A stretch of DNA of 64,000 nucleotides, taken from positions 2,496,001-2,560,000 of the forward strand of contig OZ242358.1 of the NCBI GenBank assembly GCA_965208835.1. Reading direction: 5' to 3'. A model generated the notes under the pieces. The model had not been told where the DNA came from. It worked only from the letters and a program-made list of their open reading frames with translations, and did no database searches. This stretch comes from Candidatus Latescibacterota bacterium (GTDB lineage: Bacteria > Latescibacterota > UBA2968 > GCA-2709665). Below are positions 1 through 64,000 of the stretch, piece after piece (within the stretch, counting starts at the first letter, position 1; every line of letters begins with the position of its first letter). A program made the translations under genes and the position numbers.

Positions 1-30
1 TCCCGCCGGCCCCGCACGTAAGGCGGGTTG

Positions 31-510
31 TCAACCGGAAACCTGAATCAACTCTTCAGTTACGTTCTGCAGACATGCATCCATGGCCTGTTCTTCTCCC
101 AGCAGGTCGTCCAGAGTGACGCGGCTGAGAAGCTGATCGATCATGGACTGCACAGAGGTCCACAACGACCGGATGGAGCAGTCCACGGAGTGCGTGCACA
201 GCCCTTCCCGGCCGGCGTGATCTTCACAGAATTCGGGATCGAACATCCGCCCGCCCAAGGCGGCCAGCACGTCTCCCACCACAATCATGTCGGCCGATTG
301 CGAGAGCCGGTACCCTCCGGACTGACCTCGGGAACTCTCGACAAATCCTCCGAGCCGAAGAAGGCGCATCAGCTTTGCGACGTTCGGGGCGGAGAGGCCC
401 TCCATGTGGCTGATTTCAGATATGGAGAGGCCGCCGCCGGTTTCTCTCTGCCGCCGACCGATCTGGAGCAGGCACCGGAGACCGTATTCTTCGCCTGCGC
501 TTAGTTTCAT
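31..510 (-). CDS. Rrf2-family Fe-S-binding transcriptional regulator (IscR/SufR-like)
   Basis: N-terminal 'EYGLRCLLQI', wHTH 'GFVESSRGQSGGYRL', three C-terminal Cys (FCEDH..LCTHSVDC); last gene of the suf operon. Confidence 0.9.
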   Translation of the reverse strand: MKLSAGEEYGLRCLLQIGRRQRETGGGLSISEISHMEGLSAPNVAKLMRLLRLGGFVESSRGQSGGYRLSQSADMIVVGDVLAALGGRMFDPEFCEDHAGREGLCTHSVDCSIRSLWTSVQSMIDQLLSRVTLDDLLGEEQAMDACLQNVTEELIQVSG

Positions 511-638
511 GGAAAGATCGCAATCCTGGTCGGGATGGACGCCTGATTCGTTCTTGACGCTGTCGCAGATGTCATGATGCAGTATTTTCGTACAATCGAC
601 GCCAGGCGTGATCGCGGCGGCCGTTGATTGAGTTCCGG

Positions 639-1142
639 CTACAGCAACCCGAGCTCAAGCCTCGCGGCTTCGGACATCATTTCCGGGTTCCATGGCGGAT
701 CGAAGGTCAGATCCAGGATGACGTCACGCACTCCTTCAACCGACCGGGTAGCGCTTTCTACCTGCCCGGGGAGGATTCCCGCGGCCGGACAGGCGGGGGA
801 GGTGAGGGTCATCTGGACGTGTGTCATCCCGGAGGCTTCCACCCGGATGTCGTAAATGAGGCCGATATCGTAAATGTTGACCGGGATTTCCGGATCGAAA
901 ACCGTGCGATGGGCCGCGATGATGTCTTCCTTGACGGCTTCGGTGTCTATTGGGCCGGTGGATTCAGTCTTCCTGGGCGCCGCCTGCTGTTCTTCCGCAC
1001 GTTCCGCGGCGTGCGCTTCAAGCGCGCTCGTGTCCACGGGGTTCGCCTCGTCTTTGGCGCCGGAGTCCGGTACGTCGTCCCTTCGAGCCGCAGCTTCGCC
1101 TTCCTCATTTCCGTAAAGACGGTTCAGCAGTCGTTCTAGCAA
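639..1142 (-). CDS. sufT: DUF59/SufT-like Fe-S cluster assembly factor with acidic N-terminal extension
   Basis: 'VFDPEIPVNIYDIGLIY', 'MTLTSPACP', 'FDPPWNPEMMSEAARLELG'; start re-set to TTG at 1142 behind a GGAGGT RBS. Confidence 0.85.
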   Translation of the reverse strand: MLERLLNRLYGNEEGEAAARRDDVPDSGAKDEANPVDTSALEAHAAERAEEQQAAPRKTESTGPIDTEAVKEDIIAAHRTVFDPEIPVNIYDIGLIYDIRVEASGMTHVQMTLTSPACPAAGILPGQVESATRSVEGVRDVILDLTFDPPWNPEMMSEAARLELGLL

Positions 1143-1165
1143 GATGATTACCTCCCGAAGGATGC

Positions 1166-1618
1166 CTACTCGGTGGTCACCGGCGATTTGCTGTCTTCGA
1201 GTGCGGCCTCGAGCGTATGCCACGCCAGGGTCGCACACTTGATACGCACGGGGAACTCTCTCACGCCGGCGAATACGGCCAGCTTGCCGATGCCGTCGAC
1301 GACGGGTTCGGTGGACAAATCGCTTGTTACGAGGTCACGGAATTTTCCAAAGAGCGATTGAGCGTCCTCGAGCGTCTGGCCCTTCACAGCGTCTGTCATC
1401 AGGGAAGCCGACGCTTTGGAGATGGCGCATCCCTCGCCCTGAAAAGCAATATCCGCTATCCTGCTCCCGTCGAGCTTGACATAAAGGCTCAAGTGGTCGC
1501 CGCATAGCGGGTTGTGTCCCTCTGACGTCCGGTCGGCGTCACACATGCACCGGAAGTTGCGCGGACTCCGGTTGTGGTCCAGAATGACCTGCTGGTAGAG
1601 TTCTCTGAGATTGGACAT
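1166..1618 (-). CDS. sufU: SUF system NifU-family scaffold/sulfur-transfer protein
   Basis: 'LYQQVILDH', 'NPLCGD', 'GCAIS', 'RIKCATL'. Confidence 0.93.
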   Translation of the reverse strand: MSNLRELYQQVILDHNRSPRNFRCMCDADRTSEGHNPLCGDHLSLYVKLDGSRIADIAFQGEGCAISKASASLMTDAVKGQTLEDAQSLFGKFRDLVTSDLSTEPVVDGIGKLAVFAGVREFPVRIKCATLAWHTLEAALEDSKSPVTTE

Positions 1619-2898
1619 TAACGGAAGACCTCATTGACCGTGTGCAGCGCCCGTACAAGCGTGTCGATGTCTTCATGCGTATTGTAGAACGCGGTGGCCG
1701 CTCGCGTTGTCGCCGGAATGTTGAAATGACGCATGACGGGTTGGGCGCAGTGGTGTCCCGCGCGGACCGCCACGCCGCATTCGTCCACGATGGTGCCGAC
1801 GTCGTGCGGATGGACGTCATCCATCACAAAGGAAATGACGCTGACTTTTTCTTTTGCGGTGCCGATGATCCTCAGACCCGAAATCCCGGAAAGGGCTTCC
1901 GTGGCGTAGGCGAGCAGCTGATTTTCGTATTCGGCGGCGGCTTGCAGGTCGATCCGGTTCAGATAGTCGATGGCGGCGCCCAGAGCGATACAACCCGCAA
2001 TATGGGGCGTGCCGGCTTCGAATCGGGCCGGTGGATCGGCATAGGTGGTTCTTTCAAAGGAAACCTCTCGAATCATGCCGCCGCCTCCCCGGTAGGGTGG
2101 CATCGAATCCAGCAGTTCGCTCCTTCCGTAGAGTACACCGATGCCCGTCGGACCGTAGAGCTTGTGCCCCGAAAAGGCGTAGAAGTCGCACCCCAACGCC
2201 TGAACGTCCACCTTGAAATGGGGGACCGCCTGCGCACCGTCCAACAGTACGGGAATACCGCGTTCGCGCGCCGTTTTCACGATTGAATCGACCGGATTGA
2301 GGGTGCCGAGGACATTCGACACGTGTACGACGGACGCGAGTTTCGTACGCTCGTTCAACAGGGGTTCGAACCGGTCGATCTGCAGCTCTCCCCGGTCGTT
2401 CATTGGAACAACGCGAAGTCTTGCGCCTTTCTCCTCACAGAGCATTTGCCAGGGCACGATATTCGAATGGTGCTCCATCGCGGTAACGAGGATTTCGTCG
2501 CCGGCCTCTACGGTTTTTCGCCCCAGGGTGCGGGCGACCAGATTGATACTGTCCGTCGTTCCGCTTGTGAAGATGACCTCGCGGTCGTGGGCGGCGTTCA
2601 GGAACTGGCGCACCTTGCTGCGTGCACCCTCGTAGGAATCCGTTGCGATCTGGCTGAGATGGTGGACCCCTCGATGTACGTTTGCATTCGCCGCACTGTA
2701 AAAGACTTCGAGGACGTCGAGAACATCCCTGGGCTTCTGGGTTGTGGCGGCGTTGTCCAGATAGACCAGTGGCTTGCCCCGAACGGTCTGGTCGAGGACC
2801 GGAAAGTCCCTGCGGATACGGTGAGGATCGAAAGGCCCCGTGCGTTCGACGAGCGGGCATGTGAGCCGCTCGGCAAGGGCCTGCGCACTTGGACTCAT
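1618..2898 (-). CDS. sufS: Cysteine desulfurase
   Basis: 'YLDNAATTQKP', 'FSGHKLYGPTG' (PLP Lys), 'RAGHHCAQP'. Confidence 0.97.
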   Translation of the reverse strand: MSPSAQALAERLTCPLVERTGPFDPHRIRRDFPVLDQTVRGKPLVYLDNAATTQKPRDVLDVLEVFYSAANANVHRGVHHLSQIATDSYEGARSKVRQFLNAAHDREVIFTSGTTDSINLVARTLGRKTVEAGDEILVTAMEHHSNIVPWQMLCEEKGARLRVVPMNDRGELQIDRFEPLLNERTKLASVVHVSNVLGTLNPVDSIVKTARERGIPVLLDGAQAVPHFKVDVQALGCDFYAFSGHKLYGPTGIGVLYGRSELLDSMPPYRGGGGMIREVSFERTTYADPPARFEAGTPHIAGCIALGAAIDYLNRIDLQAAAEYENQLLAYATEALSGISGLRIIGTAKEKVSVISFVMDDVHPHDVGTIVDECGVAVRAGHHCAQPVMRHFNIPATTRAATAFYNTHEDIDTLVRALHTVNEVFR

Positions 2899-4220
2899 TG
2901 CGCGTTCCCGGCGACTCGCGTCTGTTCGAATTTATCCATGACAATTCGTTCCAGGTAGTTTCGAACGGATTCGGGTTTGATTCTGTTCAGGATGTCGACG
3001 GCGAACGCGTGTACCAGGATGCGCTGCGCGGTAGCGTAACTCAACCCACGCGAGCGCAGGTAAAAGACCGCGTTTTCATCCAGCTGACCGATCGTCGCGC
3101 CGTGTGAGCACTTCACCTGGTCGGCGTAGATTTCGAGCTGGGGCTTGGTATTGATGTCGGCGCCTTCCGAGATGAGAAGGCTCTGGTTGCTCTGGTACGC
3201 GTCGGTCTCCTGAGCCTTCTGGTGAACGTGTATCTTGCCTCGGAACACGCCGCTGGACCTGCCGCCCAGTATGCCCTTGTAGAGTTCGTGGCTGTTGCAG
3301 TTCGGCTCGGCGTGTTCGATCAGGGTATGGTTGTCGATATGCTGCTCGCCGTCGGTCAGATAGAAGCCGTTGACCGTGGCTTCGCAGGCTTCGCCGTCCA
3401 GCAGCGCGTTGACTTCATTGCGCACCAGTCTGCCGCCGACAGAGATGGTGTGCGTCGACAGATCGCTACGGGCGCCCTGACGGCTCTGCATGGTCGCAAT
3501 ATGATATGCCTCCGGGCTCTCGAGCTCCAACTTGTAGTGATCCACCATCGCGCTGTCGTCGGCGATCACTTCGGTTACCGCGTTCGTGAAGTAGGCCCCG
3601 TCGCCTGTATAGGATTCGATGATCGTTACCTGGCTGTTTTCTTCGGCCAGTACGAGGGTGCGGGGATGTGAAATGGAAGGGACGCCGGAAGCGGTTGAAA
3701 CAAAAACCACGTGAATGGGTGTCTCGACAACGGTACCTCGAGGGACGTATATAAAGGCGCCATCCTGTAGAAACGCGGTGTTAAGCGCGACAAAAGCGTG
3801 TTCATCGTAGTCGGCGTGCCGCGCGATATTGCCTTCCACGCGATCGTTCTCGGAGGCCTTCAATTCGGCAAGACTGCACGCCCGCACGCCGTGCGGGAGG
3901 ATCCCCACGCGGGAATCTTCAGCGCAGTAGAAGCCATTCACAAAGACCAGGCGTGTCGCAGTCAGTTCCTGAACCGGGTGAACTGACTTCCAGGCCTGGC
4001 GTGCATCCTCCGGCGTTGTTGTGCGAAACGGCGTACGGACAAGCGGCGCGACATTCGTGTGAAACCACGCTTCGTCCCTTGTGCCCGGAAACCCGAGTTC
4101 TGCGAATCGGCCGATCGCCGACTTGCGAAGCTCGTGCAAGGACGTGGCGGGCTTTCCGTTCAGCCGTTCTTCAGATTTTGCAAATGCCGACAGATAGGCG
4201 TGTGTGCCATCGAACCCCAT
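2895..4220 (-). CDS. sufD: Fe-S cluster assembly protein SufD
   Basis: 'TKPQLEIYADQVKCSHGATIGQLD..FYLRSRGL'; start re-set to ATG at 4220 behind AAGGAGG, just after the sufC stop. Confidence 0.95.
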   Translation of the reverse strand: MGFDGTHAYLSAFAKSEERLNGKPATSLHELRKSAIGRFAELGFPGTRDEAWFHTNVAPLVRTPFRTTTPEDARQAWKSVHPVQELTATRLVFVNGFYCAEDSRVGILPHGVRACSLAELKASENDRVEGNIARHADYDEHAFVALNTAFLQDGAFIYVPRGTVVETPIHVVFVSTASGVPSISHPRTLVLAEENSQVTIIESYTGDGAYFTNAVTEVIADDSAMVDHYKLELESPEAYHIATMQSRQGARSDLSTHTISVGGRLVRNEVNALLDGEACEATVNGFYLTDGEQHIDNHTLIEHAEPNCNSHELYKGILGGRSSGVFRGKIHVHQKAQETDAYQSNQSLLISEGADINTKPQLEIYADQVKCSHGATIGQLDENAVFYLRSRGLSYATAQRILVHAFAVDILNRIKPESVRNYLERIVMDKFEQTRVAGNAQ

Positions 4221-4236
4221 GTTGCTGCTGCCTCCT

Positions 4237-5010
4237 TTAGGCGCGGGCGAATCGGGCCGTGGACTCTTCTCGAATCCAATCGTAGCCTTCAGCTTCCAGC
4301 TTCCGGGCGAGGTCCTTGTCGCCCGATTTGACAATCCGGCCCTTCAGAAGAACATGCACGAAGTCCGGTACGATGTAATTCAGCAGCCGCTGATAGTGGG
4401 TGACCACGAGGACCGCGCCTCCGGGGTTTTTCCGGTGAAGCGTTTTGACGCCATTGGCCACGATTTTCAGGGCGTCGATATCCAGTCCGGAGTCGGTTTC
4501 GTCCATGATGGCGAGCCTGGGTTCGAGCATGGCCATCTGGAAAATCTCGTTTCGTTTCTTCTCTCCGCCGGAGAAGCCCTCGTTGACCGCCCGATTGAGA
4601 AAGGATTCATCCATTTCCACCAGTTCGAGCTTTTCCCTGGAAAGGGTCAAAAAGTCGATGGCGTCGAGTTCATCCTGGCCGCGTGCCTTGCGGAGCTCAT
4701 TGAGTGCCGTGCGGAGAAAATAGGCGCTGTTGACGCCGGGAATCTCCACCGGATATTGAAAGGCCATGAAAACGCCGGCCTGGGCGCGTTCTTCCGGGTC
4801 CAGATCCAGAAGATCCACGCCTTCGTAGGTAACCTCGCCCAGGGTAACTTCGTACTCTTCCCTGCCGGCCAACACCTGGGCAAGCGTGCTCTTGCCGGAT
4901 CCGTTGGGCCCCATAATGGCATGGATCTCGCCGGCCTTGATGTTCAGGTCGATTCCCGATAGGATAACGGTGCCATCGACGCTTGCGTGAAGGTTTTTTA
5001 TTTCCAGCAT
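4237..5010 (-). CDS. sufC: Fe-S cluster assembly ATPase
   Basis: Walker A 'GPNGSGKS', '[10 protein letters not shown]', '[11 protein letters not shown]', '[12 protein letters not shown]'. Confidence 0.97.
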
Positions 5011-5134
5011 TCGTGTTCCTTTTGCAAGACTGTACTCGGTTTCAGGGGTGAAGCCCGGTGCGACGGGGCATTATTGAAGGCCGCCGAAGCGCCCGGGATG
5101 ATATTCAAGTGTCGCAGCCTGGTGCGACATGGCG

Positions 5135-6601
5135 CTATCCCACACTGCCCTCCAGACTGATGCCAAGCAGCTTCTGTGCCTCGACGGCGAATTCCATCGG
5201 GAGTTCGGCCAGCACCTCCTTGCAGAAGCCGTTGACGATCATGGACACGGCGTCTTCGGTGGAAATACCGCGCTGGTTGCAGTAGAAGATCTGGTCTTCA
5301 CCGATCTTCGAGGTGGACGCTTCGTGCTCTACCTGGGAGGTCGTGTTCCTTACATCGATGTACGGGAACGTGTGGGCGCCGCAGCGGTCCCCGATGAGCA
5401 TGGAGTCGCACTGGGTAAAATTCCGGGCGTTTGACGCGCCCTTCATAACCTGCACCCGGCCTCGATAGGTGTTCTGGCCGTTCTTTGCGGAGATACCCTT
5501 CGACACGACGGTGCTGCGCGTGTTCCTGCCGAGATGGATCATCTTGGTGCCCGTATCGGCCTGTTGGCGCCCGCTGGTCACGGCCACCGAGTAAAACTCT
5601 CCAATGGAGTTGTCGCCCTGCAGAATGCAACTGGGGTATTTCCACGTTATGGCCGATCCGGTCTCGACCTGGGTCCAGGAGATCTTGGCGTTGACGCCGC
5701 GGCAGGCGCCGCGTTTGGTCACGAAGTTGTAGATTCCGCCCACGCCGTTTTCGTCGCCGGGATACCAGTTCTGAACGGTCGAATACTTAATCTGCGCATC
5801 GTCGAGTGCAACCAGTTCCACAACCGCGGCGTGGAGCTGATTCTCGTCTCTCTGCGGCGCCGTGCAACCTTCGAGATACGATACGTAGGCACCTTCTTCC
5901 GCGATAATGAGCGTGCGTTCGAACTGGCCCGTGTTGGCCGCGTTGATGCGGAAGTAGGTGGACAGTTCCATCGGGCATCGCACGCCCCGGGGGATGTAGC
6001 AGAAGGAACCGTCGGTAAAGACAGCGGAATTGAGCGCGGCGAAGAAATTGTCGTTGTAAGGCACGACCGAACCGAGGTATTTCCTTATCAGGTCGGGATG
6101 CTCCTGAACGGCTTCGGAGAACGAACAGAAAATGATCCCCAGATCGGAAAGCTTATCCTTGAAGGTGGTCGCCACGGAAACGCTGTCGAAGACAGCGTCG
6201 ACCGCCACGCCCGCCAGCATTTTCTGCTCCTCCAGAGGAATGCCCAGTTTTTCGTAAGTTCGGAGGATCTCAGGGTCGACCTCGTCGAGGCTCTGCAGTG
6301 TTTCCGCGTCTTTGGGCGCCGAGTAATAGATGATTTTCTGGTAGTCGATATCCGGATAGTCGACCATTGCCCACTGCCGGCTCTGCTTGCGACGGGTGGG
6401 ATCATCCATTCCGAGCCAGTTGCGATAGGCCTTGAGGCGCCATTCCAGCAGCCAGTCGGGCTCGCATTTCTTCCTGGATATGAAGGCGATGATGTCCTCA
6501 TTCAGACCCGGAGGCGCGGCATCCTGTTCAACGTCTGTAACGAATCCGTACTTGTATTCTCTCGTTGCCAGTTCTTCGATTTCCTGCACTTCTTCGCTCA
6601 T
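5135..6601 (-). CDS. sufB: Fe-S cluster assembly protein SufB
   Basis: 'YLEGCTAP', 'NFVTKRG', 'TWKYPSC', '[14 protein letters not shown]'. Confidence 0.97.
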
Positions 6602-6686
6602 CCGACGCTCCTTCCATATATTGAAAGGGCATTAGTTTTGTTATTGTTTATACGACGCGACGATAACGTTTCCTGAATTCAGGCTT

Positions 6687-6715
6687 AACATACCCAATCC
6701 GCATCCATGTGTCAA
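6687..6715 (-). promoter_or_regulatory. Putative sigma70 promoter of the suf operon
   Basis: Minus strand TTGACA-N17-TATGTT, ~85 nt upstream of sufB. Confidence 0.6.
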
Positions 6716-6932
6716 GATCAAAAATGTACGAAAAAGTCAAGTTTAATCCGGTTGTCGTCATGCAGACACTCGCACGGCCGGGAGGATCGATCTCCGAGGG
6801 GTGCTTTTCTCTTGACAGAAGCGACCGGATTTCGCTAATTTATCGCCGTCAGTTCCGAATGCGAAAAACAGCGAATTCTGGTCGACGCGCAATGTTGCGC
6901 ACGACTGCAGTCAGCTTTCCAGGCGAGGCACG

Positions 6933-7352
6933 ATGCTGGATCAATATGCCAATGTACTCATATTTCTCGGTGTCGGCGGCCTCTTCGTAGTGGTCAATCT
7001 GTTCATCGGCAGCCTGATTCGGCCCCGGAATCCCAGCGCGGAGAAACTGAGTACGTACGAGTGCGGCGAAGAGCCCGTGGGTGGATCGTGGATTCAATTC
7101 AATATACGCTTCTACGTGATCGCCCTGGATTTCATCATCTTCGACGTGGAAGTGGTCCTGCTGTATCCCTGGGCGGTCGTTGCAAACGATTTCGGCTGGT
7201 ACGGCTTCGGCGCAATGTCGATCTTCGTGGTCGTACTCCTGCTCGGCCTCGCGTATGCCTGGCGGAAGGGTGCGCTCGAGTGGGTTCGCCCCAAGTTGTC
7301 GGGGCGTCAGGCGCCCGTTCCGGCCTCTGCGGCTGGAAGCCGCGTCGTCTGA
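6933..7352 (+). CDS. nuoA: NADH-quinone oxidoreductase subunit A
   Basis: 'KLSTYECGEEP', 'FIIFDVEVVLLYPW'. Confidence 0.95.
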   Translation: MLDQYANVLIFLGVGGLFVVVNLFIGSLIRPRNPSAEKLSTYECGEEPVGGSWIQFNIRFYVIALDFIIFDVEVVLLYPWAVVANDFGWYGFGAMSIFVVVLLLGLAYAWRKGALEWVRPKLSGRQAPVPASAAGSRVV

Positions 7353-7493
7353 TCGATTGATCCTGGTCCGGCCCGCCCGCGGCGCTTCGTTCCAATCGTT
7401 TTGCCTGCATTGCTTCACCGGATTCTCTTCGCAGCCCTCCAAGGTATTTGATCTGCATCACGTGGCTGGACGTTTCAGGAGGCAGGTCCGTTT

Positions 7494-7979
7494 ATGGGAA
7501 AGCTCACAGGTCGTTTCCAGGATAACGTCATTGTGACGTCGGTCGATTATTTCGTCAATTGGGCCCGGCTGTCCTCGCTCTGGCCGATGACGTTCGGATT
7601 GGCTTGCTGCGCCATAGAAATGATGGCGACGGGAGCGTCGCGGTACGACTGGTCGCGTCTGGGTATGGTCCCGCGCGCCACCCCCCGGCAGTCCGATCTG
7701 ATGATTGTGGCCGGCACGGTCACTTTGAAAATGGCGACTCGCGTAAAGAAACTGTACGACCAGATGGCGGAGCCCCGGTATGTCATGTCCATGGGCTGCT
7801 GTGCAACGTCAGGCGGCCCGTACTGGCAGCACGGGTACCATGTCCTGAAGGGTGTCGACCGGGTGGTTCCGGTCGATGTCTATGTCCCCGGCTGTCCTCC
7901 GAGGCCGGAGGCCCTGCTGGAGGGCGTAATGAAACTTCAGGACAAGATCCGCATCGATTCCATCGCGAGAGTAAGCTGA
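7494..7979 (+). CDS. nuoB: NADH-quinone oxidoreductase subunit B
   Basis: '[10 protein letters not shown]', '[15 protein letters not shown]'. Confidence 0.97.
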
Positions 7980-8012
7980 GTAGGTTCGCGAGAACGCTCG
8001 TGGAGGCGACCG

Positions 8013-8483
8013 ATGACGCCGCAGGAGATTTTCGACCGGCTTAAAGAGAAGTTCGGCAACCGGGTTCTGGATCTGACCGAGAACGTGGACCCGTTTATTC
8101 GGGTAAGCGCAGACGCAATCGCGGAAATCGGTCTCTATCTGCGAGACGACGAAGCGATGGGTTTCGAGTCGCTGATGTGTCTGAGCGGGGTGGATTATCC
8201 GGAACACCTTTCGCTGGTCTATCACCTGTTTTCCTCGGCGCACCGGCACAAGATAACGCTGAAGACGGATCTGGGTAGAGAGGACCCCAGTCTGCCGACC
8301 GTGGAGGGTGTCTGGCGGGTGGCGAACTGGCACGAACGCGAGACGTACGACATGTTCGGAATCGTCTTCGAAGGGCACAGCGATCTACGGCGCATCCTGT
8401 GTCCCGACGACTGGGAAGGGTGGCCCCTGCGCAAGGATTACGAGGTTCAGGAATATTATCGCGGTATCCGGGTTGAGGTATAG
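8013..8483 (+). CDS. nuoC: NADH-quinone oxidoreductase subunit C
   Basis: 'ANWHERETYDMFGIVFEGH', 'GWPLRKDY'. Confidence 0.95.
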   Translation: MTPQEIFDRLKEKFGNRVLDLTENVDPFIRVSADAIAEIGLYLRDDEAMGFESLMCLSGVDYPEHLSLVYHLFSSAHRHKITLKTDLGREDPSLPTVEGVWRVANWHERETYDMFGIVFEGHSDLRRILCPDDWEGWPLRKDYEVQEYYRGIRVEV

Positions 8484-8486
8484 ACT

Positions 8487-9686
8487 ATGGCAGGGATTTC
8501 ACACGCGGCGACAGAGGTGACGGTGGAACGGCCGGGGCTGCCGCAGGTATCGGACGTGGAGGACGACAACCTCAACAGCGAGATGATGACGATCAACATG
8601 GGACCCCAGCATCCGAGCACGCACGGGGTGCTGCGCCTGGAGATCAGGACGGACGGAGAGATTGTAGAGGAGGCAAAACCCCATATCGGTTATCTCCATC
8701 GTTGCTTTGAAAAGCACGCCGAGAATCTGCCGTATCAACAGGTGATCCCGTTCACGGATCGAATGGATTATCTGGCGGCGATGAATAACAATATGGGGTA
8801 TGTTCTGGCCGTAGAGAAACTGATGGGGCTCGAGATTCCGGAGCGGGTGGAATACATCCGGGTCATCATGTGTGAGTTGAACCGGATTGCCAGTCACCTG
8901 GTTTCGTTCGGGACCTATGGAATGGATATCGGGGCGTTTACGCCCTTTTTGTTTGCCTTCAGGGAACGGGAAGACATCTTCGACCTGTTTGAAATGACGT
9001 GCGGGGCGCGGATGTTGTACAATTACATCTGGGTGGGCGGGGTCTCTCACGACCTGCCGCCGGGTTTCGTGGAGCGTTGCCGCCACTTTCTCGCCGCGTT
9101 CGAAGGAAAACTGAAAGAGTACAACGACCTGCTGACGTACAACAAGATCTTCATCGAGCGGACGGCCAACGTGGGCGTTCTGTCGCTGGCATCGGCGTAC
9201 AGCCACAACATTACCGGCCCGAATCTCCGGGGATGCGGGGTGGAGTGGGACCTGCGCCGGGACGAACCGTATTCAATATACGATCGGTTCGAGTTCGACG
9301 TGCCGAATGGCAGGGGAGAGATGGGGACCCTGGGCGATTGCTGGGACCGCTATATGGTACGGATAAGGGAGATGGAGCAAAGCGCACGGATCGTGTCTCA
9401 GGCGCTCGATCAAATTCCGGAGGGCGGCGACGTCCAGGCCGCGGTCCCCAGAAACGTGCGGCCCCCCAAAGAAGCGGAGTGTTACGTCCGCAGCGAGAAT
9501 CCAAGGGGTGAACTCGGTGTATACGTGATCAGCGACGGTACCAACGTGCCGTACCGGGTGCGGGTGAAATCGCCCTGTTTTACGGTGATGAGCGTATTCG
9601 ACGAACTCGCCAGGGGCCATTATCTGGCCGACATTATCGCCATCATCGGAAGTATCGATATCGTACTGGGCGAGATCGACCGCTAG
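8487..9686 (+). CDS. nuoD: NADH-quinone oxidoreductase subunit D
   Basis: '[15 protein letters not shown]', 'GYLHR', C-terminal 'GEIDR'. Confidence 0.97.
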
Positions 9687-9697
9687 GGAACCGCATT

Positions 9698-10873
9698 ATG
9701 CTCGAGTTGGCCGAAACTCTCGTGAATCAGGTGGGCTTTTTGAGCGCCGTGCCGATCGGCCTGGTGACCCTTGCATTGGGGCTGCTCGCCGGGATTGTCG
9801 TCGTAACGCTGGTCGCGGTACTCGGGCTTATTATGGTCTATATGGAAATGAAGATTTCCGCCCACATCCAGGACCGCCTGGGACCGATGCGGACCGGCGG
9901 CTGGCACGGCTGGGCACAGCCGATCGCCGACGGCGTCAAGCTTCTGCTGAAGGAAGACATCATTCCGGCGGCGGCGGATAAAGGCCTGTTTATTCTGGCG
10001 CCCCTGCTGGTCTTTTCAGGAACCCTGGCCATCTTCGTATGCATCCCCTTCGGCGACAGCCTTATTGTAAGCGATCTGAATATCGGCCTATTCTACATCC
10101 TGGCCATTTCGTCGCTGGGCGTACTCGGCATTCTCATGGCCGGATGGGCGTCCAACAACAAGTGGTCACTGCTCGGTGCGATGCGCTCGGCCGCACAGGT
10201 CGTGAGTTATGAGATTCCCGTGGCCATGGCGTTCCTGAGTGTGATCCCTCTCGTGGGTACGCTGAGCACGCAGGACCTGGTCGCGGCGCAGTCAGGGTCT
10301 CTGTATCACTGGTTCGTATTTCGTAATCCGTTTACGTTTCTCGCGTTCATCCTTTACTTTATCGCGTCGCTTGCCGAGGTCAACCGGACGCCGTTCGATA
10401 TACCCGAGGCGGAATCCGAACTCGTGGCCGGCTATCACACCGAATACAGCGGCATGAGATTCTCGTTCTTTTTCGTGGCGGAATACGCGGCGATGGTGGC
10501 CGTGAGTATGGTTGGCGCGGTCGTGTTTCTGGGCGGCTGGCAGGCGCCCTGGGGCGGTTCGTTTCCGGCTGGGCCCATCTGGATGATCGGCAAGGGGCTC
10601 CTTCTGGTGGCCGTGCAGATGTGGATCCGCTGGACGCTTCCCCGTCTGCGCGTCGATCAGCTGATGTTCGTGGGCTGGAAAGTGCTCACGCCTGCCGCTT
10701 TTCTGTGCCTGCTCGGATCGGTTGTGTGGCACTTCGCCGTTCCGGCATGGTTGCAGGAACTCTCCAAGGTCGGGCTGATGGGCGCAATGGCCGTCATTCT
10801 GGCCTTCCTGTTGCGTTCGGCCGCCCAGGGATTGATGCAGGGGCGTTCACAGCGTGCCCAGACGGCATCATAG
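9698..10873 (+). CDS. nuoH: NADH-quinone oxidoreductase subunit H
   Basis: 'QDRLGP', '[10 protein letters not shown]', '[13 protein letters not shown]', 'LPRLRVDQL'. Confidence 0.96.
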
Positions 10874-10927
10874 CGGGGCGGCAAATCTCGGTCAGAATCA
10901 AAGGACTCTTCCTCCATAGGTGATGCA

Positions 10928-11416
10928 ATGGGATCGTATTTCAGGAATCTCTATCAGTCGGCTGCTTCCATCTGGGTGGGGTTGAATATCACATTGAAGC
11001 ATATGTTCACACCATCGATTACCCTTCAATACCCGGACGAGCGCTGGCAGATGCCGGAACGGGCGCGCAACCAGCTGTTCAACGATATAGACGATTGCAT
11101 CGGTTGCGACCAGTGTGCAAGAGCCTGTCCCGTGGACTGTATTTATATAGAGTGCGAAAAAGCCGGTCCCGACGAGGATCTGGGCCTGACGTCCAAGGGA
11201 ACGAAAAAGCGGCTCAAGGTTCTGCGTTTCGATATCGACATGGGGCTTTGTTGTTATTGCGGTCTTTGTACCTATCCGTGTCCGACCGAATGCCTGGTCA
11301 TGACACCGAATTACGAGTCGTCAGTCTACGATCGGACCGACCTGGTCTACCGTTACGCCCGTCCATGGGACTACGAAACGAAACCCGCTGACGCAGAATC
11401 CGCCGAACGTCAGTAG
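10928..11416 (+). CDS. nuoI: NADH-quinone oxidoreductase subunit I (2x[4Fe-4S])
   Basis: 'CIGCDQCARACP', 'CCYCGLCTYPCP'. Confidence 0.95.
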   Translation: MGSYFRNLYQSAASIWVGLNITLKHMFTPSITLQYPDERWQMPERARNQLFNDIDDCIGCDQCARACPVDCIYIECEKAGPDEDLGLTSKGTKKRLKVLRFDIDMGLCCYCGLCTYPCPTECLVMTPNYESSVYDRTDLVYRYARPWDYETKPADAESAERQ

Positions 11417-11436
11417 CCTCCGGGATTGGTTGTCAT

Positions 11437-11958
11437 ATGGAACTCTCAACGATCGTTTTTTACCTGTTTGCGGCCGTGACCGTGGGGTCGGCGGCCGCCG
11501 TCGTGTTCGTAAGCCGGCTGATTTACGCGGTATTTGCCCTGCTGTTTACGTTTTTCGGCGTTGCCGGTCTGTACGTATTTCTCGATGCCGATTTTCTGGC
11601 CGGCGCGCAGGTATTGATCTACGTCGGCGGAATCCTGATTCTGTTGCTCTTCGGCGTGATGCTGACCAACCGCATCTACGATTTGAATCTGCTGGCCGAA
11701 CGGGTGCAGTTCCTGCCCAGCGTGGTTGTCGTCGGCGCCGGGTTCGCGCTGCTGGTCATGGTGATTCTGAAAACGTCGTGGCCGCTGTCCGGAGGGCCGG
11801 CGCCCGCTTCCAGTACGGCGGAGATCGGCAAGGCGCTGATGACTACCTACGTCCTGCCGTTCGAGGTGGCCGGCATGCTGTTGCTGGCTGCGCTGCTCGG
11901 CGCTTCGATGCTGGCCGGAGGAGGGAAGGGGCAGGAGGAGGACGAGGGGGAGTTATGA
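11437..11958 (+). CDS. nuoJ: NADH-quinone oxidoreductase subunit J
   Basis: 'AQVLIYVGGILILLLF', 'YVLPFE'. Confidence 0.93.
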   Translation: MELSTIVFYLFAAVTVGSAAAVVFVSRLIYAVFALLFTFFGVAGLYVFLDADFLAGAQVLIYVGGILILLLFGVMLTNRIYDLNLLAERVQFLPSVVVVGAGFALLVMVILKTSWPLSGGPAPASSTAEIGKALMTTYVLPFEVAGMLLLAALLGASMLAGGGKGQEEDEGEL

Positions 11959-12260
11959 TTGCCCTGGAGCACTACCTGGTCGTCGGGGCCATTCTCTTCT
12001 GTCTGGGAATTCTGGCCGTTGCCACCCGTCGCAATGCAATCAGCATTCTGATGGGGGTGGAGCTCATATTGAATGCCGCCAACCTGAATCTTGTCGCGTT
12101 CGCGCGGTTTACCGATTCAGGTCTGGAGGGGCAGGTGTTTGCCGTTTTCGTGATTGTCCTCGCTGCGGCGGAGGCGGCGGTTGCGCTGGCGATCGTTCTG
12201 AATATTTACCGCAATTATCAGATGGTCAATATCGACAGACTGGACTCATTGAGCGGTTGA
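11955..12260 (+). CDS. nuoK: NADH-quinone oxidoreductase subunit K
   Basis: C-terminal part of the 11430..12260 ORF; ATG overlaps the nuoJ stop (ATGA); 'MGVELILNAANLNL', 'AAAEAAVALA'. Confidence 0.94.
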   Translation: MIALEHYLVVGAILFCLGILAVATRRNAISILMGVELILNAANLNLVAFARFTDSGLEGQVFAVFVIVLAAAEAAVALAIVLNIYRNYQMVNIDRLDSLSG

Positions 12261-12470
12261 GAAGTTGTTTTAAAATTACCGGTGAGTTCCCAAGCGCGAG
12301 CGAAAAAGTGGCGGTTATGAGGCGCGAGGGGCGCGCAGCGCCGACGGGAAGACCCGCCTATGAGAGGCGAGCAAACGCAGCCTCGATCTCGTATGACGGG
12401 CGGGTTTGACCAACGCCGAACGGGGCTTTTGCAGCCGCGCGAAGACCGCTGGGAGTTTTGAGACAGCTTC
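12261..12470 (+). repeat. MITE-like intergenic repeat family B, copy 1 (~210 bp)
   Basis: Imperfect terminal inverted repeats GAAGTTGTTTTAAAA...TTTTGAGACAGCTTC; internal blocks shared with 46321..46531. Confidence 0.75.
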
Positions 12471-12490
12471 TGAAGGTTCCGGGAGAATAG

Positions 12491-14569
12491 ATGCCCTTGG
12501 ATTTGCTTTTCATTCCTGTGCTGCCACTGGCGGCATTCGCCGTACAGGCTTTCTGGGGCCGGCGTCTGCCGCGTGGGGGCGACTGGGTACCCCTCGCTGC
12601 AATTTCCATTTCATTTCTGCTATCTCTCCGGTACTTCATCCTGGCGCTTTCGGCCTACGATCCGGGGTGGCGCCTCGAGCTCGATTCGTGGGTCTGGCTG
12701 GACCTGAGCTCCGCGAAGATCAGCGCAGGCCTGCTGGTCGACAATATCACCGCCGTCATGTTGATGGTTGTCACGGTTGTAAGCGGCCTTGTGCACCTCT
12801 ATTCGATCGGTTACATGCACGGAGACCCCCGGTATTCCCGGTTTTTCGGGTTTCTCGCGATCTTTTCCTTTTCGATGCTGGGCCTGGTTCTGGTTGACAA
12901 TTTCCTGCTGCTCTATGTGTTCTGGGAACTCGTAGGGCTCTCTTCATATCTGCTGATCGGTTTCTGGTATGAGAAACCGTCGGCGGCCGCGGCGTGTAAA
13001 AAAGCGTTCCTGGTAAACCGGGTCGGCGACCTGGGCTTTTTCGTAGGGGTAATGATCGTCTTCTGGAAGGTTGGCGCATTCGACTTTGCGAGCGTCTACG
13101 ACGGTGTTGCCAGCGGCCGTCTGAGTGGTGGATTGCTCACGATTGCGGGCCTGTGCCTGTTTTGCGGCGCGGTCGGGAAGTCGGCGCAGTTTCCGCTGCA
13201 CGTCTGGTTGCCGGATGCCATGGAGGGTCCTACGCCCGTCAGTGCGCTGATTCACGCCGCGACGATGGTCGCGGCCGGCGTATATATGGTCACGCGGATG
13301 TACCCGATCCTGACGCCCGACGCGCTCGTGGCGATCGCTTACATCGGCGCGATAACGGCGATTCTGGGCGCAACCATCGCCGTTGCCCAGTACGACATTA
13401 AGCGCGTCCTGGCGTACTCGACCATCAGCCAGCTCGGATATATGATCATGGGTCTGGGGGTAGGCGCGTACGTGGCGGGGTTTTTTCACCTGATGACGCA
13501 CGCGGCTTTCAAGGCATGCCTTTTCCTCGGATCGGGAAGCGTCATCCATGCCGTGGAACATGCGTTCCACAAGACGCACAATGAGAACGACCCGCAGGAT
13601 ATGCGAAATATGGGCGGGCTACGGGAGAAGATGCCGCGGACGTTCTGGACCTTTCTGATTGCGACCGTGGCCCTGGCGGGGGTGCCGCTCACGTCCGGAT
13701 TTCTCAGCAAGGACGCCATACTGGCCGGAGCGCTGGGTTTCGGCGGTTTCTCCCGGCCGATACACTTCCTGCTTCCGCTGCTGGGATTTGCGGCCGCGGG
13801 TTTAACGGCTTTTTACATGTTCCGACTGATCTTTCTCACGTTCTACGGAAAACCCAGAGAGAAAACCCTTGTCGAATACGCGCACGAGTCTCCCGGCGTG
13901 ATGACGATTCCGCTGATTGTGCTGGCGGTTCTGAGTTTCTGGATCTTCTATGCCTGGAACCCCTTGGGCGGAGAGGGCTGGTTTCAACATCTGGTGAAGC
14001 GGCCGGAAGCGGGGCTGCTCGCGGGCAGGGGCGAGGCGTTGCCGGTCGGGCCCGATGCGGAGGTCTATGCAGCGGGTTCAGACAGTGACGCCGCGCACGC
14101 GGCGCACTACCCGGCGATGGTTCTTTCGTTGCTGGTTGCCGGAGCCGGCATCTATACGGCTTACCGGAAGTATTACAACCGGCGGGAGGAAATGATCGCC
14201 CTGGAGGCGAACTTGCTGCAGTCGGGCGGGATCTTCCGGATATTGAACCGAAAATGGTATTTCGATGAGCTGTACGAAGCCAGCTTTGTCCGCGCTGTAA
14301 TGGTCGGGCGAACGGTATTGAACTGGTTCGACGCTCACATTGTAGACGGGCTCGTGAATCTGTCAGCCACATTGACCCGGGGTATTTCCTTTGTCGATCG
14401 ACTGTTCGACGAATGGGTGGTCGACGGACTCGTGAACGCCGTTGCAGGGATCATCAGGTGGGCGGGCAGCGGATTGAGACGCATTCAGACGGGACGCCTG
14501 CAGACCTATGTCGTTCTGGTTATGGGAGGCATTCTGGCCCTGATGGTGATCCGGTTGATGGTTGCATGA
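12491..14569 (+). CDS. nuoL: NADH-quinone oxidoreductase subunit L
   Basis: 'GKSAQFPLHVWLPDAMEGPTPVSALIHAATMV', 'AYSTISQLGY'. Confidence 0.97.
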   Translation: MPLDLLFIPVLPLAAFAVQAFWGRRLPRGGDWVPLAAISISFLLSLRYFILALSAYDPGWRLELDSWVWLDLSSAKISAGLLVDNITAVMLMVVTVVSGLVHLYSIGYMHGDPRYSRFFGFLAIFSFSMLGLVLVDNFLLLYVFWELVGLSSYLLIGFWYEKPSAAAACKKAFLVNRVGDLGFFVGVMIVFWKVGAFDFASVYDGVASGRLSGGLLTIAGLCLFCGAVGKSAQFPLHVWLPDAMEGPTPVSALIHAATMVAAGVYMVTRMYPILTPDALVAIAYIGAITAILGATIAVAQYDIKRVLAYSTISQLGYMIMGLGVGAYVAGFFHLMTHAAFKACLFLGSGSVIHAVEHAFHKTHNENDPQDMRNMGGLREKMPRTFWTFLIATVALAGVPLTSGFLSKDAILAGALGFGGFSRPIHFLLPLLGFAAAGLTAFYMFRLIFLTFYGKPREKTLVEYAHESPGVMTIPLIVLAVLSFWIFYAWNPLGGEGWFQHLVKRPEAGLLAGRGEALPVGPDAEVYAAGSDSDAAHAAHYPAMVLSLLVAGAGIYTAYRKYYNRREEMIALEANLLQSGGIFRILNRKWYFDELYEASFVRAVMVGRTVLNWFDAHIVDGLVNLSATLTRGISFVDRLFDEWVVDGLVNAVAGIIRWAGSGLRRIQTGRLQTYVVLVMGGILALMVIRLMVA

Positions 14570-14745
14570 ACTGTTTTTATGTGAATTGCAGGTCGTAACC
14601 GGACGCGGGGACTCCGGAATAGCACGCTGACGATCATTGCGCCGAATGCAGAGCAACGGGACGATTCGGAAAACTGGCGCCATGGGCGGTTCCGCCGCCC
14701 GACCGGGTGGCGCCACGCGATTCTGATGAGGGAGGTAGCCGACAA

Positions 14746-16323
14746 ATGGATCAGTGGATTCTGACACTGTTAACGTTTATTCCAGTGCTGGGAGCGGTGG
14801 TCATTCTGCTGATGCCGGGCAGGGCGGTCAATGCGATCCGCCGGGTTGCGCTGGCTGCGACCGGACTCTGCCTTCTGCTGGCCATCTGGTTGTTTCAGGA
14901 TTTCGACCGGTCTGTACCCGACATGCAGTATGAAGTTCAGCTTCCCTGGATCGAATCGTTCAATATCCAGTATTATATGGGCATAGACGGCCTGAGTGTG
15001 TCGATGGTGCTGCTGACGGCGCTGCTGGGTTTCCTCTGCGTTCCCGCCTCCTGGTCCATCAGCCGTGGTGTAAAGGGATATTTCGCGCTCTTTCTGCTGC
15101 TTGAGACCGGCATGCAGGGTGTGTTCGTGTCGCTGGATTTCTTCCTGTTCTACGTTTTCTGGGAAGTGATGCTGTTGCCGATGTACTTCCTGATCGGGAT
15201 CTGGGGAGGCCCGCGCAAGGAATATGCCGCCATCAAGTTCTTTCTGTACACACTGGCGGGGAGCGTGTTGTTGTTGCTGGTCATGCTCGCATTTTACTTC
15301 AATGTCACCGATCCGGATACGGGAAATCATACGTTCAATATGCTGGTCATGATGGACCAGGCCAACCACTCCGAGTGGCTTCGTGCCGGCCTGATTTTCG
15401 GGTATTCTGCTCCGGTAGTCATCTGGATCGCCATGTTTATCGGTTTTGCCATCAAGGTGCCCCTGTTTCCGTTCCATACCTGGCTTCCCGACGCCCATGT
15501 CGAAGCGCCTACGGCCATCAGCGTCATTCTGGCCGGGGTGCTCCTGAAAATGGGTACCTATGGCATTTTGCGGTTCAATTACCCGATGTTGCCCGATGTC
15601 ACGCGTGACTTCAGCTACTTCCTGGCCGTTATCGGGGTCATCAACATCATCTATGGTGCGCTTGTTGCAATGGCGCAGACGGATCTGAAAAAACTCGTGG
15701 CGTATTCCAGCATCAGCCATATGGGTTTCGTGATGCTCGGCATGTCGTCGTTTACGCCACACGGAATAAACGGGGCCGTATTCCAGATGTTCAACCACGG
15801 CACCATTACGGCAATGTTGTTTCTGCTCGTTGGCGTGATTTACGACCGGGCGCATCACCGCTACATCGTTTACCCCAACGACTACGAAGATCCGGATTTA
15901 CGCGGCAAACTGGGGTTCGGGGGGTTGTGGTCGCACATGCCGGTGTACGGCAGTCTGACGATGGTCGCCTACTTCGCAGCGCTGGGTCTGCCCGGCCTTT
16001 CAGGGTTTATCAGCGAAGCTCTCTGCTTCCTGGGCGCATTCCAGGTCCATCGAACCATGACAATCCTGGGTACGCTGGGTGTACTGCTGGGAGCCGCCTA
16101 TATGCTATGGGCCTTTCAGCGTCTGTTCATGGGGCCGTTCAACGAACGATGGAAAGACCTGCCCGAGATTAACGGCCGCGAGATTTTCTGCCTTGCGCCG
16201 CTGGCGGTCATTGTCATCGTCCTGGGTATCTATCCGTCACCGGTGCTGGATCTGCTGGCGCAGTCGCTCGGAGAGCTTGTCAAAGATCTGAACGGGCCGG
16301 TGATGTCCGCGTTGCAGCCGTAG
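14746..16323 (+). CDS. nuoM: NADH-quinone oxidoreductase subunit M
   Basis: 'KVPLFPFHTWLPDAHVEAPT', 'LLKMGTYG'; start ATG 14746 behind GGAGG. Confidence 0.96.
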   Translation: MDQWILTLLTFIPVLGAVVILLMPGRAVNAIRRVALAATGLCLLLAIWLFQDFDRSVPDMQYEVQLPWIESFNIQYYMGIDGLSVSMVLLTALLGFLCVPASWSISRGVKGYFALFLLLETGMQGVFVSLDFFLFYVFWEVMLLPMYFLIGIWGGPRKEYAAIKFFLYTLAGSVLLLLVMLAFYFNVTDPDTGNHTFNMLVMMDQANHSEWLRAGLIFGYSAPVVIWIAMFIGFAIKVPLFPFHTWLPDAHVEAPTAISVILAGVLLKMGTYGILRFNYPMLPDVTRDFSYFLAVIGVINIIYGALVAMAQTDLKKLVAYSSISHMGFVMLGMSSFTPHGINGAVFQMFNHGTITAMLFLLVGVIYDRAHHRYIVYPNDYEDPDLRGKLGFGGLWSHMPVYGSLTMVAYFAALGLPGLSGFISEALCFLGAFQVHRTMTILGTLGVLLGAAYMLWAFQRLFMGPFNERWKDLPEINGREIFCLAPLAVIVIVLGIYPSPVLDLLAQSLGELVKDLNGPVMSALQP

Positions 16324-16454
16324 TGCCCTGTCCCGTAAATTACTAACCTTTCAGCAACCTGTTTCCGGACTGAATACGAGCAGCCTGAGAGTAAGTTCGA
16401 TAGCCCGGGTCTTCGCCGGATTCGGGGCTGGATGCCGATGGAAGGAACGTTCTC

Positions 16455-17984
16455 TTGGTCGAGGCCATTGAAAACGCGATCGCAGTGAATCTGGACGGCC
16501 TGCAATATATCTGGCCCGAGATTATCATCACGGTCGCAATTATAGGCATCGTGACCGTCGATCTGATTCTGACCGGAAAGAAGAAGGCGTTGTTGACGGG
16601 CCTGACGCTTCTTGTTCTTGTGGTCTGTCTGTTTTCGATCGCGGACCTTTACGACCAGCCGCCCAGGTCGCTGTTCATGGGCATGATCGCCCTGGATGGT
16701 TTTGCCCTGTTCTTCAAGCTTTTAATCGTAGTCACGACCATCGTGGTCACCCTGTTCGGCCTGCAATCCCGGGACATCGACACCGACCGCATCGGTGAAT
16801 TCTACGCGCTCTTTCTCTCTGTCGGGCTGGGCGGCTTTCTGATGGCCGGCGCGACCAATCTGCTGATGATGTACATTGCGCTCGAACTCGTCAGCCTGCC
16901 TTCCTACGTGCTGGCGGGTTATCAGAAGCGGGTGCAGCGATCCAACGAAGCGGCGCTGAAATATGTCGTTTACGGCGGCGTCTCTTCAGGCATCATGCTC
17001 TATGGGTTCTCCTTGATCTACGGCCTGACGGGCACGCTTGATATCTATGCGATCGCGGCGCGTCTGGGAACCACGGCGCCATACGAACTGACGTTGTTTC
17101 TCGGCGCGACACTCGCGATGGCCGGATTCGGATACAAGGTGGCTTCGGTTCCGTTTCATTTCTGGTGTCCTGACGTCTACGAAGGAGCGCCGACGCCGGT
17201 TACAGCGTTTTTCTCGGTCGCACCAAAGGCGGTCGGATTCGCCATGCTGGCGCGGTTCTTCTACGTGGGTCTGTCCGCATTCGACGGCGCTTCGGGCACG
17301 GGCGTCACGTTAGGCGTGGCATGGCCGCAGTTGCTCGCTCTCATTTCGGCCTTTACAATGACATTGGGCAATCTGACGGCCATCTGGCAGCGCAACCTGA
17401 AGAGGCTGCTTGCGTACTCCAGTATTGCGCATGCCGGCTACATGATGATGGGCGTGGTCATGTTGTCGTCAGCGGGCCTGAAGGCTGTGATGTTCTACGC
17501 AGGCGCCTATCTGTTTATGAATCTGGGTGCGTTTCTGGTTGTATTGCTGTTGGCGGAAAGAATCGGAAGCGAGGATATTGAGGATTACCGCGGCCTGGGA
17601 TGGCGGTCGCCCTGGATTGCGTTGACGATGTCTGCGTTTCTGTTCTCTCTTACGGGACTGCCGCCCACCGCGGGATTTGTTGGCAAGGTGTATCTGTTTG
17701 CCGCCGTTGTAGATGGTGGGCTCTACTGGTTGGCGGTCGTTGGCGCGCTGAACAGTGCCGTTTCCTTGTATTATTACGCGAGAATTGTTCGCGCCATGTA
17801 CCTGGAGAAGCCACGTACGGATGCACCCGTCGTTATTTCCCGGTTCGCCACGGCTACTCTCGCCGTGTTGTTTGTGGGTACGTTGCTGTTCGGCGTCTAC
17901 TGGGCGCCGCTGGCCGATCTGGCTGAAACGTCTACCGCGATATTCCTGAACGGAGGTGATGCCGTTCAGGCCACGATGCGGTAG
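16455..17984 (+). CDS. nuoN: NADH-quinone oxidoreductase subunit N
   Basis: 'EAALKY', 'VPFHFWCPDVYEGAPTPV', 'LAYSSIAHAGY'. Confidence 0.96.
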   Translation: MVEAIENAIAVNLDGLQYIWPEIIITVAIIGIVTVDLILTGKKKALLTGLTLLVLVVCLFSIADLYDQPPRSLFMGMIALDGFALFFKLLIVVTTIVVTLFGLQSRDIDTDRIGEFYALFLSVGLGGFLMAGATNLLMMYIALELVSLPSYVLAGYQKRVQRSNEAALKYVVYGGVSSGIMLYGFSLIYGLTGTLDIYAIAARLGTTAPYELTLFLGATLAMAGFGYKVASVPFHFWCPDVYEGAPTPVTAFFSVAPKAVGFAMLARFFYVGLSAFDGASGTGVTLGVAWPQLLALISAFTMTLGNLTAIWQRNLKRLLAYSSIAHAGYMMMGVVMLSSAGLKAVMFYAGAYLFMNLGAFLVVLLLAERIGSEDIEDYRGLGWRSPWIALTMSAFLFSLTGLPPTAGFVGKVYLFAAVVDGGLYWLAVVGALNSAVSLYYYARIVRAMYLEKPRTDAPVVISRFATATLAVLFVGTLLFGVYWAPLADLAETSTAIFLNGGDAVQATMR

Positions 17985-18027
17985 AACCGAGTGCCGTCCT
18001 CACGGTCGGCCCCGACGTGGATCTTAT

Positions 18028-18189
18028 CAGCCCGCAGAAAAAGCCCATCCGGACTACGGCCGGCTCTCGCGGCCGAATGACTGCGTTGCGCTCCCTTGCC
18101 GAATCCCCCGAGAGTCGACTCGGTCGCGCGCCTTGTCTTCGGGCACGATGGCTCGGCCTCGTCTGCGGAGCGACTTTATCAACGGACTG
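18028..18189 (+). repeat. MITE-like intergenic repeat family A, full copy (~162 bp)
   Basis: Ends CAGCCCGCAGAAA...TATCAACGGACTG; aligns along its length with the reverse complement of 39168..39328. Confidence 0.8.
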
Positions 18190-18227
18190 AAATCACGTGA
18201 GTTCCGTATCTACAGCACGGACACATA

Positions 18228-18258
18228 ACAGCCCCGCGGTCGTGGACCGCGGGGCTGT
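18228..18258. terminator. Hairpin between convergent nuoN and the PqqD-family gene
   Basis: Perfect 14-bp inverted repeat ACAGCCCCGCGGTC-GTG-GACCGCGGGGCTGT; no strong U-tract. Confidence 0.6.
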
Positions 18259-18282
18259 ATCTTCAGGACCCGGAACTGAACG

Positions 18283-18708
18283 CTATCCCCAGGCCTTTCC
18301 GCTGGCGCTTCTCTTCTTTTTTCTCAGATCGCTCTTCTCCACCAGAAACCCGAGCAGATTCTTGCGTCCCAGGGTTCTGAGGTAGCTTAATAGAGAGATT
18401 TCAGCTTCCTTTGCGTTGAGCTTGTGGGTTTCGCACAACCGCTTTATCATTGCGGCCACGGACGTGCGGCCGTCACACATATTCCAGACCTCGGAGCCGA
18501 TCTCATCCAGGACCAGCGTTCGTTTTTCAGGAACCCAGAATATCTTGGAGAGGACCTTAACTTTGGTCGTATCCGCGCGCCTTAACGTAATGGTCACTTC
18601 TTCGTCTTTGTTCGTTTTCCATTCCAGCTGGCTGTTCCGTGCAGGCTTGGAATTGAACATCGCTTCCCGGCTGATCTTGGGCTGTTTTTTCAAGGAGAAC
18701 AAGGCCAT
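18283..18708 (-). CDS. PqqD-family (RRE-like) protein with N-terminal extension
   Basis: 'LDEIGSEVWNMCDGRTSVAAMIKRL...LLSYLRTLGRKNLL' matches the PqqD/RRE winged-helix pattern. Confidence 0.75.
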   Translation of the reverse strand: MALFSLKKQPKISREAMFNSKPARNSQLEWKTNKDEEVTITLRRADTTKVKVLSKIFWVPEKRTLVLDEIGSEVWNMCDGRTSVAAMIKRLCETHKLNAKEAEISLLSYLRTLGRKNLLGFLVEKSDLRKKKRSASGKAWG

Positions 18709-18747
18709 AGGGTTTCCGGTGGTTATGAGATTCCGGCGGACCGCCCG

Positions 18748-19716
18748 TCAGGTTGTTGCGTGTTCCGGAACGGCATCCCGGTGGCAGATCACGGAGCGAC
18801 GGACAAATTCAATGTCCGGCGCATCCTTCTGCTTTTTGTAGTAGGCGTGAACCGCGTATATCTTGTTTGCGTGATTGCATGTCCAGACACGGGCTTCCAT
18901 ATTCAGACGCGGTCTGACATTCCAGAACGGCAGAGGCATCAGCAGGCCCCGCCAGCGGCTCTTGGGTTTTCCGGAAAGGAGCAGACCAGGGTGGTTTCCG
19001 ATCTGGGTCTCGCGAAAGTCCAGATTGACCTGCCTCAGGCTCTTGCGAAAGAACTCCTGATACCAGTCCAGAAGCGTGCGTTTTTTCAGGAGCACCTGGG
19101 CGAGGCTGAGCCGGTCGACCTGAAGAATGTCATGGCCGCGCTGAAAACAGAGTCGAAGGTGTCCGGATTTGAGTTCGTAAGATTCAAGCGAAAATAGGGG
19201 AGGGGATGAACACACGAGGTCGTATAACGCCCAGGTCCGGTGACCGTCGGGTGAAGTATCCCGAATTGAATTCAGTATTCGCCGGATATTGTCAACGGCA
19301 TCCTCGTCCTGTTTCGTCCTGACTCTGGCGAACACGAGCCGGTCTGAAGGCGGACTGTAGAAAGCCAGCGCGTGGACCCGGTACTCGGCGTGCCAGGCGA
19401 ATGAGACCGGCGAGCATGCATCGGGCAGATCGAGCCACCCAGCGTCGGGGTTGCGGTTGATGTCGACGCTCTTCTTTCCCTTGCGGGCACTCTCGGCGAG
19501 TCCATCGAGAAAGCGATCCACGATTGGCGCGACTCGCTCGTCGCCCCGGGCATCCTTCCACTCGATTTCCAGTCTTGCCAGCGTGGGGTCATCCAGTCGA
19601 ACGCTGCCTGCCTTGAAATCGCCCGATATCTTGCCGGGATTCCACTCCAAAGGCACTTCGAGCGTCAGCCCTTGCCATCCGAACAGGGACCAGTCTGAGT
19701 AACGTAAAGGCTTCAA
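18748..19716 (-). CDS. Hypothetical protein, co-oriented with the PqqD-family gene
   Basis: Long ORF; upstream part of the track ORF is repeat-derived, so start re-set to TTG 19716 behind AAGGGA. Confidence 0.7.
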   Translation of the reverse strand: MKPLRYSDWSLFGWQGLTLEVPLEWNPGKISGDFKAGSVRLDDPTLARLEIEWKDARGDERVAPIVDRFLDGLAESARKGKKSVDINRNPDAGWLDLPDACSPVSFAWHAEYRVHALAFYSPPSDRLVFARVRTKQDEDAVDNIRRILNSIRDTSPDGHRTWALYDLVCSSPPLFSLESYELKSGHLRLCFQRGHDILQVDRLSLAQVLLKKRTLLDWYQEFFRKSLRQVNLDFRETQIGNHPGLLLSGKPKSRWRGLLMPLPFWNVRPRLNMEARVWTCNHANKIYAVHAYYKKQKDAPDIEFVRRSVICHRDAVPEHATT

Positions 19717-19737
19717 ATAACGCCATCCCTTGCTAAG

Positions 19738-19809
19738 CAGCCCGTTGAAAATGCCCGTCCGGGACGGGACACCATACCTCGCCTGAAGAGCGACGTTATC
19801 AACAGACTG
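19738..19809 (+). repeat. MITE-like repeat family A, internally deleted copy (72 bp)
   Basis: CAGCCCGTTGAAAA...GAGCGACGTTATCAACAGACTG retains both ends of the family. Confidence 0.7.
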
Positions 19810-20021
19810 CTGGACGATCGATGGAGCCGGATGGATAAATATACGTAACCCGGCATACCTGTCAAGCACTTTATGGTTTATCTAAGTATAGGTTTTGCAG
19901 TGATTTGCAATTGAACTTGGTGGTGGAATGGATGGATTTCAGTTTTGTCGCAACCAGGTGTTCAATGGCAGATTGGCCTGGTATTCGCGGTGGCAAACGG
20001 TCCCACCGCACAAATCAGGTA

Positions 20022-20050
20022 TTGACGAATGAACTAATGTTCACTATATT
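20022..20050 (+). promoter_or_regulatory. lexA promoter with overlapping SOS box (GAAC-N4-GTTC)
   Basis: TTGACG-N17-TATATT with the palindrome TGAAC-TAAT-GTTCA (20030-20043) in the spacer. Confidence 0.8.
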
Positions 20051-20143
20051 CAAATGAGCAGTGCTTGTGTCAATGGGCCGAATCGGAACAAGCAGGACGA
20101 TCGTTTCAGGCTTCGAGATCTGGATTGTGGGGAGAGATACACG

Positions 20144-20773
20144 ATGCGTCAGAGGCTGACCGACAGGCAGAGGGCAATTTACGAATTTATCGCCCGAACG
20201 ATAAGAGATGGGGGTGCTCCACCAACGATTCGGGAGACCATGGACGCGTTCAACATTGCTTCCACCAACGGGGTGCGGACCACGCTGGCCGCGCTCGAGA
20301 AAAAGGGCTACATCCGGCGGCGTCCGATGGTATCGAGAGGTATCGAACTCACGGACTACATGGAACGCGACATTCCAGGCGTGTCCGAAACGAGGAATGT
20401 CCCGGTAATCGGACGTGTGGCTGCCGGAGAGCCCGTTCTGGCAACCGAAAACGTTGAGAGCACTGTGGCTGTCGATCGCTCTTTTCTGCCGTCAGAGGAC
20501 GTTTTCGTTCTGCGGGTCAATGGCGAGAGCATGCGCGATGCAGGCATTCTGGATGGCGACTATGTGCTGGCACGCCATCAGGAAACCGCGAGCCCGGGCG
20601 AGATTGTGGTGGCGGTGATCGGGGAGGAGGCAACTGTGAAACGATATTTCCCCGAGGCGGGCCGTGTACGGCTCACCCCGGAAAACGAAGCGTTCGAAGC
20701 CATCGTGGTGCATCCGGGCCGCGACGAGTTCCGCATTGCGGGCAAGATTGTGGGCTTGATGCGCCGGTTCTAA
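20144..20773 (+). CDS. lexA: SOS repressor LexA
   Basis: 'LTDRQRAIYEFI', 'PPTIRE', cleavage site 'VAAG', catalytic 'GESM' and 'ATVK'; start ATG 20144 behind GGAG. Confidence 0.96.
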   Translation: MRQRLTDRQRAIYEFIARTIRDGGAPPTIRETMDAFNIASTNGVRTTLAALEKKGYIRRRPMVSRGIELTDYMERDIPGVSETRNVPVIGRVAAGEPVLATENVESTVAVDRSFLPSEDVFVLRVNGESMRDAGILDGDYVLARHQETASPGEIVVAVIGEEATVKRYFPEAGRVRLTPENEAFEAIVVHPGRDEFRIAGKIVGLMRRF

Positions 20774-21120
20774 AAAAAACCAGCGTCCTGAATTTCCGCC
20801 TCTCTCGGCTTCGAGGGGGGTATTTTTGTGGTACATTGAAACGGGCGGTTTTCGTTCCGGCGTGTTGGCGTCTCTTCGCCTGGGAAAGGTCGAGGGGGCC
20901 AAGCAGCCGGAGTGACAGAACCCAGTCACGGCCTTTAGTCCCGATCCGAAAATACGGCGACCCTACGCAAACACCTTAAACGGGGCGTAGAGGTCGTCCA
21001 AAAAGACGTTTTTTCAGTTCATGTCCAACTACCTGGTGTATTCTGGTAACCCGCAGTTTAATCGCATCTATCGACTTGCACATATTCGGTTTTGCGTCCG
21101 CGAAAAATTTCGAAGCCAGG

Positions 21121-22248
21121 TTAGCCTAATCCGGCACGTGCCGGCTTCCGGACGAAGCACTTTCCAGGTCGTTGCTCGGCGACGCCGGCCAACTCCAGCG
21201 ACAGCAGTACAGAAAGCACGCTGGCGGCTGGCATATCCGTACGGTCGGCGATGGTATCGACGTGGGCCGGCATGTCGGTGGACAGGCATTCGTATATCTG
21301 ACGTTCCTGCGTCGAGAGTTCCGGGGGTTCTTCCGCCGGATTCCGGCGGGTTTTCGGCGGCGGAATTCTTGTCAGTTGCGGACGAAGTTCATCCAGTATG
21401 TCCTCCACGGACTGGACCAGAACTGCACCCTGCCTGATCAGTTTGTTAGTGCCCCGGCTTCGGCCTGAATGAACCGGTCCTGGAATGGCGAAGACCTCCC
21501 GGTTTTGGTCAAGCGCCAGCCGGGCGGTTATCAGTGCGCCGCTGCGTTCACCCGCCTCTACGACCAGGACACCAAGGCTGAGTCCGCTGATGATTCGGTT
21601 GCGGCGAGGAAAATTGTGGGCTTCCGCGGATGCTCCCATGGGGAATTCCGAAAGCGTGGCTCCGGTTTCGCTGATGTCCCGGAACAGGTCCCGGTTTTGT
21701 GGCGGATACGGCCTGTCCAGCCCGCTACCCAGCACGGCGACGGTGTATCCTCGTTCGGCAAGCGCCGCCTGGTGGACGTGTGTGTCGATGCCGGTGGCCA
21801 GACCGCTGACCACGGTTATTCCCCGGCGAACGAGTTCTGCCGACATCTGATGGGCAATTTCTCTCCCGTAGGACGTGAATGAGCGTGAGCCAACGATCGC
21901 GACCGTGGGATGTGCACAAACATTTATTTTTCCGAGTACATATAGAATTGGCGGTGGCGCGTGGGTTTCTCGAAGATAGACCGGATAGTCGGGACACTGC
22001 AGCGTCAGCAGATGGACACGGGCATCTTCGGCGCGTCGAAGTTGCTCTTCAGCCCATGACAGGTCGCGATCCGCATGGATCGCATCGGCAAGTTCCGGGC
22101 CAATACCCGGCACCGTGCACAGACGTTCACGGGGCGCCCGTAATATTTCTCCCGGGCTGCAGAATTTTCGCAGCAATGCGGAATAGGCGACGGGTCCGAG
22201 CCCGGAGACCGAATGAAGCGTTAACCAGTCTAGGATTTCTTTGGGCAT
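21121..22248 (-). CDS. dprA: DNA-processing protein DprA
   Basis: 'VAIVGSR', 'VSGLATGID', 'NFPRRNRIISGLS', 'SGALITA'. Confidence 0.96.
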   Translation of the reverse strand: MPKEILDWLTLHSVSGLGPVAYSALLRKFCSPGEILRAPRERLCTVPGIGPELADAIHADRDLSWAEEQLRRAEDARVHLLTLQCPDYPVYLRETHAPPPILYVLGKINVCAHPTVAIVGSRSFTSYGREIAHQMSAELVRRGITVVSGLATGIDTHVHQAALAERGYTVAVLGSGLDRPYPPQNRDLFRDISETGATLSEFPMGASAEAHNFPRRNRIISGLSLGVLVVEAGERSGALITARLALDQNREVFAIPGPVHSGRSRGTNKLIRQGAVLVQSVEDILDELRPQLTRIPPPKTRRNPAEEPPELSTQERQIYECLSTDMPAHVDTIADRTDMPAASVLSVLLSLELAGVAEQRPGKCFVRKPARAGLG

Positions 22249-22462
22249 ATTGGCCTAAGCATCACAATCGTAGACGGCAACCAGGTGTGGTTCGCGGCAG
22301 ATTCAGCTTAGCAGTATGCAAAAGAAATACCAGAAAAAAACCGGGGAATTGCGGCGTGGTAGACGCCATGCGGTGAACGGGACTTTCAGATGCGGCATCG
22401 CGTTCGAAAGGAACTTGCAGGAGGACGGAGCGAGGAAGGGAATTGAAGCCTGGTCAAACCGG

Positions 22463-23977
<1,515 letters not shown>

Positions 23978-23981
<4 letters not shown>

Positions 23982-24931
23982 GTTTGTTCCTTTGCGAGCT
24001 TCATGTATGCCAACCCACCCGCAACACTGAAGGTAGACTGGTTCACAAGGAAATGCCGCTGTGACTCCGGGAGCGTCTCTGTCGTGCAGTTCAAAAAGGG
24101 CAGCAGGGTTTCGAATCCTGGCCCTACCGCTCTCTCGATGCGCTGGCCGAGGGTCTCAATCCGATGATTCTCCCCGCACAACAGAACATGATCGAATTCC
24201 GCGCTGTCCCGGTTGAAGTGGCGCCTCTCATTGAGCCAGCGCCGCAATATGGCGTCGGTTTTTTCCAGGATCGCGTACTCGCGCGAGGTCTCATCCTGCA
24301 ACCCGCTAACCGGCCTCGTGTTTTCCAGGCAGACAGCTTCCGCCGAAACCAGTTTGCCGGATTCCGTCGCCACAAAATAGAGCCAGGGATGTCCACCCAT
24401 GACGGCGGCACCGGATCCGGCCTGGCCCTTCGCCATCAGACAGGCATAATACAGTCCGATAGGTTCGGTTTCCAGCCGATACTTCGTCACGAGAAGCGAC
24501 GAAAGCAATTCCGAACAGAAATCAAGAACCTCCTTGCGGATGGCAATCCAGAACGCTGCCCGTCCCACTGCGATGTAATCGACGACATACCTCTCGATTG
24601 GGTCGACCAGCGTTTGCGCTGCCTCCCAGGTGATGTGTTCCTGCCTGTCTTCGGACGAAGCCAGTTCCAGGTGAGACTTCTGCAGGTGAAAGAAGCCGCC
24701 TCCCAGAGAGAGAACAACGGACCCTGGAACTTTCTGAACCTGTGCGAAGGCATTCTTTAGACCCTCCGCAATGCATTGCCGGACTAGAGGCTGAACAGGC
24801 CAATGCGGTATAACAGGCGTGGCCAGGCGGGTCTCGAAGAGCGCACAGAGCCGGTATCCCGCCGGTGTGCGTTCCAGGCACGCCAATCGAAGCAGGTCGC
24901 CGGCAATCTGAATCCCCGTCGCCCGGGTCAT
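23978..24931 (-). CDS. Hypothetical protein, possibly a degenerate PilM/FtsA-like actin fold
   Basis: Start/stop overlaps with neighbours; N-terminal 'GIQIAGDLLRLA', 'VLLCG' and C-terminal 'SVAGGLA' recall PilM; function is inference. Confidence 0.55.
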
Positions 24932-25314
24932 TGACCGCCCACCGTAATCTTCGACCCCAGTCTTTGCAGCGTTTTACTTCCAATACCCTTTACACGGGTC
25001 AATTCATCCACGGACTTGAATGGGCCCCGCTGATTGCGGTCGTCCACAATACGACGGGCAATTTTGGGACCGATACCCGGAAGGCGCGTCAGCTGTCCGG
25101 CTGAAGCCCGGTTCAGATCAATTGGGCCGGCGTGTTGCTCTATAGATTCTGTTTTTTCCGCTTTACCGGGTACCGGTACCGCACCCTTCTGAATGTGAAA
25201 ATCCGGGAGGTCGCTCCCGCTGTATCGCTCAATCAGATTGACCGCCCCTCCGATCAGCAGTGCGGCAGTCAGACCCAGTAATACGAACCGTTCCTTGCGA
25301 TTGAAGGAAAACAC
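24928..25314 (-). CDS. comEA: ComEA-family helix-hairpin-helix DNA-binding protein
   Basis: N-terminal TM segment; 'IDLNRASAGQLTRLPGIGPKIARRI', 'VKGIG'. Confidence 0.88.
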   Translation of the reverse strand: MFSFNRKERFVLLGLTAALLIGGAVNLIERYSGSDLPDFHIQKGAVPVPGKAEKTESIEQHAGPIDLNRASAGQLTRLPGIGPKIARRIVDDRNQRGPFKSVDELTRVKGIGSKTLQRLGSKITVGGQ

Positions 25315-25368
25315 ACGTACTCCTTAAGATAGCGAGCCCGGATCAGAGTTGAAAGGCGGGCGGATTTT

Positions 25369-28300
25369 TCAATTGAAGCGGATTTCTCCCCATACTTTGA
25401 ATTCCCAGACCCTGTTGTTCAGGTCCCGGAGCTTGTCCTTCCGGTTTTCGTGCCGGAAGCGGGTCCCGCCCGTAAACTTGCGGCTGAACTCATATTGGCC
25501 CGCAAGGCTGGCGTGCCAGCGATCTTCGCTCTGGCGCACAACGGCCTGTTCAGTTTCGGTCGCTTCCGCGTTTCGGGGAATCTCCCTTTTGAGGTTGGTG
25601 TTGGTTCCGTACTCAAGGGTTAGGTCCAGGTTGCTCTGCAATTTCCTGACGAACTTCGAACTGAGTGAATACCTGAGGGATGCCGTGAACTGGGACGTTT
25701 CGGTCATGGTCGTACCAATCAGGCGTTCCTCCAGTGTCGGCTGTACCAGGGTGGTATCGGATGCCACATTACGCTGGTACCGGAGGTCGCTCTGACGACT
25801 GCGGTTTCTGCGGAGAATCGTGTTCATTCTGTTCTTCCATTTGGCCTGCCAGGCGAGAAGTGGCCTGAACTCGGTTCTCCGCGTATCGCTGGTCAGGACG
25901 TTGTCATCCAGCCCGCCGTCGCCCCGGAGGGTGCGGTTAGTATTATAGTTGAAGCTGAGATTCGAACTGGTGAACAGCCATCTCAAGACCGGAATTTCCC
26001 CGAGGCCGCGCCAGTTTATGCCAAAAGCCGGATACTCCAGTTTCTGTTCTTCCGTATTGGCATTGCCAAAACTCTTCGTATGATTAAACGTCAGATTGGT
26101 ACTGCCACGAAAACCGGCCGGAAGGCGGACTCCGCCCTTAAGAATCGCATTGTCCGTGATGTTTCTGGTGTTGACGCGTGTAATGCCCCCTGATCCGTAA
26201 CGGAGCGAAGTCGTCGTGTCGGTGAGACCGAGTTGGAACTTCAACGCGGGTCGACGCCGCAGGCCGAAGAGATTGAACGTTCGGTTTCGATGGACGTTGA
26301 CCTGTACGGCTTCCAATGCCCCGCCCATTCTTCCAATCAGCCGGATTACGGAAAGCCCGGTCTGGTCCTTCGACGGACGTGCCAGAGAGCGAAAGAGACC
26401 AGGCAGGTTCAGGCTGAACCTGCCGCCGACGCGGCTGTTGTTGCCCGCGGTCAGTCCCCTGCGTTCGTTGCCAATGGGGATACGCTGGCCCCCCGATTCG
26501 AGCCGCTCACGATATCGTGAGGAGTAGTCGGAATTGACGTTGAGCCACTTGGAAACGCGGGGTGTGAAGTTGAAGCTCACCTCCTGATTTCGTGTGGTCT
26601 CGCGGCCAAACTGAAGCCGGGCGAAATCGAACGAATTCCGGAGGTCGCGGCTCACCGCGAGGGAATAGTTGGCGTTCAGGCTTCGAAAGGGAGTCAGTTT
26701 TATGGCGAAACTCTCGTTGACGTTGAAGGTCTCGTTCAGAACCGCGATAACGTCGGACGTGTCGCCTTCGATGGCCGAGAAGGAGCGTCTGTTGATGTTC
26801 TTCCGGTCGAAGCGCAGATTATAACGAAGCGTTGACGGGAGGTAGAAGAATTGGACTTCGTCAAAATAGGTCCCCAGTCCCGGGACCCAGGTGAGGATTT
26901 TAACGCCCTGCTGTCTGGGCCAGCTGACGTCATAGCTGAGACTCCCGTTGAAATTATGCTCTTTGTTGGACCGGCGCCGAGTGATCGCGCCGCTGACCGC
27001 GTTATTGGACAGCAAGTTCATGGACGCGTTGACCCGGTCGAAGAGAAGTCTGGCTATCCAGCGGCGGTCATTCGCCGCTGGACGTTTGCGCAGAGAGACA
27101 TTGAACCGTGAAGAAGCGCGGACCGCGTTCTCCCTGCCCTTCTGCTGTTCGGTCAGTACGATGTCGGAACCCTGTCGGATGCGGGGTACCGATCCGTTCC
27201 GAAGGTAATTGAACCGTACCGGAATGACGGTGTTCCACCTGTCGGGCAGGAATTTATTCAGATTGAATGAACCGTTCATGCTGACCTGGGTTGTCGTATT
27301 GCCCGTGGAGCGCCCCTGGAGATCCTGGAAGTCACCGCTTCTGCGTTCCAGATTCAGGCTCACATTGCCCAGGTCAGCCAGTGTAGACTGAACGTTCAGT
27401 AGCATGGATACGGCGTTTTTCTTGCGGATTCGGTCGACACGGAGTTCATCCAGCCAGATTTCGTTTTCGCCATCCAGAGGAAAATCTCCGGTGTTTCTTA
27501 CGCCGACCACGAATGACTTGATATTCGACAGTGCCGGGTTGCCGCGGACGGTATACGTCCCACCGTGCAGGTCCGCGCGAATCTGACTGGCTTCGCTGTC
27601 GTAGTCGGCCGGGATTTCTCCGCTCGGTAGGGAAATCCTCAGGGTGTCGGACGCCTGTCCGATGGCCTTGAGGTCCGTAAGCTTTGCCTTGATCTGCGTC
27701 AGGACATCGAGCTCGATTCTGAATGTGTTGTTCTCCGGCGACCAGCCCCGATAGACAGGCTTCCTGTACTCATAGAAGTTGAGCGTATCTTCGCCGATGG
27801 GTGAAAATCTTACGAAGAGTTCGATCGGGCTGAAACTGCCCGCGGCCGAATCGGGTTCTGCGGGAAAATTGGACTCGTAGGTGGGTGACGTGGGATTCCC
27901 GCCGTGCGCGAACATGGTCATCAGGCCGTATCGCGTGTAATTCTGTCCGTCGGTAAAGGTCCGTGAAGCCGACACGCTCTCGCCGGGAAAGAGGTCTTCA
28001 AACCGGAGAACGAGCGACCGTTCGAGGAGTTGTCTTCCCGTCTGTGGATCGATCTCGCGTTCGAGGCCGGGCGGAAGTTCGTAGACCTGATTGTCGGTGC
28101 CGATGGTGGCTACCCTGAAGTCCCCCGACTGTTGTCCATCGGGATTTTCATCTTCGAGCCAGTCACTTCCTACGGCGGCAATTGTATAGATGTCGAGGGA
28201 GGTTGTATCGTCGTGTTCGATCCAGATTCGTGCAAAGTCAAAGACACCGGCGAAGGTGGTATCTGGATTGCCTTCGACGGCGCGCGGCGCATTGCTGCCG

Positions 28301-31300
28301 CGCAAGGGAATGCGCAACAGCCTCCAGGGCCTGTCGGAAGGATCCGACTGGCTGCCCACGACGAGCACGGAAGGGCCGTCGTACCCGCCCGTAGCAGGAT
28401 TCCAGCCCCGATCCGACGCGAGGTCGACGCCATAGTGCAGGTAATGGTTTCGGGTATCCAGGATGCCGTTTCGGTTGAGGTCTTCGGAATCGGGTCTCTG
28501 TTCACGCTCGGAATTGTTGTTCTGGGTACCATTAATGCCCGCCGGGTACCGGAAGCGAAGGTCCTCCTGGTCGTCGTCCACGTCCTTGAAATTGTCGTCC
28601 GAAGGATCGTCGGGTACGGTCACGCCGGGGTAGATCAGGCGAAAGACCGAATCTTCCTGGGCATCGGTCAGGCCGTCCAGGCCGATGTCCTCTTCCGGTA
28701 TGGCCACGTCATCGCCAGTGGGAAAACCGGGCAGGGGGCGGTCTTCGGTGCGAAACTGCCCGGGAGGCGGCGGGTTGAACGTCGCGTGGTCGAGCAGCAG
28801 GTCCGCCCGCTCGGAGATCTCACCCAGATCGATATGCAGCCGGCCGGAATTCCCCCTGACCCAGAGCTCGATAAACTTCGACCGGGAAAAGTCCATGCCA
28901 AACAGATAACTCGAAATGCCCGCCCAGGAGTTTTCAGGGAGGCCGCCGGCCGGGTTCCTTGAGGTCTCGGGAAAGCCGTTGGTGCGGTGCGGCTCGAACC
29001 GGACGCTGAGAACGTCGTCGATGATGCTGCTTTCCACGGGAATATCGTCGCGGCTAGGCTGAATCTCGTAGATGGTTATCCGGTCCCGATCCACCAGATT
29101 GTACCAGGTGAGGCGTCCCTTCGGCATCGAGAGGGGGAGCCCGTTCCGGGTTGGGAAGCTTCCGGCGGACCAGTCGAATTTCCACGTCGAGAACGATTTC
29201 CTGCTTTCGGCGCCTTCGAAGTCATCGATGTACGCTACGTTCTTCGTATTCGGGTTGGGAAGGCTCTGAGCGATTTCCATGTCGACATTGAACGCCGATG
29301 GCGCCTGGGTTGAGACAAACGGCAGCCTGTTGGCGAGATCGGTGAGGATTTGCGGCTTGAAGCGGAAGCGGCCGTTCATATCCCAGATCAGGGTTCGCGC
29401 AGGTTCTTCGCCCACGCGGACTCGTTGCTGGGTGGCGCTTTCGCTGCCGTAGAGCAGGCTCAGGCCCACCATCGAGACGTTGTCCCTGAACGGGTGCTCC
29501 GCCCGGATGCCAAGAAGGCTCTTCTGCGCGCCACCCAGACCGAACTGGCTCTTGGATCTGTAGTTGATTACCAGGCTGGCGGAAGGGTCGGCCGCGAGGT
29601 CTGCGGCTTCGCCGACCAATACGATTGTGCCGAATTCATAATCGATGTTGTAGTCCCGCCCACGGGTCAGCGGACGATTATTCAACAGCACTTCCTCGCT
29701 GTTTTCAATCAGGCCTAACCCAAGTTGGAATTTGGTGGCCCTGCGATTTGATCGGATTCGTAGGAAATACTGGCCTTTCTGGGCCCGGGTGGTGTTGTTG
29801 GTCGTGTTGTAGATCTCGGGAACCCGGGTGTCGTCCGACAGCGCCTCTGCGCCGACACCGCGTTCACCGAATGGCTCGAGGTCGGGAAACACGAGGTGGC
29901 CGGTCAGTAGATTGAGTCCGGGCAGATTCGTGCCTCCGTCGATGTCGATGAGGTTGTCCGGTGGCGTGGACTCCGAAGCGCCGTTCGTGTGTCTGTCCAG
30001 GCCGAAGATCTGAAGGTAGGGTGTACCGCTCTGGTTGTCCACCGCCTCCTGGCCGGGCACGTCTCTGAGGATCTCGAGTTCAAAGCCCTCGGGCTCGATT
30101 TCACGGCCGCCCAGGAAATACACGTTTCGCCACGCCAGGTCCCACGTTGGAAATTCCGGCCTTTGTTGTCGGGCGTGAATGAGTTTCAGTCTGATCTTCG
30201 CATCGGGGTCTGAGGGGTCCTGGATGAAATTCAGGTCGCCGAAGATCCGACCGTCGGCCGTCCGGTATGCAACGGCAAGGCTGTGACTTCGCTGGACCCT
30301 CTGGCGGGTCATAATCAGATACCCTCTGGCGTCGACCAGAAACTCGGAGCGGTCCAGTTCGTGAAAAAACCCCTCTTCGATACCCCCGCTCTGCGCATCA
30401 CCCGCATTGGCATCGGGCTGCGGAGCAGGTCCGTCGGACCAGAACGCATATCCGATCCCGCGTCCGGCGCGCTGCTCAATATCGTTGCGATCGTTGAAGT
30501 CATTCAGAAAGACCCGGACGGAATTGATGTCCACGAGATCCGGGCGCCCGGGTTCGTCCGGAAAACTCCGGCGGTATACCTGGTCGAGGAAGAAGTACCG
30601 GTTTTCTTCGTAGTCATAGTCCCTGATTCTATGCGCGATTTCCTCCGCCTGACCCTGGAAGGACTTTTGGTTGCTGGTGCCACGGTCGTGGCTGGTGACC
30701 ACCGTTACGTCCAATCCGCCCAGACGTCCCCGGCCCTTGATTCCGAACAGACCGCTTCCGCTGGACCCGCTGAAGCCTACCAGACGGGTGCCCGGCAGAC
30801 TGAGGGAGGTTCTTCCCGCCTCAATCTCCTGAATGATATCGTCTTCGTCTCCGTCGTAGCGGAATTGCAGCGATTCGCTGATATCGGTCTGGCCGCGGCT
30901 GTCCTGTTGCAGGTTCAACGAAATACGGTCGCCTATGGTACCCTGCACGTTCAACTGGGATTCCTGCTCGAAATTGACGGTAAAGCCCTCTTGCGCCCGT
31001 GCGCGAACAGTCTGAGCCTGTCCGCCCACGGTGGTATTCCTGCCAGACAGATCGATGCGCCGCGATCCGGTAATTTTAATATTGGTATCGCCTTCACCTG
31101 TAATGACGCTCAATGCCTTGGGCACCTTGACGGGTATCTTGATATCCACGAGCGCCCCGCCCATCCCACGGCGAGTTTGCACGGGAAGGCTGAGTTTGTC
31201 GGCGACCACGCGACCAAAGTCGGCGTCGAATTTATATGCGAACAGCCCCTTTATGGTGATGACCGCCGGTATGCCATGAACGACGTCGCCGGCGGTTTTG

Positions 31301-31593
31301 TAAACCATCAGCTTGGCCGCATCCGTTTTGAGCAGGCGGGTGACCGTCCGGGTGAACTGTCGCCGTTTTCGGAAGAGAGGTTGAAAGGCGGTGGTACTGG
31401 AAAACGTGAGCCTGACGGGAGAACGATGGAAGACGTGCGCGGGTGTGTCTCCGAAAGAGAGTTGAATGCCCGGTTCAGCATGGAGCTTGACCGAATCGGA
31501 CAGAAGACACGTGCTGAGCACAAAGGCGAGGACCGGAGGAAGCGGAAGAATCGATCCCCATTGTGATTCTCTGAAGATGTATGGGATCTGCAT
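25369..31593 (-). CDS. sprA: SprA-like very large outer-membrane protein (T9SS translocon family)
   Basis: 2074 aa; 'YDGDEDDIIQEIEAG', 'GLFGIK', 'AYIDDFEG', 'LHIDLGEISE', 'DSEDLNRNG.LD', 'GNPALSNI', 'IWLDELRV'; C-terminal beta-signal-like 'EIRFN'. Confidence 0.88.
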   Translation of the reverse strand: MQIPYIFRESQWGSILPLPPVLAFVLSTCLLSDSVKLHAEPGIQLSFGDTPAHVFHRSPVRLTFSSTTAFQPLFRKRRQFTRTVTRLLKTDAAKLMVYKTAGDVVHGIPAVITIKGLFAYKFDADFGRVVADKLSLPVQTRRGMGGALVDIKIPVKVPKALSVITGEGDTNIKITGSRRIDLSGRNTTVGGQAQTVRARAQEGFTVNFEQESQLNVQGTIGDRISLNLQQDSRGQTDISESLQFRYDGDEDDIIQEIEAGRTSLSLPGTRLVGFSGSSGSGLFGIKGRGRLGGLDVTVVTSHDRGTSNQKSFQGQAEEIAHRIRDYDYEENRYFFLDQVYRRSFPDEPGRPDLVDINSVRVFLNDFNDRNDIEQRAGRGIGYAFWSDGPAPQPDANAGDAQSGGIEEGFFHELDRSEFLVDARGYLIMTRQRVQRSHSLAVAYRTADGRIFGDLNFIQDPSDPDAKIRLKLIHARQQRPEFPTWDLAWRNVYFLGGREIEPEGFELEILRDVPGQEAVDNQSGTPYLQIFGLDRHTNGASESTPPDNLIDIDGGTNLPGLNLLTGHLVFPDLEPFGERGVGAEALSDDTRVPEIYNTTNNTTRAQKGQYFLRIRSNRRATKFQLGLGLIENSEEVLLNNRPLTRGRDYNIDYEFGTIVLVGEAADLAADPSASLVINYRSKSQFGLGGAQKSLLGIRAEHPFRDNVSMVGLSLLYGSESATQQRVRVGEEPARTLIWDMNGRFRFKPQILTDLANRLPFVSTQAPSAFNVDMEIAQSLPNPNTKNVAYIDDFEGAESRKSFSTWKFDWSAGSFPTRNGLPLSMPKGRLTWYNLVDRDRITIYEIQPSRDDIPVESSIIDDVLSVRFEPHRTNGFPETSRNPAGGLPENSWAGISSYLFGMDFSRSKFIELWVRGNSGRLHIDLGEISERADLLLDHATFNPPPPGQFRTEDRPLPGFPTGDDVAIPEEDIGLDGLTDAQEDSVFRLIYPGVTVPDDPSDDNFKDVDDDQEDLRFRYPAGINGTQNNNSEREQRPDSEDLNRNGILDTRNHYLHYGVDLASDRGWNPATGGYDGPSVLVVGSQSDPSDRPWRLLRIPLRGSNAPRAVEGNPDTTFAGVFDFARIWIEHDDTTSLDIYTIAAVGSDWLEDENPDGQQSGDFRVATIGTDNQVYELPPGLEREIDPQTGRQLLERSLVLRFEDLFPGESVSASRTFTDGQNYTRYGLMTMFAHGGNPTSPTYESNFPAEPDSAAGSFSPIELFVRFSPIGEDTLNFYEYRKPVYRGWSPENNTFRIELDVLTQIKAKLTDLKAIGQASDTLRISLPSGEIPADYDSEASQIRADLHGGTYTVRGNPALSNIKSFVVGVRNTGDFPLDGENEIWLDELRVDRIRKKNAVSMLLNVQSTLADLGNVSLNLERRSGDFQDLQGRSTGNTTTQVSMNGSFNLNKFLPDRWNTVIPVRFNYLRNGSVPRIRQGSDIVLTEQQKGRENAVRASSRFNVSLRKRPAANDRRWIARLLFDRVNASMNLLSNNAVSGAITRRRSNKEHNFNGSLSYDVSWPRQQGVKILTWVPGLGTYFDEVQFFYLPSTLRYNLRFDRKNINRRSFSAIEGDTSDVIAVLNETFNVNESFAIKLTPFRSLNANYSLAVSRDLRNSFDFARLQFGRETTRNQEVSFNFTPRVSKWLNVNSDYSSRYRERLESGGQRIPIGNERRGLTAGNNSRVGGRFSLNLPGLFRSLARPSKDQTGLSVIRLIGRMGGALEAVQVNVHRNRTFNLFGLRRRPALKFQLGLTDTTTSLRYGSGGITRVNTRNITDNAILKGGVRLPAGFRGSTNLTFNHTKSFGNANTEEQKLEYPAFGINWRGLGEIPVLRWLFTSSNLSFNYNTNRTLRGDGGLDDNVLTSDTRRTEFRPLLAWQAKWKNRMNTILRRNRSRQSDLRYQRNVASDTTLVQPTLEERLIGTTMTETSQFTASLRYSLSSKFVRKLQSNLDLTLEYGTNTNLKREIPRNAEATETEQAVVRQSEDRWHASLAGQYEFSRKFTGGTRFRHENRKDKLRDLNNRVWEFKVWGEIRFN

Positions 31594-31883
31594 GCGTGAA
31601 TCGGAATTTCTTGGACGAGGACGGTCCCTCGCGACGTGGTCAGGAGCCGGGGATCAGGATAATAATACCGAACCGCGTGTCAAAGAGCAAGGGAAAACCC
31701 GAACCGAATGATTCATAAATAAGACACTTATAAACAATGGGTTAGGGAGAATATTCCCCATGCCGGACAGGTGAAGGGTTCAGAAAGGGCTACCGAAGCA
31801 AAAAAAATCCGGTATATTCTTGGGTCTCTTGATATCAGTATCTTTAACTCTTTTGAAAACACGCGGTTCCATGGAGACGGGAT

Positions 31884-33182
31884 ATGGTGCTTTCCAGGTA
31901 CGTACTGAAAGAGCACCTCGTGCCGTTTGTGTTCGGCTTATCCGTCATCATGTTTCTTCTGGTCGTTGACCTGATTCTGCAGAAGATGGACCTGATGCTC
32001 GGAAAGGGAATCGCGCCGGGTGTCGTTCTGGAGCTTTTCCTGCTAAACACTGCGTGGATGATCGCTCTGGCAGTCCCGATGGCGGTACTGGTCGCCACCC
32101 TGATGGCTTTTGGCCGACTGAGCGCGGACGGAGAGATTTCTGCCATGCAGGCGCTGGGAATCGGGGTCTTCCGTGTGATTCTGCCAGTGTTTTTTTCTGG
32201 CGCTGCGCTGGCGCTCGGGCTGGTTGTGTTCAACGACCGGGTTCTGCCTGAATTCAACTATCGGGCCCGAATGCTGATGGGAGATATCCAGCGCAAACGG
32301 CCCACCGTTGCCCTTGAGGACAGGAGCGGTGTGTTCATTCAGGATTTCGCCAACTACAGGATTCTGATAGGAGATATCGACAGGCGGACTTCGACTCTCA
32401 AGGATGTCCTGATTTACAGGTACGAAGCGGGAGGGTACCCGGTATCCATTGCAGCCGAAACCGGTCGGGTTCGAATTGACAGTGAGAGTGACGAAGCACT
32501 CGTGACGCTGGAAAACGGAGAATGGCATCGGGTGGACAAGGCAGACCCTGACGTTTACATCAGAGCGCGTTTCCAAAAAAAAACCCTGCGCCTCGGGGAA
32601 GCCGGCCGACACCTCATACGCACCATGTCGCATTACCGGTCGGACAGGGAGATGGGACTGGGTGCGATGATGGAGAGAGTGGACTCGCACCAGCGGGAAG
32701 CATCTGCATTACAGGCCGAAGCGGCTGACAGCGCAGGCGCCGCACTGAAGCGTCTGCTCTTCGAGCCCGGTACCGAACGGCGGCCCGTTGAAATCGTCGC
32801 GGACCTGGCCAGGAAATCTCGAACCGACGCAGCAATTCGACATCACAAACTCCGGCAGGCGGACCGGTACCGGGTTGAAATCCACAAGAAACTCTCGATA
32901 CCTGTAGCATGTATTGTCTTCGTTGTCATTGGCGCCCCGCTCGGGATCCGGGTGCGCGGGAGCAGCCCGGCCGTCGGGGCAGGAATCAGCATCGGGTTCT
33001 TTCTCTTGTGGTGGCTCTGTCTGATCAGCGGGGAAACCCTGGCCGATCGCGGATTTGTTTCGCCGTGGGTTGCCATGTGGAGCCCTAACTTCCTGGTTCT
33101 CTCCTGCGGTGCATGGCTCGTATTCGGCACGGTGCTCGAGTGGCGTATCGATCGATGGAGGAGGCAACCTTGCGCATCCTGA
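31884..33182 (+). CDS. lptF: LptF/LptG-family LPS export permease
   Basis: 'LSRYVLKE', 'FGRLSADGEISAM', 'EIHKKLSIPVAC'. Confidence 0.85.
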   Translation: MVLSRYVLKEHLVPFVFGLSVIMFLLVVDLILQKMDLMLGKGIAPGVVLELFLLNTAWMIALAVPMAVLVATLMAFGRLSADGEISAMQALGIGVFRVILPVFFSGAALALGLVVFNDRVLPEFNYRARMLMGDIQRKRPTVALEDRSGVFIQDFANYRILIGDIDRRTSTLKDVLIYRYEAGGYPVSIAAETGRVRIDSESDEALVTLENGEWHRVDKADPDVYIRARFQKKTLRLGEAGRHLIRTMSHYRSDREMGLGAMMERVDSHQREASALQAEAADSAGAALKRLLFEPGTERRPVEIVADLARKSRTDAAIRHHKLRQADRYRVEIHKKLSIPVACIVFVVIGAPLGIRVRGSSPAVGAGISIGFFLLWWLCLISGETLADRGFVSPWVAMWSPNFLVLSCGAWLVFGTVLEWRIDRWRRQPCAS

Positions 33183-34240
33183 GTCGATACGTACAGAAGC
33201 AGTTTTTCGTATACCTGGCGTTGTGTTTTGCAGGATTTCTGGCCGTTTTCGTTGTCGTCGACCTGGCCGGCAGGCTGAGTGGCTTTATAGACAGCGGGGT
33301 GAGCGGTGGCACGATCTTCCTGTATTATGCGCTCTCCGTACCCTATATGGGAATCCTGATCCTGCCGATGGCGATGCTGCTGGCCAGTCTCTTCTGCTTT
33401 GGCAATCTCGCGCGCTTCGGCGAGCTTGCCGCAATGAAATCCGCGGGTATATCGCTTTACAGCATCGCCGCACCCGTTTTGGGGGCCTCTCTTCTCGTGT
33501 GTACTGCGTCGTTCTTTCTGACCGACCGGGTCATGCCGGGAGCAAACCGGAAACGCGAGGCAATCGTCCAGGGCAAACGCCGTGCTTTCTTAACACCAGT
33601 TGTTTCGCAGGTTGTCCTTCAGGACGTCAACGGACAGATTCTCTCCGTTGGAACCTATTTCCGCAATGAAGAGCGCGGGGCGCAGGTGACACTGGACACG
33701 TATGACGGGATGCGTCTGGTGGAGAAATTGCGCGCGGAAGAAATGCAGTGGCAGAGCGGGGGATGGACGTTTCTAAAGGGAGAGGTGAGGAGGTTTTCAG
33801 AATCAGGCGGAGAAAAGATGTCCAAGTTCACGGCAATGCCGGCACGCAAAGTCACACTCACGCCGGAAGACCTCAGCCGGGACCCTCGTTCCGCGGAGGA
33901 GCTGGGTTTTTCCGAACTCACCGCGCTCATCCAGCGGAAGCGGCGAATGGGCGATGACGTGGTTCGGGTACAGGTCGCGCGTTACATGCGCGTTTCGTTT
34001 CCATTCACCGGGTTTGTGATGGCGTTATTCGGTATTTCACTCTCGTCCCGTACCCAGCGCGCGGGCAAGCCTCTTCTTGTGGGAATCTGTTTGTTGATCT
34101 CGTTCGTCTATTATGGATGCATCCAGGCAGGACGTGTGATGGGCTGGAACGGAATCCTGCCACCATTCTCGAGTGCGTGGGCCGCCAATTTCCTGTTTTT
34201 GAGTCTTGGTGCGGTTTTGCTGATCCGGACCCGGAGGTAG
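33170..34240 (+). CDS. lptG: LptF/LptG-family LPS export permease
   Basis: 'ILSRYV', 'GELAAMKSAGISL', 'AWAANFLF'; start TTG 33170 behind GGAGG. Confidence 0.85.
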   Translation: MRILSRYVQKQFFVYLALCFAGFLAVFVVVDLAGRLSGFIDSGVSGGTIFLYYALSVPYMGILILPMAMLLASLFCFGNLARFGELAAMKSAGISLYSIAAPVLGASLLVCTASFFLTDRVMPGANRKREAIVQGKRRAFLTPVVSQVVLQDVNGQILSVGTYFRNEERGAQVTLDTYDGMRLVEKLRAEEMQWQSGGWTFLKGEVRRFSESGGEKMSKFTAMPARKVTLTPEDLSRDPRSAEELGFSELTALIQRKRRMGDDVVRVQVARYMRVSFPFTGFVMALFGISLSSRTQRAGKPLLVGICLLISFVYYGCIQAGRVMGWNGILPPFSSAWAANFLFLSLGAVLLIRTRR

Positions 34241-34264
34241 GTGACCCGGGTACCAGGCACGCAG

Positions 34265-34294
34265 AAAAAAAGACGCATGGTCGATGCGTCCTTT
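34265..34294 (-). terminator. Probable intrinsic terminator of the M23 gene
   Basis: GACGCAT-GGTCG-ATGCGTC hairpin with an A7 run (U-tract on the minus strand). Confidence 0.6.
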
Positions 34295-34350
34295 AGCGGG
34301 ATTCACACTCGCAGGAATCGTCGGAATCGGGAGAGACGGTTTCTCCGCTC

Positions 34351-35295
34351 CTACTTATTGTGGATAAACTTTCTCGGATTCACCGGGTGTTCTTTATCCC
34401 CGTTCCTTTTCGTCACGGCATAGTGCAGATGCGGCGCCGTCGCACGCCCGGATCTTCCCATCTTGCCAACCACCTGCCCGCGTTTCACGGTCTGACCCAC
34501 CCCAAGCGACGGCTTCTTCAGCAGATGGGCGTACAGCGTCCTGTAATCCAGTCCGTGGTCGATGGATATGTACCAGCCGAGATACCTGTCTTTGCCCACG
34601 GACTCCACGCGGCCGTTGGCGGTGGCCAGGATTTTCGTGCCGGACCGACCCGCAATGTCGATGCCCTTGTGGAACTGCCTGGCACCGGTGAATGGATTGG
34701 TCCGATAACCGAAACCCGAGGAAATCCAGCAGCCGGACTGTGGGGGTACCGGAAGAATGGAAGGGGTACGCAGGCGGGCGATCTCGTTCTGGCTGAGGAT
34801 TGAGCCGATATGATCGAAACTGGCTTCGAGAAAACGGGCCTCTCGCAGGAGCTGGTCCACGTCGGTATTTGCTCTCGTCAACCGCTCGCCAATGTCGTGG
34901 GCCACCTGGCCTTCCCATTCCGGTGCACCCTTGGTGTATCCACCCACGCCCATTTTTCGCACCTCGTCTCCCGGTTCGGCCAGATTCACCCAGGTGCGGA
35001 ACAGGCGGTCCATTTCAGTAAGGTCGTTGACGTTTTCCCTCAGTCCTTCCACCTTTTGCTGCAATTGGCTGACCTGTTTCCTTAGTACGGTGTTCTCGGA
35101 CGTCAGCGCCAGCAGCTTCGTCTCCTGCTGACGGTTTACGAAATAGCCCAATGCGTAAAAGACGACGGCGAGGGCAAGACACCCAAACAACAATGCGGCC
35201 CCAAGTCCCCAAACCGTGGGGCGAGAGGCCCTGACCTGCCGCATCTGATCTCTATTGTGGGGTACGACCATCACCGTCAGGTTTCTCTTCCACAT
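34351..35295 (-). CDS. M23-family metallopeptidase (TM + coiled coil + M23)
   Basis: 'HKGIDIA', 'YAHL', 'GRSGRATAPHLHY'. Confidence 0.92.
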   Translation of the reverse strand: MWKRNLTVMVVPHNRDQMRQVRASRPTVWGLGAALLFGCLALAVVFYALGYFVNRQQETKLLALTSENTVLRKQVSQLQQKVEGLRENVNDLTEMDRLFRTWVNLAEPGDEVRKMGVGGYTKGAPEWEGQVAHDIGERLTRANTDVDQLLREARFLEASFDHIGSILSQNEIARLRTPSILPVPPQSGCWISSGFGYRTNPFTGARQFHKGIDIAGRSGTKILATANGRVESVGKDRYLGWYISIDHGLDYRTLYAHLLKKPSLGVGQTVKRGQVVGKMGRSGRATAPHLHYAVTKRNGDKEHPVNPRKFIHNK

Positions 35296-35630
35296 GTACG
35301 AAACCTTTCATCGTCGGTTATTTACGCCAAAGACAGATTGTATGCCTGAACTATAATTCGACCGTCAAGAATAACGGACTTTTCAACGAAATTGTCAAGG
35401 CAAAACTCGACTGATTGGAGCCCTGTCGGGTACCCGCATCGCGGCATGCAAGCACCAACCGGGTATGATGGCGAGCGCACCGGCGCGATAGGTTCGACGT
35501 CCGGCGTGCTGAGCAGTCACACACTGTTTTTCCGGGACGATGCGGACGGCCACGACCGTGATTCAGGGGATCGCCGCGGATAAAGGGTAGCCGACCGGCA
35601 GGCGGAGATCAACCCGTACAGATCGGGCTG

Positions 35631-36980
35631 CTAGGCGGTCGTCATGTGGTCGATGACTTCAGCCTTCAGCGTTTCTCTAAGTATCGGGTTATCGACGCAG
35701 AAGATACGTACGACCTTGGCCTGCGTTTCAAAGTTACCGATCAGATACTCCTTGAGCATCGAGACTTCCGGGTCGTCGAACCGGAGAGGGTCGGCTTTGT
35801 CAAGGGGAATGTATGACCCGAAAAAGACGTTCAGGTTGACTTCGGGACTCTTCCCGAGCCGGGGAATATCGATCAGAATTTCGTCGCCTTCGAGCTCGAG
35901 CCCGGTCTTGGCTCCGAATGTCCTGCACAGTTCGATCTCGAGTTTCCGCCGATCGGCCGGCTGATAATACAACCCCTCCAGTTTGGCGGTCAGACCTGTT
36001 TCTCGTTCCCGTGGGAAGAAGACCCGGGCTACCTTGTGCAGTCTACGACGTTTCAGGCGCCCTATCATGCTGTTTCGTCGATCGATGTCCAGCCGATCCA
36101 TCTCCAGTTCCAGGCGGTGAATCAGGTCGGCTTCGGTCGCCCGGTTGAAGTCTTCTTCGCCGAGGCTTGAAGCAGGGTGGAGCAACAGATCCTGGACGCC
36201 CCGTTTGAACATTGCATTTGCAGACCGCACGGCGTGATGCCAGTATACGTTCCGATACATCAGATAACTCGTGAATATGAGCGCTTCCACCGCCGAGACG
36301 CCCTTGTAGGTGATCGCGGGGCGCTGTCCCGCCGGATCGAACGTGATCGAACCCAACAAGCGGTCCCGGTTGACAGATTCGCCGAAGGGCACCCCGCAAT
36401 AGCGCGCATCTCTCAGAAGATAGTCGATTTTGTCGGGATCCAGGGTACCACTGAGAATATGTGCCAGGCGCATGTCGGAATCGGGGATGTTCACGTTGTT
36501 GTTTCGGTAGTCGATCACGTTAGCCACCCGAAGGGGGTCCGTCTCTGCCCTCACCAGTGCAGCGTTGACTTCCGTGGAAGGATCCAGTATGATCTGACGG
36601 CCACGTTCCTCGTGGTCGGCGAAAAACATCTGCATTTCTTCGAAGACGTGGCAGAACGGGTAGTGGCCAATGTCGTGCAACAGGCTGGCCGCCAGCAGAA
36701 CGCGTGCGTCTTCGATATTGATGTCCGGAGGTGGATCCGCCTGAACAAGCCGACGAAGAAACTGTCCGGCAATGTGGAAGACGCCCAGCGAGTGTTCAAA
36801 CCGGGAATGGCGCGCACCGGGATATACCAGAAGCACGTGGCCCAGTTGGGAGATATCACGCAGGCGCTGGAATTCCTCGGCGTCGACCAGCGGGACCAGA
36901 TATTGGGGAATATGGATATGTCCCCAGATCGGATCCCGGATGGCCTTGCCCGAATCCAGAAACCGGAGGTCAACAGGCAT
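35631..36980 (-). CDS. HD-domain phosphohydrolase (SAMHD1/dNTP triphosphohydrolase-like)
   Basis: 'FQRLRDISQLG', 'HSRFEHSLG', 'LLHDIGH', 'DKIDYLLRD', 'VYWHH'. Confidence 0.88.
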   Translation of the reverse strand: MPVDLRFLDSGKAIRDPIWGHIHIPQYLVPLVDAEEFQRLRDISQLGHVLLVYPGARHSRFEHSLGVFHIAGQFLRRLVQADPPPDINIEDARVLLAASLLHDIGHYPFCHVFEEMQMFFADHEERGRQIILDPSTEVNAALVRAETDPLRVANVIDYRNNNVNIPDSDMRLAHILSGTLDPDKIDYLLRDARYCGVPFGESVNRDRLLGSITFDPAGQRPAITYKGVSAVEALIFTSYLMYRNVYWHHAVRSANAMFKRGVQDLLLHPASSLGEEDFNRATEADLIHRLELEMDRLDIDRRNSMIGRLKRRRLHKVARVFFPRERETGLTAKLEGLYYQPADRRKLEIELCRTFGAKTGLELEGDEILIDIPRLGKSPEVNLNVFFGSYIPLDKADPLRFDDPEVSMLKEYLIGNFETQAKVVRIFCVDNPILRETLKAEVIDHMTTA

Positions 36981-37285
36981 CGAAAAACACTCGGCTGGTG
37001 GGAGTCAGGGGTACGCCATCGGGCATATGGTCCCTGGCGTGGTGCTCGTCATTCGCGTTTTGTTCTTAATGGAATCGTTCGCAATATCGGTATCGACGCC
37101 GGGCAAGTCAAGTCTGGCGCAGGGAACGGAGATTTGGTTTGGCGGAGGTCGTACTCTGGAATTTACGATACGATACGGGTCGCGGACGGCGCAAGGCCGG
37201 GAAACTGTACTGGCAGTAACGTAACCCGGGCAAGTCGCCGGGCCGAAATTTCGGCGGGGAAGCAGGCATTTCGTAGAAGGTGCCG

Positions 37286-38002
37286 ATGGGTTTTTCCAAA
37301 CACTGGTGGGATAGCCCGTTGCCTCGGGCGCGAGTTGCCGTAATCGCTGAAATGTCCACCGTGCTCGACGAAACATTCGGTGGCACGGCCCGGGACCTTG
37401 AGCGCGCGCGGCCGGACGGTCTCGATGCGCTGATGCGTACTGTCCTGTCCCAGAATACCACTGACGAAAACCGGGACAGGGCATACGACAGGATGCGTGC
37501 GCGGTTTCCGGACTGGGGCGACGTGATGGCGGCGGACGTGGCGCAACTGAAGGACGTCATACGCGTGGCGGGGCTGTCGAATACAAAAGCCCCGAATATG
37601 CAGGCGTTCCTGCGCTGGCTGAAGCGCAAACGGGGGAATCTGAACCTGGATTTCCTGCGGGATCTTCCGAATCAGGCCGCGGTATCCCTGTTGACCGAAC
37701 ACCGAGGCATCGGTGTCAAGACGGCCTATATCGTACTCGCCTTTGCGTTTGATCGGGATATGTGCGCCGTGGATACGCACGTGTATCGCATTCTGCGTCG
37801 TGTAGGGCTTGTCTCATCGCGATGCAGCCGTGAGAAAGCACACACGGAACTCGCGCCTCTGATCCCGGAGGGCCAGGCCAGGTCTTACCATACAAATATG
37901 GTTGAATTCGGCAAGACCGTATGCACGGCCAGGAATCCGTCCTGCGACGCATGTCCCGTCTCCAGGCTGTGCAGATACTACCACGAAATGCAGGGCGGAT
38001 GA
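37286..38002 (+). CDS. Endonuclease III-family HhH-GPD DNA glycosylase
   Basis: 'VLSQNTTD', 'GIGVKTA', 'VDTHVYRI', Fe-S motif 'CTARNPSCDACPVSRLC'. Confidence 0.9.
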   Translation: MGFSKHWWDSPLPRARVAVIAEMSTVLDETFGGTARDLERARPDGLDALMRTVLSQNTTDENRDRAYDRMRARFPDWGDVMAADVAQLKDVIRVAGLSNTKAPNMQAFLRWLKRKRGNLNLDFLRDLPNQAAVSLLTEHRGIGVKTAYIVLAFAFDRDMCAVDTHVYRILRRVGLVSSRCSREKAHTELAPLIPEGQARSYHTNMVEFGKTVCTARNPSCDACPVSRLCRYYHEMQGG

Positions 38003-38008
38003 GAATGG

Positions 38009-38060
38009 CAGCCCATTGAAAAAGCCCATACGGGCGGCGGCCGGCTTTCGCCGCAATGCG
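38009..38060 (+). repeat. MITE-like repeat family A, 5' fragment
   Basis: CAGCCCATTGAAAAAGCCCATACGGGCGGCGGCCGGCTTTCG resembles the first ~45 nt of 18028..18189. Confidence 0.6.
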
Positions 38061-38076
38061 GACCGACGGACGCGGA

Positions 38077-39153
38077 TTAGTCGACTCTGATTCGCTGCAG
38101 ATCGTATGAATCGACATTGTAGGGTTCGAAGGTATCGTCATCGCCCGGGGTGAATACCGCCACGTACAGATACTGATCGTTGTTGTCAATGGCGATGCCT
38201 CGTTCCCGGAGGTTTCCGGCCGCAAGAAAGTAGTTCGTCTCCAGTTTGGTCTGCGTATCGAATTCAACAATAAACACGCCCGCTTCATCGGCGTCGGTAG
38301 GCGCAACGAATAGCCGGCGGCCGTCGCGGCTCAGCGCGAGCCCCAGTGCGGGGGACTTGATTTCAAATTTCCCCGTCAGCGTCAGGTCGTCGGCGCTGAA
38401 CGCCCAGAGATCCTTCACGAGGCCGCGGTCTTCCGGATCCGCAAGACCCAGATAAAGATGCTCGTTGAAGGGTCCGATGACGAAATCGTTGATCCTGGCT
38501 GAGAAACTGAAACGGGTGGAGGTGGTCTCCGTGGTGGGGAAATGACCGGAAGCATCGTATTTCAGAACGTTGTTTCTGGCTGCAACAAAGAGCTTTCGGT
38601 CTCCGTGATTCATCTGAAGTGCGCCGGAGCGCACATTTCCGCTGGTTTCCCGATTGTCGACAATCGACACTGCAATCAGCAGCGGTTCATCCAAAGAGGA
38701 AACATAGACAATCGAGTCGGTTCCGCAGACAATATGGGAAATGTCATTGAGGGAATAAGGGACCGTCTTCACGAGGGCGAACGAATTCAGGTCGATGACT
38801 TTGAGGTTCGATTCTCCGTTCAATCCCACCACCAGATGGCGTTGGTTCGGCGTGATGTCGAGGTCGATCGGGTGGGAACCTACCTGAAGGCTCCCGTCGA
38901 CCGTCATCTGGCTGCCAAGGTGGATGCGAAGTATCCGGTTGTTACCATAGTCGGCAAGATACAGATATGGCTGGTTCGGATCCATGACCATATCGGAGAT
39001 ATTCACGCCGAGTTCCAGGATTTCGAAATCTTCAATCTTGTAGAATTGTTCCGGCTCTTCGTCGTCAAGATAGAGCGAACAGCCCGGCACAAAGAGGATT
39101 GCAAACAACACGAAAAAGACGAACCGGCGGCTTGTTGTTCCAATTCGGTCCAT
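38077..39153 (-). CDS. YncE-like beta-propeller lipoprotein
   Basis: Signal peptide with lipobox-like 'FVPGC'; blade-like repeats 'VGSHPIDLDITPN', 'GLALSRDGRRLFV'; start re-set to ATG 39153 because the upstream part is repeat-derived. Confidence 0.75.
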   Translation of the reverse strand: MDRIGTTSRRFVFFVLFAILFVPGCSLYLDDEEPEQFYKIEDFEILELGVNISDMVMDPNQPYLYLADYGNNRILRIHLGSQMTVDGSLQVGSHPIDLDITPNQRHLVVGLNGESNLKVIDLNSFALVKTVPYSLNDISHIVCGTDSIVYVSSLDEPLLIAVSIVDNRETSGNVRSGALQMNHGDRKLFVAARNNVLKYDASGHFPTTETTSTRFSFSARINDFVIGPFNEHLYLGLADPEDRGLVKDLWAFSADDLTLTGKFEIKSPALGLALSRDGRRLFVAPTDADEAGVFIVEFDTQTKLETNYFLAAGNLRERGIAIDNNDQYLYVAVFTPGDDDTFEPYNVDSYDLQRIRVD

Positions 39154-39167
39154 GCCGGATCGCCTGA

Positions 39168-39328
39168 CAGTCCGTTGAATAGAGTCGCTCTGGAGGCGAG
39201 GCCGAGCCATTGTGGTCGAAGACAAGGCTCGCGACCGAGTCCCATCCTTCGATTCGGCGAGGGAGCGCAACGAAGGTTTTCGACCGCAAGGGCCGGGCGC
39301 AGCCCGGATGGTCTGTTTCAACGGGCTG
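39168..39328 (-). repeat. MITE-like repeat family A, full copy, inverted orientation
   Basis: Minus strand CAGCCCGTTGAAA...TTCAACGGACTG; collinear with 18028..18189. Confidence 0.8.
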
Positions 39329-40294
39329 CTAGAGCGAGAAAGCATATGATGTGCTCAGCTCTATAAGATAGTCCGATGTCAGCTGGCTCTCGTTCACGTT
39401 TTGAAATACGACAATGGGCAGGTGAAATTCAACGCTCAAATTATCCAGTACATTGACCCCCAATTCAGGCGAAAGATACATCCACTTGCCTCCGCGTTCT
39501 CTGGTAATCTGGCCGAACTGGTAACGGTCCCTCGAGGTGATCAGATTTTTCAGACTCACTCCGCCATACAACCAGCCTTCACCTTCGTACTCCAGCGAAA
39601 GGCTTGCGTGCAGTTCATTGCCATATTTGTAGCCGTAGATGTTCTGTCTCGAGGTGATACGGGAAAACACGCCCGCCGATACCGAAATGGTCTCAAATTG
39701 ATGATGCACATTGAGCGCGAAAACCGGGTCCACACTTCCTGAGCCGATCTGCAGATTGTCGGCGAAACGCACGCCGTACCGGTCCTTGGCATCTACGGAA
39801 CCGTTTGCCAGCTTCAGTCCAACGCCGAGATTCACCCCGGGGAGACCCGCCGCGAGGGGTGCGGCGTAATTCAGCATGGCCACGATATCGCCAAGACCGG
39901 AAGCATGCCGGACATACTTTCCGCCTTCATACTGGTTGGGGTTCTGTCCGCGCAACAGCACCTTTTCGTTCGTAACTGAACGGAAGGGTACGGCCAACGC
40001 AAGACCGATGTGCTCCGTCACGCCCAGGGAAGCGAACAGGGTGGTTGTGGCATTGTCCGTTCGCTCGCGATTGACGTTCGGTATGGCGCGGGACCCGTAG
40101 TGGGGGTCGGACAGGAATTCGTAGTCGTAATGTACACTGAGCTTCAGCTGATCCTGTACGGCCAGACCGTTTTTCATCAGGCTCCCGCCCGGGAGCACGG
40201 GCCGTCGTCAGCTGACACCACCCTGAGCGTGGGCGGCGGGCGCCGCAATGGTTCGCGCCACGAAACACAGTAAGAGTACCGCGAACGTCCGCAT
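39329..40294 (-). CDS. Putative selenocysteine-containing outer-membrane beta-barrel (COG4313/'transporter'-like), 321 aa
   Basis: ATG 40294 with RBS encodes signal peptide MRTFAVLLLCFVARTIAAPAAHA-QGGVS, then in-frame TGA (40210-40208), then RRP continuing into track ORF 39329..40198 ('SGLGD', 'LQIGSGSVD', C-terminal 'SYAFSL'). Confidence 0.75.
40181..40196 (-). promoter_or_regulatory. Candidate bacterial SECIS element
   Basis: GCTCCC-GGGC-GGGAGC hairpin starting 11 nt 3' of the in-frame TGA, with a G-first apical loop. Confidence 0.65.
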
Positions 40295-40355
40295 TCGGGT
40301 TTTCCTCGATCCGAAAGTTGTGAACTCGCTCCAAGCGTCCGGTTTTTCGGGTTGA

Positions 40356-40384
40356 AATATACCTTACATGCGCCCGGATAGCAA
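40356..40384 (-). promoter_or_regulatory. Putative sigma70 promoter of the beta-barrel gene
   Basis: Minus strand TTGCTA-N17-TATATT. Confidence 0.5.
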
Positions 40385-40462
40385 GGCGGATTTTCTTTCG
40401 TGAGTTTACATAGAGCTCAAATTTACAAATCTTTACACAACCATTTGTCGCGCCGTTTTTGC

Positions 40463-40491
40463 TTGACACTACCGGGAGATTGGGCTATCTT
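40463..40491 (+). promoter_or_regulatory. Putative sigma70 promoter of the tRNA pair
   Basis: TTGACA-N17-TATCTT. Confidence 0.65.
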
Positions 40492-40535
40492 TAACGTCCG
40501 ATTTCCAGCAGACGGCTTCGTGCGCGGGGCTTGTA

Positions 40536-40609
<74 letters not shown>

Positions 40610-40625
40610 TATTACATCAGCTTGT

Positions 40626-40703
40626 GGTGGGTGTAGCTCAGATGGTTAGAGCGCCTGGTTGTGGCCCAGGAGGTCGGGGGTTCAAGTCCCCTCACTCACC
40701 CCA
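40626..40703 (+). tRNA. tRNA-His(GTG)
   Basis: G-1:C73, acceptor GTGGGTG/CACTCAC, anticodon arm CCTGG-TTGTGGC-CCAGG, encoded CCA. Confidence 0.95.
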
Positions 40704-40781
40704 CTCTTTGCCTGGCTGTTTCTCGCCTTTGGTTCCCCGGGGATATTGGAGCCAAAGGTTTTTTAACGTCTGAAATTGCCA

Positions 40782-42143
40782 ATGATTACGAAAAACCACC
40801 TTCGAAACGGCTCGTCACGGGCTGTGATCATCGGCCTGGATGGTACACCCTGCAGTCTGATAAACCGGTTAGTCGCCGATGGCCGAATGCCGAAATTCGC
40901 CGGGCTCCTGCAAGCCGGAAGCCTGGCGGGAATGGAATCGGTCCTGCCGACGGTATCGTCGGTCGCCTGGGCGTCGGTAGTAACCGGGTGTAATCCAGGC
41001 AAGCACAATATCTTTGGCTTTATTGATCGAGTGCCTGACACCCACGAAATGTACATTCCTACGTCCAGAACAATGCGCGCCAGGACCTGGACGGAGATTT
41101 TCAGCGGGATGGGCAGGCGTGTCTTTTCCATGGGCGTTCCGACAACCTACCCCCCACGGGCGGTGAACGGAATACTGATTTCCGGGTTTCTGGCGCCGGA
41201 TCTGAACCGGAGTACCTATCCCGCTGCGGTGGCGCGTGAGCTGGCTGCGATGGGGTACCGGATCGACATCGACTCCTGGCTCGCCCGAAGGGACAGGGAG
41301 CGATTCCTCGACGATGTCTTTCAGGCCATGGAACGGCGGTTTGACGCGATGTTCCATTTCCTGGACCAGGAACCCTGGGACCTGTTTGTCGCCCACGTCC
41401 TGGAAACGGACAGGCTGCACCATTTTCTATGGGGTCTGGTGGACGACGGCAGTCAGTCCTATCTGCCCTGGTTTCACAGGTTTTACGACCGTGTTGACCG
41501 CGCCATCGGTGAGGTTGCGGACCGGCTTGACGATGACACACTGCTGATGATTGTCTCCGACCACGGGTTCTGCAAGTTGAAGTATGAAGTCCATTTGAAT
41601 TACTGGCTGCACCAGGCCGGTTTTCTGCGTTTTCGCAGTCGCACGGCCAGGGGGCTCCGCGATCTCGCGCCCGACACACGATGTTATTCGCTATTGCCCG
41701 GGCGCATGTATCTTTCCCTGCGGGGTCGTGAGCGCGGGGGGCGCGTGGAGCCAGGCGCGGAATACGAAGCGCTGAGAGGGGATATCGCCGACGGCCTGAT
41801 GCAGATCCGGGATCCGGAAACGGGTCAGCCGGTGATCCGGAGAATCTTCAGACGCGAGGAACTCTACGCCGGTGATGCCTTCGAACTGGCGCCGGATCTG
41901 ATCGCCATGCCAGCGGCCGGTTACGATTTGAAAGGCGGTTTTGACAGTGAAGTACTGATGGATCGCGGCCCGGTAAATGGCACGCATACGTTTTCGGACG
42001 CGATGTTTTTCATCAATCGCGAGGCCGATTTGTCAAAGAAGGTCCGACTGATTGACGTGTTTCCGACGCTCTTCGATGCCGTCGGACTCGAGGTTCCCGT
42101 TGGCGTGGACGGGCGGTCCCTGGTTGCCGGCCGTGTGAACTGA
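40782..42143 (+). CDS. Alkaline-phosphatase superfamily type I phosphodiesterase/nucleotide pyrophosphatase
   Basis: 'IIGLDG', 'TGCNPGKHNIFGF', 'TDRLHH', 'VSDHGF', 'GTH'. Confidence 0.88.
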   Translation: MITKNHLRNGSSRAVIIGLDGTPCSLINRLVADGRMPKFAGLLQAGSLAGMESVLPTVSSVAWASVVTGCNPGKHNIFGFIDRVPDTHEMYIPTSRTMRARTWTEIFSGMGRRVFSMGVPTTYPPRAVNGILISGFLAPDLNRSTYPAAVARELAAMGYRIDIDSWLARRDRERFLDDVFQAMERRFDAMFHFLDQEPWDLFVAHVLETDRLHHFLWGLVDDGSQSYLPWFHRFYDRVDRAIGEVADRLDDDTLLMIVSDHGFCKLKYEVHLNYWLHQAGFLRFRSRTARGLRDLAPDTRCYSLLPGRMYLSLRGRERGGRVEPGAEYEALRGDIADGLMQIRDPETGQPVIRRIFRREELYAGDAFELAPDLIAMPAAGYDLKGGFDSEVLMDRGPVNGTHTFSDAMFFINREADLSKKVRLIDVFPTLFDAVGLEVPVGVDGRSLVAGRVN

Positions 42144-42228
42144 GTCATGGCCGGTCGTGCCGGTCGGACGCATTGGCGCGTCGCGGGACGCTCCAGCCCT
42201 TTTCACGATAGTCTTTAGTGGGGGCGTT

Positions 42229-42828
42229 ATGGCGAGACTGTTTCTGGTTCTGCTCGGAATGGGTGTCGCGGCGACCGGCGCGCACGACGACCGGGGCCAC
42301 GTTATGGACACGAGTGAAGAGAACATGGAGCGAATTGCCGCGTCACTCGGGGTACGGTGTTCCCATTGTCACACGGTACGCGGGCCGGATGGAAAACCTG
42401 ATTTCATGGCGCCTTCGCTGTTCAAGCATACAGCCGTCCATATGAAAGTCCACTTTGTGGACGGACTGAAAACCGCCGATGGAAAGGCGCTGGACTGCAT
42501 GTCTTGCCACCAGGGAAACGCCCGGTTTGTTCCACGGGACGTTGAGAACGCCAGTCCTTCCAACCTGTCGGAGCGGATGCCGCGGCGGGAGATTTACCGG
42601 AAGATGAAGGCTATCGAGAGGGCGCTTGGGGTAGACTGTGAATTCTGCCACGTCAGACGTGAGGACGGGCGCCTCGCGCCTGAGCGGCCAACCAGACATA
42701 AGCTGATGGCCAAATACATGATGGACCACTACGAGGGATCGCTGGTCACGTCGGACGGAACGCCGGTCACGTGCGGAACCTGCCACGCCGGCGCGGCTGA
42801 ATTTTTGCCGCGTACCACCGGTGAATAG
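42229..42828 (+). CDS. Exported tetraheme c-type cytochrome (duplicated diheme unit)
   Basis: Signal peptide MARLFLVLLGMGVAATGA; four CxxCH motifs (CSHCH, CMSCH, CEFCH, CGTCH). Confidence 0.85.
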   Translation: MARLFLVLLGMGVAATGAHDDRGHVMDTSEENMERIAASLGVRCSHCHTVRGPDGKPDFMAPSLFKHTAVHMKVHFVDGLKTADGKALDCMSCHQGNARFVPRDVENASPSNLSERMPRREIYRKMKAIERALGVDCEFCHVRREDGRLAPERPTRHKLMAKYMMDHYEGSLVTSDGTPVTCGTCHAGAAEFLPRTTGE

Positions 42829-42852
42829 ACGATTCATGCCGGTACAGCAAAC

Positions 42853-42886
42853 AGAAGGGCCGGACGGTTTGCCGTCCGGCCCTTCT
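42853..42886. terminator. Bidirectional terminator between the cytochrome gene and nrdJ
   Basis: Perfect 15-bp IR AGAAGGGCCGGACGG-TTTG-CCGTCCGGCCCTTCT. Confidence 0.75.
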
Positions 42887-42907
42887 TCGTATTATCACAC
42901 GGCTCTG

Positions 42908-45900
42908 CTATGAACAACCAACCGAATTCCCGCAATTCAGACAGCGATAGCACGAACCGTTACGAACGGTGATATGACCACAGGTGTCGCAAAATGGAGC
43001 GTCTCCCATCATCTGCGAGAGCTGACCGTCCAGAACCATCGCTTGAGGATGCGCGTGCGCTTCCGTCTGGGATGACGATCCGTTGGACACCGTTTGCTGT
43101 GAACCGACACCGCCCGCGCCGTTGGACGCCGGACTGGCTTTGGGCGCGGAGTCTGCCAACGGTGAAGCGCTCGGCGAATCGGCACGAGTACCGGGGGCTT
43201 CGGGACTTTGTGTTGAGAGTGAGATCACTTCGGATTCCAGGTCGTGACGATCGTTGATATCGGATGCGATGTCTTCGGGCTTAACCTGCAGAAAGTCGGT
43301 CCGACCGAGATATTCATAGCCGAGAACCCGGAAAACATAGTCGATGACGGACGTAGCGAATTTGATATTGGGATGATCGACGGTTCCCCAGGGTTCGAAA
43401 CGCGTGAAAGTGAAGCCGTCCACGTATTCCTCGAGGGGTACCCCGTATTGCAGGCCCTTGGACACGGCAATGGCAAAGCAGTTCAGCATACTGCGGAATG
43501 GTGCGCCTTCCTTGCTCATGTCGATGAAGATTTCACCCAGAGCGCCATCCTCATATTCGCCAGTGCGCAAGTAGACTTTCTGATTGGCGACACGCGCTTC
43601 CTGAGTAAACCCGCTTCGCCTTTGCGGCAGCCGCCGCCTGGTCGGTCGGCTCACCAGCGTGACAGGCGCCGGTGCTGACTTGCCGCTGCCGTCTTCCGCC
43701 GACTGCCCGGGCGATTCTTCGGCTTCGGCGGCTTCCGCTTCGGCGTCGGTCTTTGTGGCCGTACTCAGGGGCTGAGAGAGTTTAGAGCCGTCCCTATAGA
43801 TGGCTACAGCCTTTAATCCCAGGTCCCATCCCTTGAGATATAGATCTTCGATTTCCTCAGCTGTGGTCTCGTTGGGGACGTTTACAGTCTTGGAAATGGC
43901 GCCGCAGATAAACTTCTGGGCGGCGGACATCATGCCCAGGTGGGCCATAGGCGCAATAAAGCGCTTGCCGTGTTTGCCGCACTTGTTCGCGCAGTCGAAT
44001 ATGGGCAGATGTTCATCTTTGAGGTGGGGTGCTCCCTCGACGGTCATGCGGCCACAGATGAATTCGTTGGCTTCGTCGATTTGTGATTCGGTATAGCCGA
44101 GTTCGGAAAGCAGGTTGAAACCGGGTGCGCCGTACTGTTCGGGCGAGAAGCCCAGGCGTCCCATCAGGCTGTCTCCCAGAATCCAGGGTGTGAAGGCGAA
44201 TTCCAGCTCGAGAACGCCGGGAAGAACGCCTTCCGCCTTTGCCAGATCTCCTGGGCCGAAGCCTTTTGCCTTCAACGACTCGTCGTTGATGTGCGGTGCG
44301 TCTTTCAGAGAGAGCCGCCCGCAGAGGTAGGTGAGGATATCCGTGATTTCGCGGGAGGAATAGCCGAGTCGTTCAAGGGCTTCCGGTACGGCGTGGTTGA
44401 CGATTTTGAAATAGCCGCCGCCCGCGAGCTTTTTGAATTTGACCAGGGCGAAGTCGGGTTCGATGCCGGTTGTGTCGCAGTCCATCAGCAGGCCGATGGT
44501 GCCTGTAGGCGCAATCACCGTAGCCTGCGCATTACGATAGCCGTACTCTTCGCCCAGTTCGACCGCCTGGTCCCAGTCTTCCTGTGCCGCACGAAGCAGG
44601 TCGCGCGGGCATGCACGGGCATCGATATTGTACGCGGCGTCGCGGTGCATGTTCATGACGTTGAGCATGGGGCTGCGGTTCTTTTCAAAGCCGGGAAACG
44701 GATTCTTGTCTGCTGCCATGCGGGCCGACGTCGCGTAGGCCTGTCCACACATAATTGCAGTGATGGCGGCGCAAATGGCCCTTGCGCCCTCACTGTCGTA
44801 GGGCAGTCCCTGCACCATCAGGAGTGTGCCCAGATTGGCGTATCCGAGGCCGAGCGGGCGGTAGTCGTGGCTGTTCCGCGCGATCATCCGCGTGGGATAG
44901 GATGCGAAATCGACCAGGATTTCCTGGGCCATGAAAAAGATCTTGCAGGCATAACGGAAACCGTCTATGTCGAAGGTACCGTCGTCATTGAGGAACTTCA
45001 TGAGGTTGATGGAGGCGAGGTTGCACGCCGTGTCGTCGAGGAACATGAACTCGGAACACGGGTTGGAACCGTAGATGCGGTCGGTGCCGGCGCACGTGTG
45101 CCAGTGGTTGATCGTGGTGTCGTACTGCATTCCGGGATCGGCACAGGCCCATGCAGCTTCCGCGATTTGTCGCATGAGATTGCGTGCCTTGTGCGTTTCG
45201 TAGACTTCGCCGGTTGTACGCAGTCGGGTATGCCACTCGCCGTCGTTTTTACAGGCCTGCATAAATGCGTCGGTGACGCGCACGGAGTTGTTGGAGTTTT
45301 GGCCGGAAACGGTCTGGTACGCCTCGCCGTTGAAGTCCGAGCTGTAGCCGGCGGCCATAAGCGCGGCCACTTTCTTCTCTTCCTTAACCTTCCAGCTGAT
45401 AAAGTCGAGAATTTCAGGGTGATCCATGTCCAGACAGACCATTTTGGCGGCGCGTCTTGTCGTCCCTCCCGATTTGATGGCGCCGGCGCCCTTGTCAAGG
45501 ACTTCCAGAAAGGACATCAGGCCGGAAGAAACGCCGCCTCCCGAAAGCTTCTCCATCTTTCCGCGAATTCTGGAAAAATTGGTACCGGTGCCGGATCCGT
45601 ATTTGAAGAGTCGGACCTCGCTCTTCAGTAATTCGAAAATGTCCATGGTGTCGTCCTGGACGGACTGGATGTAACAGGCGGAGCATTGGGGATGTGAATA
45701 GGAGTCTTCGGTTTCGGATACGCATTCCCGGTCCCAATCCCAGTGCCAGTTGCCACCGCTGCCTTGAATGCCGTATTCGTGGTGCAGCCCGCAGTTGAAC
45801 CAGACCGGCGAATTGAACGCGCCCATTTGATGCACGAGGTGGTAGGCAAGTTCCGCTTCGAAGGTGTCCGCGTCTTCGGGGGAGTCGAAATATCTTCCCT

Positions 45901-46174
45901 GGTCCTCCCCGGCCTTGCGGATGGTGCGGGCGACCCGGTGCATCACCTGCCGCACGGACGTCTCGTGTCCGGTCTCTGGCACGCCCCTTTTTCTGAAGTA
46001 TTTGGATACGACGATATCCGTTGCCAGTTGTGACCATTCGGTCGGTACTTCGGCGTCGTCCATGCGAAAGACTTCTGACCCGTCGGGGTTGGTGATAACG
46101 GAAGTTTTCTTTACGTATTCAACCTGATCCAACGGATTCCGGCCGGGTGTGGTCCGCCTGCGTTCAAGCTTCAT
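42908..46174 (-). CDS. nrdJ: Vitamin B12-dependent (class II) ribonucleotide reductase
   Basis: 'FNSPVWFN', 'PQCSACYIQ', 'SNPCSEF', 'IAPTGTIG', 'AISKTVN', C-terminal CDTC...CLNC. Confidence 0.96.
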   Translation of the reverse strand: MKLERRRTTPGRNPLDQVEYVKKTSVITNPDGSEVFRMDDAEVPTEWSQLATDIVVSKYFRKRGVPETGHETSVRQVMHRVARTIRKAGEDQGRYFDSPEDADTFEAELAYHLVHQMGAFNSPVWFNCGLHHEYGIQGSGGNWHWDWDRECVSETEDSYSHPQCSACYIQSVQDDTMDIFELLKSEVRLFKYGSGTGTNFSRIRGKMEKLSGGGVSSGLMSFLEVLDKGAGAIKSGGTTRRAAKMVCLDMDHPEILDFISWKVKEEKKVAALMAAGYSSDFNGEAYQTVSGQNSNNSVRVTDAFMQACKNDGEWHTRLRTTGEVYETHKARNLMRQIAEAAWACADPGMQYDTTINHWHTCAGTDRIYGSNPCSEFMFLDDTACNLASINLMKFLNDDGTFDIDGFRYACKIFFMAQEILVDFASYPTRMIARNSHDYRPLGLGYANLGTLLMVQGLPYDSEGARAICAAITAIMCGQAYATSARMAADKNPFPGFEKNRSPMLNVMNMHRDAAYNIDARACPRDLLRAAQEDWDQAVELGEEYGYRNAQATVIAPTGTIGLLMDCDTTGIEPDFALVKFKKLAGGGYFKIVNHAVPEALERLGYSSREITDILTYLCGRLSLKDAPHINDESLKAKGFGPGDLAKAEGVLPGVLELEFAFTPWILGDSLMGRLGFSPEQYGAPGFNLLSELGYTESQIDEANEFICGRMTVEGAPHLKDEHLPIFDCANKCGKHGKRFIAPMAHLGMMSAAQKFICGAISKTVNVPNETTAEEIEDLYLKGWDLGLKAVAIYRDGSKLSQPLSTATKTDAEAEAAEAEESPGQSAEDGSGKSAPAPVTLVSRPTRRRLPQRRSGFTQEARVANQKVYLRTGEYEDGALGEIFIDMSKEGAPFRSMLNCFAIAVSKGLQYGVPLEEYVDGFTFTRFEPWGTVDHPNIKFATSVIDYVFRVLGYEYLGRTDFLQVKPEDIASDINDRHDLESEVISLSTQSPEAPGTRADSPSASPLADSAPKASPASNGAGGVGSQQTVSNGSSSQTEAHAHPQAMVLDGQLSQMMGDAPFCDTCGHITVRNGSCYRCLNCGNSVGCS

Positions 46175-46320
46175 ATGGAGACATCCTCCGGGTATCTTGA
46201 ATTGGTATGAAACGGCAAAACAAAGAGGACCTGCCTGGTAAACTTCACGTATCGTTTCGAGCCGTAAAAGTCCTGCGCCGCCTCGACAAGGTTACGGCGG
46301 TCAGTTATTTCGATCGTTTA

Positions 46321-46531
46321 GAAGCTGTTTTGGAATTCCTGAGTGAACTAACGAGCGCGAGCGAACACGTGGCGGTTAAGAGGCACGAGGGGCACGTAGT
46401 GCCGAGGCGCGAGGGGCGCGCAGCGCCGACGGGAAAACCCACTCGCATCTATAGATACCTGTGGATTCTACCAGCGCCGACCGGCGCTTTGGCAGCCGCG
46501 CGAAGGCCGCTGGGGATTTTAAAACAGCTTC
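46321..46531 (+). repeat. MITE-like intergenic repeat family B, copy 2 (~211 bp)
   Basis: TIRs GAAGCTGTTTTGGAATTCC...GGATTTTAAAACAGCTTC; shares blocks with 12261..12470. Confidence 0.75.
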
Positions 46532-46595
46532 CTAAGACGCATCTGAAGGGGAAAGGCGCGTCCGGTGACGATGGTGAGAGGGGAGTGAATTGGTT

Positions 46596-47060
46596 TCAGC
46601 CGCCCGCTTGAGGGGAAGCGAGTTGCCGCAGTTCCTTTTCGAAGTCGCTCAGATCCTTGAACTGTCTGTAGACCGATGCGAAACGGACATAGGCGACCTG
46701 GTCAAGGTCTTTGAGTTCGTTGATGACCAGTTCGCCGATATCGTTGGCCTCAATCTCCCGTTCGCCGGTGCCGCTCAGCCTGGCTTCGATACGGTCTGCA
46801 ATCTCTTCCAGTCGGTCCATGGATATGGGCCGTTTGTTGCATGCGAGATGCAACTTGGAAAAGAGCTTGTTCTTGTCGAACGGTTCACGTCGACCGTCGG
46901 ACTTGACGACCATCAGCGGCGTGTCTTCGATGGATTCGTAGGTTGTAAACCTCCGACCGCAACTCAGGCATTCCCGGCGTCTGCGAATGGCCGTTGACTC
47001 CTTGCTGGACCTGGAGTCAACGACCTTGTCCTCCACTGTTCCACAGTAGGGACATCTCAT
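46596..47060 (-). CDS. nrdR: Transcriptional repressor NrdR
   Basis: 'MRCPYC', 'RRRRECLSCGRRFTTYE', 'VAYVRFASVY'. Confidence 0.97.
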   Translation of the reverse strand: MRCPYCGTVEDKVVDSRSSKESTAIRRRRECLSCGRRFTTYESIEDTPLMVVKSDGRREPFDKNKLFSKLHLACNKRPISMDRLEEIADRIEARLSGTGEREIEANDIGELVINELKDLDQVAYVRFASVYRQFKDLSDFEKELRQLASPQAGG

Positions 47061-47105
47061 GCGAGTGTTCTCCCGTAATCTCACGGAGAGCGGGGATAAG
47101 GACAG

Positions 47106-47181
47106 ATATAGGGTCCTCGGGTTAAAGGACCCTATATTGTGGGGTAATGCTATTATAATACCAAATATAGAGTTTTGTCAA
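47106..47181 (-). promoter_or_regulatory. nrdR-nrdJ promoter with tandem NrdR-box-like sites
   Basis: Minus strand TTGACA-N18-TATAAT (47181-47152); ATACCAAATATAGAGT (47158-47173) and ACCCTATATTGTGGGG (47129-47144) resemble the NrdR box. Confidence 0.7.
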
Positions 47182-47474
47182 GTGAAAATTTTAAAAATCT
47201 AATTTGCCGAATCCAGGGTGAATCTGGCACAAGAATAGAGTTGCGGCCATAGGATAACCAACTGAAGCCTACGAACGCCAGCGCGCAGACCTGAACGTGG
47301 CCAGGTGAGCGGAAGAGACGTTTACAGCCCGATACGCGCAACGTCACCATTGCGTGCGATTTGTCTTAACACCCTTAAAAACAAACCAGTACCAATCGTC
47401 TTTGACCGGGATCGATTTATATCAGGATCGTAAAGCCAGGTTCCCATGCAGATTGCATACGGGCCGGGTCCGCC

Positions 47475-49877
47475 TCAAGGCGAACTCACGTCCAGGTTCC
47501 GGCCCCCGAAAATCAGCCTTGTTCCGGAAACCGTCGAGTGTGACAGGTAGGCGCCGTCGGAACCGGTCCTGATAACAGCGCACATTGCGTCGGTGGCGAG
47601 TCTGGTCTCGCCGAACGCCCTGTAGGTTCCGTCTGATATTACGATGTGATCCACCCCGCCGCCGTGTTCCACGATCAGGTACGCGGTCCCGCCAGGCCCT
47701 CCGTTTTCTCCACGGCGAATCTGCACGCCCGGAAGCGGCAGGCTACTGAAAGGATAGAGTAACACCGCCAGATCGTCCGTCAGTCCGCCGCCTGTCGTCA
47801 GCGCGTCCAGAGAAGCCCAGCGGATGAGCTGCCGGGCGGGCCGCCGTCCGGGAATGCCCCCCAGATGCGCCATTCCCGTACCCACACGTATGGACGGGGC
47901 ATCGGGCGTGGCGACGAGCAGGCCGGGTGCTTCGGTGGAATACACCGCGGTCCCGCCCCGCTGCAGCGGCGTGGGGGAATGAAGGAAGAACGAGGCTTTT
48001 CTGCCGGCATCGGCGGCGGAGAAGGCATCGAAAACCAGGAAATAGGGATTCGCCTCCTTTACGGGTCCCAATGGTTCGACGAACAGAAAGTGCCGCCGAT
48101 GCCGGACCCCCAGAGAGCGATAGCCCCGGTGCTCGGCGGAAAAATAGTCCATGCCTTCCTGGCTGCTCCAGACGGGTTGTTCGCCCACGGCGATGCGACG
48201 ATCCAGGTTCCGGTCGTCTATCACGAGCATGTTGTGCGCCTTGGAGGTTATATACCAGGGCCGGTGTAGTGGATCGTCGTAACTGACGCCGAGCCCGGCG
48301 TCGACGGCCAGCGCCGCGCCGAAGGCGAAAAGTTCGAAGCTGAGAATGTCGTAGTGATAATGCCCGCCGGCCCAGGAGCCGTAGTTGATAACCAGATATG
48401 GGCTTTCCCGGGTCCAGTCCATGCGCATGACCGCGAATCCCGATGGCCGGAAATCTATTGACGTGCCGGATGGCGCAACTGCGTGGTCGTCAATGTCGGC
48501 CCCGAGGAGGTTCCTGGCCACCCATAGCATGTCCGGCCGATTGAATATGCGGCCGCCATCGACAAAGACGTTCCGGTCGAACCGTGCCCGGCCGCCGTCA
48601 TTGACTGCGGGCTGGGTGCCCAGAGGGCTGATCAGGTACATCCAGTGGTTCAGTGTGCGTTCGAGGGGAGGTCGCAGGGCGGCCGCCCGGTCGTCATGAC
48701 CTCCGAACATCTCCAGAAGGTGGGCGAGATTCCTCGGATCGCGATAAGCGACGTTGGAATAGCTGGATGGACAACGTTCGGAATGGCAGCCGTCTTCGTA
48801 GAAGTCCTTCGACAGATGCTCCTCCATACGATGGACGCCAAGGGAGACCCAACGCTCAGCTTCTTCGAACTCGGGGAAGTTCAGGCCCAGCTCGGCCAGG
48901 GCGTAGGTGCCCATCACCTGCCAGTTGCCCGACCGGTAACCCTGCTTCTGCAGCTCGTACAACCAGCGGGCCGATCCCAGGAAGTTCTTCAAGATCCGTT
49001 CGTGGGTCGTTGCCGTGAGCCTTCCGCGGTTCAGCCGGTAAAACTCCAGGAATACGCGGTTCCGGCGGGCGCCCAGTCCGAGCTCGTACCAGATCGGGTG
49101 TTTGTCCGGTTCGGCGCCCACGACGTCGTCCCGTTGTTCGTACCATTGATTGAAGAGTTCATCGAAAGCGTCCAGATACTTCGTGTTCCGCGTACCCAGG
49201 TAGGCCCATAGCAGGGGCTGGGACCATTCCCAGTAGTGAAATCCGTATTTCCCGCCTCTGCCGTAATCCGCATTGAAGTCCACGACCGGACCGTGCTGGA
49301 TGTTGACGCCGCCCCATCCCGTAATATCGTGTGCCGCCACGCGGTCGGCCGCCGCAGTGTAGGACTTCGTACTGAAGAACCGGAAGGCCTCTTCCACGGT
49401 GTAAAAGGGGACGCCGGCATTGATATAGGCGTATCCCGGTCGATTGTCCCAGTGTGTGCCCCACGCATTGTAGGCTGCGTCGTAGTCCCCCTGGTCGACG
49501 GCGCGCTTCACGGCCTCGAGCCCGGTACGGCTCAGGTCCATCGCGGCGAAGAGATCGGGGTCGCTGATGTGTTTGATCTGCTCGTCCAGGTAGACAGGAT
49601 CTTCCCTGAGATCTGCGTTCGCCTCACCAAAGACCTTTGCAAATCGAACGAAGTCGCCAAAGCCGACGCGACCGTCGAGGTCCAGGTCGAAACGGTCGTC
49701 GAAGGCGCCGTCCGAACGGTCGGTTCCGAAGTTCCGGGCAAGGGCGACGAAGTCGTCGAACGTCACCAGGCCGTCGCCGTTGAAGTCCCCCGGCAAACTC
49801 GAACCGGCATCGGCATGAATCAGCAGGGTCGCCGCGAGGACGCTCAGCCACATCCAGCGTACGATCTCTCCGGTCAT
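47475..49877 (-). CDS. Secreted heparinase II/III-family polysaccharide lyase-like protein with N-terminal EF-hand/dockerin-like module (paralog 1)
   Basis: Signal peptide; 'GDFNGDGLVTFDDF..FDLDLDGRVGFGDF'; 'GNWQ', 'DGCHSE', 'SGFAVMR', 'GHYHYDILSF', 'AHNML'. Confidence 0.8.
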   Translation of the reverse strand: MTGEIVRWMWLSVLAATLLIHADAGSSLPGDFNGDGLVTFDDFVALARNFGTDRSDGAFDDRFDLDLDGRVGFGDFVRFAKVFGEANADLREDPVYLDEQIKHISDPDLFAAMDLSRTGLEAVKRAVDQGDYDAAYNAWGTHWDNRPGYAYINAGVPFYTVEEAFRFFSTKSYTAAADRVAAHDITGWGGVNIQHGPVVDFNADYGRGGKYGFHYWEWSQPLLWAYLGTRNTKYLDAFDELFNQWYEQRDDVVGAEPDKHPIWYELGLGARRNRVFLEFYRLNRGRLTATTHERILKNFLGSARWLYELQKQGYRSGNWQVMGTYALAELGLNFPEFEEAERWVSLGVHRMEEHLSKDFYEDGCHSERCPSSYSNVAYRDPRNLAHLLEMFGGHDDRAAALRPPLERTLNHWMYLISPLGTQPAVNDGGRARFDRNVFVDGGRIFNRPDMLWVARNLLGADIDDHAVAPSGTSIDFRPSGFAVMRMDWTRESPYLVINYGSWAGGHYHYDILSFELFAFGAALAVDAGLGVSYDDPLHRPWYITSKAHNMLVIDDRNLDRRIAVGEQPVWSSQEGMDYFSAEHRGYRSLGVRHRRHFLFVEPLGPVKEANPYFLVFDAFSAADAGRKASFFLHSPTPLQRGGTAVYSTEAPGLLVATPDAPSIRVGTGMAHLGGIPGRRPARQLIRWASLDALTTGGGLTDDLAVLLYPFSSLPLPGVQIRRGENGGPGGTAYLIVEHGGGVDHIVISDGTYRAFGETRLATDAMCAVIRTGSDGAYLSHSTVSGTRLIFGGRNLDVSSP

Positions 49878-50023
49878 TGGAAATTCCGTTTATCGGGTCC
49901 GTTGGAGAAACCGGACCATCAAGCGGATCGTTGGAATATTTGGCTCTGCGACAAAGAAAAACGCCGGACGGGTTTTCCGTCTTCGACTCGTTTTCACGGA
50001 ACCGGAATCGGGCCGCGTCCGCC

Positions 50024-52426
50024 TCAAGGCGAACTCACGTCCAGGTTCCGGTCCCCGAAAATCAGCCTTGTGCCGGAAACGGTCGCGTGTGAGAGGTAGG
50101 CACCGTCGGAATCGGTCCTGATTACAGCGCACATTGCGTCGGTGGCAAGTCCGGTCTCGCCGAACGTCCTGTATGTTCCGTCTGATATCACGATGTGGTC
50201 TACGATGCCGCCGTGTTCCACGATCAGGTACGCGGTCCCGCCAGATGCACCTCTTTCGCCGCGACGGATTCGCACTGTTGGCAGCGGCAGGCTCCTGAAG
50301 GGATAGAGTAGCACGGCCAGATCGTCCATCAGTCCGCCGCCGGAAGTCATAAGGTCGAGGGAAGCCCACCGGATGAGCTGCCTGGCGGGCCGCCGGCCGG
50401 GGATGCCCCCGAGATGCGCCATTCCCGTGCCCAGGCGAACGGACGGAGCATCGGGCGTGGCCACGAGCAGGCCGGGCGCTTCGGTGGAAAACACCGCGGT
50501 TCCGCCCCGCTGCAGCGGCGTGGGGGAGTGAAGGAAGAACGAGGCTCTTCTGCCGCCGTCGTCGACGGAGAAGGCATCGAATACCAGGAAGTAGGGATTC
50601 GCCACATTCGCCGATCCCGAAGATTTGATGAATATAAAATGGCGGCGATGCCGGACGCCCAGAGAGCGATAGCCTTCGTGTTCTGCGGAAAAGTAGTCCA
50701 GGCCCGCCTTGCTGCTCCATATCTGATTTTGGCCTACGGCAATCTTGCGATCGAGGTTCGCGTCGTCGATCACCAGCATGTTGTGCGCTATGGATGTCTT
50801 GTACCAAGGTCTGTGGAGCGGATCGTCGTAACTGACCCCGATTCCGGCGTCGACGGCCAGCGGCTGCCCGTACGCGAAGAGCTCGAAACTGAGGATATCG
50901 GGGTGTGAATGCCCTCCGCCATATTCACCGTAGTTGATGACCAGATATGGACTCTCGCGGGTCCAGTCCTGGCGCATGACCGCGAAACCCGACGGTCTGA
51001 AATCGATTGACGTTTTGGATGGAGGCTCAACCTGGTCATCGATATCGGCGCCGAGGAGGTTTTGGGCCACCCAAAGCAAGTCCGGGCGATTGAAGGCACG
51101 ACCTCCATCGATAAGAATGTCGCGGTTGAAACGGCCGCGGCCGCCGTCGTTCACGGCAGGCTGGGTGCCAAGAGGACTGATCAGGTACATCCAGTGGTTC
51201 AGCGTGCGTTCGAGCGGCGGGCGCAGGGCGGCCGCCCGGTCTTCGTTGCCTCCGAAGCGCTCGAGAAGAAAGGCCAGATTCCTTGGGTCGCGATAGACGA
51301 TGTTGGAATAGCTGGACGGGCAGTGCTCCGAGTGACAGCCGTCTTCATAGAAATCCTTTTGAAGATGCTCTTCAATCCGGTAGACGCCCTGCGAGATCCA
51401 CCGTTCCGCCTCCTTGAATTCCGGCAGGTTGATGCCCAGTTCGGCCAGTGCGTAGGACCCCATCACCTGCCAGTTGCCCGACCGGTACCCCTGTTTTTCC
51501 AGCTCGTACAGCCAGCGCGCGGAACCCAGGAAGTTCTTGAGGATCCGCTCGTGAGTCCGTACGGAAAGCCGGCCGCGGTTCAGCTTGTAGAACTCCAGGA
51601 AGACGCGGTTCCTGCGCGACCCGAGCCCAAGTTCATACCAGATCGGACTCAGGTGCGCGTAGGCGCCCACGACGTCGTCCCGCTGCTCGTACCACTGATT
51701 GAAGAGTTTGTCGAAGGCATCCAGGTACTTCGTGTCCCGTGTGCCCATAAATGCCCATAGAAGAGGCCCTGACCAACCCCAGTAATGAAATCCGTATTTG
51801 CCGCTTCGCCCATAATCTGCGTTGAAATCCACAACCGGTCCGTGCTGTATGGTGACGCCGCCCCAACCGGTGATGTTGTGGGCGACCACGCGTTCCGCCG
51901 CCGCCGTGTAGTTTCTGGTGCTGAAGTACTGAATTGCCTCATCTATGGAATAGTAGGGGATGCCGGTGTTGATATAATCATACCCCGGGCGGGCGTCCCA
52001 GTACGCACCCCACGCTTCGTAGGCCGTAGCGTAGTCCTCCTGTTCCACGGCACGCTTCACATCCTCGAGCCCGTCACGGTCCAGATCCATGGCTGCGAAG
52101 AGATCGGGATCGCTGATGTGCTTGATCTGCCGGTCAAGGTAATCGGGATCTTCACGGTGGTCGGTATTTGCCTCTCCGAAGGCCGTTGCAAACAGAACGA
52201 AGTCACTGAAACCGACCCGCCCGTCGAGGTCCAGGTCGAAACGGTCGTCAAAGCCGTCATCGGACCGGGACGTACCGAAGTTGCGGACGAAAGCGACGAA
52301 ATCATCGAACGCGACCAGACCGTCGCCGTTGAAGTCCCCGGGCACGCCAGGCCAGGCGGCGGAGTACGCCATTAGTACGGCCAGAAACGGCACAATGCGC
52401 ATTCTGATTAGCGCTCGCGGAGACAT
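50024..52426 (-). CDS. Secreted heparinase II/III-family polysaccharide lyase-like protein with EF-hand/dockerin-like module (paralog 2)
   Basis: Same architecture and length (800 aa) as 47475..49877; 'GHSHPDILSF', 'AHNML'. Confidence 0.8.
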   Translation of the reverse strand: MSPRALIRMRIVPFLAVLMAYSAAWPGVPGDFNGDGLVAFDDFVAFVRNFGTSRSDDGFDDRFDLDLDGRVGFSDFVLFATAFGEANTDHREDPDYLDRQIKHISDPDLFAAMDLDRDGLEDVKRAVEQEDYATAYEAWGAYWDARPGYDYINTGIPYYSIDEAIQYFSTRNYTAAAERVVAHNITGWGGVTIQHGPVVDFNADYGRSGKYGFHYWGWSGPLLWAFMGTRDTKYLDAFDKLFNQWYEQRDDVVGAYAHLSPIWYELGLGSRRNRVFLEFYKLNRGRLSVRTHERILKNFLGSARWLYELEKQGYRSGNWQVMGSYALAELGINLPEFKEAERWISQGVYRIEEHLQKDFYEDGCHSEHCPSSYSNIVYRDPRNLAFLLERFGGNEDRAAALRPPLERTLNHWMYLISPLGTQPAVNDGGRGRFNRDILIDGGRAFNRPDLLWVAQNLLGADIDDQVEPPSKTSIDFRPSGFAVMRQDWTRESPYLVINYGEYGGGHSHPDILSFELFAYGQPLAVDAGIGVSYDDPLHRPWYKTSIAHNMLVIDDANLDRKIAVGQNQIWSSKAGLDYFSAEHEGYRSLGVRHRRHFIFIKSSGSANVANPYFLVFDAFSVDDGGRRASFFLHSPTPLQRGGTAVFSTEAPGLLVATPDAPSVRLGTGMAHLGGIPGRRPARQLIRWASLDLMTSGGGLMDDLAVLLYPFRSLPLPTVRIRRGERGASGGTAYLIVEHGGIVDHIVISDGTYRTFGETGLATDAMCAVIRTDSDGAYLSHATVSGTRLIFGDRNLDVSSP

Positions 52427-52489
52427 CGTTTGCTCCGGAGGACAGACGACTGGGACTTTGTAGTAATTCCGGAGTCCGGGCGGGGCGGG

Positions 52490-53731
52490 TCAGTCCCCGT
52501 CAGGGTGAGGGCGTGGTTTTTTCTCGAAAACCGTATTCCAGTTGGTTCGCCCTGTGTACTGCATTGCCGCAAAGAGGGTGGCGATGCACAGCAGGGTTAT
52601 GGCCAGTCCGGTATAGCCGGAAAAGAAAAAGGTATAGGAGAACAGAACCAGGTAGATGAACTGTCCGGCGCCGATTTCGACGAAGGCCAGGCGCGCGCCA
52701 ACGACCAGGCGCATGTACGATATAACGAGGAATATCGAGACCGCGGAGGCGAGTACAAAAGCGTAGTGGATGAGCGTGTGGTCGACCAGGTAGGCCAGCA
52801 GCAGGTGGAAGCTGAAGAAGGCGGCACCGATGAAAAAATAGTGCATCGGGTGCAGGTCGATACGCCGCACGGTGGTGAAAACAAAGAGCAGGAAGAAGAA
52901 CAGGAAGAGGGAGACTGGGGCCGCGAGGACGACGTGCCTTACCCAGGGACCGGGATTGAGGCGGGCAGGCATGACCATCCCCAGATCGACTCCTGTCAGG
53001 AGATGATCGTATCGCCAGGTCAGCGTCCAGGCGTCACGCGTGCGGATCTTGGAAGTGGGGGATACGCTTTCGGCGGGAAAGTCGATATCGGCGAAGTCTG
53101 TCTGCATCACCAGTTCGAAGTCCGTCACCTGACTGACATTTTCCCCGAAACTGTAGCGCCACTGGTCCAGACCCCGGGAGCGATAGGACACGAGGACTGG
53201 GAGTAACTGGCCGGGCGCGAGATCGACGGGCTGGACCAGGTGCCCGGCGCGGACGGGGACGTCGGCGATGCGCAGGCTGTCCACGCCCAGGGTGAAGTCG
53301 TCGTACACGGCGCGACTGGCGGGCAGCTCCAGATCGAAATAGAGTCTGAGACTCCGGTCGGTTGGGTTGGACAGGGTGTACGATGCGGCGAATTGGACGT
53401 TGTAAGTCGAATACCACAACAAGCCCTTTCGCCGGTACTCCAGGGACAGGTCGACGCCGATGCGGCTGGCGTCCAGGCTATGATAATGCTTTTCGTCGAC
53501 CGTGCGCGAGACGGTCTGGCCGTCCGCGCCGGTTTCAACGCGTGTGACGCGTTCCAGCCGGTAAACCTGCGGGGCCTGCTGGGTCTGGGCGGTGCCCCAG
53601 AGTTGGCCTACGGCATCTTTGAGCTTGCCGTCCTGTTCCAGGGTGCGCAGGTGGACGGTCTGCCCCAGAATGAGCCAGGCGACCGAAATACAAACAAAAA
53701 TCAAGCCGATTGCGATGATGCGATGGATCAT
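52490..53731 (-). CDS. CreD-like inner membrane protein
   Basis: N-terminal TM, periplasmic domain 'YRRKGLLWYSTY', several C-terminal TMs with 'LHPMHY', 'FHLLLAYL'; start re-set to ATG 53731. Confidence 0.7.
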   Translation of the reverse strand: MIHRIIAIGLIFVCISVAWLILGQTVHLRTLEQDGKLKDAVGQLWGTAQTQQAPQVYRLERVTRVETGADGQTVSRTVDEKHYHSLDASRIGVDLSLEYRRKGLLWYSTYNVQFAASYTLSNPTDRSLRLYFDLELPASRAVYDDFTLGVDSLRIADVPVRAGHLVQPVDLAPGQLLPVLVSYRSRGLDQWRYSFGENVSQVTDFELVMQTDFADIDFPAESVSPTSKIRTRDAWTLTWRYDHLLTGVDLGMVMPARLNPGPWVRHVVLAAPVSLFLFFFLLFVFTTVRRIDLHPMHYFFIGAAFFSFHLLLAYLVDHTLIHYAFVLASAVSIFLVISYMRLVVGARLAFVEIGAGQFIYLVLFSYTFFFSGYTGLAITLLCIATLFAAMQYTGRTNWNTVFEKKPRPHPDGD

Positions 53732-54049
53732 TGGACATCCAGAATTGAGTTGATAAGAAGGGCACTGTCTTGCTTGTTCATATTGAATTTCCGCCGTATC
53801 CAGAACCTTCTGTTGGAATATCACAAAACGGATAGTGTCCGTCAATACCGTATGTAAGACGGCGGCTTTCGTAAGCCTGGAGAACGGGAGTTGCGAGGGC
53901 GCCGCACCGGCGAGTGCGTGGGAGACACGAACTCGACCCAATGAAGGTTTGGTCGTGATTCCCGGTGCGTACAGACCGCGGACGATGGAGGGGCTCAGGT
54001 TGTTGATGTCGGCCTATTGCATTTGCCCGACCCTGACGATGACCAAGCT

Positions 54050-56905
54050 CTACAGAAAGTGCGAAAGCCGCGCATACAGATATCTGCCCATGAAATCGTA
54101 GGTGCTGGAATCCGACGTGCCGAGAAAGCCGTTGAATATCACCGCCGGCCGCTGATTGAAAACATTGTTGACTCCGACGGTCAATACGGACGCCCCGGCG
54201 CGGGTACCCAGTCTATACGTTCCGTATACACCCAGTGTGGTGTTTGAGTTGACCTGGCGGCTCACGGGCGTTTCCGACACGTCCTCGCGGTACAGGCCCT
54301 TGCAGTCGTCGTCTTCGCATTCCAGGAATCCGCCGACGTACTTCAGGTTCAGACCGAATGCGACGCGCGGCTGACTCAGCCCCGCCGATAGCGCATGCCG
54401 CCATCTGGGGAAGACACCCAGATCGTAGTAACCCCTCCCCTTCACCAGTTCGAGGCCGCCCGGGGCCGGCACAAGTTGCTCGTATTGGAACAGCAGATTG
54501 CTTTCCGTGCGGGTCGTCAGGAAACCCAGCGGCGTGTCCACCCTGTAATCCAGTTCGATGTCCAGTCCGCTGGTCTCGGTTTCGCCCACGTTGGCGCCCT
54601 GCGAAAAGATGGTCGTAATCAGCTTCGTGTTCGGGTCTCGCTCGATCTGATCGCAGTAGGATGGGGTTACCTGCGAATAGCAGTTGCTCAGGATGAGACC
54701 CGCGGGCAGCGCACCGATCACATCCTCTATTTTATTGGTATAGTAGGTGAGGGCGAAATCCAGGTTGTCGACAAAATCCGGCTGGTAAACAAGCCCGGCC
54801 GTAATCATGGCGGCTGTTTCCGGATCGAGCTCGGTGGAACCGCCGACCTTGGCGCGCAGTTGCGCGCGCGAGTCCTCAAAGTCGGACGGGACGCCGGCTG
54901 CCGCACAGTTCCTCTGTTGCTCGGCCGTCAGTGTCCGGGCGCTGCCCGCTTCGTCCACGACGCTGCAGGGATCGCTTACCAGAGGGAAGGCATCGCTCTG
55001 ACCGAGGAACATCTCGGCGATGCCGGGCGCGCGAAACGCATTGGAAATCGTCGCACGCAGGGTCAGCCCGCGGGGAAACCAGCAGCGGGCTCCCGCCTCG
55101 TACGTGAAGCCGCTCCCGAAGGTATCGTAATCGAACGCCCTTCCCGCAGCCGTCAGATCCAGGCCTGCGGCTTCCGCACGATAGACCGGCACCGAGGTCT
55201 CGCCGTAGAGCGCCCTCACCGAATACGCACCTTCGGTCGCTTCCTGCTTGCTGCCTGTCGTATTTCCCGATCTCGTTACCGGATCAGGAAGAAATGCGCC
55301 TGCCTCCCAGCGGGAAGACACGCCCGCGGCCACACCCAGAGGACCGGCCGGCAGATCGGCGAGCTGTCCCGTCACGTTCAACTGAAGGATCTTCTGCTTG
55401 GAATAGCCCGTGGCGATACCCGTATACTGGATATAGTCCAGCATTTCCTGTGTGATGGTGCCGGCGCCGTGAAGCAGGTCCAGGGGCACGCAGTCGCCGA
55501 TGGCGGCGCATTCTTCGGCCGGTCCCAGAGCATAGGCGAGGTTGCTGCGGACGAATCGGCCTTCATTGATGCTGGTTCCCTCGCTGCGGCCATATGAATA
55601 GGATGCATCGGCGTCGAAACCCGAGATCGGGAATTCCATGCCGAGGACGATGCGGTAGGTGTTTATATCCTGGAGGAAATTGCGGTTGCCCGCTTCGACA
55701 AACCGGCGGCGGACGTCGTGAAAGGTGCGGCCGAATTCATTGTGGACATTCGTGGAAGAAACGGAGAGACCTTCGCTTATGATAAACAGAGGTGTCGGGG
55801 CGAGCTTCTGATCGGACTGTCGGTTGGTATATGAGACCTCGAAGAAGCCATCTGCCTCTGGGGCGAATTCGTACGTGCCGCTTAGAAAGGAGGTATATCG
55901 GGTCTGGGGCGTGTAGAGGTAATTTTCCGGCTGGTAATTGTACAGGTCGCCGCTTCCGTCTGAAGAATTGCCCGCCCAGTTGAACGGGCGCCAACCCGCG
56001 TTGGGGTCGAGGTGGTAGTCGCCGGCGTCTTCCCCGGCAGCCGTTACCACGGCCTGCCACGCCGCGTTGCCGGGTTCTTCGGATCGGTCGATGATGTGGC
56101 CTTCCGGCGTCGCCGAGCTGCCGCTTGTGGCGTAGGTGCCGTCGTTCTTCTCCCAGTCGTACGTCTTGTCTTCCGTACTGAAGGACCGGTCGCCCGTCCA
56201 TACGGGTGCCTGGTTGTGGTAGCCGGCCGAAAACAGGACGCTGCCTCTTTCGCTCTTCAGACCGGCAGTCACGCTGATGTCCAGCGTCTCGCCGTCGCCC
56301 GCGCCCGCGACGCCCCGGTAGACTTCGAATTCAAGCCCCTCTGTCTCAGCCCTTGTAATGACATTGACAACGCCTCCCACCGCGTCCGAACCATACACCG
56401 CCGACGCGCCGTCCTTGAGCACCTCGACGCGCTCAACGGCGGAAGCGGGAATGGCGTTGAGATCGACGGATGAATTGGCCCCGGTGCCGCCCGGCACGAA
56501 GCGGCGTCCGTTGAGCAGGACCAGCGTTCGATGAGCGCCCAGCCCCCGGAGGCTGATACGAGTGGAGCCGTCTCCACCGTTGTTGGCCTGGGTATTGATG
56601 GCATTGGACTGAACGGTCAGGGTCTGCAGGACGTCTCCTATGGATGCCAGGCCCCGCACCTTGATTTCATCCCGAGACATGACAACCACGGGCGCAGGGG
56701 TGAGGAGATCCTCGCTCTTGATCCGGGAACCGGTGACGGTAACGGCGTCAAGTTCGTAGACGATCAGCTCTTCTTCGGCAGTTTCTTCCGCTTCGGTGCC
56801 TTCCTCGACGTCGTCGGATTCATCGGCGGACGCCTGCAATGTGAACGCACCGCCCATTAGAGAGAGAACCAGGATGTACCGAAGGACCTTGAGATAGGTC
56901 TGCAT
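54050..56905 (-). CDS. TonB-dependent receptor
   Basis: Signal peptide; TonB box 'VTVTGSRI'; plug 'LRGLG..RTLVLLNGRR', 'RVEVLKDGASAVYGSDAVGGVVNVIT'; C-terminal 'NNVFN..GRYLY'. Confidence 0.95.
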   Translation of the reverse strand: MQTYLKVLRYILVLSLMGGAFTLQASADESDDVEEGTEAEETAEEELIVYELDAVTVTGSRIKSEDLLTPAPVVVMSRDEIKVRGLASIGDVLQTLTVQSNAINTQANNGGDGSTRISLRGLGAHRTLVLLNGRRFVPGGTGANSSVDLNAIPASAVERVEVLKDGASAVYGSDAVGGVVNVITRAETEGLEFEVYRGVAGAGDGETLDISVTAGLKSERGSVLFSAGYHNQAPVWTGDRSFSTEDKTYDWEKNDGTYATSGSSATPEGHIIDRSEEPGNAAWQAVVTAAGEDAGDYHLDPNAGWRPFNWAGNSSDGSGDLYNYQPENYLYTPQTRYTSFLSGTYEFAPEADGFFEVSYTNRQSDQKLAPTPLFIISEGLSVSSTNVHNEFGRTFHDVRRRFVEAGNRNFLQDINTYRIVLGMEFPISGFDADASYSYGRSEGTSINEGRFVRSNLAYALGPAEECAAIGDCVPLDLLHGAGTITQEMLDYIQYTGIATGYSKQKILQLNVTGQLADLPAGPLGVAAGVSSRWEAGAFLPDPVTRSGNTTGSKQEATEGAYSVRALYGETSVPVYRAEAAGLDLTAAGRAFDYDTFGSGFTYEAGARCWFPRGLTLRATISNAFRAPGIAEMFLGQSDAFPLVSDPCSVVDEAGSARTLTAEQQRNCAAAGVPSDFEDSRAQLRAKVGGSTELDPETAAMITAGLVYQPDFVDNLDFALTYYTNKIEDVIGALPAGLILSNCYSQVTPSYCDQIERDPNTKLITTIFSQGANVGETETSGLDIELDYRVDTPLGFLTTRTESNLLFQYEQLVPAPGGLELVKGRGYYDLGVFPRWRHALSAGLSQPRVAFGLNLKYVGGFLECEDDDCKGLYREDVSETPVSRQVNSNTTLGVYGTYRLGTRAGASVLTVGVNNVFNQRPAVIFNGFLGTSDSSTYDFMGRYLYARLSHFL

Positions 56906-57123
56906 AGCGTGAATCTCCTGTCGTGGGATACCGGAATCAAAACACAGGCGGTGGTACTTTCGTTATTGGTTTGCAGGGGAGAATTCCAGTCGGCGGTGTG
57001 TTATCCGCCGGAAGGCATAAAGGGATTCAATCAGGGGATGCGCAGCGTTTCGGGCGGGGGAGGTGAGGTAGGTTTGTGCTTCATCGACGCCACGCGCGGG
57101 GATATCAGGTGCCGGCCACCGTA

Positions 57124-57278
57124 GTATCCTGTCCCAAAAATATCTAACCATTCAGCCGCCGGTTCATCCCGTCTCGCGGCGTTGCCTTCCCTCGCCGACC
57201 TTACACAGGTCGGAGGCGCCTTGCGAGCCGGGCAACTCGACGGCTGAATTTCGGCAACCTTTTTCCGGGACAGAACAC
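57124..57278 (-). ncRNA. Candidate rod-shaped structured RNA (unassigned; overall shape 6S-like)
   Basis: Nested helices read by eye: GUGUUCUGUCCC/GGGACAGGAUAC, AUUCAGCCGUCG/CGGCGGCUGAAU, CCCG.CUCGC/GCGAG.CGGG, apical CCGACCU/AGGUCGG; G-U pairs favour the minus strand. Confidence 0.5.
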
Positions 57279-57560
57279 TCGCGGCTTATATAAAATATAA
57301 CGTTGAAAAAGGATGCGGCAAGGTGTCAAATGGTTCATATTGCGATCGTGACGAACGCGAACGGACAATTTCCCGGAGTTAGGAATGGGTGCCGCCCGCC
57401 GGAATTGCGGATACGACAGTTTGAGGACGCTCCGGAGGTCTCTTTACTTGGGATTGCGATATCTGTTGTGTTCTTTCACGGTCGTGAGTAATTTTGCCGC
57501 CTCAATTGCTGTTGCATAGATTCCGGTAATCAGCAAACCACCTGAAGAAGGGAATCATCC

Positions 57561-58157
57561 GTGATGACACGCTTCCCGTGCCGGACGTCGGCGGCGGCAG
57601 GCCACGGGCGGCTCTGGCCACTGATTTTGCTCCTGGCGACGGGGCTGTCCTCCGCCTGTGGCGATGATCCGGTATCAGACGAATCCTCCCAGGGACTGAG
57701 GGACCTCACCAGGATCGAGGAACTCAGGGAGATATTCCATCGGGACGCGGGCGCCCCGCGGCTCATCCTGCTGCTGTCTCCCACGTGACCGGTCTGTCAG
57801 GCAGGCGCCAGTTGGGTGCAGGAGGAGATTCTGGACAGGGACCGCGAGGCCAACGTGAAGGTCTACGCGGTCTGGCTTCCGATGATCGCGGGCGATGCCC
57901 GGTCGGAGTGGAAGCAGAGCCTGCTTCCGGATGCCAGGGTGGTTCATCTTTGGGACGAGCAGCGTGTCACCGGGAGGTGGTTCGCACGGCAGACATGGTA
58001 TGACAGGAACGTGGAAGTCGCGTGGGACATCTATATTCTGTTCGGCCCGGCAGCCCGCTGGAACGGGTCGCCCGGACCGCTCATCAGCTGGGGAGAGACC
58101 GTGATAGATGCGCGTGAGCGGCTCAGGCGGGATTTTCTGGCGATAGTGGATGGGTAG
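57561..58157 (+). CDS. Putative selenoprotein: thioredoxin-fold lipoprotein with UxxC (SPT-U-PVC), 198 aa
   Basis: Track ORFs 57561..57788 and 57816..58157 are in frame and joined by TGA 57786-57788: LILLLSPT-U-PVCQAGASWVQEE; lipobox 'LSSAC'. Confidence 0.85.
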
Positions 58158-58254
58158 TCCCTGGAAGAGAGAGATCCGAGAGTAACCCAGCCTGGCATTG
58201 GGGGTCGGAAGGAAAGACCGCGGAAGGCCGAACCGGGGCGTGGCTTTGATAAGG

Positions 58255-58290
58255 AAAAACAGGGCGTCGATTTCTCGACGCCCTGTTTTT
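58255..58290. terminator. Bidirectional intrinsic terminator at the tRNA-fMet 3' end
   Basis: AAAAACAGGGCGTCGA-TTTC-TCGACGCCCTGTTTTT. Confidence 0.85.
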
Positions 58291-58367
<77 letters not shown>

Positions 58368-58414
58368 ACCAATGATTTCCTATATAGGAGAATCTATCAA
58401 ACCGGGACGTTTTG

Positions 58415-59704
58415 TCAAGCGATTTCTTGTGTTTTGTCCTGTTTGTTTCGATCCGGTTCCTGTTTGACGATCCGAACCGTGGTAATGCGCTGGCCGACCA
58501 CTTCTTCGACCCACAGCGTCAGGTTTTCGAACACGAACGTTTCCTCGGGACCCGGAACGCGGCCCAGGTGGTTGTAGATGAAACCCCCCAGGGTTTCGTA
58601 ACCGTCGCGCGGAAGTTCTATATTCAGAATCAGATTGAGATCGTCTATATCGAGTCGCGCGTCGGCAACCAGGACGTGCCCGTCTTCGTCCCAGTGGAAC
58701 AGCTGCTCTTCCTCGTCGTATTCGTCGTGAATCTCGCCGACGATCTCTTCGATCAGGTCTTCGAGCGTGACCAGTCCGGACGTGCCGCCGAATTCATTGA
58801 TGACAACCGCCATGTGGACCTTGTTGGTCTTGAACTCTCTCATCAGCTCCGCGATCTTCTTGTTTTCCGTCGCGAAATACGGTTTTCGCATGGCATTTTC
58901 GGGCGTCCAGTCCTGACCCGTACTCAGAAGCTCGAGCAGGTCCTTGGCGTAAACCACACCTTCGATATGGTCCACGCGTTCGCGGTAAATGGGAATGCGG
59001 GAGTGCCGCTTTTCCTGGATCAGGGCCAGGATTTCCTCCGGTTTGGAGGAGATCTCGGCGCACACCATGTCAATACGCGGCACCATTACTTCCTTTACGG
59101 TCGTGTCGCCGAACTCGAATATGCCGGCGATCATGTCCCGTTCTTCCTCTTCTATCGTACCTTCCTCGGTCTCGGTTTCCACGATCTGCCGCAGCTCTTC
59201 CTCCTTGATCGCCCTCGTATCGGTTTCGCTTACAAAAATACTCTGTGTTTTCAACAAGAGCAACGCGGGGGGCAGAAGCAACACATAGAATGGATAGTAG
59301 ATGGCAATCAGGTGAGGCAGCGGCCGGTCGGACCCCTCTTCGCGCCTGTAGAAGGAGATTGCATTGGCGACCACCAGAGAGACGAGTACGAACGCGGCGA
59401 TGCTCAGCAGGTCCCGCAGAAGCGGCCATGTGAATTCCTGCAATCCGAATCTGGCAAGGAATGCGAACGCAAGCGCGCCAGCCGCTATGGACAGGGATTG
59501 GCCGAACGAGACCGTCAGTCCCAGCGCGTACCGTGTCCGGTACATCGACAGCAGGAGGTTCGCGCGGGGAACAGCTTCGTCGCGGAGGCGTTCAAGCGTC
59601 GCCCGTGAAATCGTGCTGCCGATCGCGCCCATCCGGGCAACGAGCGCGGTAACGAACAGAGACGCGCCCGCCACGAGTACGGCCAACCACTCGGAGTCAT
59701 CCAA
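58415..59704 (-). CDS. Hemolysin/CorC-family protein (DUF21 + CBS pair + CorC_HlyC)
   Basis: 'VKEVMVPRIDM', 'HSRIPIY', 'NEFGGTSGLVTLEDLIEEIVGEIHDEYD'. Confidence 0.92.
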   Translation of the reverse strand: MDDSEWLAVLVAGASLFVTALVARMGAIGSTISRATLERLRDEAVPRANLLLSMYRTRYALGLTVSFGQSLSIAAGALAFAFLARFGLQEFTWPLLRDLLSIAAFVLVSLVVANAISFYRREEGSDRPLPHLIAIYYPFYVLLLPPALLLLKTQSIFVSETDTRAIKEEELRQIVETETEEGTIEEEERDMIAGIFEFGDTTVKEVMVPRIDMVCAEISSKPEEILALIQEKRHSRIPIYRERVDHIEGVVYAKDLLELLSTGQDWTPENAMRKPYFATENKKIAELMREFKTNKVHMAVVINEFGGTSGLVTLEDLIEEIVGEIHDEYDEEEQLFHWDEDGHVLVADARLDIDDLNLILNIELPRDGYETLGGFIYNHLGRVPGPEETFVFENLTLWVEEVVGQRITTVRIVKQEPDRNKQDKTQEIA

Positions 59705-59711
59705 AATGGAC

Positions 59712-60164
59712 TCACACTCCCTTCATGTGAATGCCTGTGTCAAACCGCGCCAGATACTCCCGCTCCTTGCGCCGCATCGAGGCTCTGGAACCGGGAGAGT
59801 CGTGTTTATACCCCAGCAGATGCAGGATTCCGTGTATGGCAAGCCAGACCAATTCTTCTGAAGGGCACCTTGAACCTTCACGGGCCTGAGATAAAGCACG
59901 ATCCACGGAAATGTAGATTTCACCAAGATCATCGCAATCGGGATGGACCGGGTCAGCCAGATCGAAAGAAAGAACATCCGTCGGCACGAATGCACCCTTG
60001 AATTGACCGTTCAGACGTTGAAGCGTTGCGTCGTCCGCCAGAACCAGCGTGACGCTGCCGTCGGCGCCGTGATCCTTTAGCACGCTGTCGAGCAGGAATT
60101 CGAGGTCCATCGGGTCGCAGGCATCGGGAAGCGGCGCCACCTGTTCGATACGCAACCGGGTCAC
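59712..60164 (-). CDS. ybeY: rRNA maturation endoribonuclease YbeY
   Basis: 'PTDVLSF', 'LGEIYIS', 'HGILHLLGYKH'; GTG start overlaps the upstream stop (GTGA). Confidence 0.92.
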   Translation of the reverse strand: MTRLRIEQVAPLPDACDPMDLEFLLDSVLKDHGADGSVTLVLADDATLQRLNGQFKGAFVPTDVLSFDLADPVHPDCDDLGEIYISVDRALSQAREGSRCPSEELVWLAIHGILHLLGYKHDSPGSRASMRRKEREYLARFDTGIHMKGV

Positions 60165-62473
60165 AGAACTTCCTTCCTGCGTCTGGATTGGACACGCTTC
60201 TGTTCGTGCTGCCACGGATAGGCGACGCGGCTGTGCCAGGTGGCCTCGAGAATCGGCAGAAACGCTTCCTGAATTCGGGTCAGGTCTCTGAGCGTCAGGT
60301 CGCATTCATCCAGCTCACCTTCGGTAAACCTGGCCTTTACGAGCGTTTGTACCATGTTGCGGGTTTCTTCGGGGGTACTCGCGCTGAGGCTTCGTATTGC
60401 GGATTCCACCGCATCGGCCAGGCTGACGATACCCGCCTCTCGGGTCTGAGGCCTCGGACCCGGGTATCGAAAATCGGCGTCGAGCACTTCGTGCGGGGCG
60501 TTGCTCTCCATGGCGCTCTTCTTGAAACCTGCAATTTCACTCGTACCGTGATGCTGGGATATCATATCGATGATGACCCGTGGCAGACCTTCCTCTTCGG
60601 CCATTCTGACGCCGTCCTTCACATGGGAAATCAGAATCAGAGCGCTCAGACGAGGCTGGAGTTCATCGTGCGGATTCACGCCTTTCTGGTTTTCGATAAA
60701 ATAATGCGGTCGGATCATCTTGCCGATGTCGTGGTAGTAACATCCGACCCGGGCCAAGAGGCCGTTGGCTCCGATGACTTCTGCGGCCGCTTCCGAAAGC
60801 CTGGCCATGATGATGCTGTGGCTGTACGTGCCGGGCGCCCGAATGGCGAGGTTGCGCAATAGCGGCCGGTTCAGGTCCGAAAGTTCCAGCAGGGTGTAAG
60901 TTGTAACCACGCTGAAAGCACTTTCGAAGATCGGCAGGAGGCCGATGGTCAGCACGGAGGATGCACAGGCAGTAAACGTGCCCAGAACCAGATCCCACCT
61001 GACCTTCTGCAAGAATTCGCCGAAGCCGGAATAGCTGAACAACAGGATGGCCGTGGCGAGCGTCGAGAGCAGATAGGCGCAGACCAGGAAGGCGATGGAC
61101 CGGTAGAAAAAATCGCTGCGACGGTTGACCGGCCTCACGGAGTAAGCACCGGCTGCGCCCGTAATCAGGTAAATCAGTCCGAATGAAAGACTTCCCACGA
61201 TGCTCGCGCACAGCGTGGCGCACACGAACGAAACAACCAGGCCGACCTCGGTATCGAAGAGGATGGTCGCCAGCATCACCGATAGCGCAACGGGTACCAG
61301 CAAGGGCGTGACCGTCGACACCGTTGCCGCGTATGACGCGACCAGGCATGGCATGATGATCAGGATGCCAAAGAGGACGAGGTTCGACGTTGAAGCAATG
61401 GCCGAGGGGCGGGACACGTAAAGAAACATGAACAGAATGGCAACCAGCAGGGCGCTGACGGCCGCCTGGGCGGCGACCTGGAGATGATACAGATAGGGGA
61501 CCCGATCGACCGCTCTGTTCATGTGCACGGCCAGCGATCGCAGCTGGTCCATGTGTTCCGAGGTCACGCGGTCGTGCTTGTCGACGATGCGCTCACCGCC
61601 AAGGACGGCACCCTTATAGGGAGAGACCCTCGCTGCAGCCACGCCCCTGCGTCGTTCGGTTTCTTCCGCGTTGTAGGTGAGGTTGGGGGCAAGAAACACG
61701 ACGACGAGTTCGTACACGGTCTTTATTTCAGCAGGCGTACCCTGAGGAAACTGGCTGTCGATTTCATCCTGCAGGCTGCGTTCATACCATTCCAGGCCTC
61801 GGACGGGATTCGCAGTAGCCCGTTGTTCCCGGTCGCCCTGGACGAGGGTTATCTCCTTGATGCCGGTTCCAAGGACTTCGGTGTCCTGGTTTAAAACGCC
61901 CGCCGTGTAACTGGACACCAGCAATTCCCGGACGGCCGTACGGAGCTTTTCAAAACCTGCGGGGTAATTGGCCGCCTGGTTGATCAGAAAGCGTAAGCTC
62001 GTCTGAGACACCGAACCGATTTCCGAATGTGCCTGTTGCAGTTGATGGACGGCCGAATCCGGAATGGCTGAGATGCTCAAACGCTTGAGGTCTTCCAGGA
62101 ATCCTTCAAGCCCACGCTGCCTGTCGGCCGACACCCCCGCGTCCAGGATTACGACGGGAAGGACGTCGCCGCGGGCAGCCTCGACTTCGCGGGCGTATTC
62201 GGCTTCGTTTTTCAGCACCTTGAAGTTCTCCGGGGCGATCACTTCATAGGGCGCGATGGTTCCCTCACTGAATGCACTGTGTTCGTGGTCCGTTCTTGCA
62301 ATCGGGAAGAAATAAGTCAGCAGGGCAACCAGCGTGAACATGAACCCAACCCGCAACAGTACCCGCGGCCGCAGCCGAAGTTTGTGAGGGGACGGCGTAC
62401 TCCGGTCGCCGTTGCCGGCGTCCGATTCCACGAGTCCTGTGAACAGGAGCAGTTGTCGGAGACTACGCATCAT
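60161..62473 (-). CDS. 7TM-HD (HDIG) phosphohydrolase, PgpH-like cyclic-di-AMP phosphodiesterase
   Basis: Extracytoplasmic 7TMR-HDED-like domain, multi-TM region, 'APGTYSHS', 'YYHDIGK..YFIENQ', 'HHGT', 'FRYPGPRP'. Confidence 0.88.
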   Translation of the reverse strand: MMRSLRQLLLFTGLVESDAGNGDRSTPSPHKLRLRPRVLLRVGFMFTLVALLTYFFPIARTDHEHSAFSEGTIAPYEVIAPENFKVLKNEAEYAREVEAARGDVLPVVILDAGVSADRQRGLEGFLEDLKRLSISAIPDSAVHQLQQAHSEIGSVSQTSLRFLINQAANYPAGFEKLRTAVRELLVSSYTAGVLNQDTEVLGTGIKEITLVQGDREQRATANPVRGLEWYERSLQDEIDSQFPQGTPAEIKTVYELVVVFLAPNLTYNAEETERRRGVAAARVSPYKGAVLGGERIVDKHDRVTSEHMDQLRSLAVHMNRAVDRVPYLYHLQVAAQAAVSALLVAILFMFLYVSRPSAIASTSNLVLFGILIIMPCLVASYAATVSTVTPLLVPVALSVMLATILFDTEVGLVVSFVCATLCASIVGSLSFGLIYLITGAAGAYSVRPVNRRSDFFYRSIAFLVCAYLLSTLATAILLFSYSGFGEFLQKVRWDLVLGTFTACASSVLTIGLLPIFESAFSVVTTYTLLELSDLNRPLLRNLAIRAPGTYSHSIIMARLSEAAAEVIGANGLLARVGCYYHDIGKMIRPHYFIENQKGVNPHDELQPRLSALILISHVKDGVRMAEEEGLPRVIIDMISQHHGTSEIAGFKKSAMESNAPHEVLDADFRYPGPRPQTREAGIVSLADAVESAIRSLSASTPEETRNMVQTLVKARFTEGELDECDLTLRDLTRIQEAFLPILEATWHSRVAYPWQHEQKRVQSRRRKEVL

Positions 62474-62493
62474 TGAGCGGGATACCCTGCACT

Positions 62494-63513
62494 TTAGAAT
62501 TCCTGCGCTTCAACTCCGTCGTCCAGATCGGATTCATCGGCTGCCTGCAGCCTCTTTTCACTTTCATACCGGTCGTATGCGGAAATTATCTTCCTGACCA
62601 GAGCGTGACGCACGACATCCTCTTCGGTGAATTGTACGAACCTCACGGCCTCTATATGTGATAGAATCTGCTGAACATGTACGAGTCCGGACAATTCATC
62701 GGGCGGCAGGTCGATCTGTGTAACGTCGCCATTGACAACCGCCTTGGAGTTGGCGCCCAGTCGGGTGAGAAACATCTTCATCTGGCTGATGGTCGTATTC
62801 TGTGCTTCATCGAGAATGACAAACGCGTTGTTGAGCGTACGACCCCGCATGAATGCCAGAGGGGCAATTTCCAGTGTCCGATTCTCGAGCAGGTGTTGTA
62901 TATGTTCGCCGGGGATCATGTCCCGCAGCGCGTCGTATAGCGGGCGCAGATAGGGATCGACCTTATCCTGAATATCGCCGGGAAGGAACCCGAGGTGCTC
63001 TCCGGCCTCCACGGCCGGACGGGTCAGGATAATCCTCGATACCTCCTTGCGCTTGAGAGCCGCTGCGGCGCAGGCGACGGCGAGGTAGGTCTTGCCGGTC
63101 CCGGCGGGGCCGATGCCGAAAACGATGTCGAATTTTTCAATTCCGGTTACATAATGCTGCTGGGCGGTCGAGCGGGGCCGGATCACGCATTTCTGGGTGA
63201 CCAGTACCGTCTTGTTTGCTTCGGAAGGCCCGTTGTCGTGATTTGTTGCCCTTGAATCGTCTGCCCCTTCGGGCGCGTCGCCGTGCCGCAGGCACGAGAC
63301 CATCTCTTCCAGAAGTCCGGAAACATGCCGGACTTTGTACGCGGGGCCGGTGATTGTGACGGTCTCGCCACGGGCCGTGACGTGGACGCCGTATCGGGCT
63401 TCGAGCGCCAGAAGGTTGACGTCGTTGTGGCCGTACAATGTGAGGGGATCGACGCCCTGAATAGACAGCTGATGAGATAAGGTGGGATTTCTCAACAGGT
63501 TAGGTCTTTTCAC
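62494..63513 (-). CDS. phoH: PhoH-family ATPase
   Basis: 'GPAGTGKTYLA', 'TRPAVEAGE.LGFLPGD', 'AFMRGRT', 'DEAQN'. Confidence 0.95.
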   Translation of the reverse strand: MKRPNLLRNPTLSHQLSIQGVDPLTLYGHNDVNLLALEARYGVHVTARGETVTITGPAYKVRHVSGLLEEMVSCLRHGDAPEGADDSRATNHDNGPSEANKTVLVTQKCVIRPRSTAQQHYVTGIEKFDIVFGIGPAGTGKTYLAVACAAAALKRKEVSRIILTRPAVEAGEHLGFLPGDIQDKVDPYLRPLYDALRDMIPGEHIQHLLENRTLEIAPLAFMRGRTLNNAFVILDEAQNTTISQMKMFLTRLGANSKAVVNGDVTQIDLPPDELSGLVHVQQILSHIEAVRFVQFTEEDVVRHALVRKIISAYDRYESEKRLQAADESDLDDGVEAQEF

Positions 63514-63517
63514 ATAT

Positions 63518-63562
63518 AAAAAAAGCTCCCGTTCCGGCCAGACTCCGGTAACGAGAGCTTTT
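63518..63562 (-). terminator. Terminator-like hairpin between the LysM gene and phoH
   Basis: AAAGCTC.CGTT.CCGG...CCGG.AACG.GAGCTTT with an A-run (U-tract on the minus strand) next to the phoH start. Confidence 0.5.
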
Positions 63563-63649
63563 CAATTGTCTTATTCGTCGTGTGAGTCGCTTTCCATTTT
63601 TTAAGGACGCAAATCTCCGCAGCTCGGAGCCGTGGGGTCCTGGAATCTG

Positions 63650-64000
63650 TCAGTCTTCGGGTACATCGATGACCTGGGCCGGGAAGATCAGGTTCGGATC
63701 CCTGATCTGCGACTTGTTCGCCCGGTAAAGGCGGTGCCACTTCGTCGGGTTGTTGTAGATCATCCCGGCAATACTCGTGAGTGTATGGCCCTGAAGGACC
63801 AGGTGTTGGCCTCTGTCAACGCCAAAGGGGATCTGCAGCACCCAATCGGGGTAGATCAGATCCGGATGCCTGATCTTGTCGCGGTTCTCGAGATAGATTC
63901 GGGGCCAGAGATAGGCATTGTCGTAAATGTCCTCGCTCTTGGCGATATTCCAGAGATTGTCGTTCCGAAGCACCGTGTAGTCCTTGATCTTCTTCGCAGG
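63650..64000 (-). CDS. LysM peptidoglycan-binding protein (5' end outside the window)
   Basis: Two LysM repeats: 'DNLWNIA...WPRIY..N...PDLIYP' and 'TLTSIA...WHRLYRAN...PNLIFP'. Confidence 0.85.
   Translation of the reverse strand, partial: PAKKIKDYTVLRNDNLWNIAKSEDIYDNAYLWPRIYLENRDKIRHPDLIYPDWVLQIPFGVDRGQHLVLQGHTLTSIAGMIYNNPTKWHRLYRANKSQIRDPNLIFPAQVIDVPED

Follow-up and report, generated by a model that had tools for sequence, protein, structure and literature searches.

Nearly all of the known bacterial selenoproteins are soluble oxidoreductases, and they have been found through pairs of homologues carrying either selenocysteine (Sec) or Cys. A Cys homologue at the Sec column is the customary search criterion, not a defining property, and the authors of current search tools acknowledge that a selenoprotein with no Cys homologue may escape them (PMC12013277). 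Outer-membrane selenoproteins have already been predicted, namely the GSU2204/MtrB-PioB barrel (NF041027) and a TonB-dependent receptor with an FCYXU motif (NF049945) (PMC13188914); this listed TonB receptor has Cys homologues (PMC12013277). With regard to the fold, the reference is the channel Pput2725 of Pseudomonas putida F1 (PDB 4RL8; COG4313/PF13557 Phenol_MetA_deg), in whose structure the N-terminal ~14 residues occupy the lumen (PMC4493636), as an earlier note on this locus, made from the sequence alone, had correctly stated. The barrel family described here departs from the known selenoproteins in having an outer-membrane channel fold and a lone Sec at the start of the mature chain, with no Cys version seen at that column. 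We consider it likely that the gene found here is a real selenoprotein gene, although direct data on selenium incorporation are lacking.

The window analysed is a stretch of 64,000 nucleotides from a Candidatus Latescibacterota genome (contig OZ242358.1). The full selenoprotein gene occupies 39329..40294 of the minus strand, on which all the features given below are also located. Its read-through frame has 321 codons, from the ATG (40294-40292) to the stop codon (39331-39329), and the read-through translation comprises a signal peptide, the Sec codon, an N-terminal segment and a 12-strand barrel; in the homology search the gene gave a 100% self-match with one TGA. A Shine-Dalgarno-like GAGGA (40303..40307), read from the sequence, is located 8 nt 5' of the ATG. 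A sigma-70-like promoter match (TTGCTA-17-TATATT, 40356..40384) is also found 5' of the ATG, but it is a consensus match only, and four promoter-like sites appeared in the scanned region versus 1.4 expected. No terminator-like site was detected in 37900-40600, and the Rfam search over 39000-40800 returned only two tRNAs and two sub-threshold matches, with nothing at the hairpin described below. Codons 1-23 (40226..40294) encode the signal-peptide-like stretch MRTFAVLLLCFVARTIAAPAAHA, which ends in AHA (cleavage after this point was judged by eye) and is followed by QGGVS. The mature N terminus is the conserved nonapeptide Q-G-G-V-S-U-R-R-P (Q1 to P9, 40199..40225), in which U corresponds to the TGA at codon 29 (40208..40210), mature residue 6, read as Sec on the basis of its conservation in relatives. 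This is the single in-frame stop; RRPVLPGG comes next and the frame stays open onward. Since the sole Cys is C10, within the signal peptide, the mature protein has none. The ribosome binding site, ATG, signal peptide, single TGA, RRPVLPGG, a perfect hairpin at 11 nt and the absence of Cys from the mature protein had all been proposed in the earlier note, and all held when the sequence was re-read.

Gene callers let the barrel begin at V33 or M39; the length of most database entries is 282-289 aa. Public protein sets contain the family either truncated to 282 aa or with a W in place of the stop, the "W" of several database proteins being the TGA read by another code. Such truncated or W-bearing entries agree with the statement of PMC12013277 on missed selenoproteins.

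The TGA is conserved in relatives. Without the profile, 33 of 33 matches spanning the column, full or partial, carried exactly one TGA (17 genomes, two genera), and each of those 17 genomes contained a 50%-identical paralogue, TGA included. The profile search gave the TGA at the column in 34/34 homologous matches spanning it, from 18 of the 168 genomes of the phylum. It was equally present in all 34 metagenome or genome loci holding the N-terminal region, down to 29% identity. These are the 32 of 36 metagenome loci with TGA at the same column plus L116 and L098 (three of the four remaining metagenome loci have no N-terminal region and were hence left out); in L098, the one at 29% identity, the TGA is found within a variant motif. 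Among the 47 distinct sequences the TGA is invariant (47/47), while the codons around it are not: Ser(-1) is AGY in 34 and TCN in 10, and the Arg codons divide into 34 CGN and 12 AGR at +1 and into 32 CGN and 13 AGR at +2. Ser(-1) and Arg(+1) change codon family with the residue kept, and therefore one frame is translated across the stop; both flanks of the UGA are under purifying selection. The signal peptide is found only 5' of the TGA, and there all homologues begin with M-K/R, continue with a hydrophobic stretch and close with small-x-small, the sequence itself being variable. Contigs from three runs of other studies cover the TGA site, with no difference there in the part of the comparison examined. 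The four sequencing runs tell presence only, since all are Logan contigs, and the RNA-library run, which covers only 39387-39608 at a depth of 2.2, is no demonstration of transcription.

The putative SECIS element (40181..40196) is a hairpin with a 6-bp stem, GCUCCC/GGGAGC, and a GGGC loop, located inside the codons for V-L-P-G-G-S; its stem starts 11 nt and its loop 17 nt after the UGA. By folding energy the hairpin alone is not beyond chance. A 66-nt stretch folds at -23.6 kcal/mol versus a shuffle mean of -21.7 (z -0.58), 52 of 200 shuffles folding as well, and a loose TGA-plus-hairpin pattern occurs 148 times in the genome, and at 26 of these sites the frame is open before and after it. 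What does go beyond chance is the comparative signal, made up of the TGA conservation, the stem covariation and the codon-family switches around the stop. In the stem columns (24-29/34-39) 93.3% of the cells are paired versus 85.4% in shuffles, a value reached by 0/500 of them, and the covariation score is 0.266 versus 0.110 (also 0/500). The pair formed by two synonymous third positions is CG in 30 sequences, UA in 8, AU in 4, UG in 4 and GC in 1, and is unpaired in none of the 47. Within the stem, Ser(+9) is always AGY (33/33) and Leu(+5) always CTN (47/47), whereas out of the stem both codon families are used for Ser and Leu. The conservation of the hairpin is partly forced, because it encodes the conserved peptide LPGG, which the forms with Ser at the Sec column also keep.

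The bSECIS model requires a loop of 3-9 nt, a stem of 4-16 bp, a G in the first two loop positions and a spacing of 16-37 nt (PMC13188914), together with a folding cut-off of MFE <= -7.5. The hairpin fits this model with its 4-nt loop GGGC, 6-bp stem, 17-nt spacing and -13.9 kcal/mol over 42 nt; three of 49 distinct relatives are above the cut-off over the same span (-6.2, -7.3 and -7.4). The SECIS of selD in the same genome, with a spacer of 10-11 nt, a stem of 6-7 bp and a GGUC loop, matches the geometry of the barrel hairpin.

The genome also encodes the machinery that the earlier note had proposed to look for, selA, selB, selC (tRNA-Sec, 73.4 bits) and selD, the last carrying its own TGA. 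All of the 18 genomes with a TGA barrel have selB, but this co-occurrence is a weak and uninformative test because selB is common in the phylum (130/168 genomes). TGA ends 1105 of 2095 long open frames and is the commonest stop codon, so it is not reassigned in this genome.

The AF2 model is a 12-strand barrel (pLDDT 88.6, pTM 0.86) that matches Pput2725 (4rl8_C) with Z 25.7 and an rmsd of 2.3 over 252 aligned residues. The proposed COG4313-type barrel held by fold. The window protein itself has no Pfam match: Pfam (at E <= 1) and NCBIfam found nothing on the read-through protein, NCBIfam found nothing on the relatives P0038, P0056, P0089 and P0121, and a profile search of PDB sequences gave a chance match only (E 0.51). 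Two relatives exceed the PF13557 cut-off of 22 bits, P0003 (91% identical) with 28.6 bits and P0096 with 23.0. Model residues 12-25 superpose on the Pput2725 N terminus, and residues 1-10 have a mean pLDDT of 63. Relative to the segment superposing on Pput2725 residue 1, the Sec is ~6 residues closer to the N terminus, where the model has pLDDT ~63. Its placement in the plug, as had been suggested, remains only inferred.

At the Sec column a conserved TGA was found among homologues; the Cys that might have been expected was not seen in any of five near-full-length close database homologues, of which two have Ser and three W (= TGA). More distant relatives have Glu, Lys or Pro. The Ser forms (P0015 and P0019) are continuous proteins with the same architecture as the Sec forms, and in the tree they are nested within the Sec clade. 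Consequently the chalcogen can disappear while the gene persists, and the idea of an essential catalytic residue is weakened. Among distant relatives, 75 of 119 full-length representatives have Cys-Cys or C-x-C in the same Q1..P9 frame, and C-G-x3-C is another N-terminal Cys motif at the same place. The Cys-Cys relatives do not bear out a strict pairing of Sec and Cys in one column, since counting from Q and P puts their Cys at 3-4 or at 3 and 5 and the Sec at 6; the HMM alignment places C at the Sec column in 18 other rows, which is not upheld by this counting.

The conserved neighbours of the barrel are a thioredoxin, a beta-propeller lipoprotein and an FG-GAP/ASPIC protein. In the window the co-transcribed neighbour is the 7-bladed beta-propeller lipoprotein (38077..39153; lipobox ...VPGC, start at M 39153 or possibly 39210), which matches PF10282 Lactonase with 28.1 bits and also SGL. 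A homologue adjoins the barrel in 29 of 39 loci. The lipobox Cys is present in 24 of 24 of these lipoproteins with no other invariant Cys. A covalent Se-S tether between barrel and lipoprotein was dropped as a candidate, given that only the lipobox Cys is invariant and two members have that Cys alone. A TlpA/ResA-like WCxxC thioredoxin gene is found in 12 of the 39 loci; the window's own locus has none, and 27 of the 39 examined, many of them short, likewise lack it. In all seven long relatives a PF00085 thioredoxin domain is fused at the barrel C terminus, and one of these, L098, shows the TGA. Both the thioredoxin neighbour and the fusion of a thioredoxin domain to the barrel are new here relative to the first reading of the locus.

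In our best explanation the ribosome very likely reads the UGA at codon 29 as Sec, again without direct data on selenium incorporation. In all likelihood SelB is directed to it by the small hairpin starting 11 nt downstream, and the product is exported via its signal peptide and folds into an outer-membrane barrel of 12 strands, of the COG4313/FapF type. By inference, the mature protein has no chalcogen nucleophile other than the Sec, which is located at its residue 4-6, immediately before the segment that in the solved relative occupies the lumen from the periplasm. As to what it does there, a redox-active selenol serviced by thioredoxin is the most likely mechanism, although it is inferred and we stop a little short of believing it. 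The selenol would be oxidised, or would bind a passing substrate in a Se-S or Se-Se adduct. It would then be restored by a periplasmic CxxC protein of thioredoxin fold, whose gene is a neighbour of the barrel gene in many loci and which in one clade is fused to the C terminus of the barrel. An even-stranded barrel would place its C terminus on the same periplasmic face as the N terminus. The adjacent beta-propeller lipoprotein would probably be a third component.

A bolder reading, inferred as to function and in our opinion unlikely, is that the barrel, the thioredoxin (whether neighbour or fused) and the propeller lipoprotein make up an outer-membrane chalcogen relay. At the channel, the arginine-flanked selenol (S-U-R-R-P) would trap an oxidant or an anionic species of sulfur or selenium, such as selenite, thiosulfate or polysulfide, by a covalent bond, and thioredoxin would release the captured species into the periplasm. 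If true, it would be the first outer-membrane device dedicated to uptake or detoxification that works via a Se-S/Se-Se intermediate, and could explain why Cys never replaces Sec in the family.

Of the alternatives to the thioredoxin-serviced selenol, the one that survives best keeps the Sec as real but makes it a ligand or gate in the plug for a soft metal or metalloid such as Cu(I), Hg, Cd or As, the thioredoxin merely keeping it reduced. TlpA is known to keep the copper sites of ScoI and CoxB reduced. This remains possible. The Cys-Cys, C-x-C and C-G-x3-C motifs at the same N-terminal place in distant relatives are of a kind typical for metal sites, a 2026 review links many of the predicted Sec transporters to metals (PMC13188914), and the copper channel PcoB is among the weaker structural matches (Z 12.9). 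Against it, no metal-handling gene appears among the conserved neighbours, a lone Sec without a second ligand in the mature protein makes a poor metal site, and Ser, Glu, Lys or Pro replace it in relatives. The soft-metal gate had been the main idea in the earlier note and stays hypothetical; its second option, the redox role, is favoured because of the thioredoxin neighbour and fusion.

A second possibility is that the UGA is a true stop, with an upstream leader peptide, a barrel started at an internal GTG or ATG and a regulatory hairpin. The V33/M39 starts of the gene callers, the length of most database entries and the frequency of TGA as a stop codon in this genome speak for it. However, the barrel would then be left without an export signal, while a signal peptide always precedes the TGA in frame; RRPxLP, between the TGA and any start, is conserved as protein, with Arg codon-family switches; and no start codon is conserved downstream of the UGA, because in many members Ile or Leu takes the place of Val at +4 and Met is missing at +10. 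The Ser forms, moreover, are uninterrupted proteins of the same architecture. We regard this explanation as very improbable, and hold the same opinion of a read-through without selenium, in which a near-cognate tRNA would insert Trp, Cys or Gly and the hairpin would stimulate the read-through. In favour of the latter there is no chemical evidence for Se, and no Cys homologue is aligned at the column. Against it, the hairpin has the geometry and the G-G/U loop of bacterial SECIS elements and of selD in the same genome, selB is present in every genome carrying the barrel gene, and a sense codon would suffice for an ordinary residue, yet the TGA is kept in 47/47 over deep divergence. A nonsense-mutated pseudogene or assembly error, suggested only by the lone in-frame stop in an otherwise intact gene, is practically ruled out by the recurrence of this TGA in 18 independently assembled genomes and in dozens of metagenome contigs, by the contigs of the three other-study runs and by the purifying selection on both flanks; the TGA conservation in relatives refutes the pseudogene alternative that had been left standing before.

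The selenoprotein reading, that is, a hidden Sec missed by gene callers, was thus supported by every check run among those proposed in the earlier note (TGA conservation, Sec machinery, SECIS model and covariation, fold). The conserved-UGA barrel is in all likelihood a widespread selenoprotein family that had not been listed, with the reservation that there are no direct selenium data. No paper describing it was found in the full-text literature searched, supplementary tables excluded, and neither PF13557, phenol nor COG4313 occurs in the table that PMC13188914 gives of selenoprotein families in prokaryotes. The family is widespread in marine and sponge-associated uncultured bacteria, and there is little doubt that it is broad, in Latescibacterota and other marine bacteria, with neighbours carrying type-9-secretion sorting domains. 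Its recognition would correct many annotations and provides a concrete case for better selenoprotein finders, as well as a system open to experiment, where selenol and thioredoxin domain would come together at the periplasmic face of an outer-membrane barrel.

Compared with the systems already described, the family shares with NF041027 and NF049945 the condition of outer-membrane beta-barrels predicted to hold Sec, but those belong to other folds and families, and, unlike the listed TonB receptor, no Cys form was seen here at the Sec column. The Cys-Cys-type PF13557-like barrels of Bacteroidota and Balneolota (Q-x-C-C-S-x-G-x-P), named MetA-pathway family in the atlas, are homologous (profile E 1e-20 to 1e-29) and share the Q1..P9 N-terminal frame in 62 of 75 cases; they differ in having two Cys, at positions 3-4 or 3 and 5, instead of one Sec at 6, and they form a separate clade (100/100). 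The thioredoxin neighbour resembles the TlpA/ResA/DsbE reductases in its WCxxC, its signal peptide and its matches to AhpC-TSA, Redoxin and Thioredoxin_8 (ResA 46.9 bits), whereas its NCBIfam scores are all far below the equivalog cut-offs and its proposed client would be an outer-membrane selenol, not a cytochrome or copper site. The amyloid-secretion barrel FapF (PDB 5O65) is similar in structure (Z 23.7, Foldseek E 6e-13) and in the short helix before the first strand; the window protein lacks its long periplasmic coiled-coil region and has the Sec, and no fap-type genes are found among the three conserved neighbours. Finally, the neighbours, thioredoxin and beta-propeller lipoprotein, are not the aromatic-degradation genes of COG4313 channels, and there is no hint of aromatic catabolism among them. 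With Pput2725 the window protein shares the 12-strand barrel (252 of 268 residues) and an N-terminal segment before strand 1, model residues 12 onward corresponding to chain residue 1 onward, but the identity is only ~11%, and the mature N terminus of the window protein is ~11 residues longer and carries the Sec.

The barrel gene, on the minus strand, is very likely a hidden selenoprotein gene, as an earlier note had proposed. It begins with an ATG at 40294, with GAGGA 8 nt before it and a promoter-like sigma-70 match about 60 nt upstream, and opens with a typical signal peptide of 23 codons that ends in AHA and is followed by QGGVS. The sole in-frame TGA (40210-40208) precedes RRPVLPGG, and in the read-through translation the frame then remains open to the terminal stop at 39331-39329. 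The hairpin GCTCCC-GGGC-GGGAGC (40196-40181, minus) begins 11 nt after the TGA, and the mature chain contains no Cys. These elements, the sigma-70 match apart, were described in that note from sequence alone; all are in the window and the observation is real; its claim of a truncated gene call held as well, the mechanical ORF list opening the gene at a GTG at 40198. As to whether the TGA is present in reads, contigs from three runs of other studies span it and no difference is listed at 40208-40210 in the rows examined. Coverage by an RNA-library contig is limited to 39387-39608. Genes for tRNA-Arg(TCT) (40536-40609, plus) and tRNA-His(GTG) (40627-40703, plus) lie directly upstream on the opposite strand.

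The region of the hairpin does not stand out in folding energy (z -0.58, a level matched by 52 of 200 shuffles), and the genome contains 148 instances of a loosely defined TGA-plus-hairpin pattern. The hairpin by itself would not carry the case for selenocysteine (Sec), which was therefore built on comparison. When 61 related genomes were searched in six frames, the gene turned up in each of the other 14 members of the genus and in two genomes of a second genus, with exactly one TGA in 33/33 matches spanning the column; every genome of the genus also carries a barrel paralogue, about 50% identical. The peptide AQ[GP]GVS-TGA-RRPVLPGG flanks the TGA in the 27 loci inspected, without exception. 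Extending the search with a profile to 168 genomes of the phylum gave one further carrier, from another family (G068, E 1.4e-38), also with one TGA. Among 36 loci from a scan of metagenome contigs (29-88% identity), 32 have the TGA at the same column and three others are cut before the N terminus; the most distant, L098, has it within a variant motif, AGVK-TGA-ASPNLPVGG. Database proteins with an apparent Trp at this column (P0038, P0056 and others) match loci whose DNA reads TGA, and are therefore calls under another code, while other entries are mostly truncations of 282-289 aa. The earlier note had looked to homologs for a conserved TGA or a Cys: conservation of the TGA extends well outside the genus, and a same-column Sec/Cys pair was not obtained.

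The codons around the TGA were analyzed in 47 distinct sequences of 57 nt, in all of which the TGA is invariant. The neighboring residues are encoded by both of their codon families: Ser(-1) as AGY (34) or TCN (10), Arg(+1) as CGN (34) or AGR (12), and Arg(+2) as CGN (32) or AGR (13). These residue-preserving switches on both sides of the TGA indicate selection at the protein level in a single frame. A signal peptide, variable in sequence, lies upstream of the TGA in every member and downstream of it in none, and past the TGA the 47 sequences share no start codon (+4 varies among Val, Ile, Leu, Ala and Asn, and only 10 have Met at +10).

The hairpin itself behaves as a SECIS. Its six stem pairs, which fall in codons for Leu (CUN), Pro (CC) and Gly-Ser/Arg (GGN AG), are 93.3% paired vs 85.4% in column shuffles, a value reached by none of 500 shuffles, and shifting the partner by one to three columns lowers pairing to 27-68%. 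The covariation score (0.266 vs 0.110 in shuffles) was likewise reached by 0/500. The pair formed by two synonymous third positions is CG in 30, UA in 8, AU in 4, UG in 4 and GC in 1, and is never unpaired. Codon choice inside the stem is fixed (Ser(+9) AGY in 33/33, Leu(+5) CTN in 47/47), whereas outside it both families of codons occur at Ser(-1) and Leu(+10). The published bacterial model has a loop of 3-9 nt with a G in its first two positions, a stem of 4-16 bp, a UGA-to-loop distance of 16-37 nt and MFE <= -7.5 (PMC13188914). Our hairpin fits it, with a loop of 4 nt (G-G/U), a stem of 5-6 bp, a distance of 17 nt and -13.9 kcal/mol; loops among relatives are GGGC, AGGU, UGGA, GGUC and similar, and three of 49 distinct relatives are slightly weaker than the threshold over the same 42-nt span (-6.2, -7.3 and -7.4).

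The genome (5.18 Mb, a single contig) has the machinery that the earlier note had suggested looking for, selA, selB, selC and selD. The tRNA-Sec (selC; 73.4 bits vs a gathering score of 47), selA (483 bits) and selB (75 bits on the wing domain) are clustered at 3.536-3.540 Mb. The selD gene (359 bits; contig positions 4401300-4402223, plus) is itself a selenoprotein gene with one in-frame TGA (…TCG-U-AAK…) and offers an internal control: its SECIS (10-11 nt after the TGA, stem 6-7 bp, loop GGUC) shares the spacing and loop type of the barrel hairpin. TGA is also the commonest ordinary stop (1105 of 2095 open frames of >=400 codons), so the code is not reassigned. The presence of selB in 18/18 genomes with the TGA barrel is consistent with Sec but is weak evidence, selB being found in 130 of the 168 phylum genomes.

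Elsewhere in this genome, outside the window, in-frame TGAs that have SECIS-like hairpins and are flanked on either side by long open frames occur on the minus strand at contig positions 3113939 (257 open codons before the TGA and 600 after), 1786706 and 3879280, and could be additional selenoprotein genes. A repeat, ...AR-TGA-K(S/R)PSGLRPALAV, with a hairpin GGGCTG-CGGC-CGGCCC 12 nt past the TGA, was matched in at least 10 copies (plus strand: 168399, 422254, 1367903, 2102821, 3122558, 3749204; minus strand: 4574130, 4120835, 3416616, 1221080), which probably represent a dispersed element of the REP type and not selenoprotein genes.

A way to approach the role of the Sec is through the gene neighborhood, for which ORFs around 39 barrel loci were clustered. 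A 7-bladed beta-propeller lipoprotein (39153-38077, minus, in the window) directly follows the barrel in 29 of them, often overlapping it by a few bases, and in 12 the barrel is closely preceded by a TlpA/ResA-like periplasmic thioredoxin that has a WCxxC motif. The same genome's TGA-bearing paralogue (contig positions 1989306-1992293), whose locus is one of these 12, comes after a TlpA-like thioredoxin, itself preceded by a beta-propeller lipoprotein with NHL repeats. In 18/39 loci an FG-GAP/VCBS plus ASPIC/UnbV protein is found near the barrel-lipoprotein pair (L072-L076 and L084-L094 included), and the only complete member scanned has a type-9-secretion C-terminal sorting domain. In one clade the thioredoxin domain is fused to the barrel C terminus (L098:2561-3823; P0075, P0076, P0080, P0087, P0176, P0209), with PF00085 in 7/7 long forms. 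L098, the only fusion for which DNA is available, has the TGA with different flanking residues, and the six database forms begin immediately past its expected position. Both ends of an even-stranded barrel are periplasmic, so the fused thioredoxin would sit beside the Sec-bearing N terminus. Other flanking genes on the plus strand, a small multihaem cytochrome c (42157-42828; Cytochrome_C7, MtrC/MtrF-like), a type I phosphodiesterase (40776-42143) and an endonuclease III homologue (37280-38002), showed no link to the barrel in other loci.

The COG4313-type label given in the earlier note held by fold. The AlphaFold2 model of the mature chain (36 homologues; pLDDT 88.6, pTM 0.86) best matches the COG4313 channel Pput2725 (4rl8_C; Z 25.7, rmsd 2.3, 252/268 residues), its residues 12-296 superposing on chain positions 1-268, followed by FapF (Z 23.7), which Foldseek also matched at E 6e-13, and autotransporter barrels. 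A Pfam scan of the window's protein gave no match, and a homologue 91% identical to it reaches PF13557 at 28.6 bits (cut-off 22). That the N-terminal segment occludes the lumen also held, as stated for Pput2725, whose first ~14 residues sit in it from the periplasmic side (PMC4493636). In the model this segment corresponds to residues 12-25, of which 13-19 form a short helix. The Sec is indeed residue 6, outside that segment and within a stretch of mean pLDDT 63, so its proposed place in the plug and lumen is inferred.

All the mechanisms that follow are inferred. The one we favor, mainly because of the gene neighborhood and the thioredoxin fusion, is that the Sec would be a redox-active selenol, serviced by thioredoxin and placed at the periplasmic or lumenal entrance of the COG4313-fold barrel; we hold it tentatively, as it may well prove wrong. 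Binding of a soft metal by the Sec, one of the two roles raised in the earlier note alongside a redox gate, remains possible and ranks second to the redox selenol. A bolder reading, a covalent chalcogen relay at the barrel, is unlikely, albeit not excluded by the data. A Se-S tether to the lipoprotein is improbable, since the lipobox Cys is the sole invariant Cys of that family.

The Sec barrel is a broad family, unlisted in the literature searched. It was missed because current finders depend on Sec/Cys pairs: deep-Sep may fail, according to its authors, on selenoproteins without Cys homologues (PMC12013277), and the GOS survey had Cys homologues for all new families (PMC2398784). The outer-membrane selenoproteins in the family table of a 2026 review are an MtrB/PioB-type barrel and a TonB receptor, with no PF13557 or COG4313 entry (PMC13188914), and the BSepDB paper mentions neither outer-membrane proteins nor porins. 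We did not find the family in the full texts searched; a listing in supplementary tables is not excluded.

Relatives without Sec were placed in a tree built by maximum likelihood from 73 barrel bodies. Its rows were hand-picked (every distinct Sec locus, plus six each of the non-Sec, fusion and Cys-Cys forms from the 147 listed representatives), its long branches were flagged as unreliably placed and its midpoint root served for drawing only. Two database proteins with Ser at the Sec column, P0015 (SRRPALLGG) and P0019 (SRHPVLPGG), are nested in the Sec clade (55 rows, support 100/98) and look like secondary losses of Sec, a tentative reading given the root. Sec is also found on two more deep branches, namely the thioredoxin-fusion clade and L116, which lies beside forms with Glu and Lys. 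The wider superfamily (2244 representatives at E <= 1e-3, 21 at <= 1e-30) is mostly from Bacteroidota/Balneolota and bears the atlas name MetA-pathway family. In most of these PF13557-like relatives (P0088-P0215) a conserved vicinal Cys pair opens the mature chain, as Q-x-C-C-S-x-G-x-P. Right after the signal peptide, 66 of 119 listed full-length representatives have Q-x-C-C and 9 have Q-x-C-x-C, and 62 of these 75 have their first Pro eight residues past the Q, the same Q1..P9 frame as Q-G-G-V-S-U-R-R-P in the barrel gene; other branches have C-G-x3-C-P-L-D or C-D-[FY]-C-I. The shared frame and the C-G-x3-C-P branches make the N-terminal module a recurrent thiol site. The Sec lies two to three positions from the Cys pair of these distant relatives; the likeness is one of place, by analogy, not a same-column Sec/Cys pair.
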